Shown here in pieces: positions 1 through 64,000 of a stretch of DNA of 64,000 nt. Both the position numbers and the translations under genes were made by a program. This DNA comes from Candidatus Marinacidobacterales bacterium (GTDB taxonomy: Bacteria; Acidobacteriota; Vicinamibacteria; Marinacidobacterales; SMYC01), in assembly GCA_965237955.1 (NCBI GenBank), contig OZ250169.1, positions 1,280,001 to 1,344,000 on the forward strand, written 5' to 3'. The notes beneath the pieces are model-generated. The model did not search any database, was not told the DNA's origin, and was given only the letters and a program-made list of their open reading frames with translations. Positions within the stretch are counted from its first letter, which is position 1, and the number at the start of each line of letters is the position of its first letter.

Positions 1-153
1 GCACGCGTGAAGAAGGTCTCCGACATCGCAGGCTACTCCAGTCCCGAAGAGTTCATCACCCACGCGCTCGAAAAAGAGCTCGCCAAGCTCGAGGATGCCG
101 GCTCCGAGGAAGAGATCAAGAAACGATTGAAAGGTCTGGGCTACATCTCGTAG
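1..153 (+). CDS. 3' part of small hypothetical protein (possibly ribbon-helix-helix-like), runs off window start
   Basis: Frame 1 reads ARVKKVSDIAGYSSPEEFITHALEKELAKLEDAGSEEEIKKRLKGLGYIS*; TAG at 151-153. Confidence 0.7.
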   Translation, partial: ARVKKVSDIAGYSSPEEFITHALEKELAKLEDAGSEEEIKKRLKGLGYIS

Positions 154-168
154 CCGGCTCGCCGCCGC

Positions 169-999
169 ATGTCGTTCATCAACGCACTCCTGCGCACGCT
201 AATAGACGGGCTCCTCTACCCGTTCCGCGACCTTTCACCGATCGTCGGCCTGACCGTGGTGTCGCTTCTGACCGCGATTGGCCTTCTGATCGTCTTCAAG
301 CACACGTCGAACCAAAAGGCGCTCAAGGACGTGAAGCGGAAGATCCACGCCGGGCTCTTCGAGATCCGTCTCTACAACGACGACTTCCGGTTGATGGTGA
401 GGGCCCAGTCCGGGATCCTACGCGCGAACCTGACCTACATGCGCTACTCGATGGCACCGATGATTTGGACCCTCCCACCGCTCATCCTTCTCATCGCGCA
501 GCTTCAGTTCCACTACGGCTACAGCGGCCTTACGCCCGGCCAGGAAGTGCTGCTCAAAATCGAGTTTTCGGAAGGAGCCTACGGCGGCGACGAAAAGCCT
601 CCCTACGCGGTGACGACCCCGGAGGGCTTACAGCTCGACGACCTTGCGGTATGGATCCCAACCCTCGGCGAGATGGCGTGGCGCCTCACCGCGGACGCGC
701 CGGGCGACTACGAGCTCGAGATTCGAAACGGCACTGGGAGCGCCACCGCCACCAAGACGGTGAGGGTCACCGATAGCGTCGTCCGGCGCTCACCGTTCAA
801 AGTCCGCGGCTTTCTGAATGAGCTCATCTACCCAGCCGAGGCGTCACTCCCGAGCGACGGAGCCATCGAGTCGATTACGGTGACCTACCCCGACGCAAAC
901 GTGGACGTCTTCGTCGAGCTCCATTGGATGATTGTCTACTTCGTGTTGTCGATCGTATTCGCCTTCATCCTCCGCGGCCCGCTCGGTGTCACGCTGTAG
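169..999 (+). CDS. Hypothetical membrane protein
   Basis: 276-aa ORF with N-terminal, central and C-terminal hydrophobic helices; host-like codon usage. Confidence 0.75.
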   Translation: MSFINALLRTLIDGLLYPFRDLSPIVGLTVVSLLTAIGLLIVFKHTSNQKALKDVKRKIHAGLFEIRLYNDDFRLMVRAQSGILRANLTYMRYSMAPMIWTLPPLILLIAQLQFHYGYSGLTPGQEVLLKIEFSEGAYGGDEKPPYAVTTPEGLQLDDLAVWIPTLGEMAWRLTADAPGDYELEIRNGTGSATATKTVRVTDSVVRRSPFKVRGFLNELIYPAEASLPSDGAIESITVTYPDANVDVFVELHWMIVYFVLSIVFAFILRGPLGVTL

Positions 1000-1096
1000 G
1001 GATTCCCACATAGCGAAGCGCGCAGCCCCCGAACATCGAGCTCTAAGCGGTGCATTCAAAGGCACTTAACCCCTGTCTCCGTCGCCCGAGTCCGGC

Positions 1097-3136
1097 ATGG
1101 GACTTGCTACGCATGGAGGTATGGACGGAGATCTGCGTGCGTGGGCGAGAGGATCGATTCTCGCGTCTGCGCTCATGGCGCTAGGAGCACCAGCGTCCGC
1201 GCAAGTCGCTACCGGCACGTACGACGGCAATGGTAGTGCCGGCCGGTCCATCACTGTAGGGTTCCGCCCCAACTTCGTGTTCATCAAAGTAGACTACGAG
1301 AACATCGCCGATAATGACTTGTCGTCCGGCGTCATCCGGACAGCCATGATGACGGGCGACAACGCCAAACCGTTGACGGGCATTCAGGCCCTGATGTCCG
1401 GGCTCATCACCTCGCTCGATGTGAACGGGTTCACCGTCGGAAACGACCTGCGGGTCAACGCCGCCGGTGCAAGCTGCGGGGGCACGTGCACCTACTATTG
1501 GACCGTGTTCGGCGCCGATCCCGATTTCGCCATGGGCAGCTACACCGGCAACGGCACCAGCGTCGGCGACCCACAGTCCATCACCGGGCTCGGCTTTTCA
1601 CCGGAATACGTCATGGTGCTGCCCGCCACGACGAGACGAGCCGGCCACCGCACCACCGCTGGCGGCACCTTCAGCCGGCGCATGAGCCCGAATGGAAGCG
1701 CGCTCACGGACGCGATCACGTCCATGGATGCCGACGGCTTTACGGTGACGGTGAGCTCGAGCGCCGGTGACAACCCGAACGAGAACAGCCAGACCTACTA
1801 TTACGCCGCGTGGAACGCTGCACCGGGGAAGATGGTCATCGGCGAATATCTCGGCAACGGCGTCAACAACCGGCAGATCATCGGTACGAGCTTCTCCCCG
1901 AGTTGGTTGATCCTCTCCGCGTACGACGACGGGAAAGACCCGATTCACCGCACGAAAGACATGCCGACAGATGCAGGAAGCAGCTTCCGAAAGGATGTAC
2001 AGACCGGATACGTGCGCGCGCTCTTGCCGAACGGGTTCCAGATTGGCAGCAACAACGTCGTCAACGAAGCCGGCTTCAACTTCTTCTGGGTCGCGTTCGG
2101 CAACCAAGCAGCATGTCCCCCCATGACCGTTTCAGAATCAGGCGGCACGATTACGACCACCGCGGCTGGCAGCTTCGAGCTTCGGTTCAACTCGTCCGTC
2201 GGCGGCAGTATCGACCAGTGGTACGAGTTGAATCGCGATCCAGATCGGTCGACCAACTTGATGAACAACACGGGCGCGAACAACGAGTACGCTTTGAACG
2301 ATTTCGCGCTCTACAACGCGCCGACGACCTATCAGCTCAATGCGGAGACTGCTGCCGCACTCGAGCTTTTGGAGGTCACGCCGCTTCGCACTTTGGTGCG
2401 CGCCGAAGGCGAGCTTGGTAACGTCGCCGGTTTCGACTACCGCCAAAAGACCACCGCCTACAGCTCGGGGAAACTCTACAACCGGATGCAGTTCACGAAC
2501 AACACCGGTGGGCCACTTTCGACGTATCAAGTGAACTGGTACGCCGGCGCTGACTACTCCGTAAACTGGTTGGGGTTGACGGATCCCGAGGGAACGCTCA
2601 GCGACGCGACCGAGCCGAACGCGTACACCGACGATTACGCGCTCAAGTACGCCAACGCCGCCTCGCCCGGTGACGAGCATTTCGGAAACATCCTCTTCAT
2701 TCCGTCACGAGACTACAGCGAGTTCTCCGAAACCGGTTGGGAATGGAAGAACGACTCAGGTGACGACGGCGGCTACATCAAGCTCATGGGAACCGAAACG
2801 TTTGGCGTCGGCGGCGGTATCATCGTCACGCACAACACGGTCTTGAAATCCGACGCTATCGAGTCGATTGCCGAGGCTCGACCGTTCGCCGACGACTACC
2901 GTTTGCCCGACGTTCTCAACGTGACGACGGGAAGCGAGTGGTTCCACGCGTCCGAGAGTACGTCGTCGCCATCCGATTCTTTCAACGAAGCCGAAGGTGC
3001 CTACACGCTCGACTTCGATCCCACCAATGGCCTCGTGTTCGATATCGACGGTGGGACGACGGAACGCCGGCTTCCTGTCTATAAGATTCGCCAATGGCGG
3101 TCTCTCGGCGGCGCGAGCTCGGTGAGCTTCACCGGG
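1097..3136 (+). pseudogene. Large secreted repeat protein truncated by IS5
   Basis: Signal peptide (…ASAQ) and three ~100-aa repeats starting G(T/S/E)YxGNG…GFxP; the ORF runs into the IS5 inverted repeat at 3137. Confidence 0.75.
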
Positions 3137-4231
3137 ACGCTGCCTTGGTGCACAACTCCGATAGAGGCCGATAGCTCGCTTGGCCCCGACTCCCATCATC
3201 CGATCATCTCGCTATCAGGCATCCCGAGCGCCGTCATGGTGTTGAGAATCTTGCACCCGATCCTTGCCTCGACTCTCTGTGCCGCCAACCCTCTCGCTCG
3301 CATCGCTGAGCCCACGATAGCCTTGTAGCGATGGAACGTTGTCTCGACTTTGCTCCGTTTGCTGTAGCCCGATTCTGTGTGCCACTTTCGTTTGCCGAGC
3401 CGAGCTTGTGCTGCAATGTTGCGATTGCGCTGTCGGCTGCTCGCCGGCCCCGATGCGAGCTGGGCGCCCTTGCGCGGCGGTATCAGCACCCTCGGCGAGC
3501 AATGAGCGCTGTGATTCTCGATTGCCTCATAGACGCCGCCGGCGTCGTATGCGGTGTCAGCTCTGGCCGATGAGATGGGACTGTCGATCTGTCCGACAAG
3601 CGATGCAACCCGCGATGAATCGCGGGCTCTTTTGCTCGTCAGCTCGCCGGCGACGACTTCGCCACTCTGCTCGTCGACACACAGATGGAGCTTGCGATAG
3701 TCCCTGCTCTTTGGTGCTCTGCGCAGCTGGCCGGCGTGGACAGCGAGACCGCTGCTGTCGATCAAGATGTGCAACGGCGTCTTCTGCTTGTCTTGGTAGA
3801 AGGGGACCTTACCCAGCTTCGCCTTGCGCCTCGAGATCGTGGTGTGATCGGGCACATCATTGTCTAGCTTCATCAGAGCGAACAACGATCGCATCAATCC
3901 CTCGCTCTGCCTAGATGACAGATGAAACACCATGCCCAGGGTGACAGCCGTCTCGATGGCGTGGTTCGAGTACTTGCGTTGACGGCCCGGTTTCCTCCTC
4001 CTCGGCCGGGGCGCGTCCCAGTTCACAAGCTTGCCGGCGGTGAGCGAGATCCAGACGGTCAGGCTCCCACGGTTGCGTAGACCCGCCTCATATTCACGCC
4101 AATTCCTCACGCGATAGGCCTTCTTCACATACTTCCGCTGAGTGCGTTTGAAAATGCTCATGGGGAACCTCGAATCCGTGAGTAAAGGACAATTGTGGAC
4201 CGAGATCGCGAGTTGTGCACCAAGGCAGCGT
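3137..4231 (-). mobile_element. IS5 family (IS903 group) insertion sequence
   Basis: Perfect 22-bp inverted repeat ACGCTGCCTTGGTGCACAACTC at 3137-3158 and 4210-4231 (core IR probably 3141-3158 / 4210-4227); no TSD seen. Confidence 0.9.
3196..4161 (-). CDS. IS5/IS903-group DDE transposase
   Basis: YRVRNWREYEAGLRNRGSLTVW, PDHTTISRR, IDSSG, ADTAYD, SGYSKRSKVET motifs; ATG at 4161. Confidence 0.92.
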   Translation of the reverse strand: MSIFKRTQRKYVKKAYRVRNWREYEAGLRNRGSLTVWISLTAGKLVNWDAPRPRRRKPGRQRKYSNHAIETAVTLGMVFHLSSRQSEGLMRSLFALMKLDNDVPDHTTISRRKAKLGKVPFYQDKQKTPLHILIDSSGLAVHAGQLRRAPKSRDYRKLHLCVDEQSGEVVAGELTSKRARDSSRVASLVGQIDSPISSARADTAYDAGGVYEAIENHSAHCSPRVLIPPRKGAQLASGPASSRQRNRNIAAQARLGKRKWHTESGYSKRSKVETTFHRYKAIVGSAMRARGLAAQRVEARIGCKILNTMTALGMPDSEMIG

Positions 4232-5079
4232 GCCTTCGGAACTTCGGGACGTGGTACGGCGCCTATCCCTACGGTCACGTTACCATCGTCGATCCCGCCT
4301 ATGGAAGTGGCGCCGGGGGGATGGAGTACCCGACGTTTTTCACCGCGGGCACACGCTTTTTCAACACAGTCGGAACGGGATCGCCCGAAAGCGTCACCGT
4401 GCACGAGTGCGGCCACCAGTTCTGGTACGGCATCGTGGGGAACAACGAGTTCGAGCACGCGTGGCTCGACGAAGGGTTCACCACGTTCTCCACCGCGCGC
4501 ACGATGGACGTGACCTATGGAAATCGAACCCTCTCGCGCCGGTACTTGAATCCGCGGGGCGCACGCCGCATGACCGGTTTTCTGCCGGTTCTGTTCGAAG
4601 GTATCGAGCGGGATCGCATCATCGGCGGCAACCGCCTCGATGGCTATCGCGCCGCCGCCACCGCGGACGCACAGTCGACACCGACGTTTCAGTACTACCC
4701 GGCCACCGGGAGCGCGCACAGCTACAACAAGACCGCGCTCTGGCTAACGACGCTCGAGCGCTACCTCGGATGTGCCACGCTTCAGGAGATCATGTCGACG
4801 TACTTCGAACGCTACAAGTTCCGACACCCTAGCCCGCAGGACTTCTTCGACGTCGCGAACGAGGTGAGCGGCCAGGATCTGACGTGGTTCTTCGACCAAG
4901 TGTATCGAAGCTCGAACGACTTCGACTACGCGTGTTCCGCTTCAGTGGAAATGAGACTTTCTGCAAGTGACGGGTTCTCTCCCCTGCCTGGGTGAACTGC
5001 CATGGTATCGCCACCGGGAGGATAGGGCACTGCTGGGAAGCAACCCGAGCGCCCGGTGGCCGGAATACGGTTGGCATTA

Positions 5080-6180
5080 TTACGCACTGTGTTCATGCTC
5101 CCGGGCTCCGGTATGAGCCAAACCGGATCCGCTCAAAGCGGAAAATCCCGGGGGTTCGGGGGCAGAGCCCCCGTTCGCTATGTGACAACTGGATTCTCCG
5201 AGCCGTTTGAGGTTTTCTTCGCGGCGATGCTTGCGTGCGTTCTCGAGTTTGTCGAGACGTACCTGCTTGCGCTCTTCGTGACGGAGGAGAAACCGGTCTT
5301 CGGGCGTGAGGTATTCGATTCCTGCGTGGAGCCTCTTTGCGTTGTAAATCTCTATCCATTCTCCGATGATGTCTTTCGCGTGAAGCTGATTGCGAAGCTC
5401 CTTGTCGGAGAGGCCCTCCTCGCGCAACGTGCGATGAAATCGCTCGATTGCACCGTTGGACTGCGGATGATGAATGCGAATACGAATCTGCTTCAATGAG
5501 AAGTGCTTGATGAGTTTGCGGAAGTCCTTGCTGGTAAATTGGCTGCCGTTGTCGTTGACAATCTGGGGCCGTTCTCCAGGGTAGCGCTCCAGTGCTGCAT
5601 GGACCACATCCGTCACTTCGGCGGCGGTCATGCGCGACAGCAGTTCCCAGTACACGATGTAGCGCGAGAAGCCGTCCAGCACTCCGATGAAGAAATACCA
5701 CCGTCCCGCGATCCACAGGTACATCAAGTCCGTATGCCAGCGTTCGTGGGGGCGTTTCGGAAGTTCGGGCTTGCGGCCTACGGACGGTGTGGCATTCCAC
5801 CTTGCGAGCAAATCGTTCCGGTCCAGAATGCGGTACACGCTGCTCGGGCTCAGGCAAACGACATCCTCGTCCACCATCATCCAGCACAGCCGCCGGTAGC
5901 CGTCCCGTGGGTGTGCTAAAGCATAGACCGTCACCGCCTCCTCCTCTTCGGCAAGCACCTGGTCCAAGTCTGGTGCCTTGGGCTTGATGTCCTCCAGCGC
6001 TCCCTCCTTGCGCCTCTTTTGCCAGCGGTAGTACAGCGAGCGAGAGAGCCCGAGCTTCGAGACAACCCATTCCAGCTTCACCCGGCTTCTCTCCATCGTC
6101 TGCTCGATACAATCCAAAATCCTCAACTTCTCGTGCGGCTCGAAACGACACCGGTCGACTAGCTTCCAAGCGTTTTTTTT
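5080..6180 (-). CDS. IS3 OrfB integrase-core transposase, fused by -1 programmed frameshift
   Basis: WHTD, DNGSQF, PQSNGAIERF DDE motifs; frame is -1 to OrfA and open from the A8 run at 6173-6180. Confidence 0.9.
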   Translation of the reverse strand, partial: KKNAWKLVDRCRFEPHEKLRILDCIEQTMERSRVKLEWVVSKLGLSRSLYYRWQKRRKEGALEDIKPKAPDLDQVLAEEEEAVTVYALAHPRDGYRRLCWMMVDEDVVCLSPSSVYRILDRNDLLARWNATPSVGRKPELPKRPHERWHTDLMYLWIAGRWYFFIGVLDGFSRYIVYWELLSRMTAAEVTDVVHAALERYPGERPQIVNDNGSQFTSKDFRKLIKHFSLKQIRIRIHHPQSNGAIERFHRTLREEGLSDKELRNQLHAKDIIGEWIEIYNAKRLHAGIEYLTPEDRFLLRHEERKQVRLDKLENARKHRREENLKRLGESSCHIANGGSAPEPPGFSALSGSGLAHTGAREHEHSA

Positions 6181-6452
6181 AGGTCCAGATTCTCCATGGT
6201 GATCTCTACCACCACCGATTTCATCCTCTCAAGCTCTTGACGCAGCTTCTCCTCGCGGCGAGACGCCTTCTCCTTCTTGCCATTCTGAAATGATTCCAGT
6301 GTCGCCTCCTCCGATTGTTTCAGCCACTGATAGTACTGCCCTGTATTCAATGCGTGGCGCCGACACACCTCGGACACCGTCGCACCACTCTCCTGGCACT
6401 CCTTGAGTATCTGCAGCTTCTCCTTCGCTGACCAACGTTTCCTGCCGTCCAT
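6159..6452 (-). CDS. IS3 OrfA (HTH)
   Basis: RKRWSAKEKLQIL…TVSEVCRRHAL…YYQW HTH followed by a coiled coil; ends LKKT at an A8 slippery run. Confidence 0.9.
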   Translation of the reverse strand: MDGRKRWSAKEKLQILKECQESGATVSEVCRRHALNTGQYYQWLKQSEEATLESFQNGKKEKASRREEKLRQELERMKSVVVEITMENLDLKKTLGS

Positions 6453-6998
6453 CTCTGCCTTCTCCCTTCGTTGAGTATAAGACAGAGGCGAAAACCGTCA
6501 CTTACTACGACCCCCAAAAGTCTCATTTTGGCTGAACCAATACAACGCGATCGGGCGTGTCGCCAGTGATCCGGTCGAGCTCGCGGGCTATGTGAAGCAG
6601 GGTTCGGATTTCGTGCACCAGACGGGTCACGATGGTGATGACGAGGCCGAGCTCTATCGTACCGAGGTCGTCGTTCAGCGACGAGGCGCAGCACGTTTCC
6701 CCGTCGAAGTTCTCATGGTGTTCGAGGACGGCTCGGAAGTGAAAAAAGAGTGGGACGGCCAGGCACGATGGAAGCTCTACGTCGAAGAAAGAGGCTCGAA
6801 GCTCGCGTATGCGGTCGTCGACCCCGAGCGCAAGCTCATGCTCGACCTCTACTACACGAACAACTCAAAACGCCTCGAGCCCGATGCGAAGCTTCCGGCC
6901 CGCAAGTGGGCCTCGAAGTGGATGATTTGGTTTCAGGACCTCTTGACCACGTTCGCTTTCTTCAGTTAGCCGTACAACAAACGGGGGAGTCACGAAAA

Positions 6999-7936
6999 AT
7001 GTCCGCGACCGGAGCAGCGTTCACAGGCCTTGGTAAAGTTCTCGGCTCGCCGAGCGTCGTTTTGTGGCTATGGCTTGCCAACGTTGTGGTGGCGCTGCCG
7101 GCGGCCATGGTGCTCACAGGCTCGATCCGCGAGTCGGTGGGCGGCAGCCTCGTTGGCGAGAAACTCCGTGACGGCTTCGACATGGGCTGGTACGGAGAAT
7201 ATCTAGCGAACGCCAAGGGGATCGAAAGCTCGTTCACGCCGACGATAGTAGGTGCGGGCGCGTTCTTCAACAATATCGAGGCTTGGCTCAACGGAAACCT
7301 CTTCGAGGTGCACCCGGGTCTATTGGGTCTCGGGATCCTCTACGCGCTTCTGTGGTCACTGTTTCTCGGTGGCGTCCTGCACCGCTACGGCGAAGCCGCC
7401 GGACTCTTCCGTCTGGGAGAGTTCCTATCTCATGGTGGCGAACTTTTTTTCGTTTCGTGCGACTCGCGGTGCTCTCGGGAGCGCTTTATTACGGGGTCTA
7501 CCGCTTTTCCGGATGGCTCTTCCGGCGGATCGAGCGTGCGACTCAGGACGTGACCGTCGAGGAGTCGGTGTTCGCGTACGTGGTCGTGGCGAGCTTCGTC
7601 GTCGTGTTCCTCCTCACGTTCGTCAACATGGCTTTCGATTACGCTAAGATCGCTACGTTTCGAGAGAACCGGCGCAGCATGGTACTCGCGTCACTGAAAG
7701 GATTCGGCTTCGTGCTCTCCCACATGAGACGAACGATGACTCTCTACTACGGGCTCGGGTTCGTGGGGCTCGTCATGCTGTTCGTGTACCACGCGATTGC
7801 GCCTGGCCCCGGGCAGTCGACGATGTTGGGCGTCGGTGCTGCCTTCTTCGTGGGGCAGTTGTACCTGCTTGCGAAGCTCGTGCTGCGCCTGACGTTCTAC
7901 TCGGGTCAGATGGCGCTCTTCGACGCGAGACGCTGA
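6999..7936 (+). CDS. Multi-pass membrane protein with one frameshift (~7445, T run)
   Basis: ORFs 6750-7553 and 7283-7936 join at a homopolymer (GGELF-FRFVRL); likely a sequencing indel. Confidence 0.7.
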
Positions 7937-7992
7937 GCAGAAGACCCTACCTTAAATTAATAGAGTCGTTCTTTTCCAGGCTTTTCCAGGCG

Positions 7993-8460
7993 CTAGGACT
8001 CGAGACTGCCGGCGCCGGGGAGCGAGCCGTACACCTCGTTCAGTCGTTTGGCGAGGTATTCTCCCGCCTGGATCGGCGGGGAGCGAGCGGGTCGCTCGGG
8101 CCCACAGCATGGTGGAAGGCATTCGATCCACGTGTCGTAGTTCGTCCCGAAGAAAAACGGGATCGTGTAGCGCTCCCGTCCGCTCTTGTTGAGGACGCGG
8201 TGGGGTGTAGCGCGGAAGACGTCGTTGGTCCACCGCGCGAGCATTTCCCCGAGGTTGACGACGAACGTGCCTGGGACGAGGTCGACGTCGAACCACTCGT
8301 CGTTTCGTTGAATTTGTAAACCGCCGACCTCGCCCTGATCGAGGATGGTGAAGCACTCGTAGTCGCAGTGAGCGCCGATCCCGAGGGTCATTTCCTTATT
8401 CGGCTCTTGGGACGGGTAGTGAAGGAGCCGTAGCTGCGCGATCGGCCGGTCGGGCTTGTC
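7993..8460 (-). pseudogene. C-terminal fragment of 2OG-Fe(II) oxygenase (isopenicillin N synthase-like)
   Basis: LRLLHYP…GAHCDY…VVNLGEML…ATPHRV…RYTIPFF; N-terminal half absent. Confidence 0.8.
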
Positions 8461-8461
8461 T

Positions 8462-8786
8462 ATCGCGGTCTGTACCTCCTGTGCTACCTGATGAAGAGCT
8501 TGGTGTTCCTGCAGTTCTGGTTGATTGCGGAAGAGGTGTGCGACATCCGCCAGGCGAAGCGTCTCTTTCCCATGCTCCTTGGCTTCAGCCTTGTCGGCGG
8601 CGTCACCGCGTCGATCCCTACGAGTTGGTGCGACTCAACGCCATCGAAGGCCTCGGCCGGCTCGCGTCGGCGAGCAGTCTCGTGCTGCTGCAGAAGATTG
8701 CGCGCGAGCAGACGGGACGCACCCGGCAGTATGCGGCCGCAGCCATCGAGAGAATCCTGTCTCGAACCGACCTCGCGGTCGAATGA
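8462..8786 (+). pseudogene. Internally deleted Npt1/NTT-type transporter-HEAT repeat protein remnant
   Basis: LQFWLIAEEVCDIRQAKRLFPMLLG (NTT-like) abuts the HEAT-like DPYELVRLNAIEGLGRL in another frame. Confidence 0.6.
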
Positions 8787-8842
8787 GGCCGGTGGAGAAT
8801 CCTGATAAGCTAGCGCTCGATTTTCGTTCGGGAGAGGCAATT

Positions 8843-9724
8843 ATGAAAAAGACAGTGCATCCAACAACTTCTTTTGTTCTGGCAGCGGTGCTGATTGTGA
8901 TCGGCGCGCATTTCGCAACCGCCCAAGACTTCGACGCCGTGGAGATGAAGGTGCATCCGGTTGCCGGCCAGGTGTACTACATCGAAGGCAGGGGCGGGAA
9001 CATCGGTCTTTTTGTCGGTGATGACGGTGTGTTTCTGATCGACGATCAGTTCGCTCCGTTGACCGACAAGATCGTCGCCGCGGTCAGGACCGTCTCCGAT
9101 AAGCCGATTCGCTTTCTCGTGAACACCCACATGCATCCGGATCACACCGGTGGCAACGAGAACTTCGGCAAGATGGGGACGCTGATCTTCGGCCACGAAA
9201 ACGTCCGCACCCAGATGGAGCTCGCCGGGTACGAGCAAGCACCGCCGCTAGTGACGTACGGTGATGACATCACTTTCTATATCAATGGAGAGACTGTCTA
9301 CGCGTTCAAGACACCCGACGCGCATACGAACAACGATTCCTACATCGTCTTCAAAGGCTCGAATGTCATCCATACCGGTGATATCTACCGAACGACGAGC
9401 TATCCGTACGCTGATACCACCAACGGGGGCACTTTTCTCGGTACGATCAAAGCCCTCGATCTCCTGATTGAAATTTCGAACGCGGACACGAAGATCCTTC
9501 CGGGCCACGGAGTCCTCTCGAACGTCGGCGAGGTAAGAGCGTGGCGCGACATGCTTCTGACCATCCGCGATCGCGTCAGCTCGGCCATCGCTGCGGGAAA
9601 GACGTTGGAGGAAATACAAGCGGCGGGGTTGACGAAAGAATACGACGAGCGCTGGGACAGCGGCCGGCGCATTGGTAGCGCGGCCACCCTGCTCGAAGCC
9701 GCCTACAAAGACCTTGCACCGTAG
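8843..9724 (+). CDS. Secreted MBL-fold metallo-hydrolase
   Basis: Signal peptide; THMHPDH, AHT, TGD and PGHG motifs; GGAG RBS upstream. Confidence 0.88.
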   Translation: MKKTVHPTTSFVLAAVLIVIGAHFATAQDFDAVEMKVHPVAGQVYYIEGRGGNIGLFVGDDGVFLIDDQFAPLTDKIVAAVRTVSDKPIRFLVNTHMHPDHTGGNENFGKMGTLIFGHENVRTQMELAGYEQAPPLVTYGDDITFYINGETVYAFKTPDAHTNNDSYIVFKGSNVIHTGDIYRTTSYPYADTTNGGTFLGTIKALDLLIEISNADTKILPGHGVLSNVGEVRAWRDMLLTIRDRVSSAIAAGKTLEEIQAAGLTKEYDERWDSGRRIGSAATLLEAAYKDLAP

Positions 9725-9747
9725 GAAACGCGATCACGAAGGCCCGA

Positions 9748-11067
9748 TCACTGCGAAACGACGCGCTCGAGATCTTCGAACCAATTGACGACGACGCGCA
9801 GTCCCGCGGCACGCCCTCGTCTCGTTGCACGAAGATGAAACGCTCCCCGTCCAGCGATACGTCGTAGTTTTGATTGCGCCCGCCCCCGCCCACGACGAAG
9901 CGCGCGGTGACCACGGTCCTGGGCGTCCCCGCTTCGAGGTTGTCTCCGGTCTCGACATCCACCGCGAGGAGCTCGTCGCCGTGGCGGTAGAAGAGCTCCG
10001 TTCCGTCTCTCGACCACACTGGCTCGCGCCCGCCGTCCGTCGAGATCACCTGTTTGCCTTCTGGACCGGGAAACGCTTGAACGTAGATTTCGTCTCCGCC
10101 CGTTTCATCGGAGACGTAGGCGAGCCAACGTCCGTTCGGCGAGAGCCTCGGCGAGCGCTCGCTCGCGTCCGTCACCACCAAGGGTACGGGCTCGCCATCG
10201 AGAGGAAGCATCCAGATGTCGCCTCCCGTCGAGGGATGCATCTCGTAAAACACGAGGCTCCTGCCGTCCGGCGACCAAGACGTCGGCCATTGACTTCCCT
10301 CGCGCACGGGAAGAACGAGCTCTGCCTCGCCACTTCCGTCCGCTCGACGCGAATACATGCCTGTGTCGGTCGTATACGTGACGCGACGGCCGTCGGGGGT
10401 CCACGTTGGCGCACTTCCTCCGACGCGCGTCCGGGTCCCGCGCACGACATCGAAAATCCAAGCCTCCTCTTCTCCCAAGTCGCTGATGCTCACCGCTAGC
10501 TGAGACCCATCCGGCGACAGACGCGGGGCGTCGTACGCGGCGGGCTCGGCCGCGACGGGCGTGACCCGACCTTCGCGATCGACCCAGGCTAGCGTCAATC
10601 CACCCCCAACTTTGGTTTCCCCGGCTGCGTAAACCAACGTTCCGACCTGTGATATCGCGACATAGTCGATTCGATCGCTGGAATAGATATCCTCGAGCAC
10701 GATAGTGGGAGAGCTCGTCGACTCGAGTGTTTCTAGATCGAAAGCCACTGCCCACAGACCTCCCGATTGCGTATAGACGAGGTGTCCTGATGGCACATGA
10801 CCCACCAGGGTCGCGTTGGCCGCCCTCTGAACCGACGTCGTGAAGCGTGCAAATGTGAGGATGGTTCAAGCTGGAGACAGCACGCGCCTCGCGCTCGAAA
10901 CGCTCGCGAAAGGCTGGATCGGACGAGACGAGTCGGTGGAGCACCTTGATGGCGACGGTGCGATCGAGGCGAGTATCGCGGGCTTTGTAGACTTCGCCCA
11001 TGCCGCCCTGGCCGATCGCACCGACCACTTCGAAGTGACCTAACTTGTCGCCGGCAGAAAGTGGCAT
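9748..11067 (-). pseudogene. Ser/Thr kinase-TolB beta-propeller protein with large internal deletion
   Basis: MPLSAGDKLGHFEVVGAIGQGGMGEVY…HPHICTLHDVG jumps at ~10810 into PD40 repeats (WSPDGR); extra frameshift near 9810. Confidence 0.85.
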
Positions 11068-11215
11068 GAATGGCACTCGCGAGACAACACCCGGGCCCGT
11101 CCCGAGTCGAGCCCGAGTCGAAACGCGCGATTGTATCGCGGTAACCAGGCTTGGGTCACGTCGGGTGCTCGGATACACTTGGGCATCTTGTGGCCTACAT
11201 ACAGAGGAAACGCGC

Positions 11216-13360
11216 ATGAGCTCTTCTAGTTCTTCTTCCGTACCTTGTGGGTTGGCGCTCGCCATCCTGACGTTCTCGGGTTCGCTGGGTATGGCGCAGC
11301 CGGTGACGACGTCGGAACTCGAGAACGCTGCTGACGACAACTCGTCGTGGCTCACCTATGGTCGCGACTACTACGGGCAGCGCTTCGTTCGGCTGGACCA
11401 AATCACGCCGGCCAACGTGAACCGGCTGCACCCGGCGTGGGTGTTCGCGACCGGTGGTGAAAACCGCGGTCTGCAGGCGACGCCGCTGCTTCACCACGGC
11501 GTGCTCTACATCTCGGCCGACGGGTCGCGCGTGTTTGCGCTCGACGCACGTACCGGTAAGAAGATCTGGGGCTACGACCCGGAGATTGGTAAGGAAGTCG
11601 AGCGCGTGTATTGCTGCGGCGCGATCAACCGTGGCGTCGCGCTTGGGGGTGAGCTCGTGTTCATCGGCACGTTGGACGCCCGTGTGGTCGCCCTTAATAA
11701 GGAGACGGGCACGGTTGTTTGGGACACCCAAGTCGTCGACTGGGCGCAAGGCTACAGCATCACCGGAGCGCCGCTCGTGGTGAAGGATATGGTGCTCACC
11801 GGAGTCGCCGGCGGCGAGTTCGGCATTCGTGGTTTCGTCAAAGCATTCGACGCCAAGACCGGCGCATTGCGCTGGACGGCCTACACGATCCCCGGCCCAG
11901 GTGAGCCCGGGAACGAGACTTGGCCGGGCGACACTTGGAAAAACGGAGGCGGCCCCACGTGGACGACGGGCGTCTACGATCCGAGCTTGAACCTCGTCTA
12001 TTGGAATACGGGGAACGCCGCACCATGGAACTGCCAGGTAAGAAAAGGCGACAACAAGTGGACGGCGTCAACCATTGCAATCAACGCTGATACCGGCGAG
12101 ATCGACTGGGGATTCCAGTACACACCGTGGGATTGCTGGGACTACGACGCCGTGAGCACGCCGCTCCTCGCCGACGTCGAGCTCGGTGACCGCGGACTCG
12201 TCAAAGCGCTCTTCCATCACGACAAGAACGGTTTCTTCTACGCGCTCGATCGCACCGACGGTCAGTTCATCTACGGCGAGCCCATCGTTCCCGGTATCAA
12301 CTGGGCGTTCGGTCTCGACCCCGTGACCGGTCGTCCCGACGTGAACCCGGATATGATCGGGGTATCGGGTGGCCCGGAGGTCGGACCGATTATTCCCAGC
12401 CTCGAGGGCGCGATCGATTGGCAGCCTCTCGCCTACAACCCGGACCTCCAATACCTCTTCTTCATGTCCAATCAATGGGCGATGGGATACAAGTTTTGGG
12501 CCGAAGACACGTTCGAGCCGCCTATTACCGGCGAATGGTATTTGGGCGCCGATTACCAGCTGTACCTGACGAGCGACAATCCCGGTAACTTCGTTGCGTT
12601 CGACGTCGTGAATCGGAAGGTGGTATGGCGTTCGGCGAGTCCGGCGCCATTTTGGGCCGGTGCAGTAGCCACTTCGACCGGGCTCGTCTTCACCGGAGAC
12701 ATGCGCGGCTACTTCATGGCGTTCGACGCCTACTCGGGCACGTTGCTGTGGCAGTTTCAAACCGGCTCGGGGATCATCGGAAGCCCGATCACCTACGAGC
12801 TCGACGGCACGCAATACATCGCTGTTCCTTCAGGCGGCATCGGCGGCGACATGACGTTCTACTACACCGAACCGAAGGCCGGGAACTTCTGGGTGTTCGC
12901 GCTCGATGGCGGCGGTCCAGCACGTGTGCCACCGGGGACGAATCTGACGAAGCTCGAGGGCGGGTTACCGAGAGTCGGCGAGCCGGGCCACACGCTCGGC
13001 GGCCGCGTCCTTCCCGGTTACGGCTTCACGCCGAGAGAAGGCGGCGAGCCCATCAGCGGAGCGTCCCCGCCCCAGCCGACCGCAGCGCAATCGCAAGCGC
13101 AATCGAGTCCATTCTCGGGCGACGCGGACGCGATCGCGCGCGGCGAGCAGATCTATCGCGCCCGTTGCGTCGGGTGCCATCAATCTGCCGGCGGTAGCGG
13201 TTCGAACCTGTTCAGGACGACGATGAGTCCGTCGCGGTTCCACCAGAGTGTCGCCGATGGTACCGAGGGCACGACGATGCCGGCGTTCGGCTCTCTGTTG
13301 ACGACCGATCAGATCTGGGAGGTCCATGCCTTCGTCCTGTCGCGCGATCGCCTCGATTGA
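11216..13360 (+). CDS. PQQ-dependent alcohol dehydrogenase with C-terminal c-type cytochrome
   Basis: Signal peptide, vicinal CCG.INRG, GGEFG, WDYD, W-motif repeats, C-terminal CVGCH and MPAF. Confidence 0.9.
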   Translation: MSSSSSSSVPCGLALAILTFSGSLGMAQPVTTSELENAADDNSSWLTYGRDYYGQRFVRLDQITPANVNRLHPAWVFATGGENRGLQATPLLHHGVLYISADGSRVFALDARTGKKIWGYDPEIGKEVERVYCCGAINRGVALGGELVFIGTLDARVVALNKETGTVVWDTQVVDWAQGYSITGAPLVVKDMVLTGVAGGEFGIRGFVKAFDAKTGALRWTAYTIPGPGEPGNETWPGDTWKNGGGPTWTTGVYDPSLNLVYWNTGNAAPWNCQVRKGDNKWTASTIAINADTGEIDWGFQYTPWDCWDYDAVSTPLLADVELGDRGLVKALFHHDKNGFFYALDRTDGQFIYGEPIVPGINWAFGLDPVTGRPDVNPDMIGVSGGPEVGPIIPSLEGAIDWQPLAYNPDLQYLFFMSNQWAMGYKFWAEDTFEPPITGEWYLGADYQLYLTSDNPGNFVAFDVVNRKVVWRSASPAPFWAGAVATSTGLVFTGDMRGYFMAFDAYSGTLLWQFQTGSGIIGSPITYELDGTQYIAVPSGGIGGDMTFYYTEPKAGNFWVFALDGGGPARVPPGTNLTKLEGGLPRVGEPGHTLGGRVLPGYGFTPREGGEPISGASPPQPTAAQSQAQSSPFSGDADAIARGEQIYRARCVGCHQSAGGSGSNLFRTTMSPSRFHQSVADGTEGTTMPAFGSLLTTDQIWEVHAFVLSRDRLD

Positions 13361-13460
13361 GCGGAACCCACACACCGGTGTAGGCAAAAGCCCACGAATT
13401 GCTCGAGCCGGCTCCGTCTAACTTTATTAATGGTAATGGTTTGGCCTGGCTCGCCTTCGA

Positions 13461-13475
13461 CGGAACGCCCTTTGC
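13461..13475 (+). promoter_or_regulatory. Putative sigma54 -24/-12 promoter
   Basis: CGGAAC-GCCCT-TTGC with correct GG/GC spacing upstream of the PilZ gene. Confidence 0.4.
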
Positions 13476-13488
13476 AACGGCTATCGAC

Positions 13489-13961
13489 ATGGCGCTGGAG
13501 GAAAAACGCGTAGACCGGCGGATCGAACCGAGGGTCAAGACGGAGGGATGTTGAGCGTCACCCTGCGTATGGGTGACCAAGTGGCCGAGGGTCACCTCGT
13601 CGACATCAGCACGCGCGGAGCCTACATCGCGACCGGCGCCACTCTGGATCGAGGTATCTACGTGACGTTGGTGTTCGAGCTCCCTGGCCCGAAAGGTGCT
13701 CAAGAGATCAAAGCTCAGGTCGCGCGGTCGAAGTCCGGGCTCGACGGTGAGTTCGACTCGATGCCGTCAGGGCTCGGCGTCATGTTTCTAGCGAACGAGC
13801 TCGAGGAACGACTTCGCATCGAGCGCTTGGTGGCAGCGCTGGTGTCGCTCGACCTGCTCAGCTATGACAAACGACAGAGCGAGTGGATGGAAAGCGCCGA
13901 GTCGATACCCGGCGACGACCGAACGGATCCTTCGAACTCCGACACCCGCCCCGGCACTTGA
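13489..13961 (+). CDS. PilZ-domain protein (frameshift near 13545)
   Basis: RVDRR (RxxxR) in the upstream frame, DISTRG (DxSxxG) in 13548-13961. Confidence 0.7.
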
Positions 13962-14002
13962 ATCCAGCCGAACGAACGCCGGCGACAACCGGGGTCAGTG
14001 GT

Positions 14003-14365
14003 TCAAATCGAGCAACACTTGCAAAGATTCTTGCGGCAGTGACGCTTGCATTCGTGCGACTCCGTACCATTGCACTCGGTGTGCTCGTAGCATTTGCAAG
14101 CGACGGAGCCCTCGGGCTTGTGCACTAGCCCATCCTGGACGCAGACGCCTTTCTCTTCTTCGGCTTCGCTCTGAGCGTTTTGCAAGGGGGCCGCTTGCGC
14201 CATCGCCTCACCGAGGGTTTCGCCGGGCTCGACGACGTAGGCACAGCTATCTTCTTCCGCGATCATGATGATCGGGTCGCTGCCCTTTTCTTCTCCCGTT
14301 TGGACGCCCGATGGCAGCGCGGTACCGAAGAGCGCGAGGATCAACATCACCGTTTGGATACGCAT
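14003..14365 (-). CDS. Small secreted Cys-rich protein
   Basis: Signal peptide, acidic middle region, 9 Cys in the last 46 aa; GGAG/GAGGA RBS upstream. Confidence 0.75.
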   Translation of the reverse strand: MRIQTVMLILALFGTALPSGVQTGEEKGSDPIIMIAEEDSCAYVVEPGETLGEAMAQAAPLQNAQSEAEEEKGVCVQDGLVHKPEGSVACKCYEHTECNGTESHECKRHCRKNLCKCCSI

Positions 14366-14496
14366 GGTGGTCCTCTCCTAATCGTTTTCGTTGGCGATAA
14401 GGGCGAGGCGAGTGGATCCTACGATTGCGCTCTTGTATTTAGTCTACCAGGAAACGTGCCATGGTGGAATCACGGCCCGGAAGCGTGGGTAGTGTC

Positions 14497-15312
14497 CTAA
14501 TTTGCCGCCGCGACGAGATCCCGTAGTTCCAGGGGCTCATTCGCGATCCCCGCTTCCATCGCTGGTGTGACGCGAAGGCTCTTGTGGATGCGGCAGAAAT
14601 TGTAGTGCGCGAAGTGAAGGCTCACCGCTGCCTTCAAGTTCTCGACCTTTTTGCTGAAGGCGTTCGTGAGCCGGGTGAAGCGCCTCATCGACATTCGCAT
14701 GGTTAGATTCTGCCTCTCGACGTGCGACGTACATATACCCTTCGGGTTACCGACGATTTGCTCTGTACTGATGCTGGCGACCTTTGGTGGACTGTACCTA
14801 CCGGGGCCGACAGGCGTCGCTTCGAAGTGCTTTACGATTCGACCGTAATCAACATCTGAGCCGAAGCCTTGTTCAACGGCATCCACGTAGGCTTCCATCG
14901 CATCTGTAGACAGTTGCACGCGGCCTGCCAAGCGCGAAGCCAGATCACCAACAAAGGCTCGGGTGTTTGCGCCGTCGCGTTTTCCCACTCGATACGAAGG
15001 GACAAGCTTGCTGTCGGTATCGAGTGCAACATAGGTCCAGAAGTCACCATTCTGAGCTGGATCATCGGTAGGTCTCATGTGGCGCTGCTTCTTTCCGACG
15101 TAGCACCAGATCTCGTCCATTTGGAGGTGACGGCATTCGAGCCCGCGCATCTCCGAGTCCATGAATAGCGCTGAGATATCGCCGACCCGGACCATGAGGC
15201 GCATGATCGTGTCGCGATGAATGCCGGTCATGCGCTCGACCGAGCGGATCGAGCATCCTTCGACGAGCGCGGAAATGGCCGCCGTTCGCTTGTCAAGACT
15301 GAGCTTATTCAT
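14497..15312 (-). CDS. IS1-family transposase
   Basis: N-terminal HTH (LVEGCSIRSVERMTG), DEIWCYVGKK, STD, TSHVERQNLTMR…RFTRLTNAFSKK; stop lies within the TIR. Confidence 0.92.
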   Translation of the reverse strand: MNKLSLDKRTAAISALVEGCSIRSVERMTGIHRDTIMRLMVRVGDISALFMDSEMRGLECRHLQMDEIWCYVGKKQRHMRPTDDPAQNGDFWTYVALDTDSKLVPSYRVGKRDGANTRAFVGDLASRLAGRVQLSTDAMEAYVDAVEQGFGSDVDYGRIVKHFEATPVGPGRYSPPKVASISTEQIVGNPKGICTSHVERQNLTMRMSMRRFTRLTNAFSKKVENLKAAVSLHFAHYNFCRIHKSLRVTPAMEAGIANEPLELRDLVAAAN

Positions 15313-15352
15313 TCGCTTTCCCTCTCACTTCTATGCTACGTTCCTCTTCAGT

Positions 15353-15426
15353 TGGTGGAGCTGCTGGGAATCGAACCCACGTGGGGCAGGCTGTAAATAC
15401 CGCCCTGGGCACCAGCCCACAGCCCC
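15353..15426 (-). ncRNA. tRNA-like RNA with Ala-type acceptor stem and encoded CCA
   Basis: GGGGCTG/CAGCTCC-ACCA acceptor (G3:U70, A73), T-loop TTCGATT, mini D-arm GGGC-TGGT-GCCC, 6-bp stem with 10-nt loop in the anticodon position. Confidence 0.8.
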
Positions 15427-15435
15427 GAATAGACG

Positions 15436-15471
15436 AAGCCCTCCGAGGGTGTTGCCTCGGAGGGCTTTTTT
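15436..15471 (+). terminator. Intrinsic terminator-like hairpin
   Basis: 13-bp stem AAGCCCTCCGAGG/CCTCGGAGGGCTT with T6 on the + strand. Confidence 0.7.
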
Positions 15472-15488
15472 GTCTCTCATTAAGTATT

Positions 15489-15516
15489 ATTATCTCCATC
15501 CTCAGCATTTTGTCAA
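15489..15516 (-). promoter_or_regulatory. sigma70-type promoter for the tRNA-like RNA/transposase
   Basis: TTGACA-16 nt-GATAAT on the minus strand. Confidence 0.6.
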
Positions 15517-15606
15517 GGTAAAATAGAGACAACAAATGATAATATCGAGTTGTTTTATCCGCCACAAAGTGTTATCTTGTCGGCACAGAAAGAAGGGACC
15601 TATATT

Positions 15607-16386
15607 ATGGCCAACGAGACCGGGAAGCCTATTAGAAAGCGGAGCCCGAACCATCCAGCAATCAATCTCAAGATCGCGACCGCCAAGATCGAGCAAATTT
15701 ATGAGAACGAGAAGGGCCAACACTTTGTCCCGTCCGAGACGATTTTCAGTCACTGGGGGTACAACGCGAAAAGTAGCGCGGGCAATACAACTCTTGGGGC
15801 ATTGAAGCAGTTCGGGCTATTGGACGCCGGGAGCAAGGAAGGCCGCCCAGGAGAGTCTAAGCTCAGTGACCTAGCAATGGAGATTCTGCTGGACAAAGAT
15901 GGCAGTCTCGGGCACAGAGACGAAGCACTCAAGAAGGCAGCGATGAAACCTCCCCTGTACGCCAAGATTTTGGGGGATTCGGGCGGTAGCCTGCCATCCG
16001 ATAAGACGTTGTGCTATCAGTTGATTAGAGACCATGGGTTTTCAGAGAGTCGAGCGACGGATTTCATTAAAGAATTCCAATCCACTTTAGCCTTTGCAGG
16101 AATTACAGAAGACGATACACTACGCAATGGGAGTGAGGATGGTGAGGCTGCTTCTAGCGGCCCGCAACGCTCGCTAGATGAGAAAAACGCCCTGCCAAAT
16201 ACTTCCAAAGCGAGGCCAGGAATGAATCAGGATACATTCACTCTCGACGAGGGGCAGGTTGTGTTGCAGTGGCCGGCAAGCTTCAGTCCGGAGAACTACG
16301 AAGATCTAAAGGATTGGTTGGAGCTCATGGCAAGAAGAATGAAACGGGCTGTGCGCGAAGCCAAAGAAGAGACTAAACAGGAGTGA
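15607..16386 (+). CDS. IS cargo protein 1, hypothetical (possibly winged-helix-like)
   Basis: 259-aa ORF after a purine-rich RBS; RSPNHPAINL…WGY…LGALKQFGLL; AT-richer than host genes. Confidence 0.8.
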   Translation: MANETGKPIRKRSPNHPAINLKIATAKIEQIYENEKGQHFVPSETIFSHWGYNAKSSAGNTTLGALKQFGLLDAGSKEGRPGESKLSDLAMEILLDKDGSLGHRDEALKKAAMKPPLYAKILGDSGGSLPSDKTLCYQLIRDHGFSESRATDFIKEFQSTLAFAGITEDDTLRNGSEDGEAASSGPQRSLDEKNALPNTSKARPGMNQDTFTLDEGQVVLQWPASFSPENYEDLKDWLELMARRMKRAVREAKEETKQE

Positions 16387-16667
16387 ATGAGTTACCAATC
16401 TCTGAGTTCGAAAAGGCCATCCGTGAAACTCACGGTGCCGTTGCACGCCTAGACGTCAGGACACTCGTTGAGGAAACATTCCAAGGGGAAACCGTTTGGA
16501 CGGGCGAGGTGCTCGCCTTTGAACTCCAAGACCACCCGACCGCAACCCAGTGCTACGCATGGTCCGTTGGCGGTCGCGTAACTGCCGTTCTTCACGAAGG
16601 CCCTATCGACTCGCCCGAAGCTGCCGTCCGAGCAGCTATCGCTGCTGAACACCGAACGAAATCCTGA
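16383..16667 (+). CDS. IS cargo protein 2, small hypothetical
   Basis: 94 aa, GTGA overlap with cargo 1; ETFQGETVWTGEV…HPTA..CYAWS…SPEAAVRAAI. Confidence 0.8.
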   Translation: MNELPISEFEKAIRETHGAVARLDVRTLVEETFQGETVWTGEVLAFELQDHPTATQCYAWSVGGRVTAVLHEGPIDSPEAAVRAAIAAEHRTKS

Positions 16668-16717
16668 AGCGCCTCCGGTCAAATTAGGACACTACCGAAG
16701 CGTGGCGCGAGCACTGG

Positions 16718-16731
16718 TGGTGCCGAAGGGG
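16718..16731. repeat. 14-bp copy of tRNA-Leu 3' end (putative att site)
   Basis: TGGTGCCGAAGGGG is identical to 19881-19894. Confidence 0.65.
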
Positions 16732-16947
16732 ACGGTACCGGATCCGGCAGGCGTTGATGCATGAATCAGTTCGGGACATGCACCACGGCGGCGGCCGTTC
16801 TTGGGCGGTGTCCAAGCTTCGCGCGCCTCCTCGGAAAACCGAACGGTGATGTCGCCACGGCTCCTGAGGCCACGCTCGCACTCCCGCCAGTTGGTCACGC
16901 GATACTTCGTCTTGTATTTGCGGTTCACTCGGCTGGACTTGCGCGCG

Positions 16948-18392
16948 GGAGGTGCCCCCACCATAGTTGAAGGTTCGAGGTGGTGGCGGCTCCTGACACA
17001 AGGTTTACCCGACTTTGGCGTGCTTGTCGAGCGCTTGATTCTCAGTGACCTCCGCTAACTTCGCTTCGAGGATCGGTAGCGATTGGTATCCAATGATACG
17101 ACGGAAATTTTTCTCCGTGGCGAGCAGAGCCGAAGCGGCCCATCTCAGAACCATCTTGCCATTGCGCCAGCGGGTGACGCGACGGGTACGACCTCGCGCA
17201 CCGCTGAAGCACGACTCGATGATGTTCGTCGATCCAAGGCAGCGTTTCAGAGATGCGGGGAGGTCGAGCTCGTCGATGGTGAACATCTCGTCGAGCCCCT
17301 CCCGGATGCTCTCCGCCGCCGAGGGGTAGTCGTCCTCGAGCCACTTCGCCTGTTGCTCCAACCGCGCTTTGCCCTTCTTTGCTGGGAGCTGCCAGGCCGA
17401 ACGCAGGCTCGCTTGCACTTGCGGCTTCAGCTCCTGCGGCAGATAACCGAGCACATTGCGCTCCTTGTGCTTCCTGCAACGCTGGACCTTGTTGTGGGTA
17501 CCGAACACAGCGTCGACGGCGACCCGTAGCGCCTTGGAGCCATCGATCACGAACAGCCGACACCGCTCTGGGCTCAGGCCTCGTTCGACCAGGTCCTCCA
17601 GCAGCGCCTTGCACACTATCTGGTTCTCCGATGCTCCATCCCGAAGCCCCAGAACATGCTTGTATCCCTCTGTATCTACGCCGATTGCCGCCAGCGCGTG
17701 GTGCTCGCCGAAGCGAATCCCGTCCAGGTACACGACCGCGATCTCCAGCTCGTCCAGCGGACGCTCCATCAGCCCCTGCAACTGCTCCGCGCTTGCTTCC
17801 ACGAACTCACGGCTCACCTCGCTCTTGCTAACCCCTACCGTCTCCGCCATCTCGGGAAGAACCGACGCGTACTTGCGCGTCGACACACCCAGCATCAGGA
17901 TTTCCCAGATGCGTTGGCTCAGCCGAGACGAGTTGTTCACCGCTTCGTAGGCAGGAATCGCAACCTCCCCTCCCTCTGCCTTTCCCTTACGCCGCAGACG
18001 TGGCCGGCTCACTCTCAACTTCCGCTCCGCAAGGCTTACTACGCCACCCTGCCGGCCGTGCCAGCGAACATCGCTACCCTTCTTCCCCGGGTGTTTCTCC
18101 CCAGCCACACTTTGGGCTGACAGATCCAAGACCGCTTCGATCGTCGCTCGGCCAGCAACGTCGATCACTTCGTCGATCGCTATCTCGGTTCGCTCAATCG
18201 CATCCAAGAACGGCAACAGAGCTTGCCCCTTCGAGCTCAGTATCTCTCGAAGCTTCTTCCTGTTCTTCGCATCGATGATTTGGTAATTTGACATCGTGGT
18301 GGCTCCTTTCTTTTTCCTTCACAGCCGGATTCTATCGAACCCGGCCTTAGGAGCCGCCACTCCTAACCTTCAACTATCTCAGGGGCATCTCC
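16948..18392 (-). mobile_element. IS256 family insertion sequence
   Basis: ~45-bp imperfect TIRs (GGAG.TGCCCC…ATAGTTGAAGGTT…GTGGCGGCTCCT); 8-bp TSD TGCGCGCG at 16940-16947 and 18393-18400. Confidence 0.95.
17005..18294 (-). CDS. IS256 (Mutator-type) transposase
   Basis: GVSTR, YLDG, VIDG, QRCRKH, STNIIES motifs. Confidence 0.93.
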   Translation of the reverse strand: MSNYQIIDAKNRKKLREILSSKGQALLPFLDAIERTEIAIDEVIDVAGRATIEAVLDLSAQSVAGEKHPGKKGSDVRWHGRQGGVVSLAERKLRVSRPRLRRKGKAEGGEVAIPAYEAVNNSSRLSQRIWEILMLGVSTRKYASVLPEMAETVGVSKSEVSREFVEASAEQLQGLMERPLDELEIAVVYLDGIRFGEHHALAAIGVDTEGYKHVLGLRDGASENQIVCKALLEDLVERGLSPERCRLFVIDGSKALRVAVDAVFGTHNKVQRCRKHKERNVLGYLPQELKPQVQASLRSAWQLPAKKGKARLEQQAKWLEDDYPSAAESIREGLDEMFTIDELDLPASLKRCLGSTNIIESCFSGARGRTRRVTRWRNGKMVLRWAASALLATEKNFRRIIGYQSLPILEAKLAEVTENQALDKHAKVG

Positions 18393-18580
18393 TGCGCGCG
18401 GCCATGGTTCATCTCCTCGATATTCGATGTATCGAGAAGCTGAGTCGAAGCGGTTGCCGGAGTCAAGAGCTATTCGTGCACCAAAGCCCATCGGAGGAGT
18501 GAGCGTTCGCTACTAGATGCATCAACCACGACCAGACGAACTGTTGCCGCTTCGGATGCGGTGGTCTAAGATTCGAGGCT

Positions 18581-19522
18581 ATGCTAGCTAGCGGAGATTT
18601 GAATATTCCGTGGATCGACTTGCCGCACTTCGAGAAACTTCTCGACGAGAGTGCGCTGGACGCCGGCATGCGAGAAAAAGAGAAATTCTTCGCTCGGGAA
18701 GGATACCTGCTGATCGACCTCGAGATCTCCGATTTCGACGATGTCGCTGCCGAGATTGTGACGGCATGTTCGAAACAGCCCGACTACGACGTCCGAGTGA
18801 CAGACGCCTGGGAATCTATTCCTGGTGTGAAGCGTCTGGCGCTTCTGCCGAGTGTGCTGTCGCTACTGCAAGCTCTCTATCGCCGCACACCCGTTGCCAT
18901 GCAGACGCTCAACTTTGCACGCGGCACGGAACAAAAGCCACATTCGGACGCTTTTCACTTCAACTCGGTGCCGCCTGGTTTCATGTGCGGTGTCTGGATC
19001 GCACTCGAAGAGATCGATGACCGCAATGGCCCGCTCCTTTACTACCCCCGTAGTCACAAACTTCCGTACCTCGAGCACATGCATTATGGTTTGACCGCGA
19101 GCCGCCAAAGCGGGCACGAGCTCTATCCGGCCTATGAGGAACAGCTCGGCCGCGTGCTCGACAAAGCTGGTCTCGAGCCGCTTACTATTTCGATGCCCGC
19201 GGGACACGCGCTGGTGTGGTCCGCGAATCTCGCGCATGGTGGCGCACCGATCGTCGATAGGCAGCGAACTCGCCACAGTCAGGTCACGCATTACTTCTTC
19301 GAGGATTGTCTCTACTACCAGCCGCAGAAATCGGACGTTTTTCTCGGTAGGATCGAGTGGCTCGACAAAAAGAGTGTCGCGACCGGAGACTACTTGCCGC
19401 AGGTCTACAACGGGCGCAGCGTACGGGTGCCGATGGGAGTCCTCGAGAGGCTCAAACGAACGGCGCGAAGGAGCGCACTTGCCCCGGTTCTACGTCACGT
19501 GAAGCGCAGAATATCTCCCTGA
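18581..19522 (+). CDS. Phytanoyl-CoA dioxygenase (PhyH) family protein
   Basis: PHSD…GVWIALE…NGPLLYYPRSH…LAHGG facial-triad motifs. Confidence 0.85.
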   Translation: MLASGDLNIPWIDLPHFEKLLDESALDAGMREKEKFFAREGYLLIDLEISDFDDVAAEIVTACSKQPDYDVRVTDAWESIPGVKRLALLPSVLSLLQALYRRTPVAMQTLNFARGTEQKPHSDAFHFNSVPPGFMCGVWIALEEIDDRNGPLLYYPRSHKLPYLEHMHYGLTASRQSGHELYPAYEEQLGRVLDKAGLEPLTISMPAGHALVWSANLAHGGAPIVDRQRTRHSQVTHYFFEDCLYYQPQKSDVFLGRIEWLDKKSVATGDYLPQVYNGRSVRVPMGVLERLKRTARRSALAPVLRHVKRRISP

Positions 19523-19880
19523 GCCCTCGACTCGCAAAAGTCTGGTCTCGCGTGTAGCCGTACCCCATGGAAAGATTCGCCGAAGCCGATCACCTTTGGA
19601 GAGGCAAAAGCCACCTGCCCGACACTCTTACTCGACGACGTCTCGGCGATGCCGTTTCTCGTCAAGATCGCCGGTGTCGAGGAGCATCAGCACCGGGCGC
19701 GTGTTCGCGCGGAGTCAAGCGCGGTTTACACGCAGTGACCCGCCGAACCAAGCCCGCTCGGTAGCGTCTTCGACTGCCACCTTTCCTCAGGGCTTTTTGG
19801 CCAAGTTCCGTTGGCTCCTTGTTGGTTTTGGTCGAGCCGAGGCCGTGCAAGTTATTGACTTCGCTGGATTTAGAGTTTGT

Positions 19881-19966
19881 TGGTGCCGAAGGGGGGATTT
19901 GAACCCCCACTCCCCGAAGGAAACTGCGCCCTGAACGCAGCGCGTCTGCCGTTCCGCCACTTCGGC
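19881..19966 (-). tRNA. tRNA-Leu(CAG)
   Basis: GCCGAAG acceptor, anticodon stem CTGCG/CGCAG with loop TTCAGGG, long variable arm, GTTCAAATC, CCA. Confidence 0.97.
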
Positions 19967-20025
19967 ACTAGGGCAGTGAAGCTAGGAATGGTACAAAGAC
20001 GAGACCCCGTTTTCAAGACCGAGCT

Positions 20026-22179
20026 ATGGAAGACAAACAGATTCGAAGTCAGGTCCGAGAACGCTTGAAGCGTTTGGCCCGCCCCACGACGGAAAAAGAC
20101 CTCCTGAAGCAGCTTCGCTTGAAAGGTGGGGACCGCCAAGCGGCGAAGCGGGTCATCGAGGAGATGGTCGCAAAGGGCGAGCTCGTTCGAACCCATGCCG
20201 ACCGGATCGGGCTTCCGGAAAAGATGGACGCCGTTGCCGGGCGGCTCGAGGTGAAACGGGGCGGCTTCGGCTTCGTGGTACCGAACGAGCGCGGGCTTCA
20301 GGATGTCTACGTCGCGGGGCCGAACCTCGCCGACGCGCTGCACGGGGATCGCGTGCTCGTGCATATCGAGCGCACCGGAAGCGAAGGAAAACCCGAAGGA
20401 CGCATCGTTCGGGTGTTGGAGCGGCGCACGAAGGCCATCGTCGGTCGCCTCGAAGTCGATGCGGGTGGCACGCGCGTCGTCCCGTTCGACGCGCGCATGC
20501 TCTATGAAGTCTTTCTTCCCGCGAAAGACCTCCAAGGTGCGGTGCCCGGTGACATGGTGGTGGCGGAGTTCACTCGATTCCCGTCTCCTTATCGAGCTCC
20601 CATGGGCCGCATCGTGGAGGTGCTCGGGAGCGTCGACGAGCCTGGCGTCGACGTCGCGGTCATCGTGGCCAAGCACGGGATTCCCGATGAGTTTCCGGTC
20701 GACGTTCTCGACGAGGCGAACGCGATTGCGACCGAGGTGAGCCCCGACGCTCTCGAAGGCCGGGAGGATTTTCGCGATCGAGAGATCGTCACCATCGATG
20801 GGGAAACAGCGCGTGATTTCGACGACGCGGTCGAAGTCGAAGTGCTCGACAACAGTAACTACCGTCTCGGCGTTCACATCGCCGACGTTTCTCACTATGT
20901 GCAAGAGGGCACCGAGCTCGACGAGGAGGCGTTCATCCGAGGGACGTCCGTCTACTTTCCCGATCGCGTGGTGCCCATGCTTCCCGAGCGTCTTTCGAAC
21001 GGCATCTGCAGTCTCAACCCGGGGGTCGATCGCCTGGTACAGAGCGTGTTCGTCGAGGTCACTCCTTCGGGTGAGGTTGTGGCTAGCCGGTTCGCGGTTG
21101 GCGTCATCCGTTCCGCCGCTCGGATGACGTACACGAAAGTAAGGCAGATTTTGGTCGATCAGGACGCGACTCTCCGCCGCGAGTACGAGCATCTCATTCC
21201 TGGTTTCGAGCGCATGCTCGCGCTCTACAAGATCCTGCGTGCCCGGCGCGAGGCTCGGGGCTCGATTGACTTCGACCGCCCGGACGCAGAAATCGTTCTC
21301 GATGACTCGGGAGGCGTTTCTGATATTTGCGCCGAGGAGCGTAACGTTGCGCATCGCATCATCGAAGAGTTCATGCTGCTCGCTAACGAGACCGTCGCGC
21401 TCCACTTCTCGGAGCGTGAGGCACCATCGATTTACCGCATCCACGAGGAGCCAGATGAAGATCGTGTCGAACAGTTCGAAGACTTCATTCTCGGGTTCGG
21501 CCATCGCTTGCGCGCGGCGTCGGAGCCGCTTCACCCCAAAGCGTTCCAAAAGCTGCTTGCACGCATCGAAGGAAAGCCCGAGGAAAAGCTCATCTCGTTC
21601 GTGATGCTCCGCGCGATGAAACAAGCCGTGTACTCGGCGGAGAACTCCGGGCACTACGCGCTAGCGGCCGGTTTCTATACTCACTTCACATCGCCAATTC
21701 GGCGCTACCCCGACCTCATCGTGCATCGTCTGCTGCGAAAACTCCGCGATCACAACGAAATCGTCGTCGACGGGCTCGAAGATATTGCCGAGCATTGCTC
21801 GGTGACGGAGCGCCGCGCCGTCGACGCCGAACGCGAGCTCGTCGACTGGAAGAAAGTGCGCTTCATCGCGGACAAAGTCGGTGACGTCTTCGACGCCGTC
21901 GTCAGCGGTGTCACGGGCTTCGGGCTCTATGTGGAGCTACTCGACTATTTCGTCGAGGGCCTCGTGCACATGAGCACACTCGTCGACGACTACTACCACT
22001 ACAACGAGACCACGCACACGCTCTCAGGCGACGCGACCGGCCGGATGTTTCGCCTTGGCGATGAAGTTTCGGTCCAGCTCGTGCGTGTGAACCTGACGGA
22101 CCGGCAGTTGGATTTTTCGATTGAAGGCCTCGAGCCAAGACCAACCCGCGGCGGCCCACGCCGCACCCGCCACGCTTGA
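20026..22179 (+). CDS. rnr: Ribonuclease R
   Basis: N-terminal HTH/CSDs, TIDGETARDFDDA, HFTSPIRRYPD, C-terminal S1. Confidence 0.96.
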   Translation: MEDKQIRSQVRERLKRLARPTTEKDLLKQLRLKGGDRQAAKRVIEEMVAKGELVRTHADRIGLPEKMDAVAGRLEVKRGGFGFVVPNERGLQDVYVAGPNLADALHGDRVLVHIERTGSEGKPEGRIVRVLERRTKAIVGRLEVDAGGTRVVPFDARMLYEVFLPAKDLQGAVPGDMVVAEFTRFPSPYRAPMGRIVEVLGSVDEPGVDVAVIVAKHGIPDEFPVDVLDEANAIATEVSPDALEGREDFRDREIVTIDGETARDFDDAVEVEVLDNSNYRLGVHIADVSHYVQEGTELDEEAFIRGTSVYFPDRVVPMLPERLSNGICSLNPGVDRLVQSVFVEVTPSGEVVASRFAVGVIRSAARMTYTKVRQILVDQDATLRREYEHLIPGFERMLALYKILRARREARGSIDFDRPDAEIVLDDSGGVSDICAEERNVAHRIIEEFMLLANETVALHFSEREAPSIYRIHEEPDEDRVEQFEDFILGFGHRLRAASEPLHPKAFQKLLARIEGKPEEKLISFVMLRAMKQAVYSAENSGHYALAAGFYTHFTSPIRRYPDLIVHRLLRKLRDHNEIVVDGLEDIAEHCSVTERRAVDAERELVDWKKVRFIADKVGDVFDAVVSGVTGFGLYVELLDYFVEGLVHMSTLVDDYYHYNETTHTLSGDATGRMFRLGDEVSVQLVRVNLTDRQLDFSIEGLEPRPTRGGPRRTRHA

Positions 22180-22192
22180 GATCGTCGAGAAG

Positions 22193-23689
22193 CTAACTGG
22201 CAACGAGCTCGTAGCCTACCTTTTTCAGCAACTTTGCTTCGGCTTCTAGATCGGCGTGGGTCAGTGGGTGCTCGTCGAGCCAATCGGGTGGAAACGCGAT
22301 CGAGAGGCTCTTCTTCGTGCCCGCCACGGCGACCGGAGGCAGCGGGCGGGGGCTTCGGTGGCGGTTCAGGAGTACTGCGATACGGAGAAGGATCGCGAGT
22401 CTGAGTGCCGTCTCTTCCTCGATCAAGGTCAGATCTTGGAACGACGTCCGGGTGAGCTTCCGCCGGTGGGCGCCGATGAGCGCTGCCAAAAGCGTCTGAT
22501 CGTCTCGTGAGAATCCGGCGAGCTCGGAATTGGCGGCGATGTAGGCGCCGTGGCGGTGGTAACCGCTGTACGAGATGGTGATGCCGATTTCGTGAAGTCT
22601 CGATGCCCAGGTGAGCAGGTGCCGGAGATCGGGGTCTTCGAGGTTCCAAGCGTTTTTCAGCTGCTTCAATCCAGCGAGGGCGGTGCGCTCTACGCGATTC
22701 GCTTGCGTAGTGTCGATGCGGTATTGCTCCACCAGCCTGTGAATTGTTCGCTCGCGAGTATCTTCATGGCGGCTTCTGCCGATGAGGTCGTAAAGGACGC
22801 CTTCCCGGAGAGCACCGTTGGCGCGATCCATCGAATCCACTTCGAGACTCTCGAACACACTCTTCAAAATCGCGACGCCGCCAGGAAAGACCGGCGCCCG
22901 CTCAGGATTCAGGCCCGGGAGCGCGAGCTTGCTCGCTTTGCCGGCGTCGACGAGTGCTTTGGAAAGCTTCTTGATACCTTTGCGAGTGATGTTTTGGCCC
23001 CATCCGTTTTCCCGCATCACGGTAGACACGGACAAAATCGTCCCCGACGCACCGTAAGCACCCTCCCAGCCGTGGTTTTTGAACTGATCTTCGACAGTCT
23101 CTAGCTCGACGCGCGCGGCCGTCTCCGCGCGCTTCATGTTCTCGACCGAGATTTCGCCCTCCGGAAAGAATTGCTGTGTGAACGACACGCACCCCATGAA
23201 CAAACTGGCGACGCGTTTCGATTCGAAGCCCTCGCCAATGATGATCTCGGTGCTGCCTCCTCCGATATCCACGACGAGTCGACGTTCGTCTTCAAAAGGC
23301 AGGGAGTGCGACACCCCGAGGTAGATGAGACGGGCTTCCTCCTGTCCCGAAATGATCTCGCTGTGGTGGCCGAGCGCTTTCGATGCCTTCTCGAGCACGG
23401 CGCGCGGGTTTCGGACCTGGCGTAGCGTGTTCGTCCCCACGGCCCGCACTTGCTTCGCAGGGATGTCGCGGATGCGCTCGCCGAATTTCTCTAGTGCGGC
23501 GTACGCGCGCTCGAGTGCTTCGTCGCTCAGAGTTTTATCTTCGGTGAGGCCGCCGGCGAGGCGGACGCGCTCGCGCAACCGGTCCACATCGTGGATGTCG
23601 TCGTGGACCGCGCGAGCGATCTTCATGTGGAAACTGTTGGAGCCGAGATCGACGGCAGCGAACGTGTCGGCAAGATTGCTGTCGCTCAT
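22193..23689 (-). CDS. ppx: Ppx/GppA exopolyphosphatase
   Basis: AAVDLGSNSFH, EEARLIY, DIGGGSTE, LREG, C-terminal HD-like domain. Confidence 0.93.
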   Translation of the reverse strand: MSDSNLADTFAAVDLGSNSFHMKIARAVHDDIHDVDRLRERVRLAGGLTEDKTLSDEALERAYAALEKFGERIRDIPAKQVRAVGTNTLRQVRNPRAVLEKASKALGHHSEIISGQEEARLIYLGVSHSLPFEDERRLVVDIGGGSTEIIIGEGFESKRVASLFMGCVSFTQQFFPEGEISVENMKRAETAARVELETVEDQFKNHGWEGAYGASGTILSVSTVMRENGWGQNITRKGIKKLSKALVDAGKASKLALPGLNPERAPVFPGGVAILKSVFESLEVDSMDRANGALREGVLYDLIGRSRHEDTRERTIHRLVEQYRIDTTQANRVERTALAGLKQLKNAWNLEDPDLRHLLTWASRLHEIGITISYSGYHRHGAYIAANSELAGFSRDDQTLLAALIGAHRRKLTRTSFQDLTLIEEETALRLAILLRIAVLLNRHRSPRPLPPVAVAGTKKSLSIAFPPDWLDEHPLTHADLEAEAKLLKKVGYELVAS

Positions 23690-23705
23690 GTCGTATGATG
23701 CTGGT

Positions 23706-24452
23706 ATGGCCACCTACGTCATCGGGGACGTGCAAGGATGTTTTATCACGCTCGAGCGACTTCTGATGCGCATCGATTTCGACCCGTCACACGATCGCCT
23801 CTGGTTCGTTGGCGATATCGTGAACCGCGGGCCGAACTCGCTCGACGTTCTTCGTTTCATCCGCGAGCTCGGCGATCGCGCCGTCGTCGTGCTCGGGAAC
23901 CATGATTTGCATCTGATCGCGCGAAGCCGCGGCACTCGCGAACGAAAGCCGCGAGACACTTTCGATGACGTTCTCGAGGCGCCCGATCGGGACGCGCTCA
24001 TCGAATGGCTCCTGAGTCAGCCGCTTCTTCACCGTGAAGGCGATCACGTCATGGTCCACGCCGGTCTACTCCCGCAATGGAGCCTCGAGGAAGCGGAAGC
24101 CTTGGCCCGGAAAGCCGAAAAGAAACTGCGAGACGACCGACTCGGTAAATCGTTACGGACCGCTGTCGACGCCTTCACACGACTGCGTACCTGTACTGAG
24201 TCGGGTGAGATGTGCTTGGATTTCGCCGGTCCTCCGGAGCAAGCCCCGGCGGGATGTCGCCCATGGTTCGAGCTCGCGGAAATTCCAGGCGCCACCACGA
24301 TTTTTTTCGGCCACTGGGCGAGCCTCGGTCTGCACTTGGGCACGAACGCGATCGGTTTGGATACCGGTTGCGTGTGGGGAGGTGCCTTGACCGCGCTGCG
24401 GCTCGAAGATCGAAAGCTCGTCCACGAGCCGAGCGAGCTCTCTAGTGCTTAG
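23706..24452 (+). CDS. apaH: Symmetrical diadenosine tetraphosphatase
   Basis: MATYVIGDVQGC, GDIVNRGP, GNHD, HAG, FGHWA, LDTGCVWG. Confidence 0.93.
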   Translation: MATYVIGDVQGCFITLERLLMRIDFDPSHDRLWFVGDIVNRGPNSLDVLRFIRELGDRAVVVLGNHDLHLIARSRGTRERKPRDTFDDVLEAPDRDALIEWLLSQPLLHREGDHVMVHAGLLPQWSLEEAEALARKAEKKLRDDRLGKSLRTAVDAFTRLRTCTESGEMCLDFAGPPEQAPAGCRPWFELAEIPGATTIFFGHWASLGLHLGTNAIGLDTGCVWGGALTALRLEDRKLVHEPSELSSA

Positions 24453-24564
24453 CCCTGGCTAGTCCCCTGGATCTTTGATTACTATACAAAGTTAGGCTTT
24501 TCGCCAGCCCATAAGATTCATAAGATTCATGCACTTAGAAGGGTTTCGGCAAGCTCTGCTTTAT

Positions 24565-25992
24565 CTAGTTTGTTCTGATACAGGGGACTAGGGCTTCGGG
24601 CTCGTACTTCTTGACGCCAGTGACTTCCCGCAATAGCTCGCGCTGGATCGGCTCGGGAATGGGCGCATCGGCGCTTCCCTCGACGACCGCGAGGACGATC
24701 TTGTGCTCGGGAATGCTGATGACGCTCCACGAGCGCGAGCCGTCTCTAAACTCGTAGCGGCGGCATTCGAGGCGGCGGCCTTCGGTGAGGGACCAGAATG
24801 CGTCGAACCCGCGGCGCGTCAGTTGCTCCTCTTCGGGCACATGTCCGTTCCGCTCGACGAGACGCGCGTAGCGAACGCTTCGGCCTTCACGGGTCGCCCG
24901 CACTCGCTCCCGAATGTCCTTTCCGGGAAGCCAACCTTCGCGCACGAGCCGGCTCTTGTGCTTGCGGATCTCCGGCGGCACTTGCGCGAGAAGGAAGCGG
25001 CGCTTCGGAAGCTCGCCCCCGGGCCAAAGGAGTAGCTGCTCGACGAAACGCTCTACCAGAGCAAAATAGGCATGAGCGGCGTTACCGGTCCAAGCCACCG
25101 CGAGGTCGGTGAACGCACGGTCGCGGCGCGTGCGCTGCGCTTTCAAAAGCGCGAGAAGTCCGGGATTCTGCGGCGGGTAGGCTTCAGGGAGCTCTCTCTC
25201 GGCGAGTGCGAGATCGCGAAGTTTCCGGGCTTCGTCGAGAGCTGAGTTTTCGAGCGTGCTCGAGATTTCTTCGGTCATGACGCGCGTGTCCTGCAGATCG
25301 CCGAGGCAATCCTGTAACGACTTCATCCGTTTGATGAGCGGACGAGCGTCGTCGAGCTCGTTTTGAAGAGGCTCGAGGATGTAGCGCAGTCGTTTCGCTT
25401 CGATACGGGCTCGATGGAGAAGATCCGCATCTTCGGCAGAACGCGCGGCGGTGAGGCTCGCCTTCAGGGCATCGGCGTGCTCTTGGATGAGCCTCCCGGT
25501 AGCGCGGACGAAATCCGACGAGCTGTGCTCGTCGACAAGGCACAGGCGAGAAAGCGCCTTCGTCAAATCTCTACGAAGCGGACGGAACGCGCGCCGGAGC
25601 GTCTCCGGAGTCGGCGTCGTCGCTTGCCGCGCACCGAGAACGGCGATGAGGTAGTTCGCTCCACTCACGCCCGGCTCACCGAGCTTGTCCCCCTCCTTCG
25701 TGAGCCACTCGATTTGGACTTCGGCGTCACGAGCTACGTTCGTGGATCCCGCGAGCGTTTTGACGCGAGCCTGAAGCCGCTTCGAGGCCGACCCGCGAAG
25801 ATGTCGCCGGTAGGCGCGCATGAGGCTTCTGAGTCGGCGGAGCGATACCCGGAAGTCGTGCAGGGCCTCGGTGTCGTTCGGGTCGTCCATGCGCTCGAGC
25901 GCGGAGGAGGTCTCGTCCACGAGAGCCAAGCACAAACGTCTCGCCGTCTCCTGGGGAGATCGCTCGAGCAAGTGCCGCGGAAGCTTCGCCAT
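24565..25992 (-). CDS. CHAD-domain protein with CYTH-like C-terminus
   Basis: LHDFRVSLRRLR, RD.EV, LHRARIEAKRLRY, LQDCLGDLQD; C-terminal RRFLL…GWLPG…ERVR. Confidence 0.85.
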   Translation of the reverse strand: MAKLPRHLLERSPQETARRLCLALVDETSSALERMDDPNDTEALHDFRVSLRRLRSLMRAYRRHLRGSASKRLQARVKTLAGSTNVARDAEVQIEWLTKEGDKLGEPGVSGANYLIAVLGARQATTPTPETLRRAFRPLRRDLTKALSRLCLVDEHSSSDFVRATGRLIQEHADALKASLTAARSAEDADLLHRARIEAKRLRYILEPLQNELDDARPLIKRMKSLQDCLGDLQDTRVMTEEISSTLENSALDEARKLRDLALAERELPEAYPPQNPGLLALLKAQRTRRDRAFTDLAVAWTGNAAHAYFALVERFVEQLLLWPGGELPKRRFLLAQVPPEIRKHKSRLVREGWLPGKDIRERVRATREGRSVRYARLVERNGHVPEEEQLTRRGFDAFWSLTEGRRLECRRYEFRDGSRSWSVISIPEHKIVLAVVEGSADAPIPEPIQRELLREVTGVKKYEPEALVPCIRTN

Positions 25993-26058
25993 TGTGCTAG
26001 CATGATTGTAATCCACAACAACCGGAAACATTGACCATTGACTCGGGAGGGCTCTCTC

Positions 26059-26598
26059 ATGGTAGGGCGTGTTTCGCGCGGAGCGTGCTTCGTTTTGGGT
26101 CTGATATTGTTTGCGTGCGGCGGCGGCGATTCGGACAAGGCTGCACCAGCGCGAGCGGCGGCGAGCGCGTCCGCCGGGAGTTCGAGACCGAGCGGAAACG
26201 GCGCCTGCGGTCTCATGTTGCAGTCTGAGGTGGATGAGCTCTTCGGGACCGGTGTCGGCGCCGGTGTCGACGAAACCCTCGAGGGAGATGTTTCGATCTG
26301 CTCGTGGCCGTCGGGTGACGAGCCGAGCCTGTTGCTTCAGGTCTCGCCGGGAAGCTCTGATATTCGGGTCGCCGTCGATCTCGGCGATGGCTATCGTGTC
26401 GTCGAGATCGCCGGGATGAGCGGGCCCGCTGCCGCCGCAATCGAAGAGGCGGACGGACCCGAGACCGTCGTCGTCTTCGCGCTTGCCGCCGGTGACACGA
26501 CGGTCACAGTGAGCCCTTTCGGACTCGAAATCGCGGCGGACTCACCCCAGTTCGATACCCTAAAAATGCTGATGGACCGTATCGCCGCGAGGTTGTAA
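26059..26598 (+). CDS. Putative lipoprotein
   Basis: Lipobox LFAC; paired Cys (ACGL…CSW). Confidence 0.7.
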   Translation: MVGRVSRGACFVLGLILFACGGGDSDKAAPARAAASASAGSSRPSGNGACGLMLQSEVDELFGTGVGAGVDETLEGDVSICSWPSGDEPSLLLQVSPGSSDIRVAVDLGDGYRVVEIAGMSGPAAAAIEEADGPETVVVFALAAGDTTVTVSPFGLEIAADSPQFDTLKMLMDRIAARL

Positions 26599-26643
26599 CG
26601 AATCCCTCTCCGACCACACTTGTTCCGTGAGCACGTTGAAAGG

Positions 26644-27496
26644 CTACGGCGATATCGCTCGGCGTTTCGCTCGGCGCTCCTTCATGTCGAACGAGTCTCC
26701 GGGGCGCAGAAAATAGAACCGTCCTTCGCCGGCTACCGTTTTGTTGTAGTCGTAGATCGCCACCACGCTCTGTCCGATGACTTCGAATTCGTTCCCGTGG
26801 ACGACGATGGCGGTGTCCTCCGCGATCCCGATACCCAGCAGATGTGGATACTTTTCGATCAACGGGATCAAATCGAAGTGACGGTTGCGTGCCAGCAAGT
26901 GCTGGTCGATCGCGACGTTCTCGAGGAAATTGAAGCCTTCTTCGTGATCCCCCATCATGATCGCGTTCGTCTCGGTGTCGCCCCGCACCAGGTACGAGCC
27001 TTGGATGCTGGCACCCGCTGAGGACCCGCCGATGACGCCGCCACGCTCCAAGACCTTGTGCAACTCCTGCTCGGTCCGCGTGTCGAGGTAGGTCTCCGCC
27101 AACCGCCACTGCCGGCCGCCTGGAAACCAGACGCCTCTCGTTTTCCGGATGGGCTCGATGAAAGCCTCGCTGTCGGCCTCGACCCGGTCCCGCGTGTGTA
27201 CGACGGTGATGGATTCGGTCCCGAGCTCCCGCCAACGCCGGGTGCCGGGATAGTCCCCGTCGTAGTAGTCGGCTGCTCCCGCGCTCGGGATGATGACAAT
27301 GGGCGCCTCCGGCCCCCCGGCGAGCTCGATGAAGCGCGCCATGATGGCGGTGTCCTTCATCGCCCCCCCCGACGATGACGAGCGATCCACGAGCGGGACC
27401 GACGTCTTGGGCCCCGTCTTGAGCCCCTTCTTGAGCGATGACGAGTGCATGGCTGAGGACGAGCGGAGTGACCGCTCGGAATAAGTTCTTCCACAT
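26644..27496 (-). CDS. Secreted cyanophycinase-like peptidase S51 (frameshift at C8 run ~27365)
   Basis: GSLVIVGG, GGRQWRL, GGSSAGA, IDQH motifs; signal peptide is in the upstream frame. Confidence 0.85.
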
Positions 27497-27604
27497 GATG
27501 ACGTTATCCCCTTATCCACGTATTAAGTAGTATCAAAGCCGTTGGGGTACTAACGATCTAACACAGCTACGGGGACCGGTGCGAACTGCTATCATCCCCA
27601 CGAA

Positions 27605-29509
27605 GTGGACAAGGCCAGCCACGTTGTCATCGGTACCGCCGGGCACATCGACCACGGCAAGAGTGCCCTCGTGCGTGCTCTAACCGGAACCGACCCGGAC
27701 CGCCTCAAAGAAGAGAAAGAGCGCGGCATCACCATCGACCTTGGCTTCGCGTTCCTCGCCAGTGAGAACAACATATCGCTTGCGTTAATAGACGTTCCGG
27801 GTCACGAAAAATTCGTGAAGAACATGCTCGCCGGCGTGGGGGGGATCGATCTCGTCATGCTCGTTGTTGCCGCGGACGAGTCCGTCATGCCGCAAACACG
27901 CGAGCATTTCGAAATCTGCCGGCTACTCGAGATCCCACGGGGCATCATCGTCCTTACTAAGTGCGACCTCGTCGACTCGGATCTGCGCGAGCTCGCGGTG
28001 CTCGAAACGCGCGAGCTTGTCGCCGGGAGCTTTCTCGACGACGCTCCCGTTGTCGAGGTGTCGTCGACGAGCGGTGAGGGCATCGACGCGCTGAAACAAA
28101 CATTATTCGAGCAAGCCGAAGCGGTACCCGTACGGAAGGCTAGTGGCCTTTTCCGTCTGCCTGTGGATCGCGTGTTCTCGATGAAAGGGTTTGGCACTGT
28201 CGTCACCGGAACTCTTGTAGCCGGTGCCGTGCGCCAAGACGACGAAGTCGAGATCCTTCCGCGAGGATCGAAAGCGCGTGTTCGCGGGCTTCAAGTGCAC
28301 GGGGAGAAACGAGAGCTCGCATCCGCCGGTCAGAGAACGGCAGTGAATCTGCAAGGCATCGACACGGACGACGTTGCTCGTGGCGATATGCTGACGATCC
28401 CGGGTACTTTCGTTCCCACGATGATGCTCGATGCCGAGCTCGACGTTCTCGAGTCGTCGCCCGTCCCCGTCAAGGATCTCACGCGCGTTCACTTGCATGT
28501 CGGCACCGCGCAGGTTCTCGCCCGCGTCCGCACTCTCGGAGGCAGAAAGGCGTTGGCGCCCGGGGATAAAGGGATCGTGCAGCTTCGATTGGAGAGTCCC
28601 GTCGTTGCCGCGCGCGGCGATCGCTTCATCCTGCGCCGCTACTCTCCGCTCGAGACGATTGCCGGTGGTCTGGTGCTGGACGCTCGTCCCGAAAAACACG
28701 CGGTCACGAGCGCCGCCGCCATCGCCCGCGTCGAAGCGCTTCTCGCCGGCGACAACCTCACCGCCGCGGTCCAATTCGTCGCGGAAGCGGGCGTGGCCGG
28801 CCTCACCGAGGGAGACCTTGCGCGGCGTCTCGGCCTCGACGCGGAAGAGATGACCGACGTGTCACGGGCGGCATCGCTCGTAGCGGTTTCGGAGAAACCG
28901 CGCATCTACATTGGGCCTGATGTGGTCGACTCGCTCGCGAACCGTCTGAACGACGAGCTCGCGCGCTTTCAAAAGAAGAACCCTCTCCTCGACGGCATGC
29001 CCAAAAGCGAGCTGCGGGAGAAAACCGCGGCGCGCGCGCCGCAGGAAGTCTTCGAGTGGGTTCTCACCAAGCTCGTCACCGAGGGCGGGCTCCGGAGCGT
29101 GCACGACTTGGTGGCCACGGCGGATCACAGAATTCAGATGAGCCCGGAAGAAGCGCAGGCGCGGGACTTTCTCGTCGCGGAATACCGCGAGTCGGGCTGC
29201 CGACCGAAAAACCTCAGCGAGGCGGCGACGAACGGTAAGCAGGACCTGCGCCTGCTCGAGCGCGTGCAGCGCGTGCTCTTGAAAGACGGCACCTTGGTTC
29301 AGATCGCCGACGGCATGGTGTTCCACCGCGACGTCCTCGAGGAGCTCAAAGAAACCATCCGCGGTTACAAGACGAAGCGCGACAGCATCGACGTCGGCTT
29401 TTTCAAAGAAATGGCGGGCGTTACCCGCAAGCACGCCATCCCGCTCCTCGAATGGCTCGACCGCGAGCGCGTCACCCAAAGATCTGGGAACGCCAGAAGG
29501 ATCCTGTGA
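27605..29509 (+). CDS. selB: Selenocysteine-specific elongation factor
   Basis: [31 protein letters not shown]-terminal [13 protein letters not shown]. Confidence 0.96.
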
Positions 29510-29512
29510 TTT

Positions 29513-29707
29513 AGCTCCCAGTCACCAGCTCCCAGCTATTGCCTTTTTTCGATGTGGCGAACGTCTCGTTCCAGTCGTTGGTTATCCTGTCAGTCAGGAG
29601 GTCCCAGCTGCTGTCAGCTTCCCCCGTCGTTGTCATCGGCTGGTAGCTAAGGCAGCTGGAAGCTGGCGACTGGAAGTTTGCCACGCCTGATGCTGGTGAC
29701 TAGAAGC
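29513..29707. repeat. Degenerate heptamer repeats in inverted arrangement
   Basis: AGCTCCC/AGTCACC units on the left, GCTGGAA/GCTGGCG/ACTGGAA/GCTGGTG units on the right. Confidence 0.5.
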
Positions 29708-29783
29708 CATCAGCGTGCTACGATCTAAGTAACACTTCCCCAAAAACTGAATATCTACACACTCACCGAACAAGGAGGAGCTC

Positions 29784-30383
29784 ATGCAGCTCGGGTGCAT
29801 CGCTGCGATCGGCGCGCTCTATCTGATGTGGATGGGCGGCCAAGGCCTGTACACGTCCGTCAAGAACCGTGCGCCCATGGAGTTGGCCTGCGAGCATTAC
29901 GATGACGTCAAGCCCAATAAAGAGTGGCTCCGACTCACCGGATGCGAGCTGAACCTCATGGAAAGCTCGTACATGGAGTAAAACGGCAAAGCCGTCGAGC
30001 TGTTCATCCCCGCGCGTGGCCCCGGTGAAGACGAAGGGGACCCGATTTACGTGCTGGTAGCGACGGATGACAAGGAGCTTCTCGCGCTCACGAACGAGAT
30101 GATGAATTTCGAGACCGAGCGGGAGCTCATGAGCTACTTCGCGAGGAATCGTTCCAAGCTCCACTTGAAGCGCGACGTGTAGGGGTTGGTCCGCTACGGT
30201 GTCGATCTCGACGACAGTGACCGCGCCGAGCTCGCCGGGCTCGATGCCGCGCTGGCTTCCGATTTCGTCATCGTCGATGACGGCAAAGATCCCGGCTTCG
30301 CGAAGTCACTCGGGTTTCTCGGCGGGGGCATCGTGTTGCTTTTGGGCGTCGGCGCGGTTGCAGCCGGCAATGAGGATGGCTGA
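29784..30383 (+). pseudogene. Membrane-anchored hypothetical protein with two in-frame stops
   Basis: AAGGAGGAG RBS; one frame, broken by TAA 29979 and TAG 30180; hydrophobic N- and C-termini. Confidence 0.7.
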
Positions 30384-30494
30384 CGGCTGACTGGCGGCCG
30401 TTTGCCTTTCCTTGCCGACTTAGAATAGTTTGGGGTATCCACCGCGTGAGGCCTGGCCACTACCTCCGCCCGCGACGGCTGGTCGTGGAACGAG

Positions 30495-31043
30495 ATGAGC
30501 AAGGCATTCACCAAAGAGTCTGACGAAGGTCCTTTCGACGAGGTCATCCCCGAGCCGAAAGACCTTCTCCCGCCGGGCGCGAAGAACTATGTCACGCCCG
30601 AAGGTGCGGATGCGCTTCGCGCCGAGCTGAAGCGACTCAAGGAAGTGGTGCGCCCGCAAGTGGTTGGGGCCAAGGGCGGCGGCAAAAAGGCCTCATCCGT
30701 GGTGGAGGGCAAAAGCCTCTCCCCTAAGACCCGCCTCGCCGCCATCGATCGGCGCATCCAGTTCTTCCGTGACCGCGTCGCCAACATGGCCGTCGTCGAT
30801 CCCAAATCCCAGGACCAAGACAGCGTGCACTTCGGCGCCACCGTCACCGTGGCCGACGCCGAAGGCAACGAGAGAATCTACAAAATCGTGGGCGTCGACG
30901 AGAGCGAGCCCTCGAAAGGTCGCGTCAGTTTCATCTCCCCGATAGGCAAAGCGCTGATCTCCGCCCGCGAAGGTGACGCCGTTCGCATCGAGCTTCCGGA
31001 CGGAACGATCGAGCTAGAAGTTCTAGAAATCGAATACGTCTAA
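30495..31043 (+). CDS. GreA/GreB-family transcription factor
   Basis: NYVTPEG, IDRRI, VHFGATV, IVGVDE, SFISPIGKAL. Confidence 0.88.
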   Translation: MSKAFTKESDEGPFDEVIPEPKDLLPPGAKNYVTPEGADALRAELKRLKEVVRPQVVGAKGGGKKASSVVEGKSLSPKTRLAAIDRRIQFFRDRVANMAVVDPKSQDQDSVHFGATVTVADAEGNERIYKIVGVDESEPSKGRVSFISPIGKALISAREGDAVRIELPDGTIELEVLEIEYV

Positions 31044-31089
31044 AGTCGTTGCTCGTGTCGGATAGCGGATGGCGTCCACAATCGAATGA

Positions 31090-31531
31090 CTACTTGTGGC
31101 GGACGCCGAGGATGGTGAACCCGATGAGCGCTGTCTTTACGACGTAGATCAAGCGATTGTTCGATTTCGGATCGCCGGGCCAAAAGAAAAAGCCCGGGTT
31201 GACCAAAAGCTCCAACGAATTCTCGGTGACCCCCCTCCAAGGATTCGTTGTCTTCGAACCGGATCCGGGCCCTCAGACCACGCCGGCCAGGATCGGTATT
31301 GAGCGTTTTCTCCTCGAGGTAGTCGCGGTCGCCCGTGAAGTCGCGCACGAAGAACAAGCCCTTCAGCTTGTGCAAATCGACGGGTAGCGGCTCGCCGTTC
31401 ACATCGCTCATTTTCAGTATGCCGCGTACCAGTAGCCGTCCCTTGTCGAGATAGCCGGGAATCAGCTGTCCTTGTTTCGTGCGGGCGATGACCGCGGGCC
31501 GACTGTTGAGGAGCTCTTTGAGGGAATCCAT
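31090..31531 (-). CDS. DUF6982-like hypothetical protein (frameshift ~31232)
   Basis: LKGLFFVRDF…IRFEDNESLEG joins GFFFWPGDPKSNNRLIYV across a homopolymer. Confidence 0.6.
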
Positions 31532-31766
31532 GGTTGGGTGATGATAGGATGCTTGTGCCGTGCCGGACAAGACCGTAGGGGTCATTCTCGGGGGAGGCGT
31601 ACGGACGCGGCTTTTTCCGCTGACAAGATCGTCAAGGAATCTGTCGACGGCCCGACGCTCAGGCGCGCCTGGCGCGCCGGTCCGCTTATTTACGTGCGTT
31701 TCGTCGGCTCCCAAGAACGCGTCGGGTGAGGGAGGGCGCACGCCCCCGATTTCGTCTATCTAGGAT

Positions 31767-32441
31767 GTGAGCATCGACCGCATCCTGCCCATTGATCGGC
31801 CCAGGGAGAAACTTCTCGAGAGGGGCGCTTCTACGCTCGGGGTCAACGAGCTTTTGGCCGTTGTCCTGGGCTCGGGCACGAAGAGCCTGTCCGCCCTGGA
31901 GCTTGCGAACGAGCTCCTCTCCCGTGCCGGTGGCCTAGAAGGGTTGAACGAGGCGAGCCCGTCCGCGCTCGCGAAGCTCCGCGGCCTCAAAGACGCGCGT
32001 GTCGCTCGCATTCTCGCCGCGCTCGAGCTCGGCAAGCGCGCCGCGTGTCCCGTCGAGACCGAGCGTTCGCGGTTTCGCCTTCCGGGAGACGCGGCGAAGT
32101 TTCTGCTCCCCCGTTTCGGAACGAAGCCGCTCGAAGAGTTCGGCGTCCTCGTGCTCGACACTCGCAATCGGCTGAAACGCCTCGAGGTCGTGTCGAGAGG
32201 AATCCTGAACGGCTCGCTCGTCCATCCGAGAGAGGTCTACCGCGAAGCGGCCATCTGCCAGGCCGCGGCGATCATCGCGTTTCACAACCATCCGTCCGGC
32301 GACCCGACGCCATCCCAGGAAGATCGGGTGCTGACCGAACGGCTGCGAAAGGCCGGCAAGATTCTCGGGATCGAGCTTCTGGACCACGTAATCGTGGCGG
32401 CCAGTTGCTACTGGAGCTTCAAGGAGCACAACGACCTTTGA
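31767..32441 (+). CDS. radC: RadC/JAB-domain protein
   Basis: RPREKL, VHPREV, HNHPSGDPTPS.ED, LLDHVI. Confidence 0.93.
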   Translation: MSIDRILPIDRPREKLLERGASTLGVNELLAVVLGSGTKSLSALELANELLSRAGGLEGLNEASPSALAKLRGLKDARVARILAALELGKRAACPVETERSRFRLPGDAAKFLLPRFGTKPLEEFGVLVLDTRNRLKRLEVVSRGILNGSLVHPREVYREAAICQAAAIIAFHNHPSGDPTPSQEDRVLTERLRKAGKILGIELLDHVIVAASCYWSFKEHNDL

Positions 32442-32459
32442 AGGGACTATTGGGCTAGA

Positions 32460-32496
32460 GTCCGCTCCAAGGCGATCCGTGGCGGCATTCACGGCA
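32460..32496 (+). repeat. 37-bp copy of internal larC sequence
   Basis: GTCCGCTCCAAGGCGATCCGTGGCGGCATTCACGGCA matches 35265-35301 with one mismatch. Confidence 0.9.
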
Positions 32497-32568
32497 ATGT
32501 GTTCGTGTGGTGCGATTGACGAGACATTCTTACACGTATACTATACGTATAACTGAAGAGACCCGGCA

Positions 32569-32790
32569 ATGCAGAAAAAGCTGACAATCACGGTGGACGA
32601 AGAGGTTTATGAAGGTCTCAAAGAAGTAATCGGTCCGAGAAAAATCAGCCGGTTCGTGGAAGACCTGGTACGTCCCCATGTCATAAAACCCAAGCTGGAT
32701 ATGCAATACAAAAGGATGGCCGAAGACGAGAAGCGGGAAGCGGAAGCGAGGAGTGGGCCGAGGCCAACCCTACTGGACGCTCACTCATGA
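32569..32790 (+). CDS. Antitoxin upstream of mazF
   Basis: MQKKLTITVDEEVY RHH-like N-terminus; ATGA overlap with the toxin. Confidence 0.8.
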   Translation: MQKKLTITVDEEVYEGLKEVIGPRKISRFVEDLVRPHVIKPKLDMQYKRMAEDEKREAEARSGPRPTLLDAHS

Positions 32791-32974
32791 AGCGTGGCGA
32801 GGTGTGGTGGGTCAATTTTGACCCTTCAGTCGGTGGAGAGATTAGAAAGAGACAACCTGCCGTGATTGTGAGCAATGACGCCGCTAACAAGTACCTGAAT
32901 CGCGTTCAAGTTGTCCCGCTGACGAGCAATGGTGACCGTCTGTATCCGAGCGAATCCATTGTGAAAGTAAAAGG

Positions 32975-34693
32975 GCCTCTCCTGCCATTTCAGTGGATCC
33001 TCTCGAGGGTGAGACCGCCACAGTTTAGGTAGACGAGACTGATGAGAGCTTCGGCAGAGTGGAGTCCAAAGCTGCGGTGGCTCAGCAGCCGGATTTTGTT
33101 GTTCATTCCTTCGAGTCGGCCGTTGCTGAGTCTCCACGTGACCCACGCGATGACGCCATCGAAGTGGCTGCGGATCATCTTCGCCGCGCGTTTGACGGGC
33201 TCTATCCTCGAGCTCATAGCGCGCCGCAGCCATCCTCGGAGAAACTTCTTGGCCCATGTCTCGGTTTTGTAGGTGTAGAGGTCCATGAAGTCGTCGCGCA
33301 GAAGCATGGCGCGGTAGAGGCGACGATTAGCTCGCACCTGCTCGCGGAGCACCCGTTTGTCTTTCGCGCTGCGGTTGTGTTTGGCCTTGAGAAGGGGAAA
33401 CTTGGTGTTCTTGAGGTTGCGCCGGGCAGTCCCTTTGAGCTCGCGCACCAGCTCGCGCCGGGTCTTATCCACGGCCTCGTTCAGATGCTTGACGATGTGG
33501 AAGCGGTCAAAGATCACCCGTGCCTGAGGAGCCTTTTTGCCGACGACAGTTATGTACGGCTCCCACATGTCCATGCTGACCGCTTCGAGCTCCGCGGCTC
33601 TTTGTGGTCCGAGCTTGCGGAAAAACCGCAGCAGCGTCTTGGCCTTGCGCTCCTTTCCCGCCCAGACGACCCGGCCGCTGAGATGGTCTATTACCACTGT
33701 TAAGTACTTGTGGCGTTTGCGGTAGCTGATCTCGTCCATCCCAATCACCCGCAATCCATCGAGCTCGCGCCGCTCATCCCGCTGCTCGGCAACCACTCGC
33801 TGGATGATCCGTCGCACCGAACGCCACGTCACTCGGAAATAGTTCGCTACGGCGCTGACGTCCGTCCTCTGTGCCAGCCACGCTACCTCTTGTTCGAAGC
33901 TTTTGGTAAAGCGGCTTCCCTTGTCTGCCCAAGGCACCTTTTCTCTGACCACTCCACACCGCCGACATACCACTCGTCGGATCGAGTAGCGAAGATAGGT
34001 CTGGACTCCGAACAGGTCCAAGTGCCGCCAGTAGCGATTGTAGCGATCTTTGTTCTTGCGGACCTTTCGTCCGCAAATCCCGCACAGAGGCTTCCTCCTC
34101 CGTGGTACTACATCCACCACCACTCTGGCTTTGTCCGCCTGGAAGTGGAAACCTCGGACCCACAGGCCTTGCAATCCGATGAGCTTGTTGACTAACGTAG
34201 TAACGCGCATCGCGGGAACGCTCTTTTCTCTTTCGGAAAAAAAGATTCTAGCGTTCTCGCCGATGCGCATCTACACATGGCTTACCCTCTCAACCCACGG
34301 GCCTCACCAAATGCCACTGCCCCTCAGCGGGAGACGAGGCTGTGGGAAACGCCCCCACGGTTCTGGTCGTTCAGACCTTGCTCACGACTGAGTTCTCTTC
34401 GAAGCCTGGAAGGGCGTTTTCCATAGCCTCCACTAATCGAGCCCCCCCTTCCTTATTCCATATGAATTAATCTTTCTTGTATATATATCAGGAGGGGCCT
34501 GTGGGCGCTCGTGGGAAACGCGAAGCGTTTTCCAAGCGATTGTGGAAAACGCCGCTCCACGTTTGTACGTGCTCACAACCTTTCCCTAAACGCCTCTCTC
34601 GCCCGGAGTTTCCGGCGTTTTCCACAATCGCGGCAGCGTCCATAGGCCATGCCCTCCAACACAAATCAGATCCCCCGAAACGACAGGAGAACC
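32975..34693 (-). mobile_element. ISL3 family insertion sequence
   Basis: Imperfect TIRs GCCTCTCCTGCCATTTCAGTGGATC / GGTTCTCCTGTCGTTTCGGGGGATC; 8-bp TSD GTAAAAGG at 32967-32974 and 34694-34701. Confidence 0.94.
32990..34210 (-). CDS. ISL3 transposase
   Basis: Zn finger CGIC…CRRC, IGMDE, SMDM, FDRFH, SNGRLEGMNNKI; likely start ATG 34210. Confidence 0.93.
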   Translation of the reverse strand: MRVTTLVNKLIGLQGLWVRGFHFQADKARVVVDVVPRRRKPLCGICGRKVRKNKDRYNRYWRHLDLFGVQTYLRYSIRRVVCRRCGVVREKVPWADKGSRFTKSFEQEVAWLAQRTDVSAVANYFRVTWRSVRRIIQRVVAEQRDERRELDGLRVIGMDEISYRKRHKYLTVVIDHLSGRVVWAGKERKAKTLLRFFRKLGPQRAAELEAVSMDMWEPYITVVGKKAPQARVIFDRFHIVKHLNEAVDKTRRELVRELKGTARRNLKNTKFPLLKAKHNRSAKDKRVLREQVRANRRLYRAMLLRDDFMDLYTYKTETWAKKFLRGWLRRAMSSRIEPVKRAAKMIRSHFDGVIAWVTWRLSNGRLEGMNNKIRLLSHRSFGLHSAEALISLVYLNCGGLTLERIH

Positions 34694-34879
34694 GTAAAAG
34701 GCAAGAAGGCAAAGGCGATGGCCGACCAGATTGCCACCGTGAGCAAATTGCGTTTGATCAACAAACACGGGACGATTGCGAAATCGGACATGCCTGGTGT
34801 CGACCAGGCGATCAAGACTCAGTTGCACTTGAATTGACTTGACCGCCGCGTCGGACATGCGACAACTATCCAGGCACAA

Positions 34880-34996
34880 GGGGACGATGCGGTCGAGGCG
34901 CGTGTCCCTGGCCTTATCGATCTCACCCATGCCGCCAGCGCCGATGGAAGCGATGATCTCGAACGCACCCAATCGAGTCCCGGCGCTGAGGCTCAT
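34880..34996 (-). pseudogene. Ser/Thr kinase N-terminal fragment
   Basis: MSLSAGTRLGAFEIIASIGAGGMGEIDKARDTRLDR, then similarity ends. Confidence 0.75.
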
Positions 34997-35123
34997 GCCG
35001 CAAATGTAGCCGCGCTGTCGAGAGTAATCAACCGCCCAAGCCGATGGCTGACGGCCGATGGCGCCGCGAAGTGCATGCGAGTTGCGAAACCGCCTCTAGC
35101 AGTACAAACTGCACGACCTCTAC

Positions 35124-36296
35124 ATGGGCCAGCGTATTCTCTACTTCGACTGCTCCGCCGGAGCGGCCGGCGACATGATTCTTGCTGCGCTCCTGGATCT
35201 CGGCGTGCCCATCAAGGATCTGCGAGCGGAGCTCGATAAGCTCGCGGTCAAAGGCTTTCGTGTCGTCCGCTCCAAAGCGATCCGTGGCGGCATTCACGGC
35301 ACCCGCGTGCGTGTGGATACGCCGGGCGATCGCGGGCATCGGCACTGGTCGGATTTCGAGCGGGTTCTGAAAAAGAGCCGTCTCTCCAAAGGCGTCAAGG
35401 AACGCTCGCTCGCGCTCATCCGTCGCGTGTTCGAAGCCGAGGCGAAAGTGCACGGCAAAACTCCGGAGTCGATCCACCTTCACGAGCTCGGCTCGCTCGA
35501 TACGCTGGTCGACGTCGTCGGCGCCGTCTGTGGTCTCGAGCTTCTCGGTGTCGACCGCGTGGAGAGCTCCTCTATTAATGTTGGCTCGGGGAGCGTGGAC
35601 ACCGAACATGGGCGCATGCCCATCCCCGCGCCGGCCACCGCGCTATTGTTGAAAGGTGTGCCGGTGTTTGCCGACGGGGAATTCGAGCGGACGACGCCCA
35701 CGGGTGCGCTCCTGGTGACCGGATTCGCCGAGCGTTTCGGGCCGTGGCCGTCGATGACGTTGAAGAAAATCGGCTATGGGCTCGGGACGAAAGATCCCAA
35801 AGGGGGACGGCCCAACGCCCTGCGCCTCGTTCTGGGAGAGGCGAGCTCGCGCCGCACCGACGGCGTCGTCGTTCTGGAAACAACGGTGGACGACACAACG
35901 CCGGAGCAGCTCGGGTTCCTGCAAGAACGTCTATGGGAAGCTGGTGCTCTCGATGTATTCCTGACGCCCGTCATGATGAAGAAGAATCGCCCCGGTACGA
36001 ACGTCACCGTTCTCGTGAGCCCCGGGTCTCGCGAGGCCGCGACCGAGACTCTCTTCCACGAGAGCCCGACGTTTGGCGTCCGTGCTTACACCGTCGAGCG
36101 CGACGTCCTCGATCGCCGCTTCGTGACCGTGAAAACGCGCTACGGCAAGGTACGGGTGAAAGAGGGCTCGCGTGGTGGGAAAGTCGTCAACGCGGCGCCC
36201 GAGTACGAAGATTGCAGGCGCCTCGCGCGCGCGAAAAAAGTTTCTCTAGAAACAATTCAACGGGCTGCGCTCGCAGCCTACGAGGATCTTGCATGA
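35124..36296 (+). CDS. larC: Nickel pincer cofactor biosynthesis protein LarC
   Basis: YFDCSAGAAGDM, AEAKVHG…HLHE, PAPAT, TPTGA, MKKNRPG, PEYEDC. Confidence 0.92.
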   Translation: MGQRILYFDCSAGAAGDMILAALLDLGVPIKDLRAELDKLAVKGFRVVRSKAIRGGIHGTRVRVDTPGDRGHRHWSDFERVLKKSRLSKGVKERSLALIRRVFEAEAKVHGKTPESIHLHELGSLDTLVDVVGAVCGLELLGVDRVESSSINVGSGSVDTEHGRMPIPAPATALLLKGVPVFADGEFERTTPTGALLVTGFAERFGPWPSMTLKKIGYGLGTKDPKGGRPNALRLVLGEASSRRTDGVVVLETTVDDTTPEQLGFLQERLWEAGALDVFLTPVMMKKNRPGTNVTVLVSPGSREAATETLFHESPTFGVRAYTVERDVLDRRFVTVKTRYGKVRVKEGSRGGKVVNAAPEYEDCRRLARAKKVSLETIQRAALAAYEDLA

Positions 36297-36628
36297 GTGA
36301 AGGTGAGAAAATCGCCATCGACGATTTCATGAAAGTCGAGCTACGGGTCGCCAGAATCATCGAGGCGTCCGAGATCGAAGGCGCCGACCGGCTGTTGAAG
36401 CTTCAGGTAGACCTCGGCTCGGAGAAGCGCCAGCTCGTCGCGGGCATCAAGAAGGCCTACACGCCCGAAGAGCTCGTCGGTAAGCACATCGTCGTCGTCG
36501 CCAACTTGAAGCCGGCCCGACTGCGCGGCGAAGAGTCTCAAGGCATGCTCCTCGCAGCCCAGACGGACGACGGACCGGCGCTCGTTTCGTTCGACAAAGA
36601 CGTTACCCCCGGTTCCGTAGTCAAGTAA
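36293..36628 (+). CDS. Stand-alone tRNA-binding protein (MetRS C-terminal/Trbp111/CsaA type)
   Basis: IDDFMKVELRVA…ADRLLKL…RQLVAGI…NLKPA..RGEESQGMLLAA. Confidence 0.88.
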   Translation: MSEGEKIAIDDFMKVELRVARIIEASEIEGADRLLKLQVDLGSEKRQLVAGIKKAYTPEELVGKHIVVVANLKPARLRGEESQGMLLAAQTDDGPALVSFDKDVTPGSVVK

Positions 36629-36646
36629 GTTCCGTGGTCAAGTAAG

Positions 36647-38757
36647 GTGAGACGCGCGCGCCGCCTCCTCCTTCTCGTTCTTGTCGCTAGCGCTTGCGAC
36701 GAGCCCGCGCAGGAGGAAGAGCTTCTTGCCCGACAAATTTCGGTCGCGCAGAAAGACTGGGACGGCATCCTCCTCGAGTTCGGCTCGCCGCGGGCGCTCC
36801 CCCATTTGAGTGAACACGGGTGGTCGCACGGCGAAACCGCGCCCGACGGCAACACGTTTCGCTGGGCGGTCGAAGAGACGTCTTCGTTCACGTTCGTGAG
36901 TGATCGTGAAGGAAACCAGCTGGCGTGGCTCGAATGTGAGCCGTTCCTTTACCAGGGAAGCGCGGCGCAGTGGATCGGGTTGACGGTGAACGGCGAGGAC
37001 CTCACCGAAGTCGAGCTCCGCCCCGCCCGAGAGAGCTACCCTATCGAGCTGCCGTTGGTGGCCGGAGAGAACACCGTCGAGATGCGGTTCCGCTACGCGG
37101 GTGATCCGAATCGAGGCTCGGCGGATCGACGCCGGTTGGCAGCGGCGTTCTATCGATTCGATATTCCTCCCGAATGCGACGAACCCGTTGCTGGTCGGAC
37201 GGGGCCGTTCGCGTGGGTCGATGACGGGCTTCATCTCCCGGCGGGCGGTGGCGTGACGCTCTACGCCGATGTGGACGGCGATGCGCGGCTCGAGCTGACG
37301 ACGAGCGGGCCCGGATTGAAACTGAAGGTTCGCTCGGATGAGCAGTCGCTTGTGGATGTGCGCGTCGACACGTCATTGGTGCGCGAGCTCAGCGCGAGGG
37401 GCGCGATCGAAATCTCGCTCCGGGCGGAAGACGCCATCGTCGTGCGCCCCGAGCTATACGTGCCGGCGTCCGCACCCGTGAAACGCGAGGCTTCTCTTCC
37501 AGGCGCCGTCGACTCCAATATCGTGCTCGTGTTTCTCGACGGCGCCAACGCGCTCCGGTTGAGCCCGACGACGACGCCGGTTCTCGAGGCGCTCGCCGAC
37601 GACAGCATCGTCTTCGACAACGCCGTGAGTCAGGCCGTCTACACCATCGCTTCCATCGGCTCGGTGCTCACGGGTCAGTACCCGGAGCGCCATCAGAGCG
37701 TCTCGTTCGCCGACAAGCTTCGAGACGACGTCGTGACCTTCCCCGCTCTTCTCGCCGAGAACGGTTACCGTACCGCCGGCTTTTCCGGAAACGCGGTCGC
37801 GTCGAAGACGTTCGGCTTGGATCAGGGCTACGAGGAGTTCTTTCAAATCTGGGAGCGTGACGACTACACCGGCCACGGCGACTCGGTTCTGGTTGCTTTC
37901 CGCGATTGGCTCGGCGGCGTCGGTGAGGATCGTTTCTTCGCCTACGTCCATTTCCGCGAGCCCCACTTTCCCTATAACCCGCCGGCACCGTTCGATACCA
38001 AGTTCGGCGCAAGCGACCTCTTCCCTGAAGGCATGGCGGATTGGCCGGTCGTCGAAGCGCTGAACACACAGGCGGCTTCCGGCACCGCGCCGACCAGAGA
38101 AGTCCTCGAGCGCGTGCGAGCGCTCTACGAAGGCAACTTCGCCTATGTCGACGATTTGATCGGACAGCTCATGCGCTGTCTCGAGGACCAAGGTCTCGAT
38201 GACGACACGGTGCTGATCGTGACCGCCGATCATGGTGAGGCGCTGTTCGAGCATGGCTACATCGGCCACAACACGCAGCTCTATGAAGAGAGCATCCGCG
38301 TGCCGCTCATGGTCAAGCTCCCCGGACAGCTCCCGCGCCGAGTGGACGACATCGTCGAGCTCATCGATCTCGCCCCGACGATTCTCGAGCTTGCCGGCGT
38401 CCACGTACCTGAGAGTATGCAAGGCGGAAGCCTCCTCCACCCCGATGCCGACCGGGTGGCCTTCACCCGCACCGTGTGGCAACGAGCCCGTTACAGCGCG
38501 CGCAACGACCGCTACAAGCTCATCTGGGACTCCCGCACCGGCGTGACCGAGCTCTACGATCTCGAATCCGATCCTGGCGAAGCACAGAATATTTACGGAG
38601 AACGCACATTCGTTTCCGGCCATCTGGAACAGCGGCTACTCACCTGGCTAAGAGACCAGGAAGCCCTTCGCGCAGGCGTTTCTCCCGACAGCGCCGAGAT
38701 GACCGAAGAAGAACGCCGAAGACTCGAATCGTTGGGCTACACCAATCTGCCGGTTCG

Positions 38758-38761
<4 letters not shown>
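36647..38761 (+). CDS. Sulfatase-like lipoprotein
   Basis: Lipobox ASAC; FDNAVSQAVYT..S..S.LTG, EPHFPY, TADHGE, GH..LY; C-terminal RLESLGY. Confidence 0.85.
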
Positions 38762-39525
<764 letters not shown>

Positions 39526-39603
39526 CTCACACGAAAGCCGATGCTTACACCCATCCAATGCTGGAATTGCCCGACAGGTCGAATTCCGTAATAATGAGGG
39601 CCG

Positions 39604-40098
39604 ATGGCAGACAGTGCGTTCGACATCGTGTGCAAAGTCGACTTGCAGGAAGTGAAGAACGCTATCCAGCACGCGATGAAAGAGATCGTCAACCGATTCG
39701 ATTTCAAGGGCTCCGGGACCGACATCAAGCTAATAGACGACGGCGGGGCGATCGAGCTCACCTCGTCGGACGAGTACAAGATCCAGAGCGCCCGCGACGT
39801 CCTGGAAACGAAGCTGGTCAAGCGCGGGGTGGCGTTGAAGGCGCTCGAATACGCCAAGATCGAGTCCGCGCTCGGGGGTACGGCGCGCCAGAAAATCACC
39901 CTCCAAAGCGGTATCCCTACCGACAAAGCTCGCGAAATCGTCAAAATGGTGAAGGCCACCAAGCGCAAAGTCCAAGTGTCCATTCAGGGAGATCAGGTTC
40001 GCGTCACCGGCAAGAAGAAGGATGACCTGCAGTCCATTATCGGCCTCTTGAAAGAGACCGATCTCGGAATCGCGATGCAGTTCACCAACTACCGCTAA
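39604..40098 (+). CDS. yajQ: YajQ-family nucleotide/c-di-GMP-binding protein
   Basis: FDIV..VD.QEV.NA, RFDFKG, IQGDQVRV.GKKKDDLQ, QFTNYR. Confidence 0.95.
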   Translation: MADSAFDIVCKVDLQEVKNAIQHAMKEIVNRFDFKGSGTDIKLIDDGGAIELTSSDEYKIQSARDVLETKLVKRGVALKALEYAKIESALGGTARQKITLQSGIPTDKAREIVKMVKATKRKVQVSIQGDQVRVTGKKKDDLQSIIGLLKETDLGIAMQFTNYR

Positions 40099-40121
40099 AG
40101 CGCACGTAGAAAGAACAACTT

Positions 40122-41135
40122 ATGGCGTCGCCTGAAACTCGTCCGCAGCTTCCCGAGCCCTCGTTGTCCATCCAGGATATTTTTTCGGAGATCCAGACCG
40201 ACCTCGATACCGTCGAACAGATCATCCGCGACAAAGTCGATAGCAAGCTCGAGCTCGTGGAATCCTCGAGCCGCTACATTTACCGGGGCGGCGGCAAGCG
40301 CGTGCGCCCGGCTCTGGTGCTGATCGCGTCGCGCGCGTGCGGCTACGAGGGAGAGAAGGGGCCGTCGTACGGCGCGGTCACGGAGTTCATCCACACCGCG
40401 ACGCTCGTCCACGACGACATCGTCGACGAGGCGGTGATGCGGCGAGGCCAGCAGTCCATCAACACGTTGATCGGGAATGACTTCACGGTTCTCCTTGGTG
40501 ACTTTCTCTACATCCGCGCAATCGGGCTCGCGATCGAGATGGGGAGCCTCGAGATCCTGGAAGTCATCACCGAGATCACGCTGCGTATGATCGAAGGCAT
40601 GATCCTCGAGCTCACCCGCGGCGGCGCCGTCGACCTGACGGAAGAAGAGCACCTCGACATTTTGAAACGCAAGACCGCGTACTTGTTCTTCGGCTGCGCA
40701 CGGATGGGCGCCAAGCTCGGCGGAGCGCCGGCCGAAGTCGAGAAAGCCCTCGGCGAGTACGGCATGAACATCGGCATGGCGTTCCAGGTCGCCGACGATT
40801 TGCTCGATTTCACCTCGGACGAAAAAACCCTCGGCAAACCCGTGCTGTCCGATCTGAAGGAAGGCCACGTGACCCTTCCGATCATCTATGCGCTTCAGGC
40901 CGAGCCTCGCGCGCTGCCTACGGTGCAAGCCGTCATCGAGCGCGGGGGGATCGACGAAGTCAGTCGCAAAGAGATTCTCGACCTCGTGCGGAGAAACGGC
41001 TGTCTCGACAAGGCACGGGAGCTCGCCGAAATCTACGCGTTCAAAGCACAGGAGTGCCTCGGAGTCGTTCCCGACTCACGTCACAAAGACGCATTGATGG
41101 CGCTCGCGTACTACGTGATCGAGCGCCACCGGTAA
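40122..41135 (+). CDS. Polyprenyl diphosphate synthase (IspB-like)
   Basis: GGKRVRP, LVHDDIVD…RRG, KTA, FQVADDLLD. Confidence 0.92.
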   Translation: MASPETRPQLPEPSLSIQDIFSEIQTDLDTVEQIIRDKVDSKLELVESSSRYIYRGGGKRVRPALVLIASRACGYEGEKGPSYGAVTEFIHTATLVHDDIVDEAVMRRGQQSINTLIGNDFTVLLGDFLYIRAIGLAIEMGSLEILEVITEITLRMIEGMILELTRGGAVDLTEEEHLDILKRKTAYLFFGCARMGAKLGGAPAEVEKALGEYGMNIGMAFQVADDLLDFTSDEKTLGKPVLSDLKEGHVTLPIIYALQAEPRALPTVQAVIERGGIDEVSRKEILDLVRRNGCLDKARELAEIYAFKAQECLGVVPDSRHKDALMALAYYVIERHR

Positions 41136-41139
41136 TAAA

Positions 41140-41574
41140 CTGAGACGCTACACGAGCCGTCCCCTCCCACCGTATCGCCACGAGCCCGGCAAGACCCCGC
41201 ACCCCGAGCGCGACCCCGAGGGGCATCTGTTCGGGAGTGAAACAGCGAGCCAGGACGACGACTACTTCTATGGTATCGATCTCTTCAACGCCGGCTATTG
41301 GTGGGAGGCGCACGTGTACTGGGAGCGCCTCTGGTCTGAGTCTCCGGCTCCACACGCCATGGAGTTTCTCCAAGGCTTGATTCAGCTGAGTGCCGCCCTC
41401 GTGAAGCGACGCGAAGGGAGCGGGAAAGGCGAGGCCAAGCTCATCGCAAAAGCCCTCGAGAAACTGCGCGCGGCCCGAAAGCATTCGGGTGAGGTCTTCA
41501 TGGGGGTTCGCCTCGATCCGCTCATCGACCAAGTCGAAGAAGGCGCGATCCCGACGATCGAGCTCCAAGTGTAA
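41140..41574 (+). CDS. DUF309-like protein, start codon uncertain (CTG?)
   Basis: Frame open from 41119: RYTSRPLPPY…HP..DPEGH…GIDLFNAGYWWEAH..WE…QGLIQ. Confidence 0.7.
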   Translation: MRRYTSRPLPPYRHEPGKTPHPERDPEGHLFGSETASQDDDYFYGIDLFNAGYWWEAHVYWERLWSESPAPHAMEFLQGLIQLSAALVKRREGSGKGEAKLIAKALEKLRAARKHSGEVFMGVRLDPLIDQVEEGAIPTIELQV

Positions 41575-41631
41575 TCCGTTTTGTTCTAAGGGTTTAGAGC
41601 CACGTGCTATACTCCGGAAAATACCGGAAAC

Positions 41632-42996
41632 ATGGTCAAACCGCGCATTCTCGTCGTGGATGACGAAGAGCCCATCCGAAAAACCCTGCGGATGACCCTC
41701 GAGTACGAGGGTTACGAAGTCACCGAAGCGTCCTCCGGTAACGAGGCGCTCGAGAAGATCGAGCACGAGCCATGCGAGCTCGTCTTTCTGGATATCAAGA
41801 TGCCCGGCATGGACGGGCTCGAGGTGTTGGAGGAGCTCCGCGAGCGCACCACCGCGCCTCAGGTGGTGATGATCAGCGGCCACGGCAACGTCGAGACCGC
41901 GGTGCAAGCGACGAAGCTCGGTGCGTTCGACTTCATCGAAAAACCGCTCGAGACCGAACGCGTTCTGCTCGCGGTGAGAAACGCACTAGAGCGCAAGGAG
42001 CTTCAAGAGGAAGTCGGCCGGCTGCGGGTCCGCTTCGAGCGCCGCTACCAGATGGTCGGCACCTCGGACCCGATCGACGGCGTTCGAGAATCGATCGCCC
42101 GCTCCGCGCCCACCAACGCGACCGTTCTCATCAGCGGCGAGTCGGGGACGGGGAAAGAGCTCGTCGCCCGCGCGATCCATGGCAACAGCAACCGATCCCG
42201 CGGTCCATTCGTCCAAGTGAACTGCGCCGCGATCCCGGAAGACCTCATCGAGAGCGAGCTCTTCGGGCACGAGAAAGGCTCGTTCACCGGCGCCACCAAC
42301 AAGCAAATCGGCAAGTTCGAGCAAGCGGATCGCGGCACGATCTTCCTCGACGAGATCGGTGACATGAGCGCGCGCACCCAAGCCAAGGTGCTCCGGGTGC
42401 TGCAAGAAGGTGAAGTCGAGCGCGTCGGCTCGCAGCAGACGATCAAAGTCGACGTGCGCGTCATCGCAGCGACCAACAAGGATCTCAAAAACGAGATCGA
42501 GGAAGGAACGTTTCGCGAAGATCTGTACTTCCGTCTCTCCGTGATCCCAATCCGCACGCCCCCCTTGCGCGAGCGCCGCGATGATATCGAAGCCCTCGTC
42601 GAGCACTTCGTCGCGAGCTTCGCCGCGGAAGACAATCTGCGGAAGAAGCATTTTTCACCTCCAGCGATGGAGCGATTGATCCAACACAGCTGGCGAGGGA
42701 ACGTCCGCGAGCTTCGTAATACCATCGAGCGCGTCCTCATCATGGCGCCGGGCGATAACATCGACGTCGCCGATCTTCCGGACAGCATCCGATTCTCCCA
42801 GGAACAGCCGGCCTCTCAAACCGAAGCGAGCACGCTCAAAGAGTTCAAAGAAACGAGCGAGCGCGCCTTTCTCGTGCAAAAGCTCCGCGACAACGGCTGG
42901 AATATCTCGCAGACCGCCCAGGTCATCGGCACCCCCCGAAGCAACCTCTACAAGAAGCTCGAGCAGTACAAGATCAGCCAAGAATCCGACGGGTAG
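41632..42996 (+). CDS. sigma54-dependent response regulator (NtrC/NtrX family)
   Basis: REC domain, GESGTGKE, GSFTGA, FLDEIG, WRGNVREL, Fis-type HTH. Confidence 0.95.
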   Translation: MVKPRILVVDDEEPIRKTLRMTLEYEGYEVTEASSGNEALEKIEHEPCELVFLDIKMPGMDGLEVLEELRERTTAPQVVMISGHGNVETAVQATKLGAFDFIEKPLETERVLLAVRNALERKELQEEVGRLRVRFERRYQMVGTSDPIDGVRESIARSAPTNATVLISGESGTGKELVARAIHGNSNRSRGPFVQVNCAAIPEDLIESELFGHEKGSFTGATNKQIGKFEQADRGTIFLDEIGDMSARTQAKVLRVLQEGEVERVGSQQTIKVDVRVIAATNKDLKNEIEEGTFREDLYFRLSVIPIRTPPLRERRDDIEALVEHFVASFAAEDNLRKKHFSPPAMERLIQHSWRGNVRELRNTIERVLIMAPGDNIDVADLPDSIRFSQEQPASQTEASTLKEFKETSERAFLVQKLRDNGWNISQTAQVIGTPRSNLYKKLEQYKISQESDG

Positions 42997-43115
42997 CTTC
43001 TCCGTAGGGAGGTTGGGTCCCGGATCGCGTCTACATCTGTAAGACCCATTGGCTATTCCAATTTCTGGTTATCCTCTATGGTAGAATTATGGTATACTTC
43101 TTCAAACAGAACGCC

Positions 43116-43388
43116 GTGGCTATCAATATCAAGAATCGCGAAGTCGAGCGACTCGTCTCGGAGGTTGCCGAGCTAACGGGAGAGTCCAAGACCGAGGCAG
43201 TGCGGAAAGCGTTAGCGGAACGCAAAGAACGTTTGAAACTTCAGGTCGCCAGCGAGAATCGTGGTGCAAGGCTGCGCCGCTTCCTCGAGGAAGAATTGTG
43301 GCCGACCGTGCCGGCGGATGAGCTCGGTCGCACGCTCACGCGGGCTGAGGAAGAAGCCATTCTAGGCTACGGCGACGAGGGCGTATGA
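43116..43388 (+). CDS. vapB: VapB-type antitoxin (Rv0623-like)
   Basis: AINIKN.EVERL..E.A.LTGESKTEAVR.AL…ILGY. Confidence 0.85.
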   Translation: MAINIKNREVERLVSEVAELTGESKTEAVRKALAERKERLKLQVASENRGARLRRFLEEELWPTVPADELGRTLTRAEEEAILGYGDEGV

Positions 43389-43771
43389 TCCTCGATAGCT
43401 CGGCGGTCGTGGCCATCCTGCTCAAGGAACCAAACTCCGACAAGCTCGTCGACAAGCTGTTACGGGGATCCGTCGTAGGAATCGGTAGCCCGACGCTGAC
43501 GGAATCGGCGATTGTGCTATCGGCACGCTTGCGATCCGATGCGCGCGGCAAACTTGCGCGCTTCGTTTCAGAAGCATCTGTGGCCGTCGTTCCTTTCAGC
43601 GACGCGCACTACAGTACCGCCGTCGACGCCTGGCTTCGCTTTGGCAAGGGTCGCCATCCAGCGAGTCTCAATTTCGGAGACTGTCTTTCGTATGCGACGG
43701 CGAAAGTTTCCGGGCGAGCGCTCTTGTGCACCGGAGGCGACTTCGTGAAGACGGATTTGGAGCTCGCATAG
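43385..43771 (+). CDS. vapC: VapC PIN-domain toxin
   Basis: MILDSSAVVAIL..EP, FGKGRHPA.LNFGDC.SYA, GGDF..TD. Confidence 0.92.
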   Translation: MILDSSAVVAILLKEPNSDKLVDKLLRGSVVGIGSPTLTESAIVLSARLRSDARGKLARFVSEASVAVVPFSDAHYSTAVDAWLRFGKGRHPASLNFGDCLSYATAKVSGRALLCTGGDFVKTDLELA

Positions 43772-44067
43772 GGCCTTTTGGCTCGACCCCTCGTAGTCGA
43801 GGAGCCCAGCTCAGGCTTCCCGCCTCGTGACAGTTGCGGTGGATAGCACAGACGACTTTTCGAAATCCCTGCGGCATACTGAATTCATCACAAGAAAAGA
43901 ATCCAGTTAGGCGCTTCCACCGTCAACAGAGGCGCGGTCGGTGCGGATGCGCATCGATTCACGCACTCCCGTTGCAACCCGCGGAAGCGCTCGATGACCC
44001 CAGCAGAACGGATTCGGTCTCCTCCGGTTGCTGGGATATCGCAAGGAGTCCGTTCGGAGGTGCTCGC

Positions 44068-45594
44068 ATGCGGCGACTGGCCGCTCTATTGGTTGCAATC
44101 GTCCTCGGTTGCGCGTTGCCCGCAGAGCTGCGCGCTCAGGCAGTTCAAAACATCGTGCTCCGGAACTCGTTCAGCCCCATCGGCGCCGGGGCGCGGGGCG
44201 TCGGGATGGGCGGGGCGTTCATTGCCGTCGCGGACGACGGGACCGCGGCGACGTTCAACCCCGCTGGGCTGGCGCAACTACGGCGTGCCGAGCTCGCACT
44301 GGTCGGGTTCGGCTCGGAGCTCAGCTCGACAGTCCAAGGCTCCGGTCTCATCGAAGGTGATTCGAGTTTGGCGTCTCACGGGGCGATTGATTTCGTCGGG
44401 CTCGCCATCCCGTTCGACGTGAGCGGCAGGCGCCTGACGTTTCAGCTCGCCTACCAACGCGCGGTCGATCTTTTCGGCCATGGTCGAGCCGTGCTAATAG
44501 ACGAGCTCCCGCTCACCGAGCTCGGGGTCGACGACCCCGGAAGCGTGGGAGTGTCGGTAAGCGTTGTACCGACACAGCGAGGAGCCCTACACAACGTAAG
44601 CGCCAGCGCTGCGTTCCAGGTCACCGAGAAGCTCTATCTCGGAACCGCATTCAACTACTGGATGGGAGACTGGAGGGCGAGTGGGACGCGCGACACGATC
44701 CTCTTCGAGCGGTCGGCGTCCGGACCGCGCTCGTCTGCGGCGCCCAAGGACTCCGAGCTAGCGCGGATTCAGACGCAGTTCGAGCAGGTTCAGCGCCTTC
44801 GTGGCTTCAACGTGAACCTGGGTTTTCTCCTCAAGTACGAGCGCCTGAGTGTGGGCGGTGTTCTCAGGCTTCCGTTCAGCGGTGATTACCGCCTCGACGA
44901 GTTCGATCGCTCCGTGTTCTTCGATCCGAGCGGACAGAGCTCGGCTCCGGATATCCAGAGCTTCGGCGTTACCAGCCGGCTCGATTGGCCACGCGGCGGT
45001 GGGCTCGGTGTGGCGTTCCGGCCTTTTAGTGGTTTGACCCTCGCTACCGATATCTCAACGACGCTCTGGTCGCGGGCCTCCATCGAGCAGCTTCCGGATG
45101 GCGCGCTCCTGACAGACGCGCCTACCGACGCCCAGGGCAACTTGGCCGGAGGTTTCACCGATCGCAACTTCTTCGATCTGCTGCCGAAAACGGTGACGTC
45201 GACGTCGGACTCCAGCCAGTGGCGCGCGCGCGCCGAGTACCTCGTCGCATTCTCGGGCGTGGTCATCCCTGTGCGCGCCGGAGTTTTCCGTACGACGTCC
45301 CCGTTCGCGGATGCGATCGAGGGAGGCTCCAGCACCATTCGCGGCTTTACCGCCGGTACCGGCATCAACTTCAGCCGTTTCGTGTTCGACATCGCGTTCG
45401 AGCGAAGTGAGAGCGACGTCGCCCTTGGGCTGCGCCGACTGAACCGATCTGAGGCGGTCCAGAATCCAACGGAGACCGTGGCCGTGGATCGCGTGGTCGC
45501 GTCCGTCATTTTCCGCTTCGACAACGACGGCGCGATGGCGACGTTTTTCCGCGGGCTCTTCGCGGGCAATGACGCCGAGGGCGGCTTGGAGTAG
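44068..45594 (+). CDS. Outer-membrane beta-barrel (FadL/TodX-like)
   Basis: Signal peptide; GAGARG.GMGGAF.AVADD.TA..FNPAGL plug motif; amphipathic beta strands. Confidence 0.8.
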   Translation: MRRLAALLVAIVLGCALPAELRAQAVQNIVLRNSFSPIGAGARGVGMGGAFIAVADDGTAATFNPAGLAQLRRAELALVGFGSELSSTVQGSGLIEGDSSLASHGAIDFVGLAIPFDVSGRRLTFQLAYQRAVDLFGHGRAVLIDELPLTELGVDDPGSVGVSVSVVPTQRGALHNVSASAAFQVTEKLYLGTAFNYWMGDWRASGTRDTILFERSASGPRSSAAPKDSELARIQTQFEQVQRLRGFNVNLGFLLKYERLSVGGVLRLPFSGDYRLDEFDRSVFFDPSGQSSAPDIQSFGVTSRLDWPRGGGLGVAFRPFSGLTLATDISTTLWSRASIEQLPDGALLTDAPTDAQGNLAGGFTDRNFFDLLPKTVTSTSDSSQWRARAEYLVAFSGVVIPVRAGVFRTTSPFADAIEGGSSTIRGFTAGTGINFSRFVFDIAFERSESDVALGLRRLNRSEAVQNPTETVAVDRVVASVIFRFDNDGAMATFFRGLFAGNDAEGGLE

Positions 45595-45601
45595 CCCAAG
45601 C

Positions 45602-47673
45602 GTGAGGCAAGCACGTCGCGCATGGCGGGGTCTTGGCGTTGTGTGCGTGCTTCTGTCATTGCCGGCAACGGCCGCCGCGGAATGGTTCGATGACTACGAG
45701 CGCGGCGTGGAAGCGCTCGCGAGAGGCAAACCGGAACAGGCCGTCCAGTTTCTGGAGAAGGCGATTCGGAAGCGACCCGAGCCGGGATCGAATCTCATCA
45801 CCTACGGCACCAACCGCCTGGAGGAGTACTTCCCTTATCTGAAACTGGCCAAGGCCCATCTAGACTCCGGTCACCTCGACGCGGCCGGCGCGGCCCTCGA
45901 GCGCTCGAACGCAAGCGGGAAAGAACCTGCGGATGCGCGGGCTCGCCTGGAAGCGCGCTGGCGCGACGCCGTGAGAGCCGACGAAGCCCGGCACCGGAAG
46001 GTCGCTCCACCGCCGTCTCCTTCACCAGTACCCCTCGAGCCTCCGAAGCCGACGACGACCGTCGCGCCGGTTCCAGCGCGCCCCGCTCGGGCCCGCTCGA
46101 CCGAAGACGGGCACGCTCGTCGTGCGCAGCGAGCCTGAAAGCGGTGCGAGCGTTCTGGCGAACGGCCGTTTTCTAGGGCTCACCCCGCTGAGCGTCCAGC
46201 TCGATGCCGGCGAGTACGAGATCACCGTGCGCAAGGAAGGCATTCCGCCCGAGCATGTCTCCGTGCAGGTGAAACGGGGGGAGACAAATGTAGTCAACAT
46301 TCGTTTAGTCGAGCCGCCGCCCGCGCCGCGTCCGGAGCGCCGTCTACCGAAACCGCCGCCGAAACCCGTACTAGAGCCGCCGTCTCTTCTCGTCGTCTCC
46401 GATCCGCCGGGCACGTCGGTGTATCTCGACGACGAGCTCATTGGAAGCACGGATCCGGAAACGGGGCGGCTGATGAAAAGCGGCGTTGTTGTCGGCTCGC
46501 ACCGCATCCGACTATCGCGCGCCGGTTATGCGGAAATCGTCGGCGATATCGAAATCGAGCCAGGTGGAGAGACGTTGTACACGGGCACCCTTTCCGAGGT
46601 CATTCCGGAAGTGGCCACGCCGGTCGAGGCCACGCCGAGGGCGGTCGACGCCCCCGCGGCGCCCGAAGAAATTGCGGAGATATCGGGCCGCGATTGGCTC
46701 GTTGCGAGCATGGCATTCAGCCTGGCCGCGCTCCTGCTCGTCGTTCGCCGGTGGCGGCGAGCTCCGGATCAGAACCTCCTGACGTTGACCGCCGGAGCAC
46801 CGGTGGAGCGCCCGCGCGGCGAGGAGCTTGCCCCGACACAGACGAAAGTTGCCGCGGACACGACTGAGGGCTCTCGCTTCGGGGAGTTTCGGCTCATCAA
46901 GCGTCTGGGTCGAGGCGGCATGGCAGTGGTGTACCTCGCGGAACGTAACGGAGAGCGCTGCGCGCTGAAAAAACCCTTGAGCGCGCTTCTCGGGGACGAC
47001 GAGTTTCGCGAGCGCTTTCTCCGGGAGGCCGATATCGGGCGCACGCTCCACCACCCGAACATCATCCGAATCTTCGGGCGCGGCGAAGTCAACGGTGTCC
47101 CGTACTTCACCATGGAGCTTGTCGAAGGAGGCACGCTTCGAGAAAAGCTACGGAACCGAGAGCTTTCCGAGCCTCGAGATGCGGCAGCCGTCGTCCTCCA
47201 AATTGCGGAAGCGCTCGACTATGCCCACTTGAAGGGCGTCGTTCATCGGGATCTGAAACCCTCCAACATCATGATCCTCGACAGCGGCACCGTCAAGGTA
47301 ATGGATTACGGGATCGCCCGCGCCCAGCGCTTCGAAGGCCTGACCGCGACCGGCGCCTTTTTGGGCACGCCGAACTACGTCGCCCCCGAGACCGCCGAGG
47401 GCAAGAGTACCGACGCCCGCGGCGATCTCTACTCACTCGGCATCATCTTCTACGAGATGATGACCGGTCAGAGACCGTTCGATGCAGACAACCCGCTCGT
47501 CACGCTCAAAAAGCACTGCAGCGAGCCTCCCACGCCGCCGTCGTTGATCGCACCGACGGAGGCGGCTGGAAGGTATCATCCTCAAACTCCTCGCCAAGTC
47601 GCCGGACGACCGCTATCCCGATGCGGAGCACCTGTTGGTGGATCTCCGCGATTTCTCGAACAAGGCCCCGTAG
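45602..47673 (+). CDS. TPR-PEGA-TM-Ser/Thr kinase (frameshifts ~46095, ~47560)
   Basis: Signal peptide, TPR-like helices, two PEGA repeats (S.P.G..V..D/NG), TM segment, GRGGMA.VY, HRDLKPSN, DYG, GTPNY.APE. Confidence 0.82.
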
Positions 47674-47749
47674 ATCGGTAGAGGCACCGACGTGCCACGC
47701 AGTGAAAGGGCACCGCGCTCGCGGCTGCGCCCGTGAGTTACGATGGCGG

Positions 47750-48743
47750 ATGGTCGAGTTCGAAGGACTGACGCCGAACGAGCTTGCCGACATCGTCGGC
47801 GGTACCGGGAGGGCGCGCATCGTTTGGAACGCCCTCGTGCGTGGCGACGATCCTTTCGAAAGACGCAGATCTTTCGGATTCTCTTCGAGCTCGTCTTCGT
47901 GGGCAGACTCGGCGCGCTCATCTGGTCGTCGAACGCCGTCACGTCGCACGGTGCGGGACGACGAAGCTGCGTCTGGGTCTCGTCGACGGCAAGCGCATCG
48001 AAACGGTGCTGATTCCATCGGAACGCAGGACGACGGTCTGCGTTTCCACTCAGGCCGGCTGCGCGCGGGGGTGCATCTTCTGTCTCACGGCGACGATGGG
48101 CCTCGAGAGAGGGCTAACGCCTGCTGAGATCGTCGGTCAAGTGACCGGCGCGATTCGCGAGGCGCGTCAGCGAGGCCTGCCGCCGGTTCGCAATGTCGTC
48201 TATATGGGGATGGGCGAGCCCTTGGACAATCTGGAGGCGGTCGAGAACAGCATCGCTGTTTTGTGCTCGCCACGAGCTCTCGGGCTCGGGCCGGCGCACA
48301 TCACGCTCTCCACCGTCGGGACGACGCCGGAAGCGATCCTGGCGACGCGCGATCTTCCCGTTCAGATGGCGTGGTCGCTTCACGCGTGCGATGACGGATT
48401 GCGACGGAAGCTCATTCCGACGGCGCGGCATTCGACGGTGGAGTTGCGGCGAGCGTTCATCGAGCGGGGATCGAGCCTGTTCGTGGAGATAACCTTGATG
48501 GAGGGCGTCAATGACGAGCCTCATCACGCGGACGAACTGGTGGAGTTCTTGAAACCGTTCCCGGCGCCGGTGCGGGTGAACCTCCTGCCGATGAACGCGG
48601 GACGCGAAGGGCTCGAGCCGAGCTCCGAGCCGCGCGCGATCGCGTTTCGCCAACGCGTGCGCGAGCACGGTTTTTTCTGCGCGATCCGTCGTCCGCGCGG
48701 TCTCGATGCGAGCGCCGCGTGCTGGCAACTCGCCGTCGGCTGA
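47750..48743 (+). CDS. rlmN: RlmN-family radical SAM RNA methyltransferase (frameshift ~47860)
   Basis: IETVLIP, CVSTQAGCARGCIFC, MGMGEP, VNL.P.N, AAC.QL. Confidence 0.85.
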
Positions 48744-48764
48744 CCTATAATAATGAGGCCTGTT

Positions 48765-49158
48765 CGAGCCGACCAGATGATCGCTGGCTTTCTTCGGAAA
48801 GCGAGAGGAAAGTCCGAACTCCACAGGGCAGTGTGCTGGCTAACGACCAGTCCGGGTGACCGGAAGGAAAGTGCCACAGAAAATACACCGCCTCTTTTTC
48901 AGCCTTGGTTCAGCCTCGGTTGGGGAAGCGGTAAGGGTGAAAAGGTGCGGTAAGAGCGCACCGCTCCGGTGGTGACACCGGAGGCAGGGTAAACCCCACA
49001 CGGAGCAAGACCAAATAGGGGAGCGTTCGAGGGTGGCCCGCCTGAAGCTCCCGGGTAGGTCGCTGGACCGGGCGAGCAATCGCTCGGCTAGATAAATGAT
49101 CGTCGCTTCTTCGAGGGTGACCGAGAAGAAGAACAAAATTCGGCTTACGGTCGGCTCG
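48765..49158 (+). ncRNA. rnpB: RNase P RNA (type A)
   Basis: GAGGAAAGTCCGAACT, GAAAGTGCCACAGAAA, GGTAAACCCC..GGAGCAAG, AACAAAATTCGGCTTA; P1 pairs the ends; TATAAT at 48746. Confidence 0.97.
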
Positions 49159-49169
49159 GACAGGTTTTT

Positions 49170-49348
49170 CAGCATCCAGCATTCAGCATCCAGTTCAAAC
49201 CAGACGGAGCCGGCAAGTAAGGCTTCGTCTCCTTGCCGGTGTGGCGACCGGCTGGAGGGCGGTGGAGACGACGCTCTACTTACTGGCAGGGCTCGAAGTG
49301 AGCTGGATGCTGAATGCTGGATGCTGAATGCTGAATGCTGAATGCTGA
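49170..49348. repeat. Inverted heptamer tandem arrays (CAGCATY / GCTGRAT) closing a long hairpin
   Basis: 3 units at 49170-49192 and ~6 complementary units at 49302-49348; a third array at ~53481-53503. Confidence 0.8.
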
Positions 49349-49357
49349 GCCCCGTGT

Positions 49358-51037
49358 TCACTCCTTCTTCAGCCCAAAAAACCTCTTGAAGCCACCGAGA
49401 TTGCTCGATTCCTTCTTCGTGCCGAGTTTTTTCTGTACTTCTTCGTTCTCGGGGGCGTACGTTGCTGCTTGCTCGTACATCTTCTGGGCGCGCGTCGTCA
49501 TGCCTTTGTCCTCGTAGATTTGCCCGAGGCCCAAAGCACATTCGGCGTCGAATTGGTCCATCTTGAGCGCGGCGCGGAAATGCTCTTCCGCTTCTTTGGC
49601 CCACAGCGGGTTCTTCATGAGGGCCTGGGCGAGGAGTTTGTGGTACTGCTTTTTGGGGTAGAGCCGTACCGCATCTCGCGAGCTTTGGATCGCGTCGAAG
49701 AAATGCATCTCGTCGAAGTGGTGTTTGCCGTCGGCATAACGCTCCTCGGCTTGACGCTTCAACGCGGCTTCGGACGCTTGCTCCGCTTTTTGGGCCGTTT
49801 GCGCGTCACCGGCGGAGGCGGAGGCGTCGGCGCTGTCTCCATGCTTCACGGTCTGGTCGTAGCGATGCCGGTCCGCGGTCGACGACAGCGTTTGGTAGGC
49901 GTGGGTGATCTTGCTGAAGAGCTCCTCCAGCAAACCGTGCACGTCGCGTAAGTGCGGAGAGTGATGGCGATCAGGGTGGTACTTCTTCGCCATCGCGTAG
50001 TACGCCTTTTTGATCTCGTCCTCGTTGGCGGTGATCGTAATGTCCAGCAAATCGTAGAAGTTCGCATCGCTGAGCGAGGCGTGCTTTTGGGAGATCTCGT
50101 CTCGAACGGCGATTTCCTCTGGGCTCGGGCCGAGCTCCGGAGGCACCTCGGCCTTCGTAGGCGGGGCGGACGGCGGTGGCTTGGTCGGGCTGGCAGCGGG
50201 CCTCGATGCTTCGGCCGGTTTCGCTCTTGGTGGATCCGGTTTCGGGGGTGGCGGGGGTGGCTCTGGTCTCGGAGGTGGCGGCGACGGCCTCGGAGCTGCC
50301 CCAGCATTCCCGCTCGCGGATTCGGTGCGAGCTCCACCCTTGAGCACGAGGACGCCGGCAGACACCAGGCCGTAGATACATCGAAGCGTCTCGTCCTCGT
50401 CCAGGGGCGAGACCGCAAAGATATCATCCAGGGAGCTCATCCCGTCCACGCGGGATAAAATGAAATACTCCGACTGACTGAGCGTTGTCATTTTCTGATA
50501 GAGCAACAGCGGATCCTCGTTCTGCTCCAGGATTCCGCTGGAATCGCCCAACGCCCGCCGCACCTTGTCCATATCCTCGAGCCGGCGCGTCCCCTCGAGG
50601 ATGATGTCGGCCGTGGACAGATTCAAAACGATGTCTTCGTCGACGGGATTCTCGTGCTGCTCGAACCGGTAGTCGCCCTCGTCCCAGTCGAAGAGCGAGT
50701 AAATGATCGCCTGGATTTGTTCGACGAACTTTTGCTCCATTTCCTCCGCCGTGCAATGCCCGAGTTCGACGACGGTCCTACCGAAACGGTGGCCCGTTTC
50801 CTTCATGGTCTCGGCAGTTTTCTCGAACGCGTCGCGATCGATCACACCTTGTCGAATCAAGAACTCCCCGAGGCGATCGGACTCGACGTCCGAGTTGGCG
50901 AAAATCATGGAGCCCTTGCGGAAGTAAATCCGTTTGCTCGTTTTTGCTTGCGCTAGGTGGACGATCCCGCTACGCCGGTCCACGTAGAGGGTGCGGATCA
51001 CGTCCGCGAGGGTCTCGCGCGAAAGGTCGCCCTGCAA
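49358..51037 (-). CDS. DUF4388 + DnaJ + TPR protein
   Basis: GDL…RSG…IYFRKG…RLGEFL…LFDWDEG.Y.F; Pro-rich linker; J domain KKYHPD; C-terminal TPR-like helices. Confidence 0.88.
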   Translation of the reverse strand: MQGDLSRETLADVIRTLYVDRRSGIVHLAQAKTSKRIYFRKGSMIFANSDVESDRLGEFLIRQGVIDRDAFEKTAETMKETGHRFGRTVVELGHCTAEEMEQKFVEQIQAIIYSLFDWDEGDYRFEQHENPVDEDIVLNLSTADIILEGTRRLEDMDKVRRALGDSSGILEQNEDPLLLYQKMTTLSQSEYFILSRVDGMSSLDDIFAVSPLDEDETLRCIYGLVSAGVLVLKGGARTESASGNAGAAPRPSPPPPRPEPPPPPPKPDPPRAKPAEASRPAASPTKPPPSAPPTKAEVPPELGPSPEEIAVRDEISQKHASLSDANFYDLLDITITANEDEIKKAYYAMAKKYHPDRHHSPHLRDVHGLLEELFSKITHAYQTLSSTADRHRYDQTVKHGDSADASASAGDAQTAQKAEQASEAALKRQAEERYADGKHHFDEMHFFDAIQSSRDAVRLYPKKQYHKLLAQALMKNPLWAKEAEEHFRAALKMDQFDAECALGLGQIYEDKGMTTRAQKMYEQAATYAPENEEVQKKLGTKKESSNLGGFKRFFGLKKE

Positions 51038-51201
51038 TCGAGATGCTCCGGAGTCGGTGATAGTGTCCGAGTTTGAAGTGAACGGCTAACTCTTGGGATC
51101 GCAGCATATTCTGGGGCCCGACCGCGACCGGCTGCCGGTTGACGAGGATCGGTCAACCTCCATAAACTGGTTCAAATGCTGTACTTCTGGGGAATGAACG
51201 C

Positions 51202-52146
51202 TTGAGTTTGTATCTGGTCACGGGCGGAGCCGGCTTCGTCGGCTCCTATCTCGTTCGCTTTCTGTTGGATAAGGGGGAGAGCGTTCGCGTTCTCGACAAC
51301 TTCTCGACGGGGAAGCGGGAGAACCTCGAGGAGGTCACGACCAAAATCGGGCTTGTCGAAGGAGACCTCAACGATCGCCAGGCGGTGTCACAGGCCGTCG
51401 GCGGGGTGGACTTCGTCTTCCACGAAGCGGCGATCCCGTCGGTGCCGCGCTCGGTGGAAAAGCCCATGGAGTCGCACGAGGCGAACGCGTCGGGTAGTTT
51501 GGTCTTGCTCCAGGAGGCCCGGGAGGCAGGCGTGCGCCGGCTGGTGTACGCTTCCTCGTCTTCGGTCTATGGCGCCAACCCAGAGCTTCCGAAACTCGAG
51601 ACAATGCGCACCGAGCCCCTGTCGCCGTACGCGGTGGCGAAGCTCGCCGCGGAGCACTACTGCTTGGTGTTCCATAACCTCTACGGTCTCGAGACGGTCG
51701 CGCTCCGATATTTCAACGTTTTCGGTCCTCGTCAGGACCCGAACTCACCTTACTCGGGCGTGGTGAGCCGTTTTATCGACGCCATCGTGTCGAACACACC
51801 GCCTGTGATCCACGGCGACGGCGAGCAGACGCGCGACTTCACCTATGTCGACAACGTCGCGCAGGCCAACTTCGCCGCGTGCCACGAAGCGGCCGCCGGC
51901 GGCGGCGTCTATAACATCGGCTGTCAGACGCGGATTTCCGTGAACGAGCTCTGGAACACGATGGCCGAGCTCACCGGCTCTCATCTCGAGCCGAAACGAG
52001 AGCCTGCGCGAACCGGTGACGTACCCCACTCACTCGCGGACATTGCGGCCGCACGGCAAGACCTCGGTTTCGATCCGCGCATCGGAATTCGCGAAGGTCT
52101 GGAGCGAACCCTGAGCTTCTATATCCCTTCGAGCGCGAGCAACTAG
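51202..52146 (+). CDS. NAD-dependent nucleotide-sugar epimerase (WbpP/GalE-like)
   Basis: TGGAGFVG, ASSSSVYG, YAVAK, RYFNVFGPRQDP, RDFTYV. Confidence 0.92.
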   Translation: MSLYLVTGGAGFVGSYLVRFLLDKGESVRVLDNFSTGKRENLEEVTTKIGLVEGDLNDRQAVSQAVGGVDFVFHEAAIPSVPRSVEKPMESHEANASGSLVLLQEAREAGVRRLVYASSSSVYGANPELPKLETMRTEPLSPYAVAKLAAEHYCLVFHNLYGLETVALRYFNVFGPRQDPNSPYSGVVSRFIDAIVSNTPPVIHGDGEQTRDFTYVDNVAQANFAACHEAAAGGGVYNIGCQTRISVNELWNTMAELTGSHLEPKREPARTGDVPHSLADIAAARQDLGFDPRIGIREGLERTLSFYIPSSASN

Positions 52147-52147
52147 G

Positions 52148-53464
52148 ATGTCACGACGGTTTCGCGCGTTCGCCCCCGCGGTTGTTTGGATCGTGCTTTC
52201 GGTAGCGGTCTGGGCGGTGTTGGCGTATTGGCTCGGCGTGGGCATCGTCGGCGAGTTGCCGGCGGTCGATCCACCGAGTGCGAGGGTCCCGCCTGCCCCT
52301 ATTGCCCAGGAGGGGTTGCCGCGTTCGGAAACGGTAGCGATCCCCGATCGACTCGGTCGCGGTGAAACACTTTCGAGTGTTCTCTCCCGTAACGGGTTCA
52401 CGGCCGCCGAGATCCACGATATTGCCCGTGCGCTCTCCGCGATCATGAACGTGCGGCATCTCCGAGCCGGCGACGAGCTCGAGATTCTGTACGATGGTGA
52501 CGGCGGCGAGCCCACGACGATCCGCCTAAACAGGCTCAACCGGGGCGATTTGCGACGCGTCGAGCTCACCCGCTCCGAGCTCGGTTGGCAGTCGCTCTCG
52601 GAAGAAATCGAGCTCACGCGGCGCACGGTCTCGTTGAGTGGGACTCTCGAAGGGAATCTCTTCGCGAGCATGAGCCGGCTGGGCGAGGGCGCACTGCTTA
52701 CGGTTGCGTTCGCGAACGTGTTCGCGTGGGATTTCGACTTCTACACGGAGAGCCGGGAAGGAGACCGCTTCTCTTTGGTCGTTGAGAAACTCTACCGCGA
52801 GGGCGAGTTCGTCGGCTACGGCGATCTACGGGCCGCGCGCTACCTATCGTATCGTTCACGTCAGGCAGGCGAGCGAGTCTTCAGTGCATTCTTGTACGAA
52901 GACCCGTCGGGCACGCGCGATTACTACAACTCCGAAGGCAAGTCGATGCGAAAGGCTTTTCTGAGGGCGCCTGTGGATTTCGAGCGCATCAGCTCCGGGT
53001 TTTCGTACTCGCGACTGCATCCGATCCACAATCGACGCATGCCGCATCTCGGAGTGGACTACGCCGCGCGGACGGGAACACCGGTTTACTCGGTGGCGGC
53101 GGGTGTGGTGACCGGACGGGCATTCACCAAAGGCGGTGGGAATACCGTGACCGTGCGCCATGCGATGGGCTACACGACCAAGTATCTCCACTTGTCGCGA
53201 TTCGCCAAGGGCCTCGGCGTCGGGCGACGCGTCGAGCAGAAAGAAGTGATCGGCTATGTCGGGATGACTGGCTCCGCCACCGGACCGCATCTCGACTTTC
53301 GTCTCATCCACTACGGCAAGGCAGTCAATCCGGTGACGCAAATCTTTCCACCCGGTCCGCCGGTGGCAGACGAGTACTTCTCGGATTTCGAGGAGCGGCG
53401 CGCTCGCCTGGCGAAGCAACTCGACTCGCCGCGGGAGATCACCGCGATCGCGGACGATTCCTAG
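52148..53464 (+). CDS. M23 peptidase (MepM-like)
   Basis: TM anchor, OapA-like region, HLGVDY, YLHL, TGPHLD. Confidence 0.9.
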   Translation: MSRRFRAFAPAVVWIVLSVAVWAVLAYWLGVGIVGELPAVDPPSARVPPAPIAQEGLPRSETVAIPDRLGRGETLSSVLSRNGFTAAEIHDIARALSAIMNVRHLRAGDELEILYDGDGGEPTTIRLNRLNRGDLRRVELTRSELGWQSLSEEIELTRRTVSLSGTLEGNLFASMSRLGEGALLTVAFANVFAWDFDFYTESREGDRFSLVVEKLYREGEFVGYGDLRAARYLSYRSRQAGERVFSAFLYEDPSGTRDYYNSEGKSMRKAFLRAPVDFERISSGFSYSRLHPIHNRRMPHLGVDYAARTGTPVYSVAAGVVTGRAFTKGGGNTVTVRHAMGYTTKYLHLSRFAKGLGVGRRVEQKEVIGYVGMTGSATGPHLDFRLIHYGKAVNPVTQIFPPGPPVADEYFSDFEERRARLAKQLDSPREITAIADDS

Positions 53465-53619
53465 CGTTCTACGTCGCTGGAGCATCCAGCATCCAGCATT
53501 CAGTTCATTTCGCGAACGTAGCCCTCGGCGACGTCCCTGCCGCGGCGCAGGAGGTTGCTGTCAGGTAGCGCGGTCCGAAGGTGACGCCGTGCCACGTCGT
53601 CGAACGATGCGACCGAAAA

Positions 53620-54008
53620 GCAAAGTTGGCGAGGTGAACCGAATGCCGACACGGTGTGCACCATGTTGCCCAGACGTTCACGAGCACGACTTTGCCCTTA
53701 TGGTCTTTTAGCCGGTGCGAGTTGCCGTTGATGTCGACGGTATCGAACGGCGGAGCAACGACTCCGCTGAGCGCGAGGTTTCCGGCCTGCCGGACGCGAT
53801 CGTCATGCCTTTGACGGGAAGCCATGCGAGCGCCAGCGAGAGCACCGCAAGGAGACCGATTTTCCCGGACGCGGTGGACGCGCTCCGGCGACGCTCGCTC
53901 ATCGCGAGGAGTAGCGTGACCACGAACGGCACCGCCGCTAAGATCGGGGAAAAAACACCGGCGATCAGGATTCGATGAGTCGATAGCTTGACCATAACGG
54001 CCCAGCAT
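53620..54008 (-). pseudogene. TlpA-like thioredoxin fragment with membrane N-terminus
   Basis: GKVVLVNVWATWCTPCR then loss of similarity; N-terminal TM segments in other frames. Confidence 0.7.
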
Positions 54009-54038
54009 AGACGAGAAGGGAAGCGCGCGAAAGGTGAG

Positions 54039-55313
54039 CTATTGCGCCGGTGGGCGATAGCGCTCGAGGTCGGCTTCCCAGGCGGTTTGGAACTCTTGGT
54101 AGTCGAGGCCGACGACGGTTTTGAGGGCTTCGTTCATCGTTTGCTTGCGCGACAACAGCCGAAGGATCTTGACGAGCGCGTCTCTCCCGCGTCTAGCGGT
54201 GACGTACTCGGTCGCGGCGAGTCCTTCGGCGTATACGAGAACGGCTTTGTCCTTGGGGTAGTTGACGATAGGCCCCTCGAGACTCCATAGCGGGAGGATT
54301 CTCGATTCCGCTCGTGCTGCTCGAAGCGTCGGGTAGGGGTCGAATCTCTCGCTGCCTTCCCGCAATTGGGCGATGCCTTCGTGAAACCACGTGGGGCAAT
54401 TGCCGCCGGTGAACGCGTTGATGAAACTATGGGTCAGCTCGTGACGAACGATGCGCCGGAGCTCGGGAGTCAACTCGGTGACCCCCTCCACGGGAATGCG
54501 GATCTCGCCGTCGTTCAGTCCGGACGCCCACGACGGCGCGTGGGTCACGTCCCGAAACTCGCGATCGGTGTAGAGTGTGATGCGGATGGGCTCGTCCGGC
54601 GAAAAGCGAAAATCGCGTTGGAGCGCGTAGTACTCGTCGTCGAGCGCCGACGCTACGACACGGCCGATGGTCTCGTTGACGCGTCCGTCGTAGCGGATCA
54701 CGAAGTTGAGCTGGCTCACTTCGTCGAAATTGATGTCGTCGTCGTTCTCGCGCAGAGCTTGTTTCAGTTTGTAGAGAAGCCCGGGCGAGGGATCGGACGC
54801 GAGCGCGAGCTGCCACTCCCGAATCGCGAGGCCGCTCCGCCCGCGGCGGTAGTAGACGTCGCCCAGCCGCTCACGGATCAATAGGTTGTCGGGATCGAGG
54901 CGTTTTGCTTGCTCGAGCTCGGACTGCGCCGCGCGCAAATCGCCGCGTGCGAAGTAGAGCTCGGCAAGCTCGAGGCGCGGCTCCAACTCGTCCGGAGCTT
55001 TTTGAATCGCCTTCTGGTAGAGACGGGTTGCTCGATCGGTGTCTCCGCTTCGTACCGATTGGCGTGCCTCGGACACGGTTTCGTCTGCGATCTCGTTGCG
55101 GAAGCCGCCGTGCTCTTCCTCTTCGGCGTCGGCGAGCTTGGGAATCGCTCGATCGACCCGCTCGAGAAGGGATCGCGGAAACCCGAACGTGCCGCCGTTC
55201 TTTACGTAGAGGATCTGCTCGCCCTCTTCCCAATAGCGATCGACGACGATGGTGCGGCCGTTGGTCAGAAAAAGAACCTCGCGTGCGCTCGCCCAAGCGC
55301 TTGATGCGAGCAC
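54039..55313 (-). CDS. TPR + peptidase MA-like metallopeptidase (true start probably ~55355)
   Basis: TPR repeats; HELTH…PTWFHEGIA zinc motif. Confidence 0.85.
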   Translation of the reverse strand: MLASSAWASAREVLFLTNGRTIVVDRYWEEGEQILYVKNGGTFGFPRSLLERVDRAIPKLADAEEEEHGGFRNEIADETVSEARQSVRSGDTDRATRLYQKAIQKAPDELEPRLELAELYFARGDLRAAQSELEQAKRLDPDNLLIRERLGDVYYRRGRSGLAIREWQLALASDPSPGLLYKLKQALRENDDDINFDEVSQLNFVIRYDGRVNETIGRVVASALDDEYYALQRDFRFSPDEPIRITLYTDREFRDVTHAPSWASGLNDGEIRIPVEGVTELTPELRRIVRHELTHSFINAFTGGNCPTWFHEGIAQLREGSERFDPYPTLRAARAESRILPLWSLEGPIVNYPKDKAVLVYAEGLAATEYVTARRGRDALVKILRLLSRKQTMNEALKTVVGLDYQEFQTAWEADLERYRPPAQ

Positions 55314-55378
55314 ACAAGCACGGTAAAGAGTCGGAGGCGAGAGGCGCGGGTCATCACCAAGTGGGCCAGATGAGTCGG

Positions 55379-57310
55379 TCAGCGCAGGACGCTGGCAACG
55401 GGTACAGCAGCGGCGTCTCCGGCGCGGATGTCATTCGGCACCGAGCCCATACCTTGCTCGGCGGCTTGCCGTGTGTCGAACGTGCCCCAGACGACGCGGA
55501 AACATGGTCGACCTTGTATCGTGGTCGGGAGCACGTAGAGTTGCTCGGAGCCGCGCGCGTTCGAAACGACCCGCCCGACGTTGTCCTCGTCGCAGTAAAG
55601 TCCGACCGCGACGGTGAATTTATTCCGTCCCGAAGATCGGAGCTCTCGCAAGAACGCGTCGGCGGCACCCGAAATGTCGCCGCCCGCGAGAAGCCGGCGT
55701 CCGTTGCCGCCGCCCGTACCGCCGGAGCCTGTACCTGTTGACCCGCTCGGGCTCGGCGATGGTCGCCGCGGCGCCGGTGTCGGCCCGGGTCGTCTTGTCG
55801 CGGACGTGGTGGCCGGTGGCGGTGCCGGTGTTGGTGTTGGTCCCGGCTGTGCGCCCGGCGTCGGAGCTGGGCGCGGCGTTGGCTGCGCCGGCGCGGGGCG
55901 AGGGCCGGTAGAAGCGCCGGTCGCCCGCGGGTCGGTGCTCGCCGGCGGGGTATTCGTGTCGGGTGCGTCGGGCGATGAGGATGAGACCGCCGGCGGCGTC
56001 GGCGTCGGGCTTGGTGGTGTCGGCGTCGCCGAAGCAGTCGCTGTCGGTGGCGTGTCGCCCTCCTCGCCTTCTCCCGCGAACATGGGCCAGACAAAATAGT
56101 ACACGCTGAACGCCGCAGCTGCGGCGACAACGATCACGCCGGCAATTTTCAAGATACCCATTAGGTTACCAGACGAAGCGCCGCCGCGTCTGCCTTTTGG
56201 TCTCGGAGGCATCCGCGTGGAAGAGATGTCCGGCTCGGGCTCGTCGATGAGAAGCTCCGACGCAGTCGCGTTGGGCGCGCCGAAGTTCATGCTTGGCGGC
56301 TCTTCCGGCATCGACGTTGGTACGGGCTCGGTTGGGAGCCCGCTCGGGATGCCGGGTGCGGCCTCGAAGACCGTCTTTTCCGTCTCTTCCGGTTCGGGTG
56401 GAGCTTCGAACACCGTGTCGTCCGTAGGCGCGTGGAAGGCGTCATCACTTGCCGGTGAGGGAGGCGGGTTGGTTTCGAGACCCACCGTTTCCCCTCCGCC
56501 GAAGGGAACCTCGGCCGAGCTCGGAGCGGGATCGAACGTCGGCGGCTCCGACGGAATCGAGAACGCGTCGTCGGGCGCGGCGACCGGCCCGGGGACTACC
56601 GCGTCCCCGGCTTTCGTCAGCGCGCCCGCGACCAGTCCGGCCGCCAAAACCTTGCAGACTTCGAACTCGCCTAAACTCGAAAGCGCACCGATTTGGGTAA
56701 CACTCTTGACTCCATCCGCCTGTCGAAGAACTTCGGATGCCTGATCGTCTGCCTTGGTCTCGCGAATGAAGTCGTCGAGCGTGGGGCCGGCCGCGAGGAC
56801 GGCGTCGAGTGAGCCGAGCTCCCGCAGGATCCAGTCTCGATCTTGGATGCGGCCGATGCTGGCGTAGATGAGCTGGGGCGTGGATAGATCGAGATCGATG
56901 GTGCCTTTCGGGAGCGACTTCGTCGCGAATTGAAACGTGCCTTCCGTCCAAGTGTAGAGGTCGGTGAGAATCTTCTCGACCTTGATACGTGCAGCATCGG
57001 CGAGCTCGCGCTGAGAGATGTAGCCGAGCTCGGTCAGAACTTTCGCGAGTGGGTTTCCCGCCGAGACGCGCGCTTGCGCGACTTGCATCTGGTCCGGTCC
57101 GAGCTTTCCTTCCTCGACAAGGATAGAGGCGAGCTGATCCTTGGGATCGTTGGACGCGGCGAACAGAATCTGACCGTCGCGAAAGTAAACGGCTTTTTGG
57201 AGAGGAGCCCGCTCGAGCTTCAGGGAGCCGGTGACCGCGCCTCGGTACAGCTCAATGATGAGAGCGAGAGTTGGTTTTTGACTTAGGCTCCCGCTTTCCT
57301 TGTCTTCCAT
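55379..57310 (-). CDS. DUF4388 - TM - Pro-rich - SPOR-like protein
   Basis: TGSL.L…VYFRDG…LYTWTEGTF.F; TM segment; PT-rich linker; FTVAVG…FRVVWGTF..R..A. Confidence 0.82.
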   Translation of the reverse strand: MEDKESGSLSQKPTLALIIELYRGAVTGSLKLERAPLQKAVYFRDGQILFAASNDPKDQLASILVEEGKLGPDQMQVAQARVSAGNPLAKVLTELGYISQRELADAARIKVEKILTDLYTWTEGTFQFATKSLPKGTIDLDLSTPQLIYASIGRIQDRDWILRELGSLDAVLAAGPTLDDFIRETKADDQASEVLRQADGVKSVTQIGALSSLGEFEVCKVLAAGLVAGALTKAGDAVVPGPVAAPDDAFSIPSEPPTFDPAPSSAEVPFGGGETVGLETNPPPSPASDDAFHAPTDDTVFEAPPEPEETEKTVFEAAPGIPSGLPTEPVPTSMPEEPPSMNFGAPNATASELLIDEPEPDISSTRMPPRPKGRRGGASSGNLMGILKIAGVIVVAAAAAFSVYYFVWPMFAGEGEEGDTPPTATASATPTPPSPTPTPPAVSSSSPDAPDTNTPPASTDPRATGASTGPRPAPAQPTPRPAPTPGAQPGPTPTPAPPPATTSATRRPGPTPAPRRPSPSPSGSTGTGSGGTGGGNGRRLLAGGDISGAADAFLRELRSSGRNKFTVAVGLYCDEDNVGRVVSNARGSEQLYVLPTTIQGRPCFRVVWGTFDTRQAAEQGMGSVPNDIRAGDAAAVPVASVLR

Positions 57311-57489
57311 GGGCTAACCAAGAGAACGATTGCTTCCGATCCAAGCTCGAATCTTCGTTTCAGGGGCACAAGTAGGACGGAAAAACCTCAACCACAACTT
57401 GAAATCGTAGCATAAAACCCCGCGTTCAAGCTAGCTGTTCACCTTTCCAGAGCTCATACCCCTAGATGATGTCCGGGTTACAGGAGGCT

Positions 57490-57573
57490 GTCAACTGTCG
57501 TTGACGGTTCTATCCCGTTGCGTTCGTGGAGCTTTGACAGGATCCGTAGTTTTGGGTGTCAACCCGCGTTGAC
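57490..57573. promoter_or_regulatory. Two palindromes GTCAAC-N4-GTTGAC (putative enhancer-binding-protein sites)
   Basis: At 57490-57505 and 57558-57573, ~100-180 bp upstream of a sigma54 promoter. Confidence 0.65.
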
Positions 57574-57670
57574 GCTTCGACGTCTTCCTCGGGGCAAGGC
57601 TCATCGAGTGCACCATCCGAACTCGTTGTCCTGAATGAGCTTAACGGCGCTCGCTGCCGTCGCATGCTTT

Positions 57671-57685
57671 TGGCGCGCTCCTTGC
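57671..57685 (+). promoter_or_regulatory. sigma54 -24/-12 promoter
   Basis: TGGCGC-GCTCC-TTGC, near consensus TGGCAC-N5-TTGC. Confidence 0.75.
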
Positions 57686-57829
57686 CTTTAGGTCATCCCA
57701 ACGAACGTTAGTGAAAGGAGGTTGGGTCGAGGGTCGAGGGATGACACGAACTTTGGTTTGACAAAGGAACGACGCCCGCGGCGAGCCGACGCTCGTCGCG
57801 GGGGCTCGGAATTCAGAAAGGAGAACAAA

Positions 57830-58132
57830 GTGAAATCGAAATTGATCGCAGTGGTGACATCCGTTGCTTTGGCGCTACCGCTCTTGGCGGGGGCGGCCGT
57901 GGCCCAGGACGACGAGCTGAAAGTGGATCTGAATCGCGCGGGGATCGAGGAGCTCGTGAAGCTTCCCGGAGTCGGAGAGATAGTGGCGCAACGTATCGTG
58001 AACTATCGCGAAGAGAACGGCGCGTTCCAAGCGACTGAAGAGCTCATGAACGTCCGTGGGATCGGTGAAAAGACCTATCTCAAGCTCGAGCCTTACTTGA
58101 CGGTGTCAGAGGAGACGCGGGAGAAGCAATGA
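57830..58132 (+). CDS. comEA: ComEA-like helix-hairpin-helix DNA-binding protein
   Basis: AAGGAG RBS, signal peptide, VDLNRA..EEL..LPGVG…A.RI..YR…L..VRGIG. Confidence 0.9.
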   Translation: MKSKLIAVVTSVALALPLLAGAAVAQDDELKVDLNRAGIEELVKLPGVGEIVAQRIVNYREENGAFQATEELMNVRGIGEKTYLKLEPYLTVSEETREKQ

Positions 58133-58758
58133 TACCGGCGGCAGGCGCGGTCCAACAGGGACCGTCGTCGGGTCGGCGCGGCTCGGACCGCGCCGGCCCC
58201 CGCACGCACCGAGGGCACAGCTTGGCGGAGCTCATGCTCGTGCTCGTCGTGTTTACGACGCTCGCGGCGGCAGCGCTACCGCGCATTGCCGCGACCGTTC
58301 ACGAGCACCGTTTAAGGGGAGCGGCGTTTCATCTACGTGGACTTCTTCGTCAGACGCGATCGCGAGCGGTGGCCGAGGCGCGCTATGTCGCTGTCGTGTT
58401 CGAGGAAGTTGACGGCGATCCGGTGTTTCTGGTCTACGGCGATGGTAACGGTAACGGAATCCGTCGGCGGGACATCCGGAGCGGTGCGGAGGAGCGACTC
58501 CGAGAACCGTACCGGCTGAGCGAGACGTTTCCCGGTGTTCGCTATGGGAGCCTGCCCGCAGGTGCGGATGCGCCGTTTTTCCCGGGGCTTCGCATCGGAC
58601 GCAGCAAGATTGTCTCGTTCTCGCCGCTCGGATCGTCGACGACGGGTACGTTGTTTCTGAGCAATCAGTACGGTCTCGTCTACGCCGTGGTCGTGTTTGG
58701 CTCGACGGGCCGCGTGCGGATCGCTCGCTATCGCGGAGGTCACTGGGAGAAATTGTGA
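58129..58758 (+). CDS. GspH/FimT-like minor pilin
   Basis: Prepilin motif G|HSLAELMLVLVV; SFSPLGSSTTGT. Confidence 0.82.
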   Translation: MIPAAGAVQQGPSSGRRGSDRAGPRTHRGHSLAELMLVLVVFTTLAAAALPRIAATVHEHRLRGAAFHLRGLLRQTRSRAVAEARYVAVVFEEVDGDPVFLVYGDGNGNGIRRRDIRSGAEERLREPYRLSETFPGVRYGSLPAGADAPFFPGLRIGRSKIVSFSPLGSSTTGTLFLSNQYGLVYAVVVFGSTGRVRIARYRGGHWEKL

Positions 58759-58785
58759 CGATGCATTTCAAGAAGGAGTATCGAG

Positions 58786-59073
58786 ATGGCAGCCAAGTTT
58801 TATGAACCGAAGTACAAAGACGGAAAAATCGTAGCCTTCGCCGACATAGATCTAGCCGAGGGAATCACTATCCGAGGGTTTCGAGTCATCAACGGCGCGA
58901 ACGGTATGTTCGCCGCCGTCCCCTCGAAGCCGGTGACCGTCGACGGCCAAACACAGTACGTGAGGCAGGTCGTGTTCGACACCAACGAGCATCGAGAGGA
59001 GTTTCTGGCCAAACTGCTACACGACTACGAAGCGTGGACGCACAACCGCGCGGCGGAAGCAAACACGGCCTGA
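58786..59073 (+). CDS. spoVG: SpoVG-family nucleic-acid-binding protein
   Basis: AFADIDL…ITIRGFRVINGANGMFAAVPS. Confidence 0.8.
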   Translation: MAAKFYEPKYKDGKIVAFADIDLAEGITIRGFRVINGANGMFAAVPSKPVTVDGQTQYVRQVVFDTNEHREEFLAKLLHDYEAWTHNRAAEANTA

Positions 59074-59324
59074 GGCAGGCCGACACCAGCCTGTAGCGGA
59101 CCCTAAAAAGTCGCCAGCAGCTGGGCTCCAGACAGAGCAACTTGGATGTCGAACGCTCTTGAGCAAAATTGTGACGACGAGTTGAAACGGACTTCAAGCT
59201 CCGTGGAGAGATTTTTGGCATTGAGGTCATCGCCGTCGGAAAGGCCATTCGTATTCTCTCCACGCTGCAGAAAGCATGCGGGAAGCCAAACTCAGCACCC
59301 TCGTCAGTTGAACAGCCTGAGGAC

Positions 59325-60920
59325 CTACATCCGCCACCGCAAAAACTCGTCCAGCGACGTAACTCCGGCGGTGACTTCTTTGAGGCACCTCTCCCGCAAC
59401 GTCTCCATGCCGGCGTTGCGTGCGGACGATTCGATCTCGGCGAGGGTGGGCTGGTCGGTGAGCTTCTTGCGGAGATATTCGTCCACGGTGATGAGCTCGA
59501 ACAGGCCTTTGCGCCGGCGGTACCCGAGTCGATTGCAGTCAGAGCATCCGCGTCCTTTGAACAAACGCAGCGTCTTGGCCTCGTTCAGGCTGATGCCGTA
59601 GTTCCCGAGCTTCTCTGGATCCGCTTGCGAGCCGTCGTCGCGGCAATGGGGGCAAATCCGTCGAACGAGACGTTGGTTCATGACGAGAGAAAGTCCTCTC
59701 GACAGAAGCGATGGCTGTGCGCCCAGCTCCAGGAAGCGGTAGATGGATTCGGCCGCGCCGAACGCGGGGAACGTCGTGACCACCAGAAGCGTGGTTGAGA
59801 GCTGACACGCGAGGTTGGCCGTCACACGATCGTTGAGCTCGAGCAGAAACACGACATCGGGTTTGACGGCCGCGACCGAACGCAGGGCGGCTGCGAAACC
59901 GAGTCCTTTGTCCTGGTTGACTTCCATTTGGTGCACGTACGGAACTTCCCACTGGATCGATCGCTCGATGCTGACGACCTTCCGCTCGGATTTGGTTACT
60001 TGATCCATGAGCGAGTACGACGTCGTCATCGCACCGTTGTACGGAGGCGACGTCACCATGATCAGTCCCGACGGAGCGTCGAGAGCCCGGACGAGGAAGA
60101 GCTGGTCCGCCGGCGTGAGCCCGAGCGCGGTGAAGTTCTTGAGGAAGAAGCGGCGATCGACGAGCTTGATGGTGACGCTCGTACCGAGGCGTGTCGGTAG
60201 CGTGTGGACGAGGAGATCGAAATCGTGCCGTTCGAGCTCGAGGTGAGCTCGACCTCGTTGCGGTAGTTCTTTGCGCGCCGCGTCGAGTCCAAAGAGCTCA
60301 TGGATACGAGCGAGCATCGGAACGAGCGCGTTAATCCGAAGTAGCTTGATCTTGTAGAAGAGTCCGTCGATGCGAAGCTTGATGGCGAGCTCGGTATCCG
60401 TGGGCTCGAGATGGATGTCGGATGCGCCCTTGCGCGCCGCGAGGCCGAGGAGGTGTTCGAGAATTTCGCTCGGGTTGGTGCTGGTCGAGGGCGCGGGCGT
60501 AACTTCGAGACCCTGGGTATCGACCAACGGCTGATATCCCTGGTATCGCAGCGCGTCATCGATGTCGTTCTGCGTCACCAGCTCTTTCTCGAGCAAAATT
60601 TTGCCGAGAAGTCCGCCGGTTCGCTCCTGCTTCTGCAGCGCCTCGAGCAGCTGCGGTGTTTTGAGTTTCTGATTGCGAATCAGAATCTCGCCGAGCCGGT
60701 CGAGGCTTCGCTCGAGCATCGAGACCTCGTCCTTCAGAGCTTGCGGGGCGCCGTCCCAGAAGGTCCGCTTGTAAGCCGCGTCGGCCGGGCAGAAGCAGCT
60801 GAGGCAGAACGGACAGAGCTTGGACGGGTGTTTGGGGTCGCAGCTGCACCAAACCGCCTCGATCGCTTCGAAATTGTTGAGGCAGTTCCAGCAACGGACG
60901 GTGTAGATTTCGGTAGCCAT
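59325..60920 (-). CDS. GspE/PilB-family protein with degenerate ATPase motifs, MshEN-like repeats and N-terminal Cys cluster
   Basis: ASDIHLEP, RIDG, LPQRG, QRLVRRICPHC…GRGC..C…GY, but Walker A reads SPPYNGAMTT. Confidence 0.9.
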   Translation of the reverse strand: MATEIYTVRCWNCLNNFEAIEAVWCSCDPKHPSKLCPFCLSCFCPADAAYKRTFWDGAPQALKDEVSMLERSLDRLGEILIRNQKLKTPQLLEALQKQERTGGLLGKILLEKELVTQNDIDDALRYQGYQPLVDTQGLEVTPAPSTSTNPSEILEHLLGLAARKGASDIHLEPTDTELAIKLRIDGLFYKIKLLRINALVPMLARIHELFGLDAARKELPQRGRAHLELERHDFDLLVHTLPTRLGTSVTIKLVDRRFFLKNFTALGLTPADQLFLVRALDAPSGLIMVTSPPYNGAMTTSYSLMDQVTKSERKVVSIERSIQWEVPYVHQMEVNQDKGLGFAAALRSVAAVKPDVVFLLELNDRVTANLACQLSTTLLVVTTFPAFGAAESIYRFLELGAQPSLLSRGLSLVMNQRLVRRICPHCRDDGSQADPEKLGNYGISLNEAKTLRLFKGRGCSDCNRLGYRRRKGLFELITVDEYLRKKLTDQPTLAEIESSARNAGMETLRERCLKEVTAGVTSLDEFLRWRM

Positions 60921-61199
60921 CTGCCTATGTGGCTCTCAAGCGCAGCGCGCTCCCCAAGCGGGGCCCGTCAGCGTCAGCGTCTCGCTTCGGTTTTCACGCG
61001 TCGGGCGCATCGGGCGCATCTAGCGCAGGCCGTCCCCCTTTCTTGTCAGCAGCCCGCCAGACCAATCGCAGTTATCTGAGTTCCGCTCAGTATAGTTTTG
61101 CAGGCCCTCCCCATCAAGCCCTAGCTTGGGCGGAGCTTCAGGCTCGGCCGGAGCGAAGATTATTGACACGATCCAGGGCCTATGGTAATTTCTGGCGCC

Positions 61200-62288
61200 T
61201 TGCCGAAACGTACGTCTCTCTATCCTCTCCACAAGGAGCTTGGCGCCCGCATCGTCGACTTCGCCGGGTGGGAGATGCCGGTCGACTTCGGTGGCATCGT
61301 GGAAGAACACCTCAACGTGCGCGCCCAAGCTGGGCTTTTCGACGTCAGCCACATGGGCGAGCTCCTCGTCGAAGGCAAGGATGCTGAGGCATTGCTGCAA
61401 CGTCTCACGCCCAACGACGTTTCGCGACTCGTCGATGGTCAGGCGCAATACTCCGCACTCACCACCGAGGCCGGATGCTTCGTCGATGACGTGCTCGTGT
61501 ATCGCCGCGTTGAGAACCGCTACCTCGTCGTCGTGAACGCGGCCAATATCGACAAAGACTTTGCCTGGATCGAGTCCCGGGCCGAGGGCGAAGTCGAGCT
61601 CACGAACGCGAGTGACGACTACGCTCTCATGGCGCTCCAAGGGCCCAAAGCACTTGCGATTCTCCAGCCGCTCACCGGCGTCGAGCTGTCCGCGATGAAG
61701 TACTACCGCTTCGCGGACGGCGACGTTCTCGGTGAAAAAGCGATGGTCTCGCGAACGGGCTACACGGGCGAGGACGGGTTCGAGGTGATGGTCGCCTCCG
61801 AGCTCGGTGAGAAGATCGCGAGAGGGCTATTGGAAAAAGGTGCGGGCGACGGCCTCAAGCCGACCGGGCTCGCGGCACGGGATACGCTGCGCCTCGAAGC
61901 CAAGATGGCGCTCTACGGCAACGATATCGATGATGAGCACTCCGTGCTCGAAGCTGACCTTGGTTGGATCGTGAAGTGGAAGAAGGGCGAGTTTCTCGGG
62001 CGCGACGCGCTCAACCAGCAGAAAGAAGAGGGCGTAGCGAGAAAGCTCGTCGGTTTCGAGATGGTGGACCGCGGCATCGCGCGGCACGGCTATCCGGCCT
62101 TCGTCGATGGCAAGCCCGCCGGACCCGTGACCAGCGGTAGCTTCGTACCTTATTTAAAGAAGAACATCGGGCTCGTGTACCTTCCCGCCGAAGCCTGCGA
62201 AGAGGGCACGCGGTTCGAGATCGAGATTCGGGGACGCCGGGCCGAGGCCGTGGTCGTCGCCACTCCGTTCTACAAGCGAGAGAAATAG
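61200..62288 (+). CDS. gcvT: Glycine cleavage system T protein
   Basis: KRTSLY, FAGWEMP, FDVSHMGE, SRTGYTGEDGFE, ARDTLRLEA; start TTG 61200 or ATG 61182. Confidence 0.96.
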   Translation: MPKRTSLYPLHKELGARIVDFAGWEMPVDFGGIVEEHLNVRAQAGLFDVSHMGELLVEGKDAEALLQRLTPNDVSRLVDGQAQYSALTTEAGCFVDDVLVYRRVENRYLVVVNAANIDKDFAWIESRAEGEVELTNASDDYALMALQGPKALAILQPLTGVELSAMKYYRFADGDVLGEKAMVSRTGYTGEDGFEVMVASELGEKIARGLLEKGAGDGLKPTGLAARDTLRLEAKMALYGNDIDDEHSVLEADLGWIVKWKKGEFLGRDALNQQKEEGVARKLVGFEMVDRGIARHGYPAFVDGKPAGPVTSGSFVPYLKKNIGLVYLPAEACEEGTRFEIEIRGRRAEAVVVATPFYKREK

Positions 62289-62341
62289 GTCGATGGCGTG
62301 CCATTCGCGGGGCCATCAACCTATCGCTCCTGGAGAGACAT

Positions 62342-62731
62342 ATGCTTCCTGAGGACCGCAAGTACTCGAAAGAACACGAATGGATTCGACTCGACGGCGA
62401 AAAAGGGACCATCGGGATCACAGACTTCGCACAAAAAGAGCTCGGTGATGTCGTCTACGTCGAGCTTCCCGAGATCGGCGCCAAGGTCGTCGCCACCGAA
62501 GTTTTCGGGAACATCGAATCGGTGAAAGCCGTCTCCGAGCTCTTCTCTCCGGTTTCCGGCGAAGTCGTCGACGTCAACGGCAAAGTCATCGATGCCCCCG
62601 AGATGGTGAATGCCGATCCGCACGGAGACGCGTGGCTCATCGTCGTGAAGCTGGATGACCCATCGCAGCTCGACGCGTTGATGTCTGCCGCCGATTATCA
62701 AGGCTACATCGACAAGGAGGGACAGGGTTGA
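62342..62731 (+). CDS. gcvH: Glycine cleavage system H protein
   Basis: YSKEHEW, GITDFAQ..LGDVVY, IESVKAVS lipoyl motif. Confidence 0.97.
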   Translation: MLPEDRKYSKEHEWIRLDGEKGTIGITDFAQKELGDVVYVELPEIGAKVVATEVFGNIESVKAVSELFSPVSGEVVDVNGKVIDAPEMVNADPHGDAWLIVVKLDDPSQLDALMSAADYQGYIDKEGQG

Positions 62732-64000
62732 GGGAGAAGGATCTCGACGCTCTCCTTCCAAGCGACGACTTCGTTCCACGGCACATCGGGCCTCGGCCGG
62801 CAGATATCGAGGCCATGCTCGCGCTTGTCGGCTACGACGACTTGGATTCGCTGGTGCGGGATACCGTGCCTGACGACATCCTCATGGATCGGCCGCTCGA
62901 CGTTCCCGAGGCGAAAGGGGAGTTCGCACTCATTCACGAGCTCCGCGCGCTCGCTTCGAAGAATCAGTTGAAGCGCAACTTCATCGGCCTCGGTTACTAC
63001 GACTGCATCACCCCGCCGGTCATCCAGCGGAACATCTTCGAAAATCCAGGGTGGTACACGCAGTACACGCCTTATCAGGCCGAGATCAGCCAGGGTCGTC
63101 TGGAGGCCCTGTTGAACTTCCAGACGATGATCGCCGATCTAACCGGGCTTCCGCTCGCGAACTCGTCGCTCCTGGACGAAGCGACCGCCGCCGCCGAGGC
63201 GATGAGCATGTCGGCGGCCATCACCCGGCACAAGAAGAACGGTTTTTTCGTGGCCGACGATTGTCATCCGCAGACGATTGCAGTCGTCGAGACTCGGGCG
63301 AGGCCGCTCGAGATCGATCTCACCGTCGGTCCGGTGCAGTCGATCGATCTCGACTCCGGCGAGCTGTTCGGCATTCTGCTTTCGTATCCGACGACGGATG
63401 GCCGCATCGAAGACTACGAGGATCTGTGCCGGCGAGCGAAAGAGGCCGGCGTCGTCGTCACCATGGCGACGGACTTGCTTGCGTTGACACTGTTGCGGCC
63501 GCCGGGTGAGCTCGGTTGTGACATCGCCATCGGAAACTCGCAGCGCTTCGGTGTTCCCCTCGGCGCGGGTGGGCCGCACGCCGCTTTCCTGGCAACGCGT
63601 GACGAGCACGCGCGGCGCATGCCTGGCCGGATCATCGGCGTATCCAAAGATGCCGAAGGGCGCGCGGCTTATCGTCTCGCGGTCCAAACACGCGAGCAGC
63701 ACATCCGTCGCGACAAAGCGACGAGCAATATCTGTACCGCGCAGGTGCTCCTCGCCATCATGGCGAGCATGTATGGCGTCTACCACGGGCCGGAAGGGCT
63801 GACCAGGATTGCGCGTCGAGTACACGGTCTGACCACAGTTCTGGCCGACGCCCTCCGCAAGCGAGGGCTCGATGTCGGCGATAAATCCTTTTTCGATACC
63901 CTGCGCGTGCGCGTGCCACGTGAGCCGGGAAAGGTTGTAGAGTGCATACTCGCCGAGGCGGTACGGCAAGGGATGAACTTGCGCGCCTACGCGGATGGGT
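62728..64000 (+). CDS. gcvP: Glycine dehydrogenase P protein (partial, runs off window)
   Basis: F..RHIGP, FIGLGYY, ENPGWYTQYTPYQAEISQGRLE, SLLDEATA, REQHIRRDKATSNICTAQ. Confidence 0.96.
   Translation, partial: MREKDLDALLPSDDFVPRHIGPRPADIEAMLALVGYDDLDSLVRDTVPDDILMDRPLDVPEAKGEFALIHELRALASKNQLKRNFIGLGYYDCITPPVIQRNIFENPGWYTQYTPYQAEISQGRLEALLNFQTMIADLTGLPLANSSLLDEATAAAEAMSMSAAITRHKKNGFFVADDCHPQTIAVVETRARPLEIDLTVGPVQSIDLDSGELFGILLSYPTTDGRIEDYEDLCRRAKEAGVVVTMATDLLALTLLRPPGELGCDIAIGNSQRFGVPLGAGGPHAAFLATRDEHARRMPGRIIGVSKDAEGRAAYRLAVQTREQHIRRDKATSNICTAQVLLAIMASMYGVYHGPEGLTRIARRVHGLTTVLADALRKRGLDVGDKSFFDTLRVRVPREPGKVVECILAEAVRQGMNLRAYADG

Follow-up and report, generated by a model that had tools for sequence, protein, structure and literature searches.

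Why should an insertion sequence carry a gene shaped like a tRNA just ahead of its transposase gene? This question is raised by a locus within the 64,000-nucleotide stretch of genomic DNA analysed here (the window, to whose positions all coordinates refer), in which an IS1-family element of 2209 bp (14488–16696) encodes a compact tRNA-like RNA upstream of its transposase. We propose that this alanine-marked RNA is linked to the transposase, with which it would be co-transcribed, and that its excision would leave what is likely an alanine-chargeable mini-tRNA along with a transposase mRNA with a short leader; we give this prediction a probability of about 55%.

The element is bounded by perfect inverted repeats of 17 bp, the left at 14488–14504 (GGTAGTGTCCTAATTTG, repeat pair I1) and its exact complement at 16680–16696, and by a target-site duplication (GAAGCGTG; 14480–14487 and 16697–16704) belonging to repeat family D20. 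The D20 repeat comprises nine identical bases, since a G comes after the eight on both sides; the duplication is thus 8 bp, possibly 9 bp. Homology to copies in other genomes, which begins at 14486–14488 and stops at 16696 (the latter seen with loci L199 and L201), independently confirms both ends and agrees with the 2209 bp unit, inverted repeats and 8 bp duplication delimited in the initial annotation. The left inverted repeat, which also bounds relatives of the element, contains the TAG stop codon of the transposase gene. The element is present as a single copy in the 8.1 Mb host genome; its left flank is unique there, and its right flank is made up of pieces of other repeats. No empty insertion site was found among the flanks in the host genome or orthologous flanks in other genomes, the sole orthologous left flank (genome G013) diverging past position 14479. 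Relatives occur in some 2,100 stretches of genomes and 6,400 of metagenomes, and the counts given here rest on the matches listed; many relatives hold passenger DNA of 1.2–2.9 kb.

The transposase gene (14497–15312, minus strand) is a single open reading frame encoding a DDE transposase of 271 residues that matches the Pfam IS1 transposase family (PF03400) with 32.3 bits (cut-off 24.1); among NCBIfam models the best match is also to IS1, at 59.8 bits and under the cut-off of 100. Target duplications of 8–9 bp are usual in the IS1 family, and in classical IS1 elements insA and insB′ are joined through a programmed −1 frameshift. This arrangement is absent here, and we take the one-frame transposase to fit the single-frame subgroups of the family rather than classical IS1. 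The Pfam score, the inverted repeats and the target duplication together uphold the earlier assignment to this family. Copies of the transposase with 94–99.6% identity are found in four related genomes.

Read on the minus strand, the leader of the transposase gene has the order proposed in the initial annotation: a σ70-like promoter (TTGACA-16-GATAAT, 15489–15516, 11 of 12 consensus positions), a GC-rich hairpin of 13–14 pairs (15435–15468, repeat pair I7, with perfect 13 bp arms at 15436–15448 and 15455–15467), the 74 nt tRNA-like gene (15353–15426) and a spacer or 5′ UTR of 40 nt (15313–15352), in which GAGGG precedes the ATG. The promoter scan found three sites, against 0.9 expected from shuffled sequences. 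Most relatives have a hairpin at the equivalent place, and in 15 relatives of the main clade the distance from the RNA to the ATG is 27–43 nt. The hairpin between promoter and RNA is strong, and in two loci (L116 and L118) a run of T comes after it on the sense strand, so that much transcription may end short of the RNA. In the 18 leaders examined, G1 is preceded by U 13 times and by C three times, and bacterial RNase P prefers U at this position. Pairing of the anticodon-like loop with the transposase 5′ UTR was considered by eye and dropped, as it fits only L204 and L036.

The tRNA-like gene was located with ARAGORN, Rfam and a covariance model. In the window copy a 7 bp acceptor stem containing G3:U70 is followed by A73 and an encoded CCA, the D arm has 4 bp and a TGGT loop, and the anticodon-like and T arms carry the loops AUUUACA and UUCGAUU. 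The 7 bp acceptor stem, the 5 bp T stem and the T loop are those of canonical tRNAs; the canonical combination of U33 and a purine 37 with a D loop of 8–11 nt is not found, the D loop being of 4 nt (NGGT). ARAGORN reports the window RNA as 'tRNA-Cys (aca)' and recognizes only two of the compact copies as tRNAs. These compact copies are 67–75 nt long, with a 7/5 acceptor/T-stem geometry and a variable region of 3–5 nt, and retain the D-loop GG and the T-loop sequence GGTTCRAWT. The window copy taken alone can also be read as 8/4, where a T8:G65 pair would remove a G:G mismatch from the T stem.

An alignment of 22 distinct copies (A6; 481 pair cells over 23 pairs) supports the fold through covariation. 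In it, 92.5% of the cells are paired, compared with 68.6 ± 1.4% after shuffling (none of 500 shuffles reached the observed value) and 46–64% when the partners are slid out of register. Compensatory changes on both sides occur at 18 of the 23 pairs and in all four helices, the acceptor helix being paired throughout and the T helix in 97.3% of cells. Pairs 4–7 covary, while G3:U70 stays G:U in all but one of the 22 copies; G2:C71 and A73 are each conserved in 21 as well, and CCA is encoded in eight. The description of the RNA as a CCA-ended mimic with the sequence marks of alanine identity is therefore sound for the window copy, and those marks extend to nearly all the aligned relatives.

Could the RNA derive from the host? 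The Rfam tmRNA model aligns with the window RNA at its two ends only, with 35 nt standing in place of 326 model positions; at 41.1 bits (E = 2.7e-14) it falls short of the gathering score, 47. The host has its own tmRNA elsewhere in the genome, with a different acceptor stem and a tag that ARAGORN gives as ADNQLALAA, and the best tRNA in the 8.1 Mb genome scores 39.6 bits with our covariance model (R2), compared with 79.6 bits for the window RNA. Judged by these differences, the tRNA-like RNA is not host-derived.

The association with the transposase recurs well beyond this locus. In 161 sources (the window and 160 loci fetched with their transposases), the covariance model finds 16 copies scoring 50 bits or more, distributed over 14 sources, and all 16 are upstream of the transposase and on its strand. 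In the transposase tree the RNA accompanies 11 of the 12 entries nearest to the query, among the matches listed, at 27–43 nt upstream. Inverted ends enclose the RNA in the window and in L060, L093, L094, L118, L119 and L124. When 300 other genomes were searched with the RNA model alone, nine hits were obtained in six genomes: five are 30–36 nt upstream of transposases 94–99.6% identical to that of the window, one abuts an IS1595-family transposase, and three have no neighbouring transposase, which indicates that the RNA can exist outside the cis arrangement. Other arrangements include a tRNA with the same CTTTACA loop in L122, inverted and about 200 nt upstream, and an 88 nt tRNA, Ile (tat) according to ARAGORN, at the leader position of the distant relative L164. 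Homology to the window, followed from the left end, runs to 15429 in L198 (94% identity) and to 15426, the 5′ end of the RNA, in L199 (89%); a break exactly at this point implies that RNA and transposase belong to a single module, next to which the cargo changes. The fixed strand, the upstream position and the conserved spacing agree with the original placement of the RNA in the transposase leader. Parts of the element also occur as contigs in 22 public runs. Two RNA-library runs, whose contigs come from relatives and are not reads, extend over portions of the transposase gene and of the second cargo gene, leave 15376–15449 uncovered and end at 15330–15332. An assembly break at the point of divergence between related copies would account just as well for these ends, and the contigs speak neither for nor against expression.

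The cargo consists of two plus-strand genes, ORF1 (15607–16386, 259 residues) and ORF2 (16383–16667, 94 residues), which overlap as GTGA, the GTG start of ORF2 meeting the stop of ORF1, and which were correctly annotated as coupled and divergent from the transposase. ORF1 has 45 homologues, all unnamed; its structure model (pLDDT 83.4) gave only weak winged-helix matches in the fold search, and its N-terminal part is probably winged-helix-like. ORF2 has 275 homologues with identities reaching 88%, and its family is highly conserved; its model (pLDDT 89.5) has an α-β4-α arrangement. Neither protein matched Pfam, NCBIfam, PHROGs or PADLOC; a sequence profile search of the PDB gave nothing below an E value of 0.02, and Foldseek searches of the PDB with both models gave no match at E ≤ 0.001. 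In the ESM Atlas they fall into unnamed clusters only, with DUF5343 (score 0.89) as a lead.

The initial annotation had suggested that the RNA might act together with these proteins as a decoy, antitoxin or defence RNA. ORF1 homologues do occur with a leader tRNA in nine sources (the window, L036, L037, L093, L118, L119, L140, L201 and L204), the weak fold matches of ORF2 include several double-stranded-RNA-binding domains (TM-scores of only 0.2–0.27), and Mukai et al. (2017; PMC5389517) found irregular tRNAs in the vicinity of toxin–antitoxin genes. However, of 80 related loci 23 contain ORF2, and the majority of these have no tRNA-like gene; ORF1 is replaced by other cargo in the RNA-bearing loci L060, L124 and L198, and copies cease to be homologous where the RNA gives way to the cargo. 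Together with the lack of matches to PADLOC, PHROGs, Pfam and NCBIfam, this leaves joint action with the cargo very improbable, and that part of the earlier proposal was not borne out: the linkage is to the transposase. We consider it slightly less probable still that the gene is a functionless, decaying piece of a tRNA or tmRNA, or that it acts at the DNA level, as an internal promoter with a TTTACA −35 box or as a recombination hot spot. The match of the tmRNA model to the two ends only, the TTTACA situated 17 nt before the T-loop TCGATT and the break in homology at the RNA 5′ end would suit such origins, but the supposed −35 box is variable in its TTG portion (CATACA, CCTACA, GTTACA), the candidate −10 box lacks the key A at its second position and the promoter scan lists no such site. 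Compensation in all four helices, the retained wobble pair G3:U70 and the different acceptor stem of the host tmRNA also disfavour decay. Relatives without the RNA, or an absence of compensatory changes, together with a failure to detect a discrete RNA, had been named at the outset as signs of a captured fragment; relatives carry the RNA and the compensatory changes are seen, and on this comparative evidence the gene is not a decaying fragment.

Two further explanations concern what the leader RNA is selected for. On the plus strand the hairpin is followed by TTTTTTG and resembles a terminator pointing away from the transposase, and the same opposite-strand run of T was read by eye in L060, L037, L116, L118, L139, L201 and L106. 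The hairpin might thus terminate an opposite-strand RNA crossing the tRNA-like gene and the transposase start, so that the leader would serve as an antisense or insulator region repressing the transposase, with the tRNA shape secondary. We regard this as improbable: no promoter-like site was found on the plus strand between 15200 and 15430 at the scan threshold, the G:U pairs, including the near-invariant G3:U70, form on the transposase strand only, and a terminator placed here might just as well protect the cargo genes against transcription entering from outside. The other explanation holds that the RNA is selected for decoding, as an alanine nonsense suppressor or missense tRNA carried as cargo by IS1 and IS1595 elements and prophages, the leader position merely supplying a promoter. 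Positions 34–36 of the loop read UUA in 11 copies, the window among them, and CUA in four, so that 15 of the 22 are complementary to UAA or UAG (the other seven all differ), and a changing triplet between retained flanks (U33 in 18, C37 in 20 and A38 in 21 of 22) is what is seen in tRNA families whose members differ in their anticodon. Among relatives with transposases 89–99.6% identical, the wobble base alone changes (UUA, AUA, CUA); a solo copy in G060 is directly followed by an 89 nt tRNA with a CUA anticodon, and L221 has CUA with a normal A37. Mukai et al. (2017; PMC5389517) also describe irregular G3:U70 tRNAs that insert alanine at amber codons in Escherichia coli.

Several observations weigh against decoding as the selected function, which we consider unlikely. 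The D loop is of only 4 nt, position 37 is C rather than a purine and U33 is lost in four of the 22 copies; as U33, position 37 and the D loop all matter for decoding by tRNAs, efficient decoding is doubtful. Open reading frames in which TAA and TAG were treated as sense disclosed no conserved interrupted gene in six bounded elements, the transposase, ORF1 and ORF2 being open under code 11, and thus no gene in these elements needs read-through. A link between the loop triplet and the stop codon of the transposase was likewise unconvincing, since TAA or TAG ends the gene in 11 of the 12 nearest entries but also in 24 of 36 sisters that lack the RNA; among 101 others, 49 end in this way. Around the solo copies of G060, a crude list of code-11 reading frames gives long open genes and nothing clear. 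Freely carried cargo, moreover, would not hold a fixed strand and a spacing of 27–43 nt.

The reading that we favour, of an excised RNA tied to the transposase, would proceed as follows. Transcription would start at the TTGACA-16-GATAAT promoter and run through the hairpin, producing a single transcript containing both RNA and transposase. RNase P would cleave at G1, the 3′ end would be trimmed or its CCA repaired as in tRNAs, and the released mini-tRNA would be charged by alanyl-tRNA synthetase; the transposase mRNA left behind would have a short leader, and the level of transposase may change as a result. For the released RNA, the UUA and CUA loops suggest weak reading of UAA and UAG or a regulatory use of the ribosome, although C37 and the loss of U33 in some copies speak against efficient decoding. 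Because RNase P can dispense with both G3:U70 and an anticodon arm, processing alone leaves the conserved features unexplained. A bolder version, in which the element possesses a private alanine-charged mini-tRNA that reads UAA and UAG and shares a transcript with the transposase, wiring transposition to tRNA processing, charging and read-through, seems to us rather unlikely; if true, it would amount to a kind of translational control not known from any insertion sequence.

Views of insertion sequences have recently been changed by the structured RNAs that some of them encode, such as the guide RNAs of IS200/IS605 elements and the bridge RNAs of IS110 elements. Here an IS1-type DDE transposon keeps a tRNA-shaped and probably alanine-accepting RNA joined to its transposase across several phyla. 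If this RNA is processed and charged, expression of the transposase would be tied to the tRNA machinery of the cell, and the RNA could provide a natural compact scaffold, of about 70 nt, for alanine suppressors. The gene class is mostly missed by tRNA finders, as is apparent from the mere two compact copies called by ARAGORN, and it gives a genomic home to irregular tRNAs, for which Mukai et al. (PMC5389517) could establish no more than a loose tie to mobile elements.

Among known systems, the element shares with the IS1 and IS1595 families an IS1-type DDE transposase, ends beginning GGTAGTG and an 8 bp duplication, with passenger DNA separating the transposase from one end. Insertion sequences of these families with passenger genes are reportedly covered by Siguier, Gagnevin and Chandler in 2009 and by the ISfinder classification. 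None of the insertion-sequence literature searched describes a transposase module that includes a conserved tRNA-like gene, in line with the statement in the initial annotation that no IS1 of this layout was known to have been described. The closest published kind are the allo-tRNAs and polycistrons of irregular tRNAs (Mukai et al., 2017, PMC5389517; review PMC7609411), likewise non-canonical tRNA-shaped genes; those bearing G3:U70 placed alanine at stop codons in E. coli. Irregular tRNAs come from soil and sediment bacteria, some have G3:U70 and insert alanine, and many have stop-codon or odd anticodons (PMC5389517); the commonest allo-tRNA group has the anticodon UAU, the one that ARAGORN calls in the leader tRNA of L164. 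In allo-tRNAs, however, the acceptor/T geometry is 8/4 or 9/3 and the variable arm is long (PMC5389517), whereas the RNA described here has 7/5 geometry, a variable region of 3–5 nt, a length of 67–75 nt, a 4 nt D loop and C37. The stem 'transpos' appears twice in the available text of that paper (PMC5389517), which does not describe a fixed position before an IS1 transposase.

The best Rfam match is to the tRNA-like domain of tmRNA (RF00023), which has in common with the present RNA G3:U70, the acceptor ends GGGG...CUCCACCA and the T arm. The tag reading frame and pseudoknots of tmRNA are absent here and the score lies below the gathering threshold; the anticodon-like arm present here is absent from tmRNA. 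A further comparison is with tRNA-like processing signals. In mascRNA at the 3′ end of MALAT1, in the tRNA punctuation of mitochondrial transcripts and in bacterial co-transcripts of tRNAs and mRNAs such as that of the tufB operon, RNase P and a 3′ nuclease excise a tRNA-shaped unit and thereby set the ends of the adjoining RNA; to our knowledge such signals are not known from insertion sequences. The Rfam mascRNA model matches weakly (18.4 bits for the window RNA and 27.6–29.2 bits for L200 and L201, below the gathering score of 42.5). As in those systems, a tRNA-shaped unit would lie within a longer transcript, its processing here being predicted; a pure processing signal, however, needs neither alanine identity marks nor a conserved anticodon-like loop, and both are present in this RNA.

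The IS1-family element spans 14488-16696 (2,209 bp), with perfect 17-bp inverted repeats (GGTAGTGTCCTAATTTG) at both ends, and is flanked by the direct repeat GAAGCGTG, a target duplication of 8 bp or possibly 9 bp, since the following base is G at both flanks. Every part described in the initial annotation was located: the ends, the duplication, the transposase, the tRNA-like gene, the hairpin, the promoter-like site and the coupled ORFs. The transposase ORF (14497-15312, minus strand, 271 aa) matches the Pfam IS1 transposase domain with 32.3 bits against a cut-off of 24.1; in NCBIfam the IS1 model also ranks first, though the score is under that model's cut-off. A spacer of 40 nt separates it from the tRNA-like gene on the same strand (15353-15426, 74 nt; called 'tRNA-Cys (aca)' by ARAGORN), upstream of which lie a GC-rich hairpin of 13-14 bp (15435-15468) and a minus-strand promoter-like site, TTGACA-16-GATAAT (15516-15489). 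Divergent from the transposase are the cargo genes ORF1 (15607-16386, 259 aa) and ORF2 (16383-16667, 94 aa), which overlap in GTGA. The element is single-copy in the 8.13-Mb host genome, where the closest paralogue of its transposase shares 49% identity. The right flank is made up of other repeats (16783-16948, with about ten genome occurrences at 86-94% identity, and 16947-17004, with about 29 at 98%, adjoining a 429-aa transposase-like ORF at 17005-18294 on the minus strand), so the element is nested among fragments of mobile elements. At 19881-19966 (minus strand), 3 kb beyond the right end of the element, is an ordinary tRNA-Leu (CAG) gene. Elsewhere in the host genome, 42 nt at G000:C1:1028533-1028574 match the ORF2 3' end (element positions 2139-2180) at 95% identity and may be the relic of a related element.

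Relatives were fetched with the transposase (80 genome and 80 metagenome loci, 46-71% identity) and scanned for the RNA using a motif scan followed by two covariance models. The compact RNA was present in 13 of the 160 loci, giving, with the window included, 16 copies that each score at least 50 bits with R2, the covariance model of this RNA; ordinary tRNAs of the fetched loci and the host genome score at most 40 bits. All 16 lie on the transposase strand, upstream of the transposase gene. A tree of 149 transposase rows places the query within a 48-row clade, 36 rows of which form a mostly alphaproteobacterial subclade with a divergent regulator-like gene in place of the RNA; 11 of the 12 other rows carry the RNA. 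The distance from its 3' end to the ATG in this main clade is 27-43 nt. The twelfth row, L122, is alone among the close relatives in lacking the compact RNA. About 200 nt upstream of its transposase, and inverted relative to it, lies instead a tRNA-like gene about 95 nt long (1469-1563, minus strand), which has A3:U70 and a long extra arm and shares the CTTTACA loop. The second large clade, of 96 rows, has the compact RNA only sporadically (L094, L106, L142); in L093, L095, L156 and L164 its place in the leader is taken by tRNA genes of canonical size. ARAGORN calls for leader genes in these distant relatives comprise Ile (tat, 88 nt; L164:2786-2873), Ala (tgc; L093:2863-2936), Gly (ccc, 87 nt; L095:2777-2863), Leu (tag, 90 nt; L106:2697-2786) and a gene with a four-base anticodon (L094:2846-2920). 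Tandem pairs of tRNA-like genes occur in L094, L106, L120 and L140.

The acceptor and T stems were initially detected by a plain pairing script, independent of any model. In a model-fitted alignment of 22 distinct sequences, whose fit leans towards the model, standard pairs make up 92.5% of 481 pair cells, compared with 68.6 ± 1.4% in column shuffles (none of 500 reached the observed value) and 46-64% in a slid-partner control, and both partners have changed in 18 of the 23 pairs. Pairing is complete (100%) along the acceptor helix, where pairs 4-7 covary; the third pair, G3:U70, is kept as G:U in 21 of the 22 copies, A73 is equally frequent (21/22) and CCA is encoded in eight. The D arm consists of a 3-5-bp stem and an NGGT loop, and the T loop is the usual GGTTCRAWT. 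The anticodon-like loop of 7 nt reads N-U-N-U-A-C-A, with U33 in 18, C37 in 20 and A38 in 21 of the 22 copies; positions 34-36 are UUA in 11, CUA in four and other triplets in seven.

Identification as a tmRNA was considered and rejected. The Rfam tmRNA model matches the tRNA-like gene at its two ends only, with 35 nt where the model has 326 positions, and the score of 41.1 bits is under the gathering score of 47. The true host tmRNA lies elsewhere in the genome (191 bits, tag ADNQLALAA), and its acceptor stem, GGGGGCG, differs. A host tRNA-Ala itself scores 37.6 bits on the tmRNA model; the match therefore reflects common acceptor and T-arm features and nothing more. The compact RNA is real and conserved, and the family to which it belongs is overlooked by tRNA finders and Rfam.

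Searches with the RNA model alone gave seven hits in four of 150 related genomes, of which five precede, by 30-36 nt, a transposase with 94-99.6% identity to that of the window; the remaining two, both from genome G060, adjoin no transposase. A second sample of 150 genomes across the phylum gave two hits: a compact G3:U70 copy (in G164:C17:77983-81052) that ends 8 nt from the stop of a convergent transposase of the IS1595 family (PF12762, 145 bits), with the loop CTCTAAA, that is, a CUA triplet and a normal A37, and another behind a Bro-N protein. Since the hits lie mostly beside IS1-type transposases and some elsewhere, these transposases are the main but not the exclusive companion of the RNA. 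A G060 locus (G060:C2:183218-186289) holds a solo compact copy (C2:184718-184789, minus strand; loop CTTTAGA, triplet UUA) followed immediately by an 89-nt tRNA with a CUA anticodon (ARAGORN 'tRNA-Pyl (cta)', Rfam tRNA 58 bits), two neighbouring tRNAs with stop-codon anticodons and no transposase close by. A crude ORF list revealed no obvious recoding around them.

At the level of sequence, the RNA is tied to the transposase. It is enclosed by inverted repeats in seven elements, and in blastn comparisons with copies from other genomes homology extends from the left end (14486-14488) to 15429 in L198 (94%) and 15426 in L199 (89%), the latter being the exact RNA 5' end; cargo homology resumes only near the right end, stopping at 16696. 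These limits confirm both element ends, and the break at the RNA 5' end shows that the RNA moves with the transposase while cargo is swapped. In L060, L124 and L198 the RNA is accompanied by other cargo. ORF2 was found in 23 of 80 related loci, the majority without the RNA; its family is very conserved, exceeding the transposase in this respect (275 homologues, up to 88% identity versus 71% for the best transposase in the collections). It sits at the far end of most clade elements, some members having an N-terminal zinc ribbon (PF13240), and within these elements has the look of a core accessory gene rather than random cargo. The predicted ORF2 model (pLDDT 89.5, α-β4-α) had no PDB match at E ≤ 0.001. 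ORF1 has 45 homologues, all unnamed, and a model (pLDDT 83.4) with weak winged-helix-like matches only; neither ORF matched Pfam, NCBIfam, PHROGs or PADLOC. A longer conserved stretch of leader, some 140 nt upstream of the tRNA-like gene, is common to four copies from related genomes whose transposases are near-identical (L198, L199, L201, L204). It combines the motifs CCAGGCGGAGC ... GGGGCGAAAACAAGAAG with a hairpin and CCTGG, and Rfam gave no match for it. L198 also has a co-directional 264-aa ORF upstream with a weak DUF5343 match.

The processing, charging and function of the RNA are matters that we infer. The fixed strand and spacing, the promoter-like site, a pyrimidine at -1 (16 of 18 leaders) and an acceptor/T minihelix that is complete, has A73 and often encodes CCA are consistent with a tRNA-type processing unit. 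RNA and transposase would share one transcript, RNase P would cut at G1 and the 3' end would be trimmed, the products being a small RNA and a transposase mRNA whose leader is short. Public runs containing the sequence were available as contigs only; RNA-library contigs of relatives end at 15330-15332, which an assembly break at copy divergence explains as well as an mRNA 5' end. Processing alone leaves the invariant G3:U70 and the kept anticodon-like arm unexplained, and these features point to probable charging by AlaRS and some use of the loop. Reading of the stop codons UAA and UAG is suggested by the complementary triplets UUA and CUA; C37, a very small D loop and, in some copies, a missing U33 argue against efficient decoding. 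No read-through-dependent gene was found in six bounded elements, and no convincing link was seen between the loop triplet and the transposase stop codon. The hairpin looks like a terminator, mainly on the strand opposite to the transposase, and may insulate the cargo or terminate antisense RNA; a promoter scan of the plus strand between 15200 and 15430 detected no antisense promoter.

Full-text literature searches found no paper in which an IS1 leader carries a tRNA-like gene. The closest work, by Mukai et al. 2017 (PMC5389517; review PMC7609411), describes irregular tRNAs, among them some G3:U70 forms by which alanine is inserted at stop codons in E. coli. The compact RNA belongs with the irregular tRNAs on mobile elements, which are a known kind.

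Follow-up and report, generated by a model that had tools for sequence, protein, structure and literature searches.

The 74-nt tRNA-like gene described here is not a stray host tRNA gene but cargo of an IS1-family transposon of 2,209 bp (14488-16696), located in the 64,000-nt stretch of DNA that was analysed (the window). A first-pass annotation of the site had recognised an alanine-type acceptor stem on a non-canonical cloverleaf; the structural part of that reading held, and the decisive context, i.e. the position of the gene as IS1 cargo in the leader of a transposase, had been missed. Our preferred reading, held tentatively and short of being probable, is that the gene is a predicted mobile stop-codon suppressor, an alanine-chargeable tRNA-like RNA with a UUA anticodon equivalent.

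Transposon borders, gene order and leader signals

Table 1. Positions in the window of the transposon, its genes and the parts of the tRNA-like gene.
Feature	Position	Strand	Remarks
Left target-site duplication, 8 bp, GAAGCGTG	14480..14487	.	same 8 bases flank both terminal repeats
Terminal inverted repeat, transposase side, GGTAGTGTCCTAATTTG	14488..14504	+	contains the transposase TAG stop
IS1-family DDE transposase, 271 aa, intact	14497..15312	-	ORF and Pfam
Spacer, 40 nt, from tRNA-like 3' end to transposase ATG	15313..15352	-	purine-rich ribosome-binding stretch
tRNA-like gene	15353..15426	-	74 nt
CCA	15355-15353	-	
A73	15356	-	
Acceptor stem	15426-15420 / 15363-15357	-	G3 at 15424, U70 at 15359
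T arm	15380-15364	-	
Anticodon-type arm	15405-15384	-	
Predicted 7-nt loop AUUUACA	15392..15398	-	minimum-free-energy fold of D and anticodon arms
Anticodon equivalent UUA (favoured register)	15396-15394	-	U33 at 15397, C37 at 15393
D arm	15419-15406	-	
14-pair hairpin	15435..15468	+	T run downstream on + strand
Sigma-70-type promoter-like site TTGACA-16 nt-GATAAT	15489..15516	-	11/12 matches
Cargo ORF-A, 259 aa from ATG	15607..16386	+	ORF; 278 aa from TTG at 15550
Cargo ORF-B, 94 aa, conserved hypothetical protein	16383..16667	+	relatives search
Terminal inverted repeat, cargo side	16680..16696	-	perfect 17-bp match to 14488-14504
Right target-site duplication, 8 bp, GAAGCGTG	16697..16704	.	

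Terminal inverted repeats bound the element, a short target-site duplication flanks it, and its transposase is of the IS1 DDE type: it scored 32.3 bits with the Pfam model DDE_Tnp_IS1 (cut-off 24.1) and 59.8 bits with the NCBIfam IS1 family transposase model, which is under the cut-off of 100. Relatives of the transposase with 94-100% identity were found in four other genomes (G015, G023, G008 and G060), where the same 17-bp terminal repeat bounds the elements (two copies in G008) and the unit between the perfect inverted repeats measures 2.2-2.4 kb. Around three of the six full copies (window, G015 and G060) there is an exact 8-bp direct repeat; the target repeat was imperfect for the two G008 copies (7/8 bases in one, a one-base displacement in the other) and no target duplication was found in G023. 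Window positions 14488-15429 were 94% identical to the G015 locus and 89% identical to both G008 loci, the similarity ending at the 5' end of the tRNA-like gene and at the end of the transposase. In the host genome the transposon was single-copy at the DNA level and no second copy of the tRNA-like gene was found elsewhere.

The tRNA-like gene was located 29-40 nt upstream of the start of an IS1-type transposase, on the same strand, in all 11 loci that contained both genes (G000, G015, G008, G023, G060, L108, L109, L115, L116, L117 and L118), and a degenerate copy in L127 had the same position. In the window copy, the spacer was searched for a terminator-like site and none was found, i.e. nothing terminator-like parts the tRNA-like gene from the transposase. 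Between the -10 hexamer of the promoter-like site and the 5' end of the tRNA-like gene there are 62 nt, and in L108 and L115 inspection by eye revealed similar sites with a 17-nt spacing (TTGACA-17-TAGAAT and TTGACA-17-GAGAAT) on the upstream side of the leader hairpin. Given its T run on the plus strand, the hairpin in the window copy is intrinsic-terminator-like, facing the tRNA-like gene on its antisense side; in minus-strand RNA it is a stable structure in the 5' leader of that gene, and a comparable hairpin was seen by eye upstream of the gene in G021, L108, L115, L116, L117 and L118. In ordinary IS1 relatives a TTGACA...TATAAT promoter is located directly at the ATG (by eye), and the hairpin and the tRNA-like gene therefore look inserted into the transposase leader. 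Metatranscriptomes (two runs of one study) contained contigs with 85-95% similarity to the transposase, none of which extended over the tRNA-like gene. Two of the metatranscriptome contigs ended at 15330-15332; contigs from a single study show neither a transcript end nor the absence of a transcript.

The two remaining genes of the window copy, ORF-A and ORF-B, gave no match in Pfam, NCBIfam, PADLOC, PHROGs, a PDB sequence search or a protein atlas. Homologues of ORF-A (41-43% identity) were found at the same place in G023, G060 and G021. The elements of G008 and G015 contain a type-2 ORF that matches DUF5343 and PADLOC PDC-M34A and to which ORF-A showed a weak profile similarity (probability 9.9%, E 0.57); a literature search found no mention of DUF5343. 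For ORF-B, 275 relatives were obtained at E<=0.001, all of them unnamed, and about 2,200 metagenome stretches (an estimate) matched one of two short ORF-B peptide patterns; among the 598 such stretches scanned, 243 were confirmed as encoding a relative.

Cloverleaf, alanine identity and loop register

The cloverleaf string of the first-pass annotation is the exact reverse complement of window positions 15353-15426 (minus strand), and several of its details were found as described: a 7-bp acceptor stem (GGGGCUG/CAGCUCC) with G3·U70, followed by A73 and an encoded CCA, a 4-nt D loop (UGGU) and a G·G mismatch in the basal pair of the T stem (49:65). The proposed single-nucleotide connector, U8, is in fact paired with A21. 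Since this pair covaries (U-A in G000, G015 and L116, A-U in G008 and C-G in L108 and G021), the D stem comprises 5 bp and abuts both adjacent helices. The anticodon-type stem follows the D stem without an intervening nucleotide, and the two connector nucleotides (8 and 9), nucleotide 26 and the D loop of 7-11 nt that characterise a canonical tRNA are missing. The 7-bp acceptor stem, the 5-bp T stem and the 7-nt T loop of the UUCRAnn type (UUCGAUU in the window copy) are those of a canonical tRNA, and the variable region comprises 3 nt in the window copy and 2-5 nt across the relatives. An 8/4 fold formed through a U8·G63 pair was considered and ruled out, given that position 8 covaries with position 21.

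Standard tools were of limited use for this gene. With the Rfam tRNA model RF00005 (gathering cut-off 29 bits) it scored below the cut-off, and in the combined Rfam search a tRNA match, if there was one, scored less than the tmRNA match at the site (32.6 bits) and was hence dropped. A search of the window with RF00005 gave a tRNA-Leu at 19884-19966 as the sole match above the cut-off. ARAGORN called the site as "tRNA-Cys, anticodon ACA", a register unsupported by the comparison; when run on 60 of 80 metagenome loci, it missed most members and assigned inconsistent anticodons (Lys CUU, "Stop" UUA), and these calls were excluded from the tallies. Whole-strand folding gave rod-like structures with z-scores of -2.1 and -2.7, which are uninformative, as is usual for tRNAs.

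In total 17 distinct relatives were identified in acidobacterial genomes, soil/sediment metagenome contigs and one viral contig, and a BLAST search against phage and plasmid collections gave no match. A covariance model built from three copies gave 88-100 bits on four copies, present in 3 of the 19 host-family genomes; ordinary tRNA-Ala genes came next, at <=38 bits. A MAFFT alignment of 13 members misaligned the 5' ends and a model-fitted alignment drew in ordinary tRNAs; pair counts were therefore made from fixed end-anchored positions. At six variable stem positions in 15 sequences, 87 of 90 cells were paired as compared to 59.0 +/- 3.0 in shuffled sets, and none of 2000 shuffles reached 87, a figure that is inflated by the relatedness of the sequences. 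At each of the acceptor pairs 4-7, and likewise at each of the T-stem pairs 49:65 and 50:64, 3-5 pair types occurred, and the D-stem pair adjoining the loop varied between C-G and A-U. The T loop was UUCRAnn in 14 of 15 copies and the D loop was a 4-nt NGGN in most. The G·G at 49:65 is peculiar to the window copy, the pair being standard in the other 14 of the 15 copies, and some relatives appeared worn (an acceptor mismatch in L117, a broken T loop in L127, a poor fold in L109b and a truncation in G021). Judged by sequence comparison, these results confirmed the tRNA-like gene as a real conserved element, beyond chance, and the covarying cloverleaf together with the excess of paired cells indicated selection on the structure.

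AlaRS recognition requires the acceptor stem and not the anticodon. The AlaRS identity set (G1-C72, G2-C71, G3·U70 and A73) was present in all 15 full-length copies and remained invariant while pairwise identity among copies dropped to 54%; G4-C69 was found in 12 of the 15, including the window copy. Alanine identity is thus strongly supported, in agreement with the alanine acceptor noted initially, and charging with alanine is predicted. Free drift of the acceptor and T arm among homologues, which had been named beforehand as evidence against such a function, was looked for, and the outcome was an invariant identity set and covarying stem pairs.

Regarding the loop, the first-pass annotation had stated that there is no alanine anticodon and had left the triplet ambiguous between UAC and, with one bulge, UUA (AU-UUA-CA). 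NGC indeed occurs in no register. In the window copy the favoured 7-nt loop has U28·G36 as its closing pair, its stem comprises 7 bp and a single bulged U at 15388, and the D and anticodon arms folded at -18.8 kcal/mol in the UUA register as compared to -15.2 kcal/mol in the UAC register. A 7-nt loop NN-NUA-(C/G)A was better than the UAC register by 2.2-10.8 kcal/mol in 16 of 16 sequences, with a standard closing pair in 12 of them. Comparative folding thus favours the 7-nt loop NN-NUA-CA, so that of the two predicted registers the one-bulge UUA form stands and UAC does not. Among the 17 distinct members the anticodon equivalent in this register is UUA in 11, CUA in 5 and AUA in one; the wobble base is the only position of the triplet that varies, and 16 of the 17, the window copy with its UUA included, would carry a triplet complementary to a stop codon. 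Loop conservation, suggested earlier as a check, was partial, with UACA present in 16 of 17 members while position 33 and the wobble base varied (position 33 was C in four and G in two members). Position 37 was C in 16 of 17, whereas a purine at this position is nearly universal in working tRNAs. Where a canonical tRNA has a 5-bp anticodon stem, U33 and a purine at 37, the window copy has U33 but a bulged 7-bp stem and C37.

Possible functions of the tRNA-like RNA

If the gene is a suppressor, it would be transcribed together with the transposase from the promoter-like site at 15516-15489, RNase P and 3' enzymes would cut out the RNA, and AlaRS would charge it with alanine. The charged RNA would then offer its UUA loop to UAA and UAG codons, probably as a weak alanine-inserting nonsense suppressor, and the suppressor would travel along with the transposon. 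Around 49% of the long open frames of the host end in TAA or TAG, which would make an efficient suppressor costly. No in-frame UAA or UAG was found in the transposon genes, the only in-frame stop being a TGA in the broken G060 transposase. The transposase stop codons (TAG 6, TAA 4 and TGA 1 at loci with the tRNA-like gene; TAG 5 and TGA 2 at metagenome loci without it; TGA 16, TAG 6 and TAA 3 in relatives of about 50% identity without it) showed no clear link to its presence, and this tally is not evidence either way since relatedness confounds it, the TAG being part of the shared terminal repeat.

The presence of C37, the variability of position 33 and the lengthening of the stems cast doubt on efficient decoding, and a close rival to the suppressor is therefore a mimic that is chargeable but non-decoding and works in cis or as a small RNA, which we regard as a serious possibility in its own right. 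Excision of the RNA between the promoter and the transposase start would in that case uncouple the mRNA and set transposase output; alternatively, the RNA might donate alanine or bind a protein, the conserved UUACA loop being a putative binding site in place of an anticodon. The constant adjacency to the transposase in all 11 loci with both genes, the apparent insertion of hairpin and tRNA-like gene into a leader where ordinary IS1 elements have their promoter at the ATG, and the loop and stem features just mentioned are all consistent with a mimic, as is the idea, raised by the authors in the text of PMC5389517, that some irregular acidobacterial tRNAs are charged yet non-decoding in E. coli. 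A pure processing signal, however, would require neither that G3·U70 and A73 be kept in every one of the 15 copies nor that the loop triplet vary solely U/C at the wobble base. Furthermore, 8 of the 15 related IS1 elements that carry ORF-B do without the tRNA-like gene, and the copies in G021 and L105 persist beside the cargo after the loss of the transposase.

The window copy could also be a functionless, decaying tRNA-derived relic that hitch-hikes on the transposon, as might be suggested by its G·G at the base of the T stem (1 of 15 copies), the worn relatives and the Rfam tRNA score under the cut-off. We consider this improbable: all four stems covary across the family with an invariant alanine identity set, the window copy retains intact acceptor, D and anticodon-type stems, CCA, U33 and a promoter-like site with 11/12 matches, and the transposon around it is likewise intact, its repeats being perfect and its target duplication present. 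Two ideas from the first-pass annotation fared worse still. A Val-to-Ala mistranslator reading GUA through a UAC anticodon (register UU-UAC-AG) would account for the UACA kept in 16 of 17 members, for an A at position 37 and for a U33 in 11 members, and many members have UUUACAC, the loop of the host tRNA-Val(UAC). The closing pair is non-standard in 13 of 16 sequences in this register, which was energetically disfavoured in every sequence tested, and in L109a the triplet turns into UAG where the NUA register still gives UUA; the mistranslator is therefore very improbable. Hardly credible is an mRNA-less mini-tmRNA, an alanine donor entering stalled ribosomes with SmpB. The Rfam tmRNA model does align the acceptor stem and T arm at 32.6 bits, and G3·U70 and A73-CCA are common to both, but the score is under the cut-off of 47, tag frame and pseudoknot are absent, an anticodon-type arm replaces helix 2, the host has a normal tmRNA and the acceptor stem matches the host tRNA-Ala(GGC) just as well.

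Insertion sequences are usually seen as carrying merely what mobility requires. As a general proposition it is rather doubtful, and would be of consequence if true, that IS1 transposons of soil and marine Acidobacteriota carry a stripped-down, UAA/UAG-reading alanine tRNA between a strong promoter and the transposase. Each insertion would in that case install a mobile modifier of the genetic code, co-expressed with the transposase and causing low-level alanine read-through of stop codons in the host or in rival elements rich in UAA and UAG. More broadly, a conserved RNA gene with alanine identity and a stop-codon triplet, fixed in the leader of an IS1 transposase, would mean either that tiny transposons can spread read-through devices between genomes or that tRNA mimicry controls a transposase. 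The family is also a natural minimal tRNA scaffold, lacking both connector nucleotides and a variable arm and having a D loop of just 4 nt, of value for tRNA structure-function work and code engineering.

Comparison with known systems

Compared with bacterial tRNA-Ala, the tRNA-like gene has the T arm and the G3·U70 identity set in common, and it agrees base for base with the host tRNA-Ala(GGC) in the acceptor stem (GGGGCUG/CAGCUCC), A73 and CCA; it differs in having no NGC anticodon, a 4-nt D loop and a bulged 7-bp anticodon-type stem. In G015 the acceptor stem of the element is unlike that of the tRNA-Ala of the same genome. An alanine-type acceptor stem and a T arm are likewise common to tmRNA (RF00023), the model of which aligned the two ends alone in the window search and gave 41.1 bits in the whole-genome search, again under the cut-off. 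In the tmRNA alignment 35 nt stand in place of 326 internal model positions; the tRNA-like gene has an anticodon-type arm in place of tag frame and pseudoknot, whereas the normal tmRNA of the host (G000:C1:2167633-2167982) is 350 nt long with the tag ADNQLALAA.

Recoded phages carry tRNAs with a canonical cloverleaf that read TAG or TGA, and their own genes use the recoded stop. Common to the two systems is a mobile element with a tRNA whose anticodon matches a stop codon; the carriers differ, being large phage genomes in one case and a 2.2-kb insertion sequence in the other. IS1-family elements with passenger genes, which we take to be those of the ISfinder single-ORF and ISMhu11-type groups with a transposase encoded by a single ORF, resemble the window element in the ends GGnnnTG, the 8-bp target duplication and the extra genes inside. 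A full-text literature search found no tRNA-like gene in an IS1 element; the supplementary figures of PMC5389517, which lie outside such a search, may show similar sequences.

The closest system is that of the irregular acidobacterial tRNAs of Mukai et al. 2017 (PMC5389517), described in the text of that paper as tRNAs of the phylum Acidobacteriota that are transposon-linked and found near toxin-antitoxin genes. The long, tRNA-Sec-like D stem, the 4-nt loop and the lengthened anticodon stem of those tRNAs are seen here as a 5-bp D stem, UGGU and a 7-bp anticodon-type stem, and G3:U70 together with a UUA anticodon is shared with a subset of them; according to the same text, allo-tRNAs with these two features inserted alanine in E. 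coli after an anticodon swap (PMC5389517). What defines allo-tRNAs is a long variable arm and a 12-bp acceptor/T branch divided as 8/4 or 9/3. The present family has neither: covariation supports a 7/5 branch, with position 8 paired to 21 and not to 63 or 65. It is further distinguished by C37 and by its fixed position in an IS1 transposase leader inside defined inverted repeats. Set against the text of PMC5389517, the family is a newly found variant of the irregular acidobacterial tRNAs, and one group of these thereby gains a defined mobile context that is testable in E. coli.

Borders and layout of the transposon

The 74-nt cloverleaf of the first-pass annotation is the exact minus-strand sequence of positions 15353-15426. 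For the region 14488-15429, one locus of genome G015 gave 94% identity and two loci of genome G008 gave 89%; the similarity runs no further than the 5' end of the tRNA-like gene in one direction and a point just beyond the transposase stop in the other. Perfect terminal inverted repeats enclose a larger unit, flanked on both sides by the 8-bp direct repeat GAAGCGTG, and the same inverted repeats enclose 2.3-2.4 kb units at unrelated sites in other genomes. The 8-bp target duplications are exact for the copies in G015 and G060 and imperfect for the two G008 copies, which have differing flanks (one duplication matches at 7/8 bases, the other is displaced by one base). No target duplication was found for the G023 copy, and a remnant in G021 has kept the cargo-side repeat alone together with a tRNA-like gene truncated at its 3' end. 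The transposase matched Pfam DDE_Tnp_IS1 above the cut-off and the NCBIfam IS1 model below it. Judged by these borders, the tRNA-like gene is cargo of the transposon.

Features of the transposon, the tRNA-like gene and other elements in the window
Feature	Position	Strand	Description
IS1-family transposon	14488-16696		2,209 bp
Terminal inverted repeats	14488-14504 and 16680-16696		17 bp, perfect, GGTAGTGTCCTAATTTG
Transposase	14497-15312	-	271 aa; after first repeat
Spacer, tRNA-like gene to transposase			40 nt
tRNA-like gene	15353-15426	-	74 nt
Acceptor stem of tRNA-like gene			GGGGCUG/CAGCUCC, 7 bp; G3·U70, A73, encoded CCA
D arm of tRNA-like gene			short; loop UGGU
GC-rich hairpin of tRNA-like gene			contains UAUUUACAGC
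Variable region of tRNA-like gene			3 nt
T arm of tRNA-like gene			loop UUCGAUU; G·G mismatch at base
Hairpin	15435-15468		14 pairs; terminator-like on plus strand
AT-rich region			TTGACA-16-GATAAT site on minus strand, 11/12 matches; plus-strand sites weaker
ORF-A			259 aa; follows AT-rich region
ORF-B			94 aa; between ORF-A and second repeat
IS256/Mutator-family transposase	17005-18294	-	Pfam Transposase_mut, 128 bits; ~300 bp past cargo-side transposon end
tRNA-Leu(CAG), ordinary	19881-19966	-	ARAGORN and Rfam both
RNase P RNA, bacterial class A	48765-49162	+	329 bits; would be the processing ribozyme for the tRNA-like gene
Terminal-repeat match	51059-51075	+	17 nt, 3 mismatches (GATAGTGTCCGAGTTTG)

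No terminator-like site was found between the tRNA-like gene and the transposase, and we infer that the two are co-transcribed from a promoter at 15516-15489, behind the leader hairpin. No function could be assigned to the ORF-A and ORF-B cargo proteins. The G008 and G015 elements have a large cargo ORF on the transposase strand (L036:1711-2427 (-) and L009:1711-2505 (-)) that matched Pfam DUF5343 (30.3 bits vs a cut-off of 27) and PDC-M34A (E 5e-7), a candidate defence model of PADLOC, and an additional 67-75-aa ORF ahead of ORF-B.

The stretch from the PilZ gene to tRNA-Leu forms a small mobile-element cluster, and the terminal-repeat match at 51059-51075 could be due to chance or could mark one end of a related IS1 element. 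One contig of run X2 (presumably DNA) fuses 14479 to 16697, leaving out the 2,217 bp of the transposon; 9 letters are shared at the joint. The contig's shorter side is 21 letters only, so it is a weak hint that some of the population has the site empty.

Distribution of the family

When 61 related genomes were searched by BLAST with the 74-nt sequence, full-length copies came up in the host and G015 only, and the copy in G021 was partial. With a covariance model derived from three copies, the copies in the host, G015 and G008 (two there) scored 88-100 bits in a search of 19 host-family genomes, the runners-up being ordinary tRNA-Ala genes at no more than 38 bits. An exact-pattern scan of one genome per species picked out four stretches, each of them from a Candidatus Marinacidobacterales MAG. 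When 401 genomes of the class were searched with the transposase, relatives of 94-100% identity were found in G015, G023, G008 and G060, and in G023 and G060 a more divergent tRNA-like gene lies at the same place. Further members came from a search of 401 genomes of the phylum (G641) and from one IMG/VR viral contig, and the phage and plasmid collections gave no match.

A search with ORF-B recovered 80 metagenome loci, of which 15 show the start of an IS1-type transposase upstream on the opposite strand. The tRNA-like gene lies between the two in 7/15 (L108, L109, L115, L116, L117, L118 and L127, the last degenerate) and is missing from the other 8/15, as it is from 25 IS1 relatives with ~50% transposase identity that served as negative controls. 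Locus L109 carries two tandem tRNA-like genes 9 nt apart upstream of the transposase (L109:2821-2972 (-)), the second of which folds poorly, and in L105 the gene stands beside the cargo with the transposase absent. In all loci with both genes (11/11) the tRNA-like gene lies 29-40 nt upstream of the transposase ATG. The tRNA-like gene is an optional module of one IS1 sub-lineage. The alignment comprised 17 distinct tRNA-like sequences that have shared ancestry.

In the G021 copy (L010:1501-1690) the 3' acceptor strand is lost exactly where an opposite-strand tRNA-Sec gene starts; the UGGU D tetraloop of the tRNA-like gene also occurs in host-family tRNA-Sec. Outside the family, a weakly scoring 53-nt acceptor/T-arm mini-helix-like sequence (GGAGGGCU...GGGGUUCGAnUCCCUCACCUUCCGCUA) was found close to homologues of ORF-B in two congeneric genomes (L181:641-693 in G477 and L184:2578-2630 in G465); it may be a piece of a tRNA or what is left of an attachment site.

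Alanine identity and loop register

ARAGORN labelled the tRNA-like gene 'tRNA-Cys (ACA)', and the Rfam tRNA model scored it under the gathering score. In the host genome (8.13 Mb, 60% G+C) the tmRNA is normal (350 nt) and the usual isoacceptors are present, among them tRNA-Ala GGC/UGC/CGC, tRNA-Val UAC/CAC/GAC and tRNA-Cys GCA, so the tRNA-like gene is an additional one. In acceptor stem, discriminator and CCA it does not differ from host tRNA-Ala(GGC). ARAGORN also called two identical 74-nt 'tRNA-Glu(CUC)' sequences that start TGTAGGC and are without CCA (G000:C1:421050-421123 and 2884722-2884795 of the host) and made unusual calls at 3447333 and 7889963, all of which probably reflect a repeated element or false positives.

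Fifteen full-length members (pairwise identity 54%-90%, median 69%) were compared for structure. Acceptor pairs 1:72, 2:71 and 3:70 (G-C, G-C, G·U) and A73 are invariant, and pairs 4-7 take three or four pair types each with 59/60 cells paired. Covariation is also seen at T-stem pairs 49:65 and 50:64. For the six variable positions together, 87/90 cells were paired, compared with 59.0 +/- 3.0 after partner shuffling (87 reached in 0/2000 shuffles), a test that overstates the independence of the evidence because the sequences are related. The D stem abuts the acceptor stem directly, and both its outer pair (U-A, A-U, C-G) and the pair beside the 4-nt NGGN loop covary. Given the D-loop GG and a UUCRAnn T loop (14/15 members), elbow contacts are available. 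G3·U70 plus A73 is enough for AlaRS. A G·U that is never G-C or A-U amid freely changing neighbours is the signature expected if AlaRS recognition were selected, and the RNA is predicted to be charged with alanine.

The D and anticodon-type region of 16 sequences was folded with a 7-nt loop forced into each of two registers. The NN-NUA-(C/G)A register was better by 2.2-10.8 kcal/mol in 16/16, was the unconstrained minimum in 9/16 and was closed by a standard pair (U·G, G-C, G·U or U-A) in 12/16, compared with 3/16 for the UAC register. In the window copy it gives the loop A-U-UUA-C-A on a 7-bp stem with one bulged U, which is the one-bulge alternative of the first-pass annotation. The triplet is UUA in 11 of the 17 members, CUA in 5 and AUA in 1, and in member L109a it is still UUA while the other register shifts from UAC to UAG. 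The conserved property is therefore a triplet complementary to UAA/UAG, with the wobble position alone varying.

Possible roles and comparison with irregular acidobacterial tRNAs

Our best reading, a tentative one, is that the RNA would be transcribed from the strong promoter, freed by RNase P and 3' processing, charged with alanine, and act as a weak UAA/UAG suppressor moved from genome to genome by the transposon. C37 in 16/17 members, U at position 33 in only 11/17 and the elongated stems count against efficient decoding, and a strong suppressor would be costly since about half of the long open frames of the host end in TAA (18%) or TAG (31%). The transposon's own intact genes need no suppression, and comparison of the transposase stop codon with the tRNA-like gene gave no clear signal. 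Possible too, if a little more doubtful, is that the same charged or chargeable RNA acts without decoding, as a processing module that would set transposase output or as a protein-binding or alanine-donor RNA. In ordinary IS1 relatives the promoter lies right at the ATG, and the hairpin and tRNA-like gene therefore resemble a leader insertion. RNA-library contigs from one study derive from relatives and leave the tRNA-like gene uncovered.

For the family, the covariation makes a functionless relic less likely, but such a relic is possible for the window copy, the sole member with the G·G mismatch. The register folding disfavours the Val-to-Ala mistranslator that the first-pass annotation had derived from a UAC anticodon. 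Its mini-tmRNA-like alanine donor is likewise disfavoured, both by the normal host tmRNA and by the Rfam tmRNA model, which reached 32.6 bits vs a cut-off of 47 and aligned at the two ends alone.

Among published RNAs, the nearest relatives are the irregular acidobacterial tRNAs that Mukai et al. described (PMC5389517). In that paper some have G3:U70 and a UUA anticodon and, once the anticodon had been swapped, inserted alanine in E. coli; others were charged yet unused in translation, and a loose association with transposon-related and toxin-antitoxin genes was noted. The allo-tRNAs have a D arm like that of tRNA-Sec and lengthened anticodon stems (PMC5389517); the 8/4 or 9/3 branch and long variable arm that define them are both absent from our family. 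The family has a defined place inside an IS1 transposon, for which a literature search found no published description.
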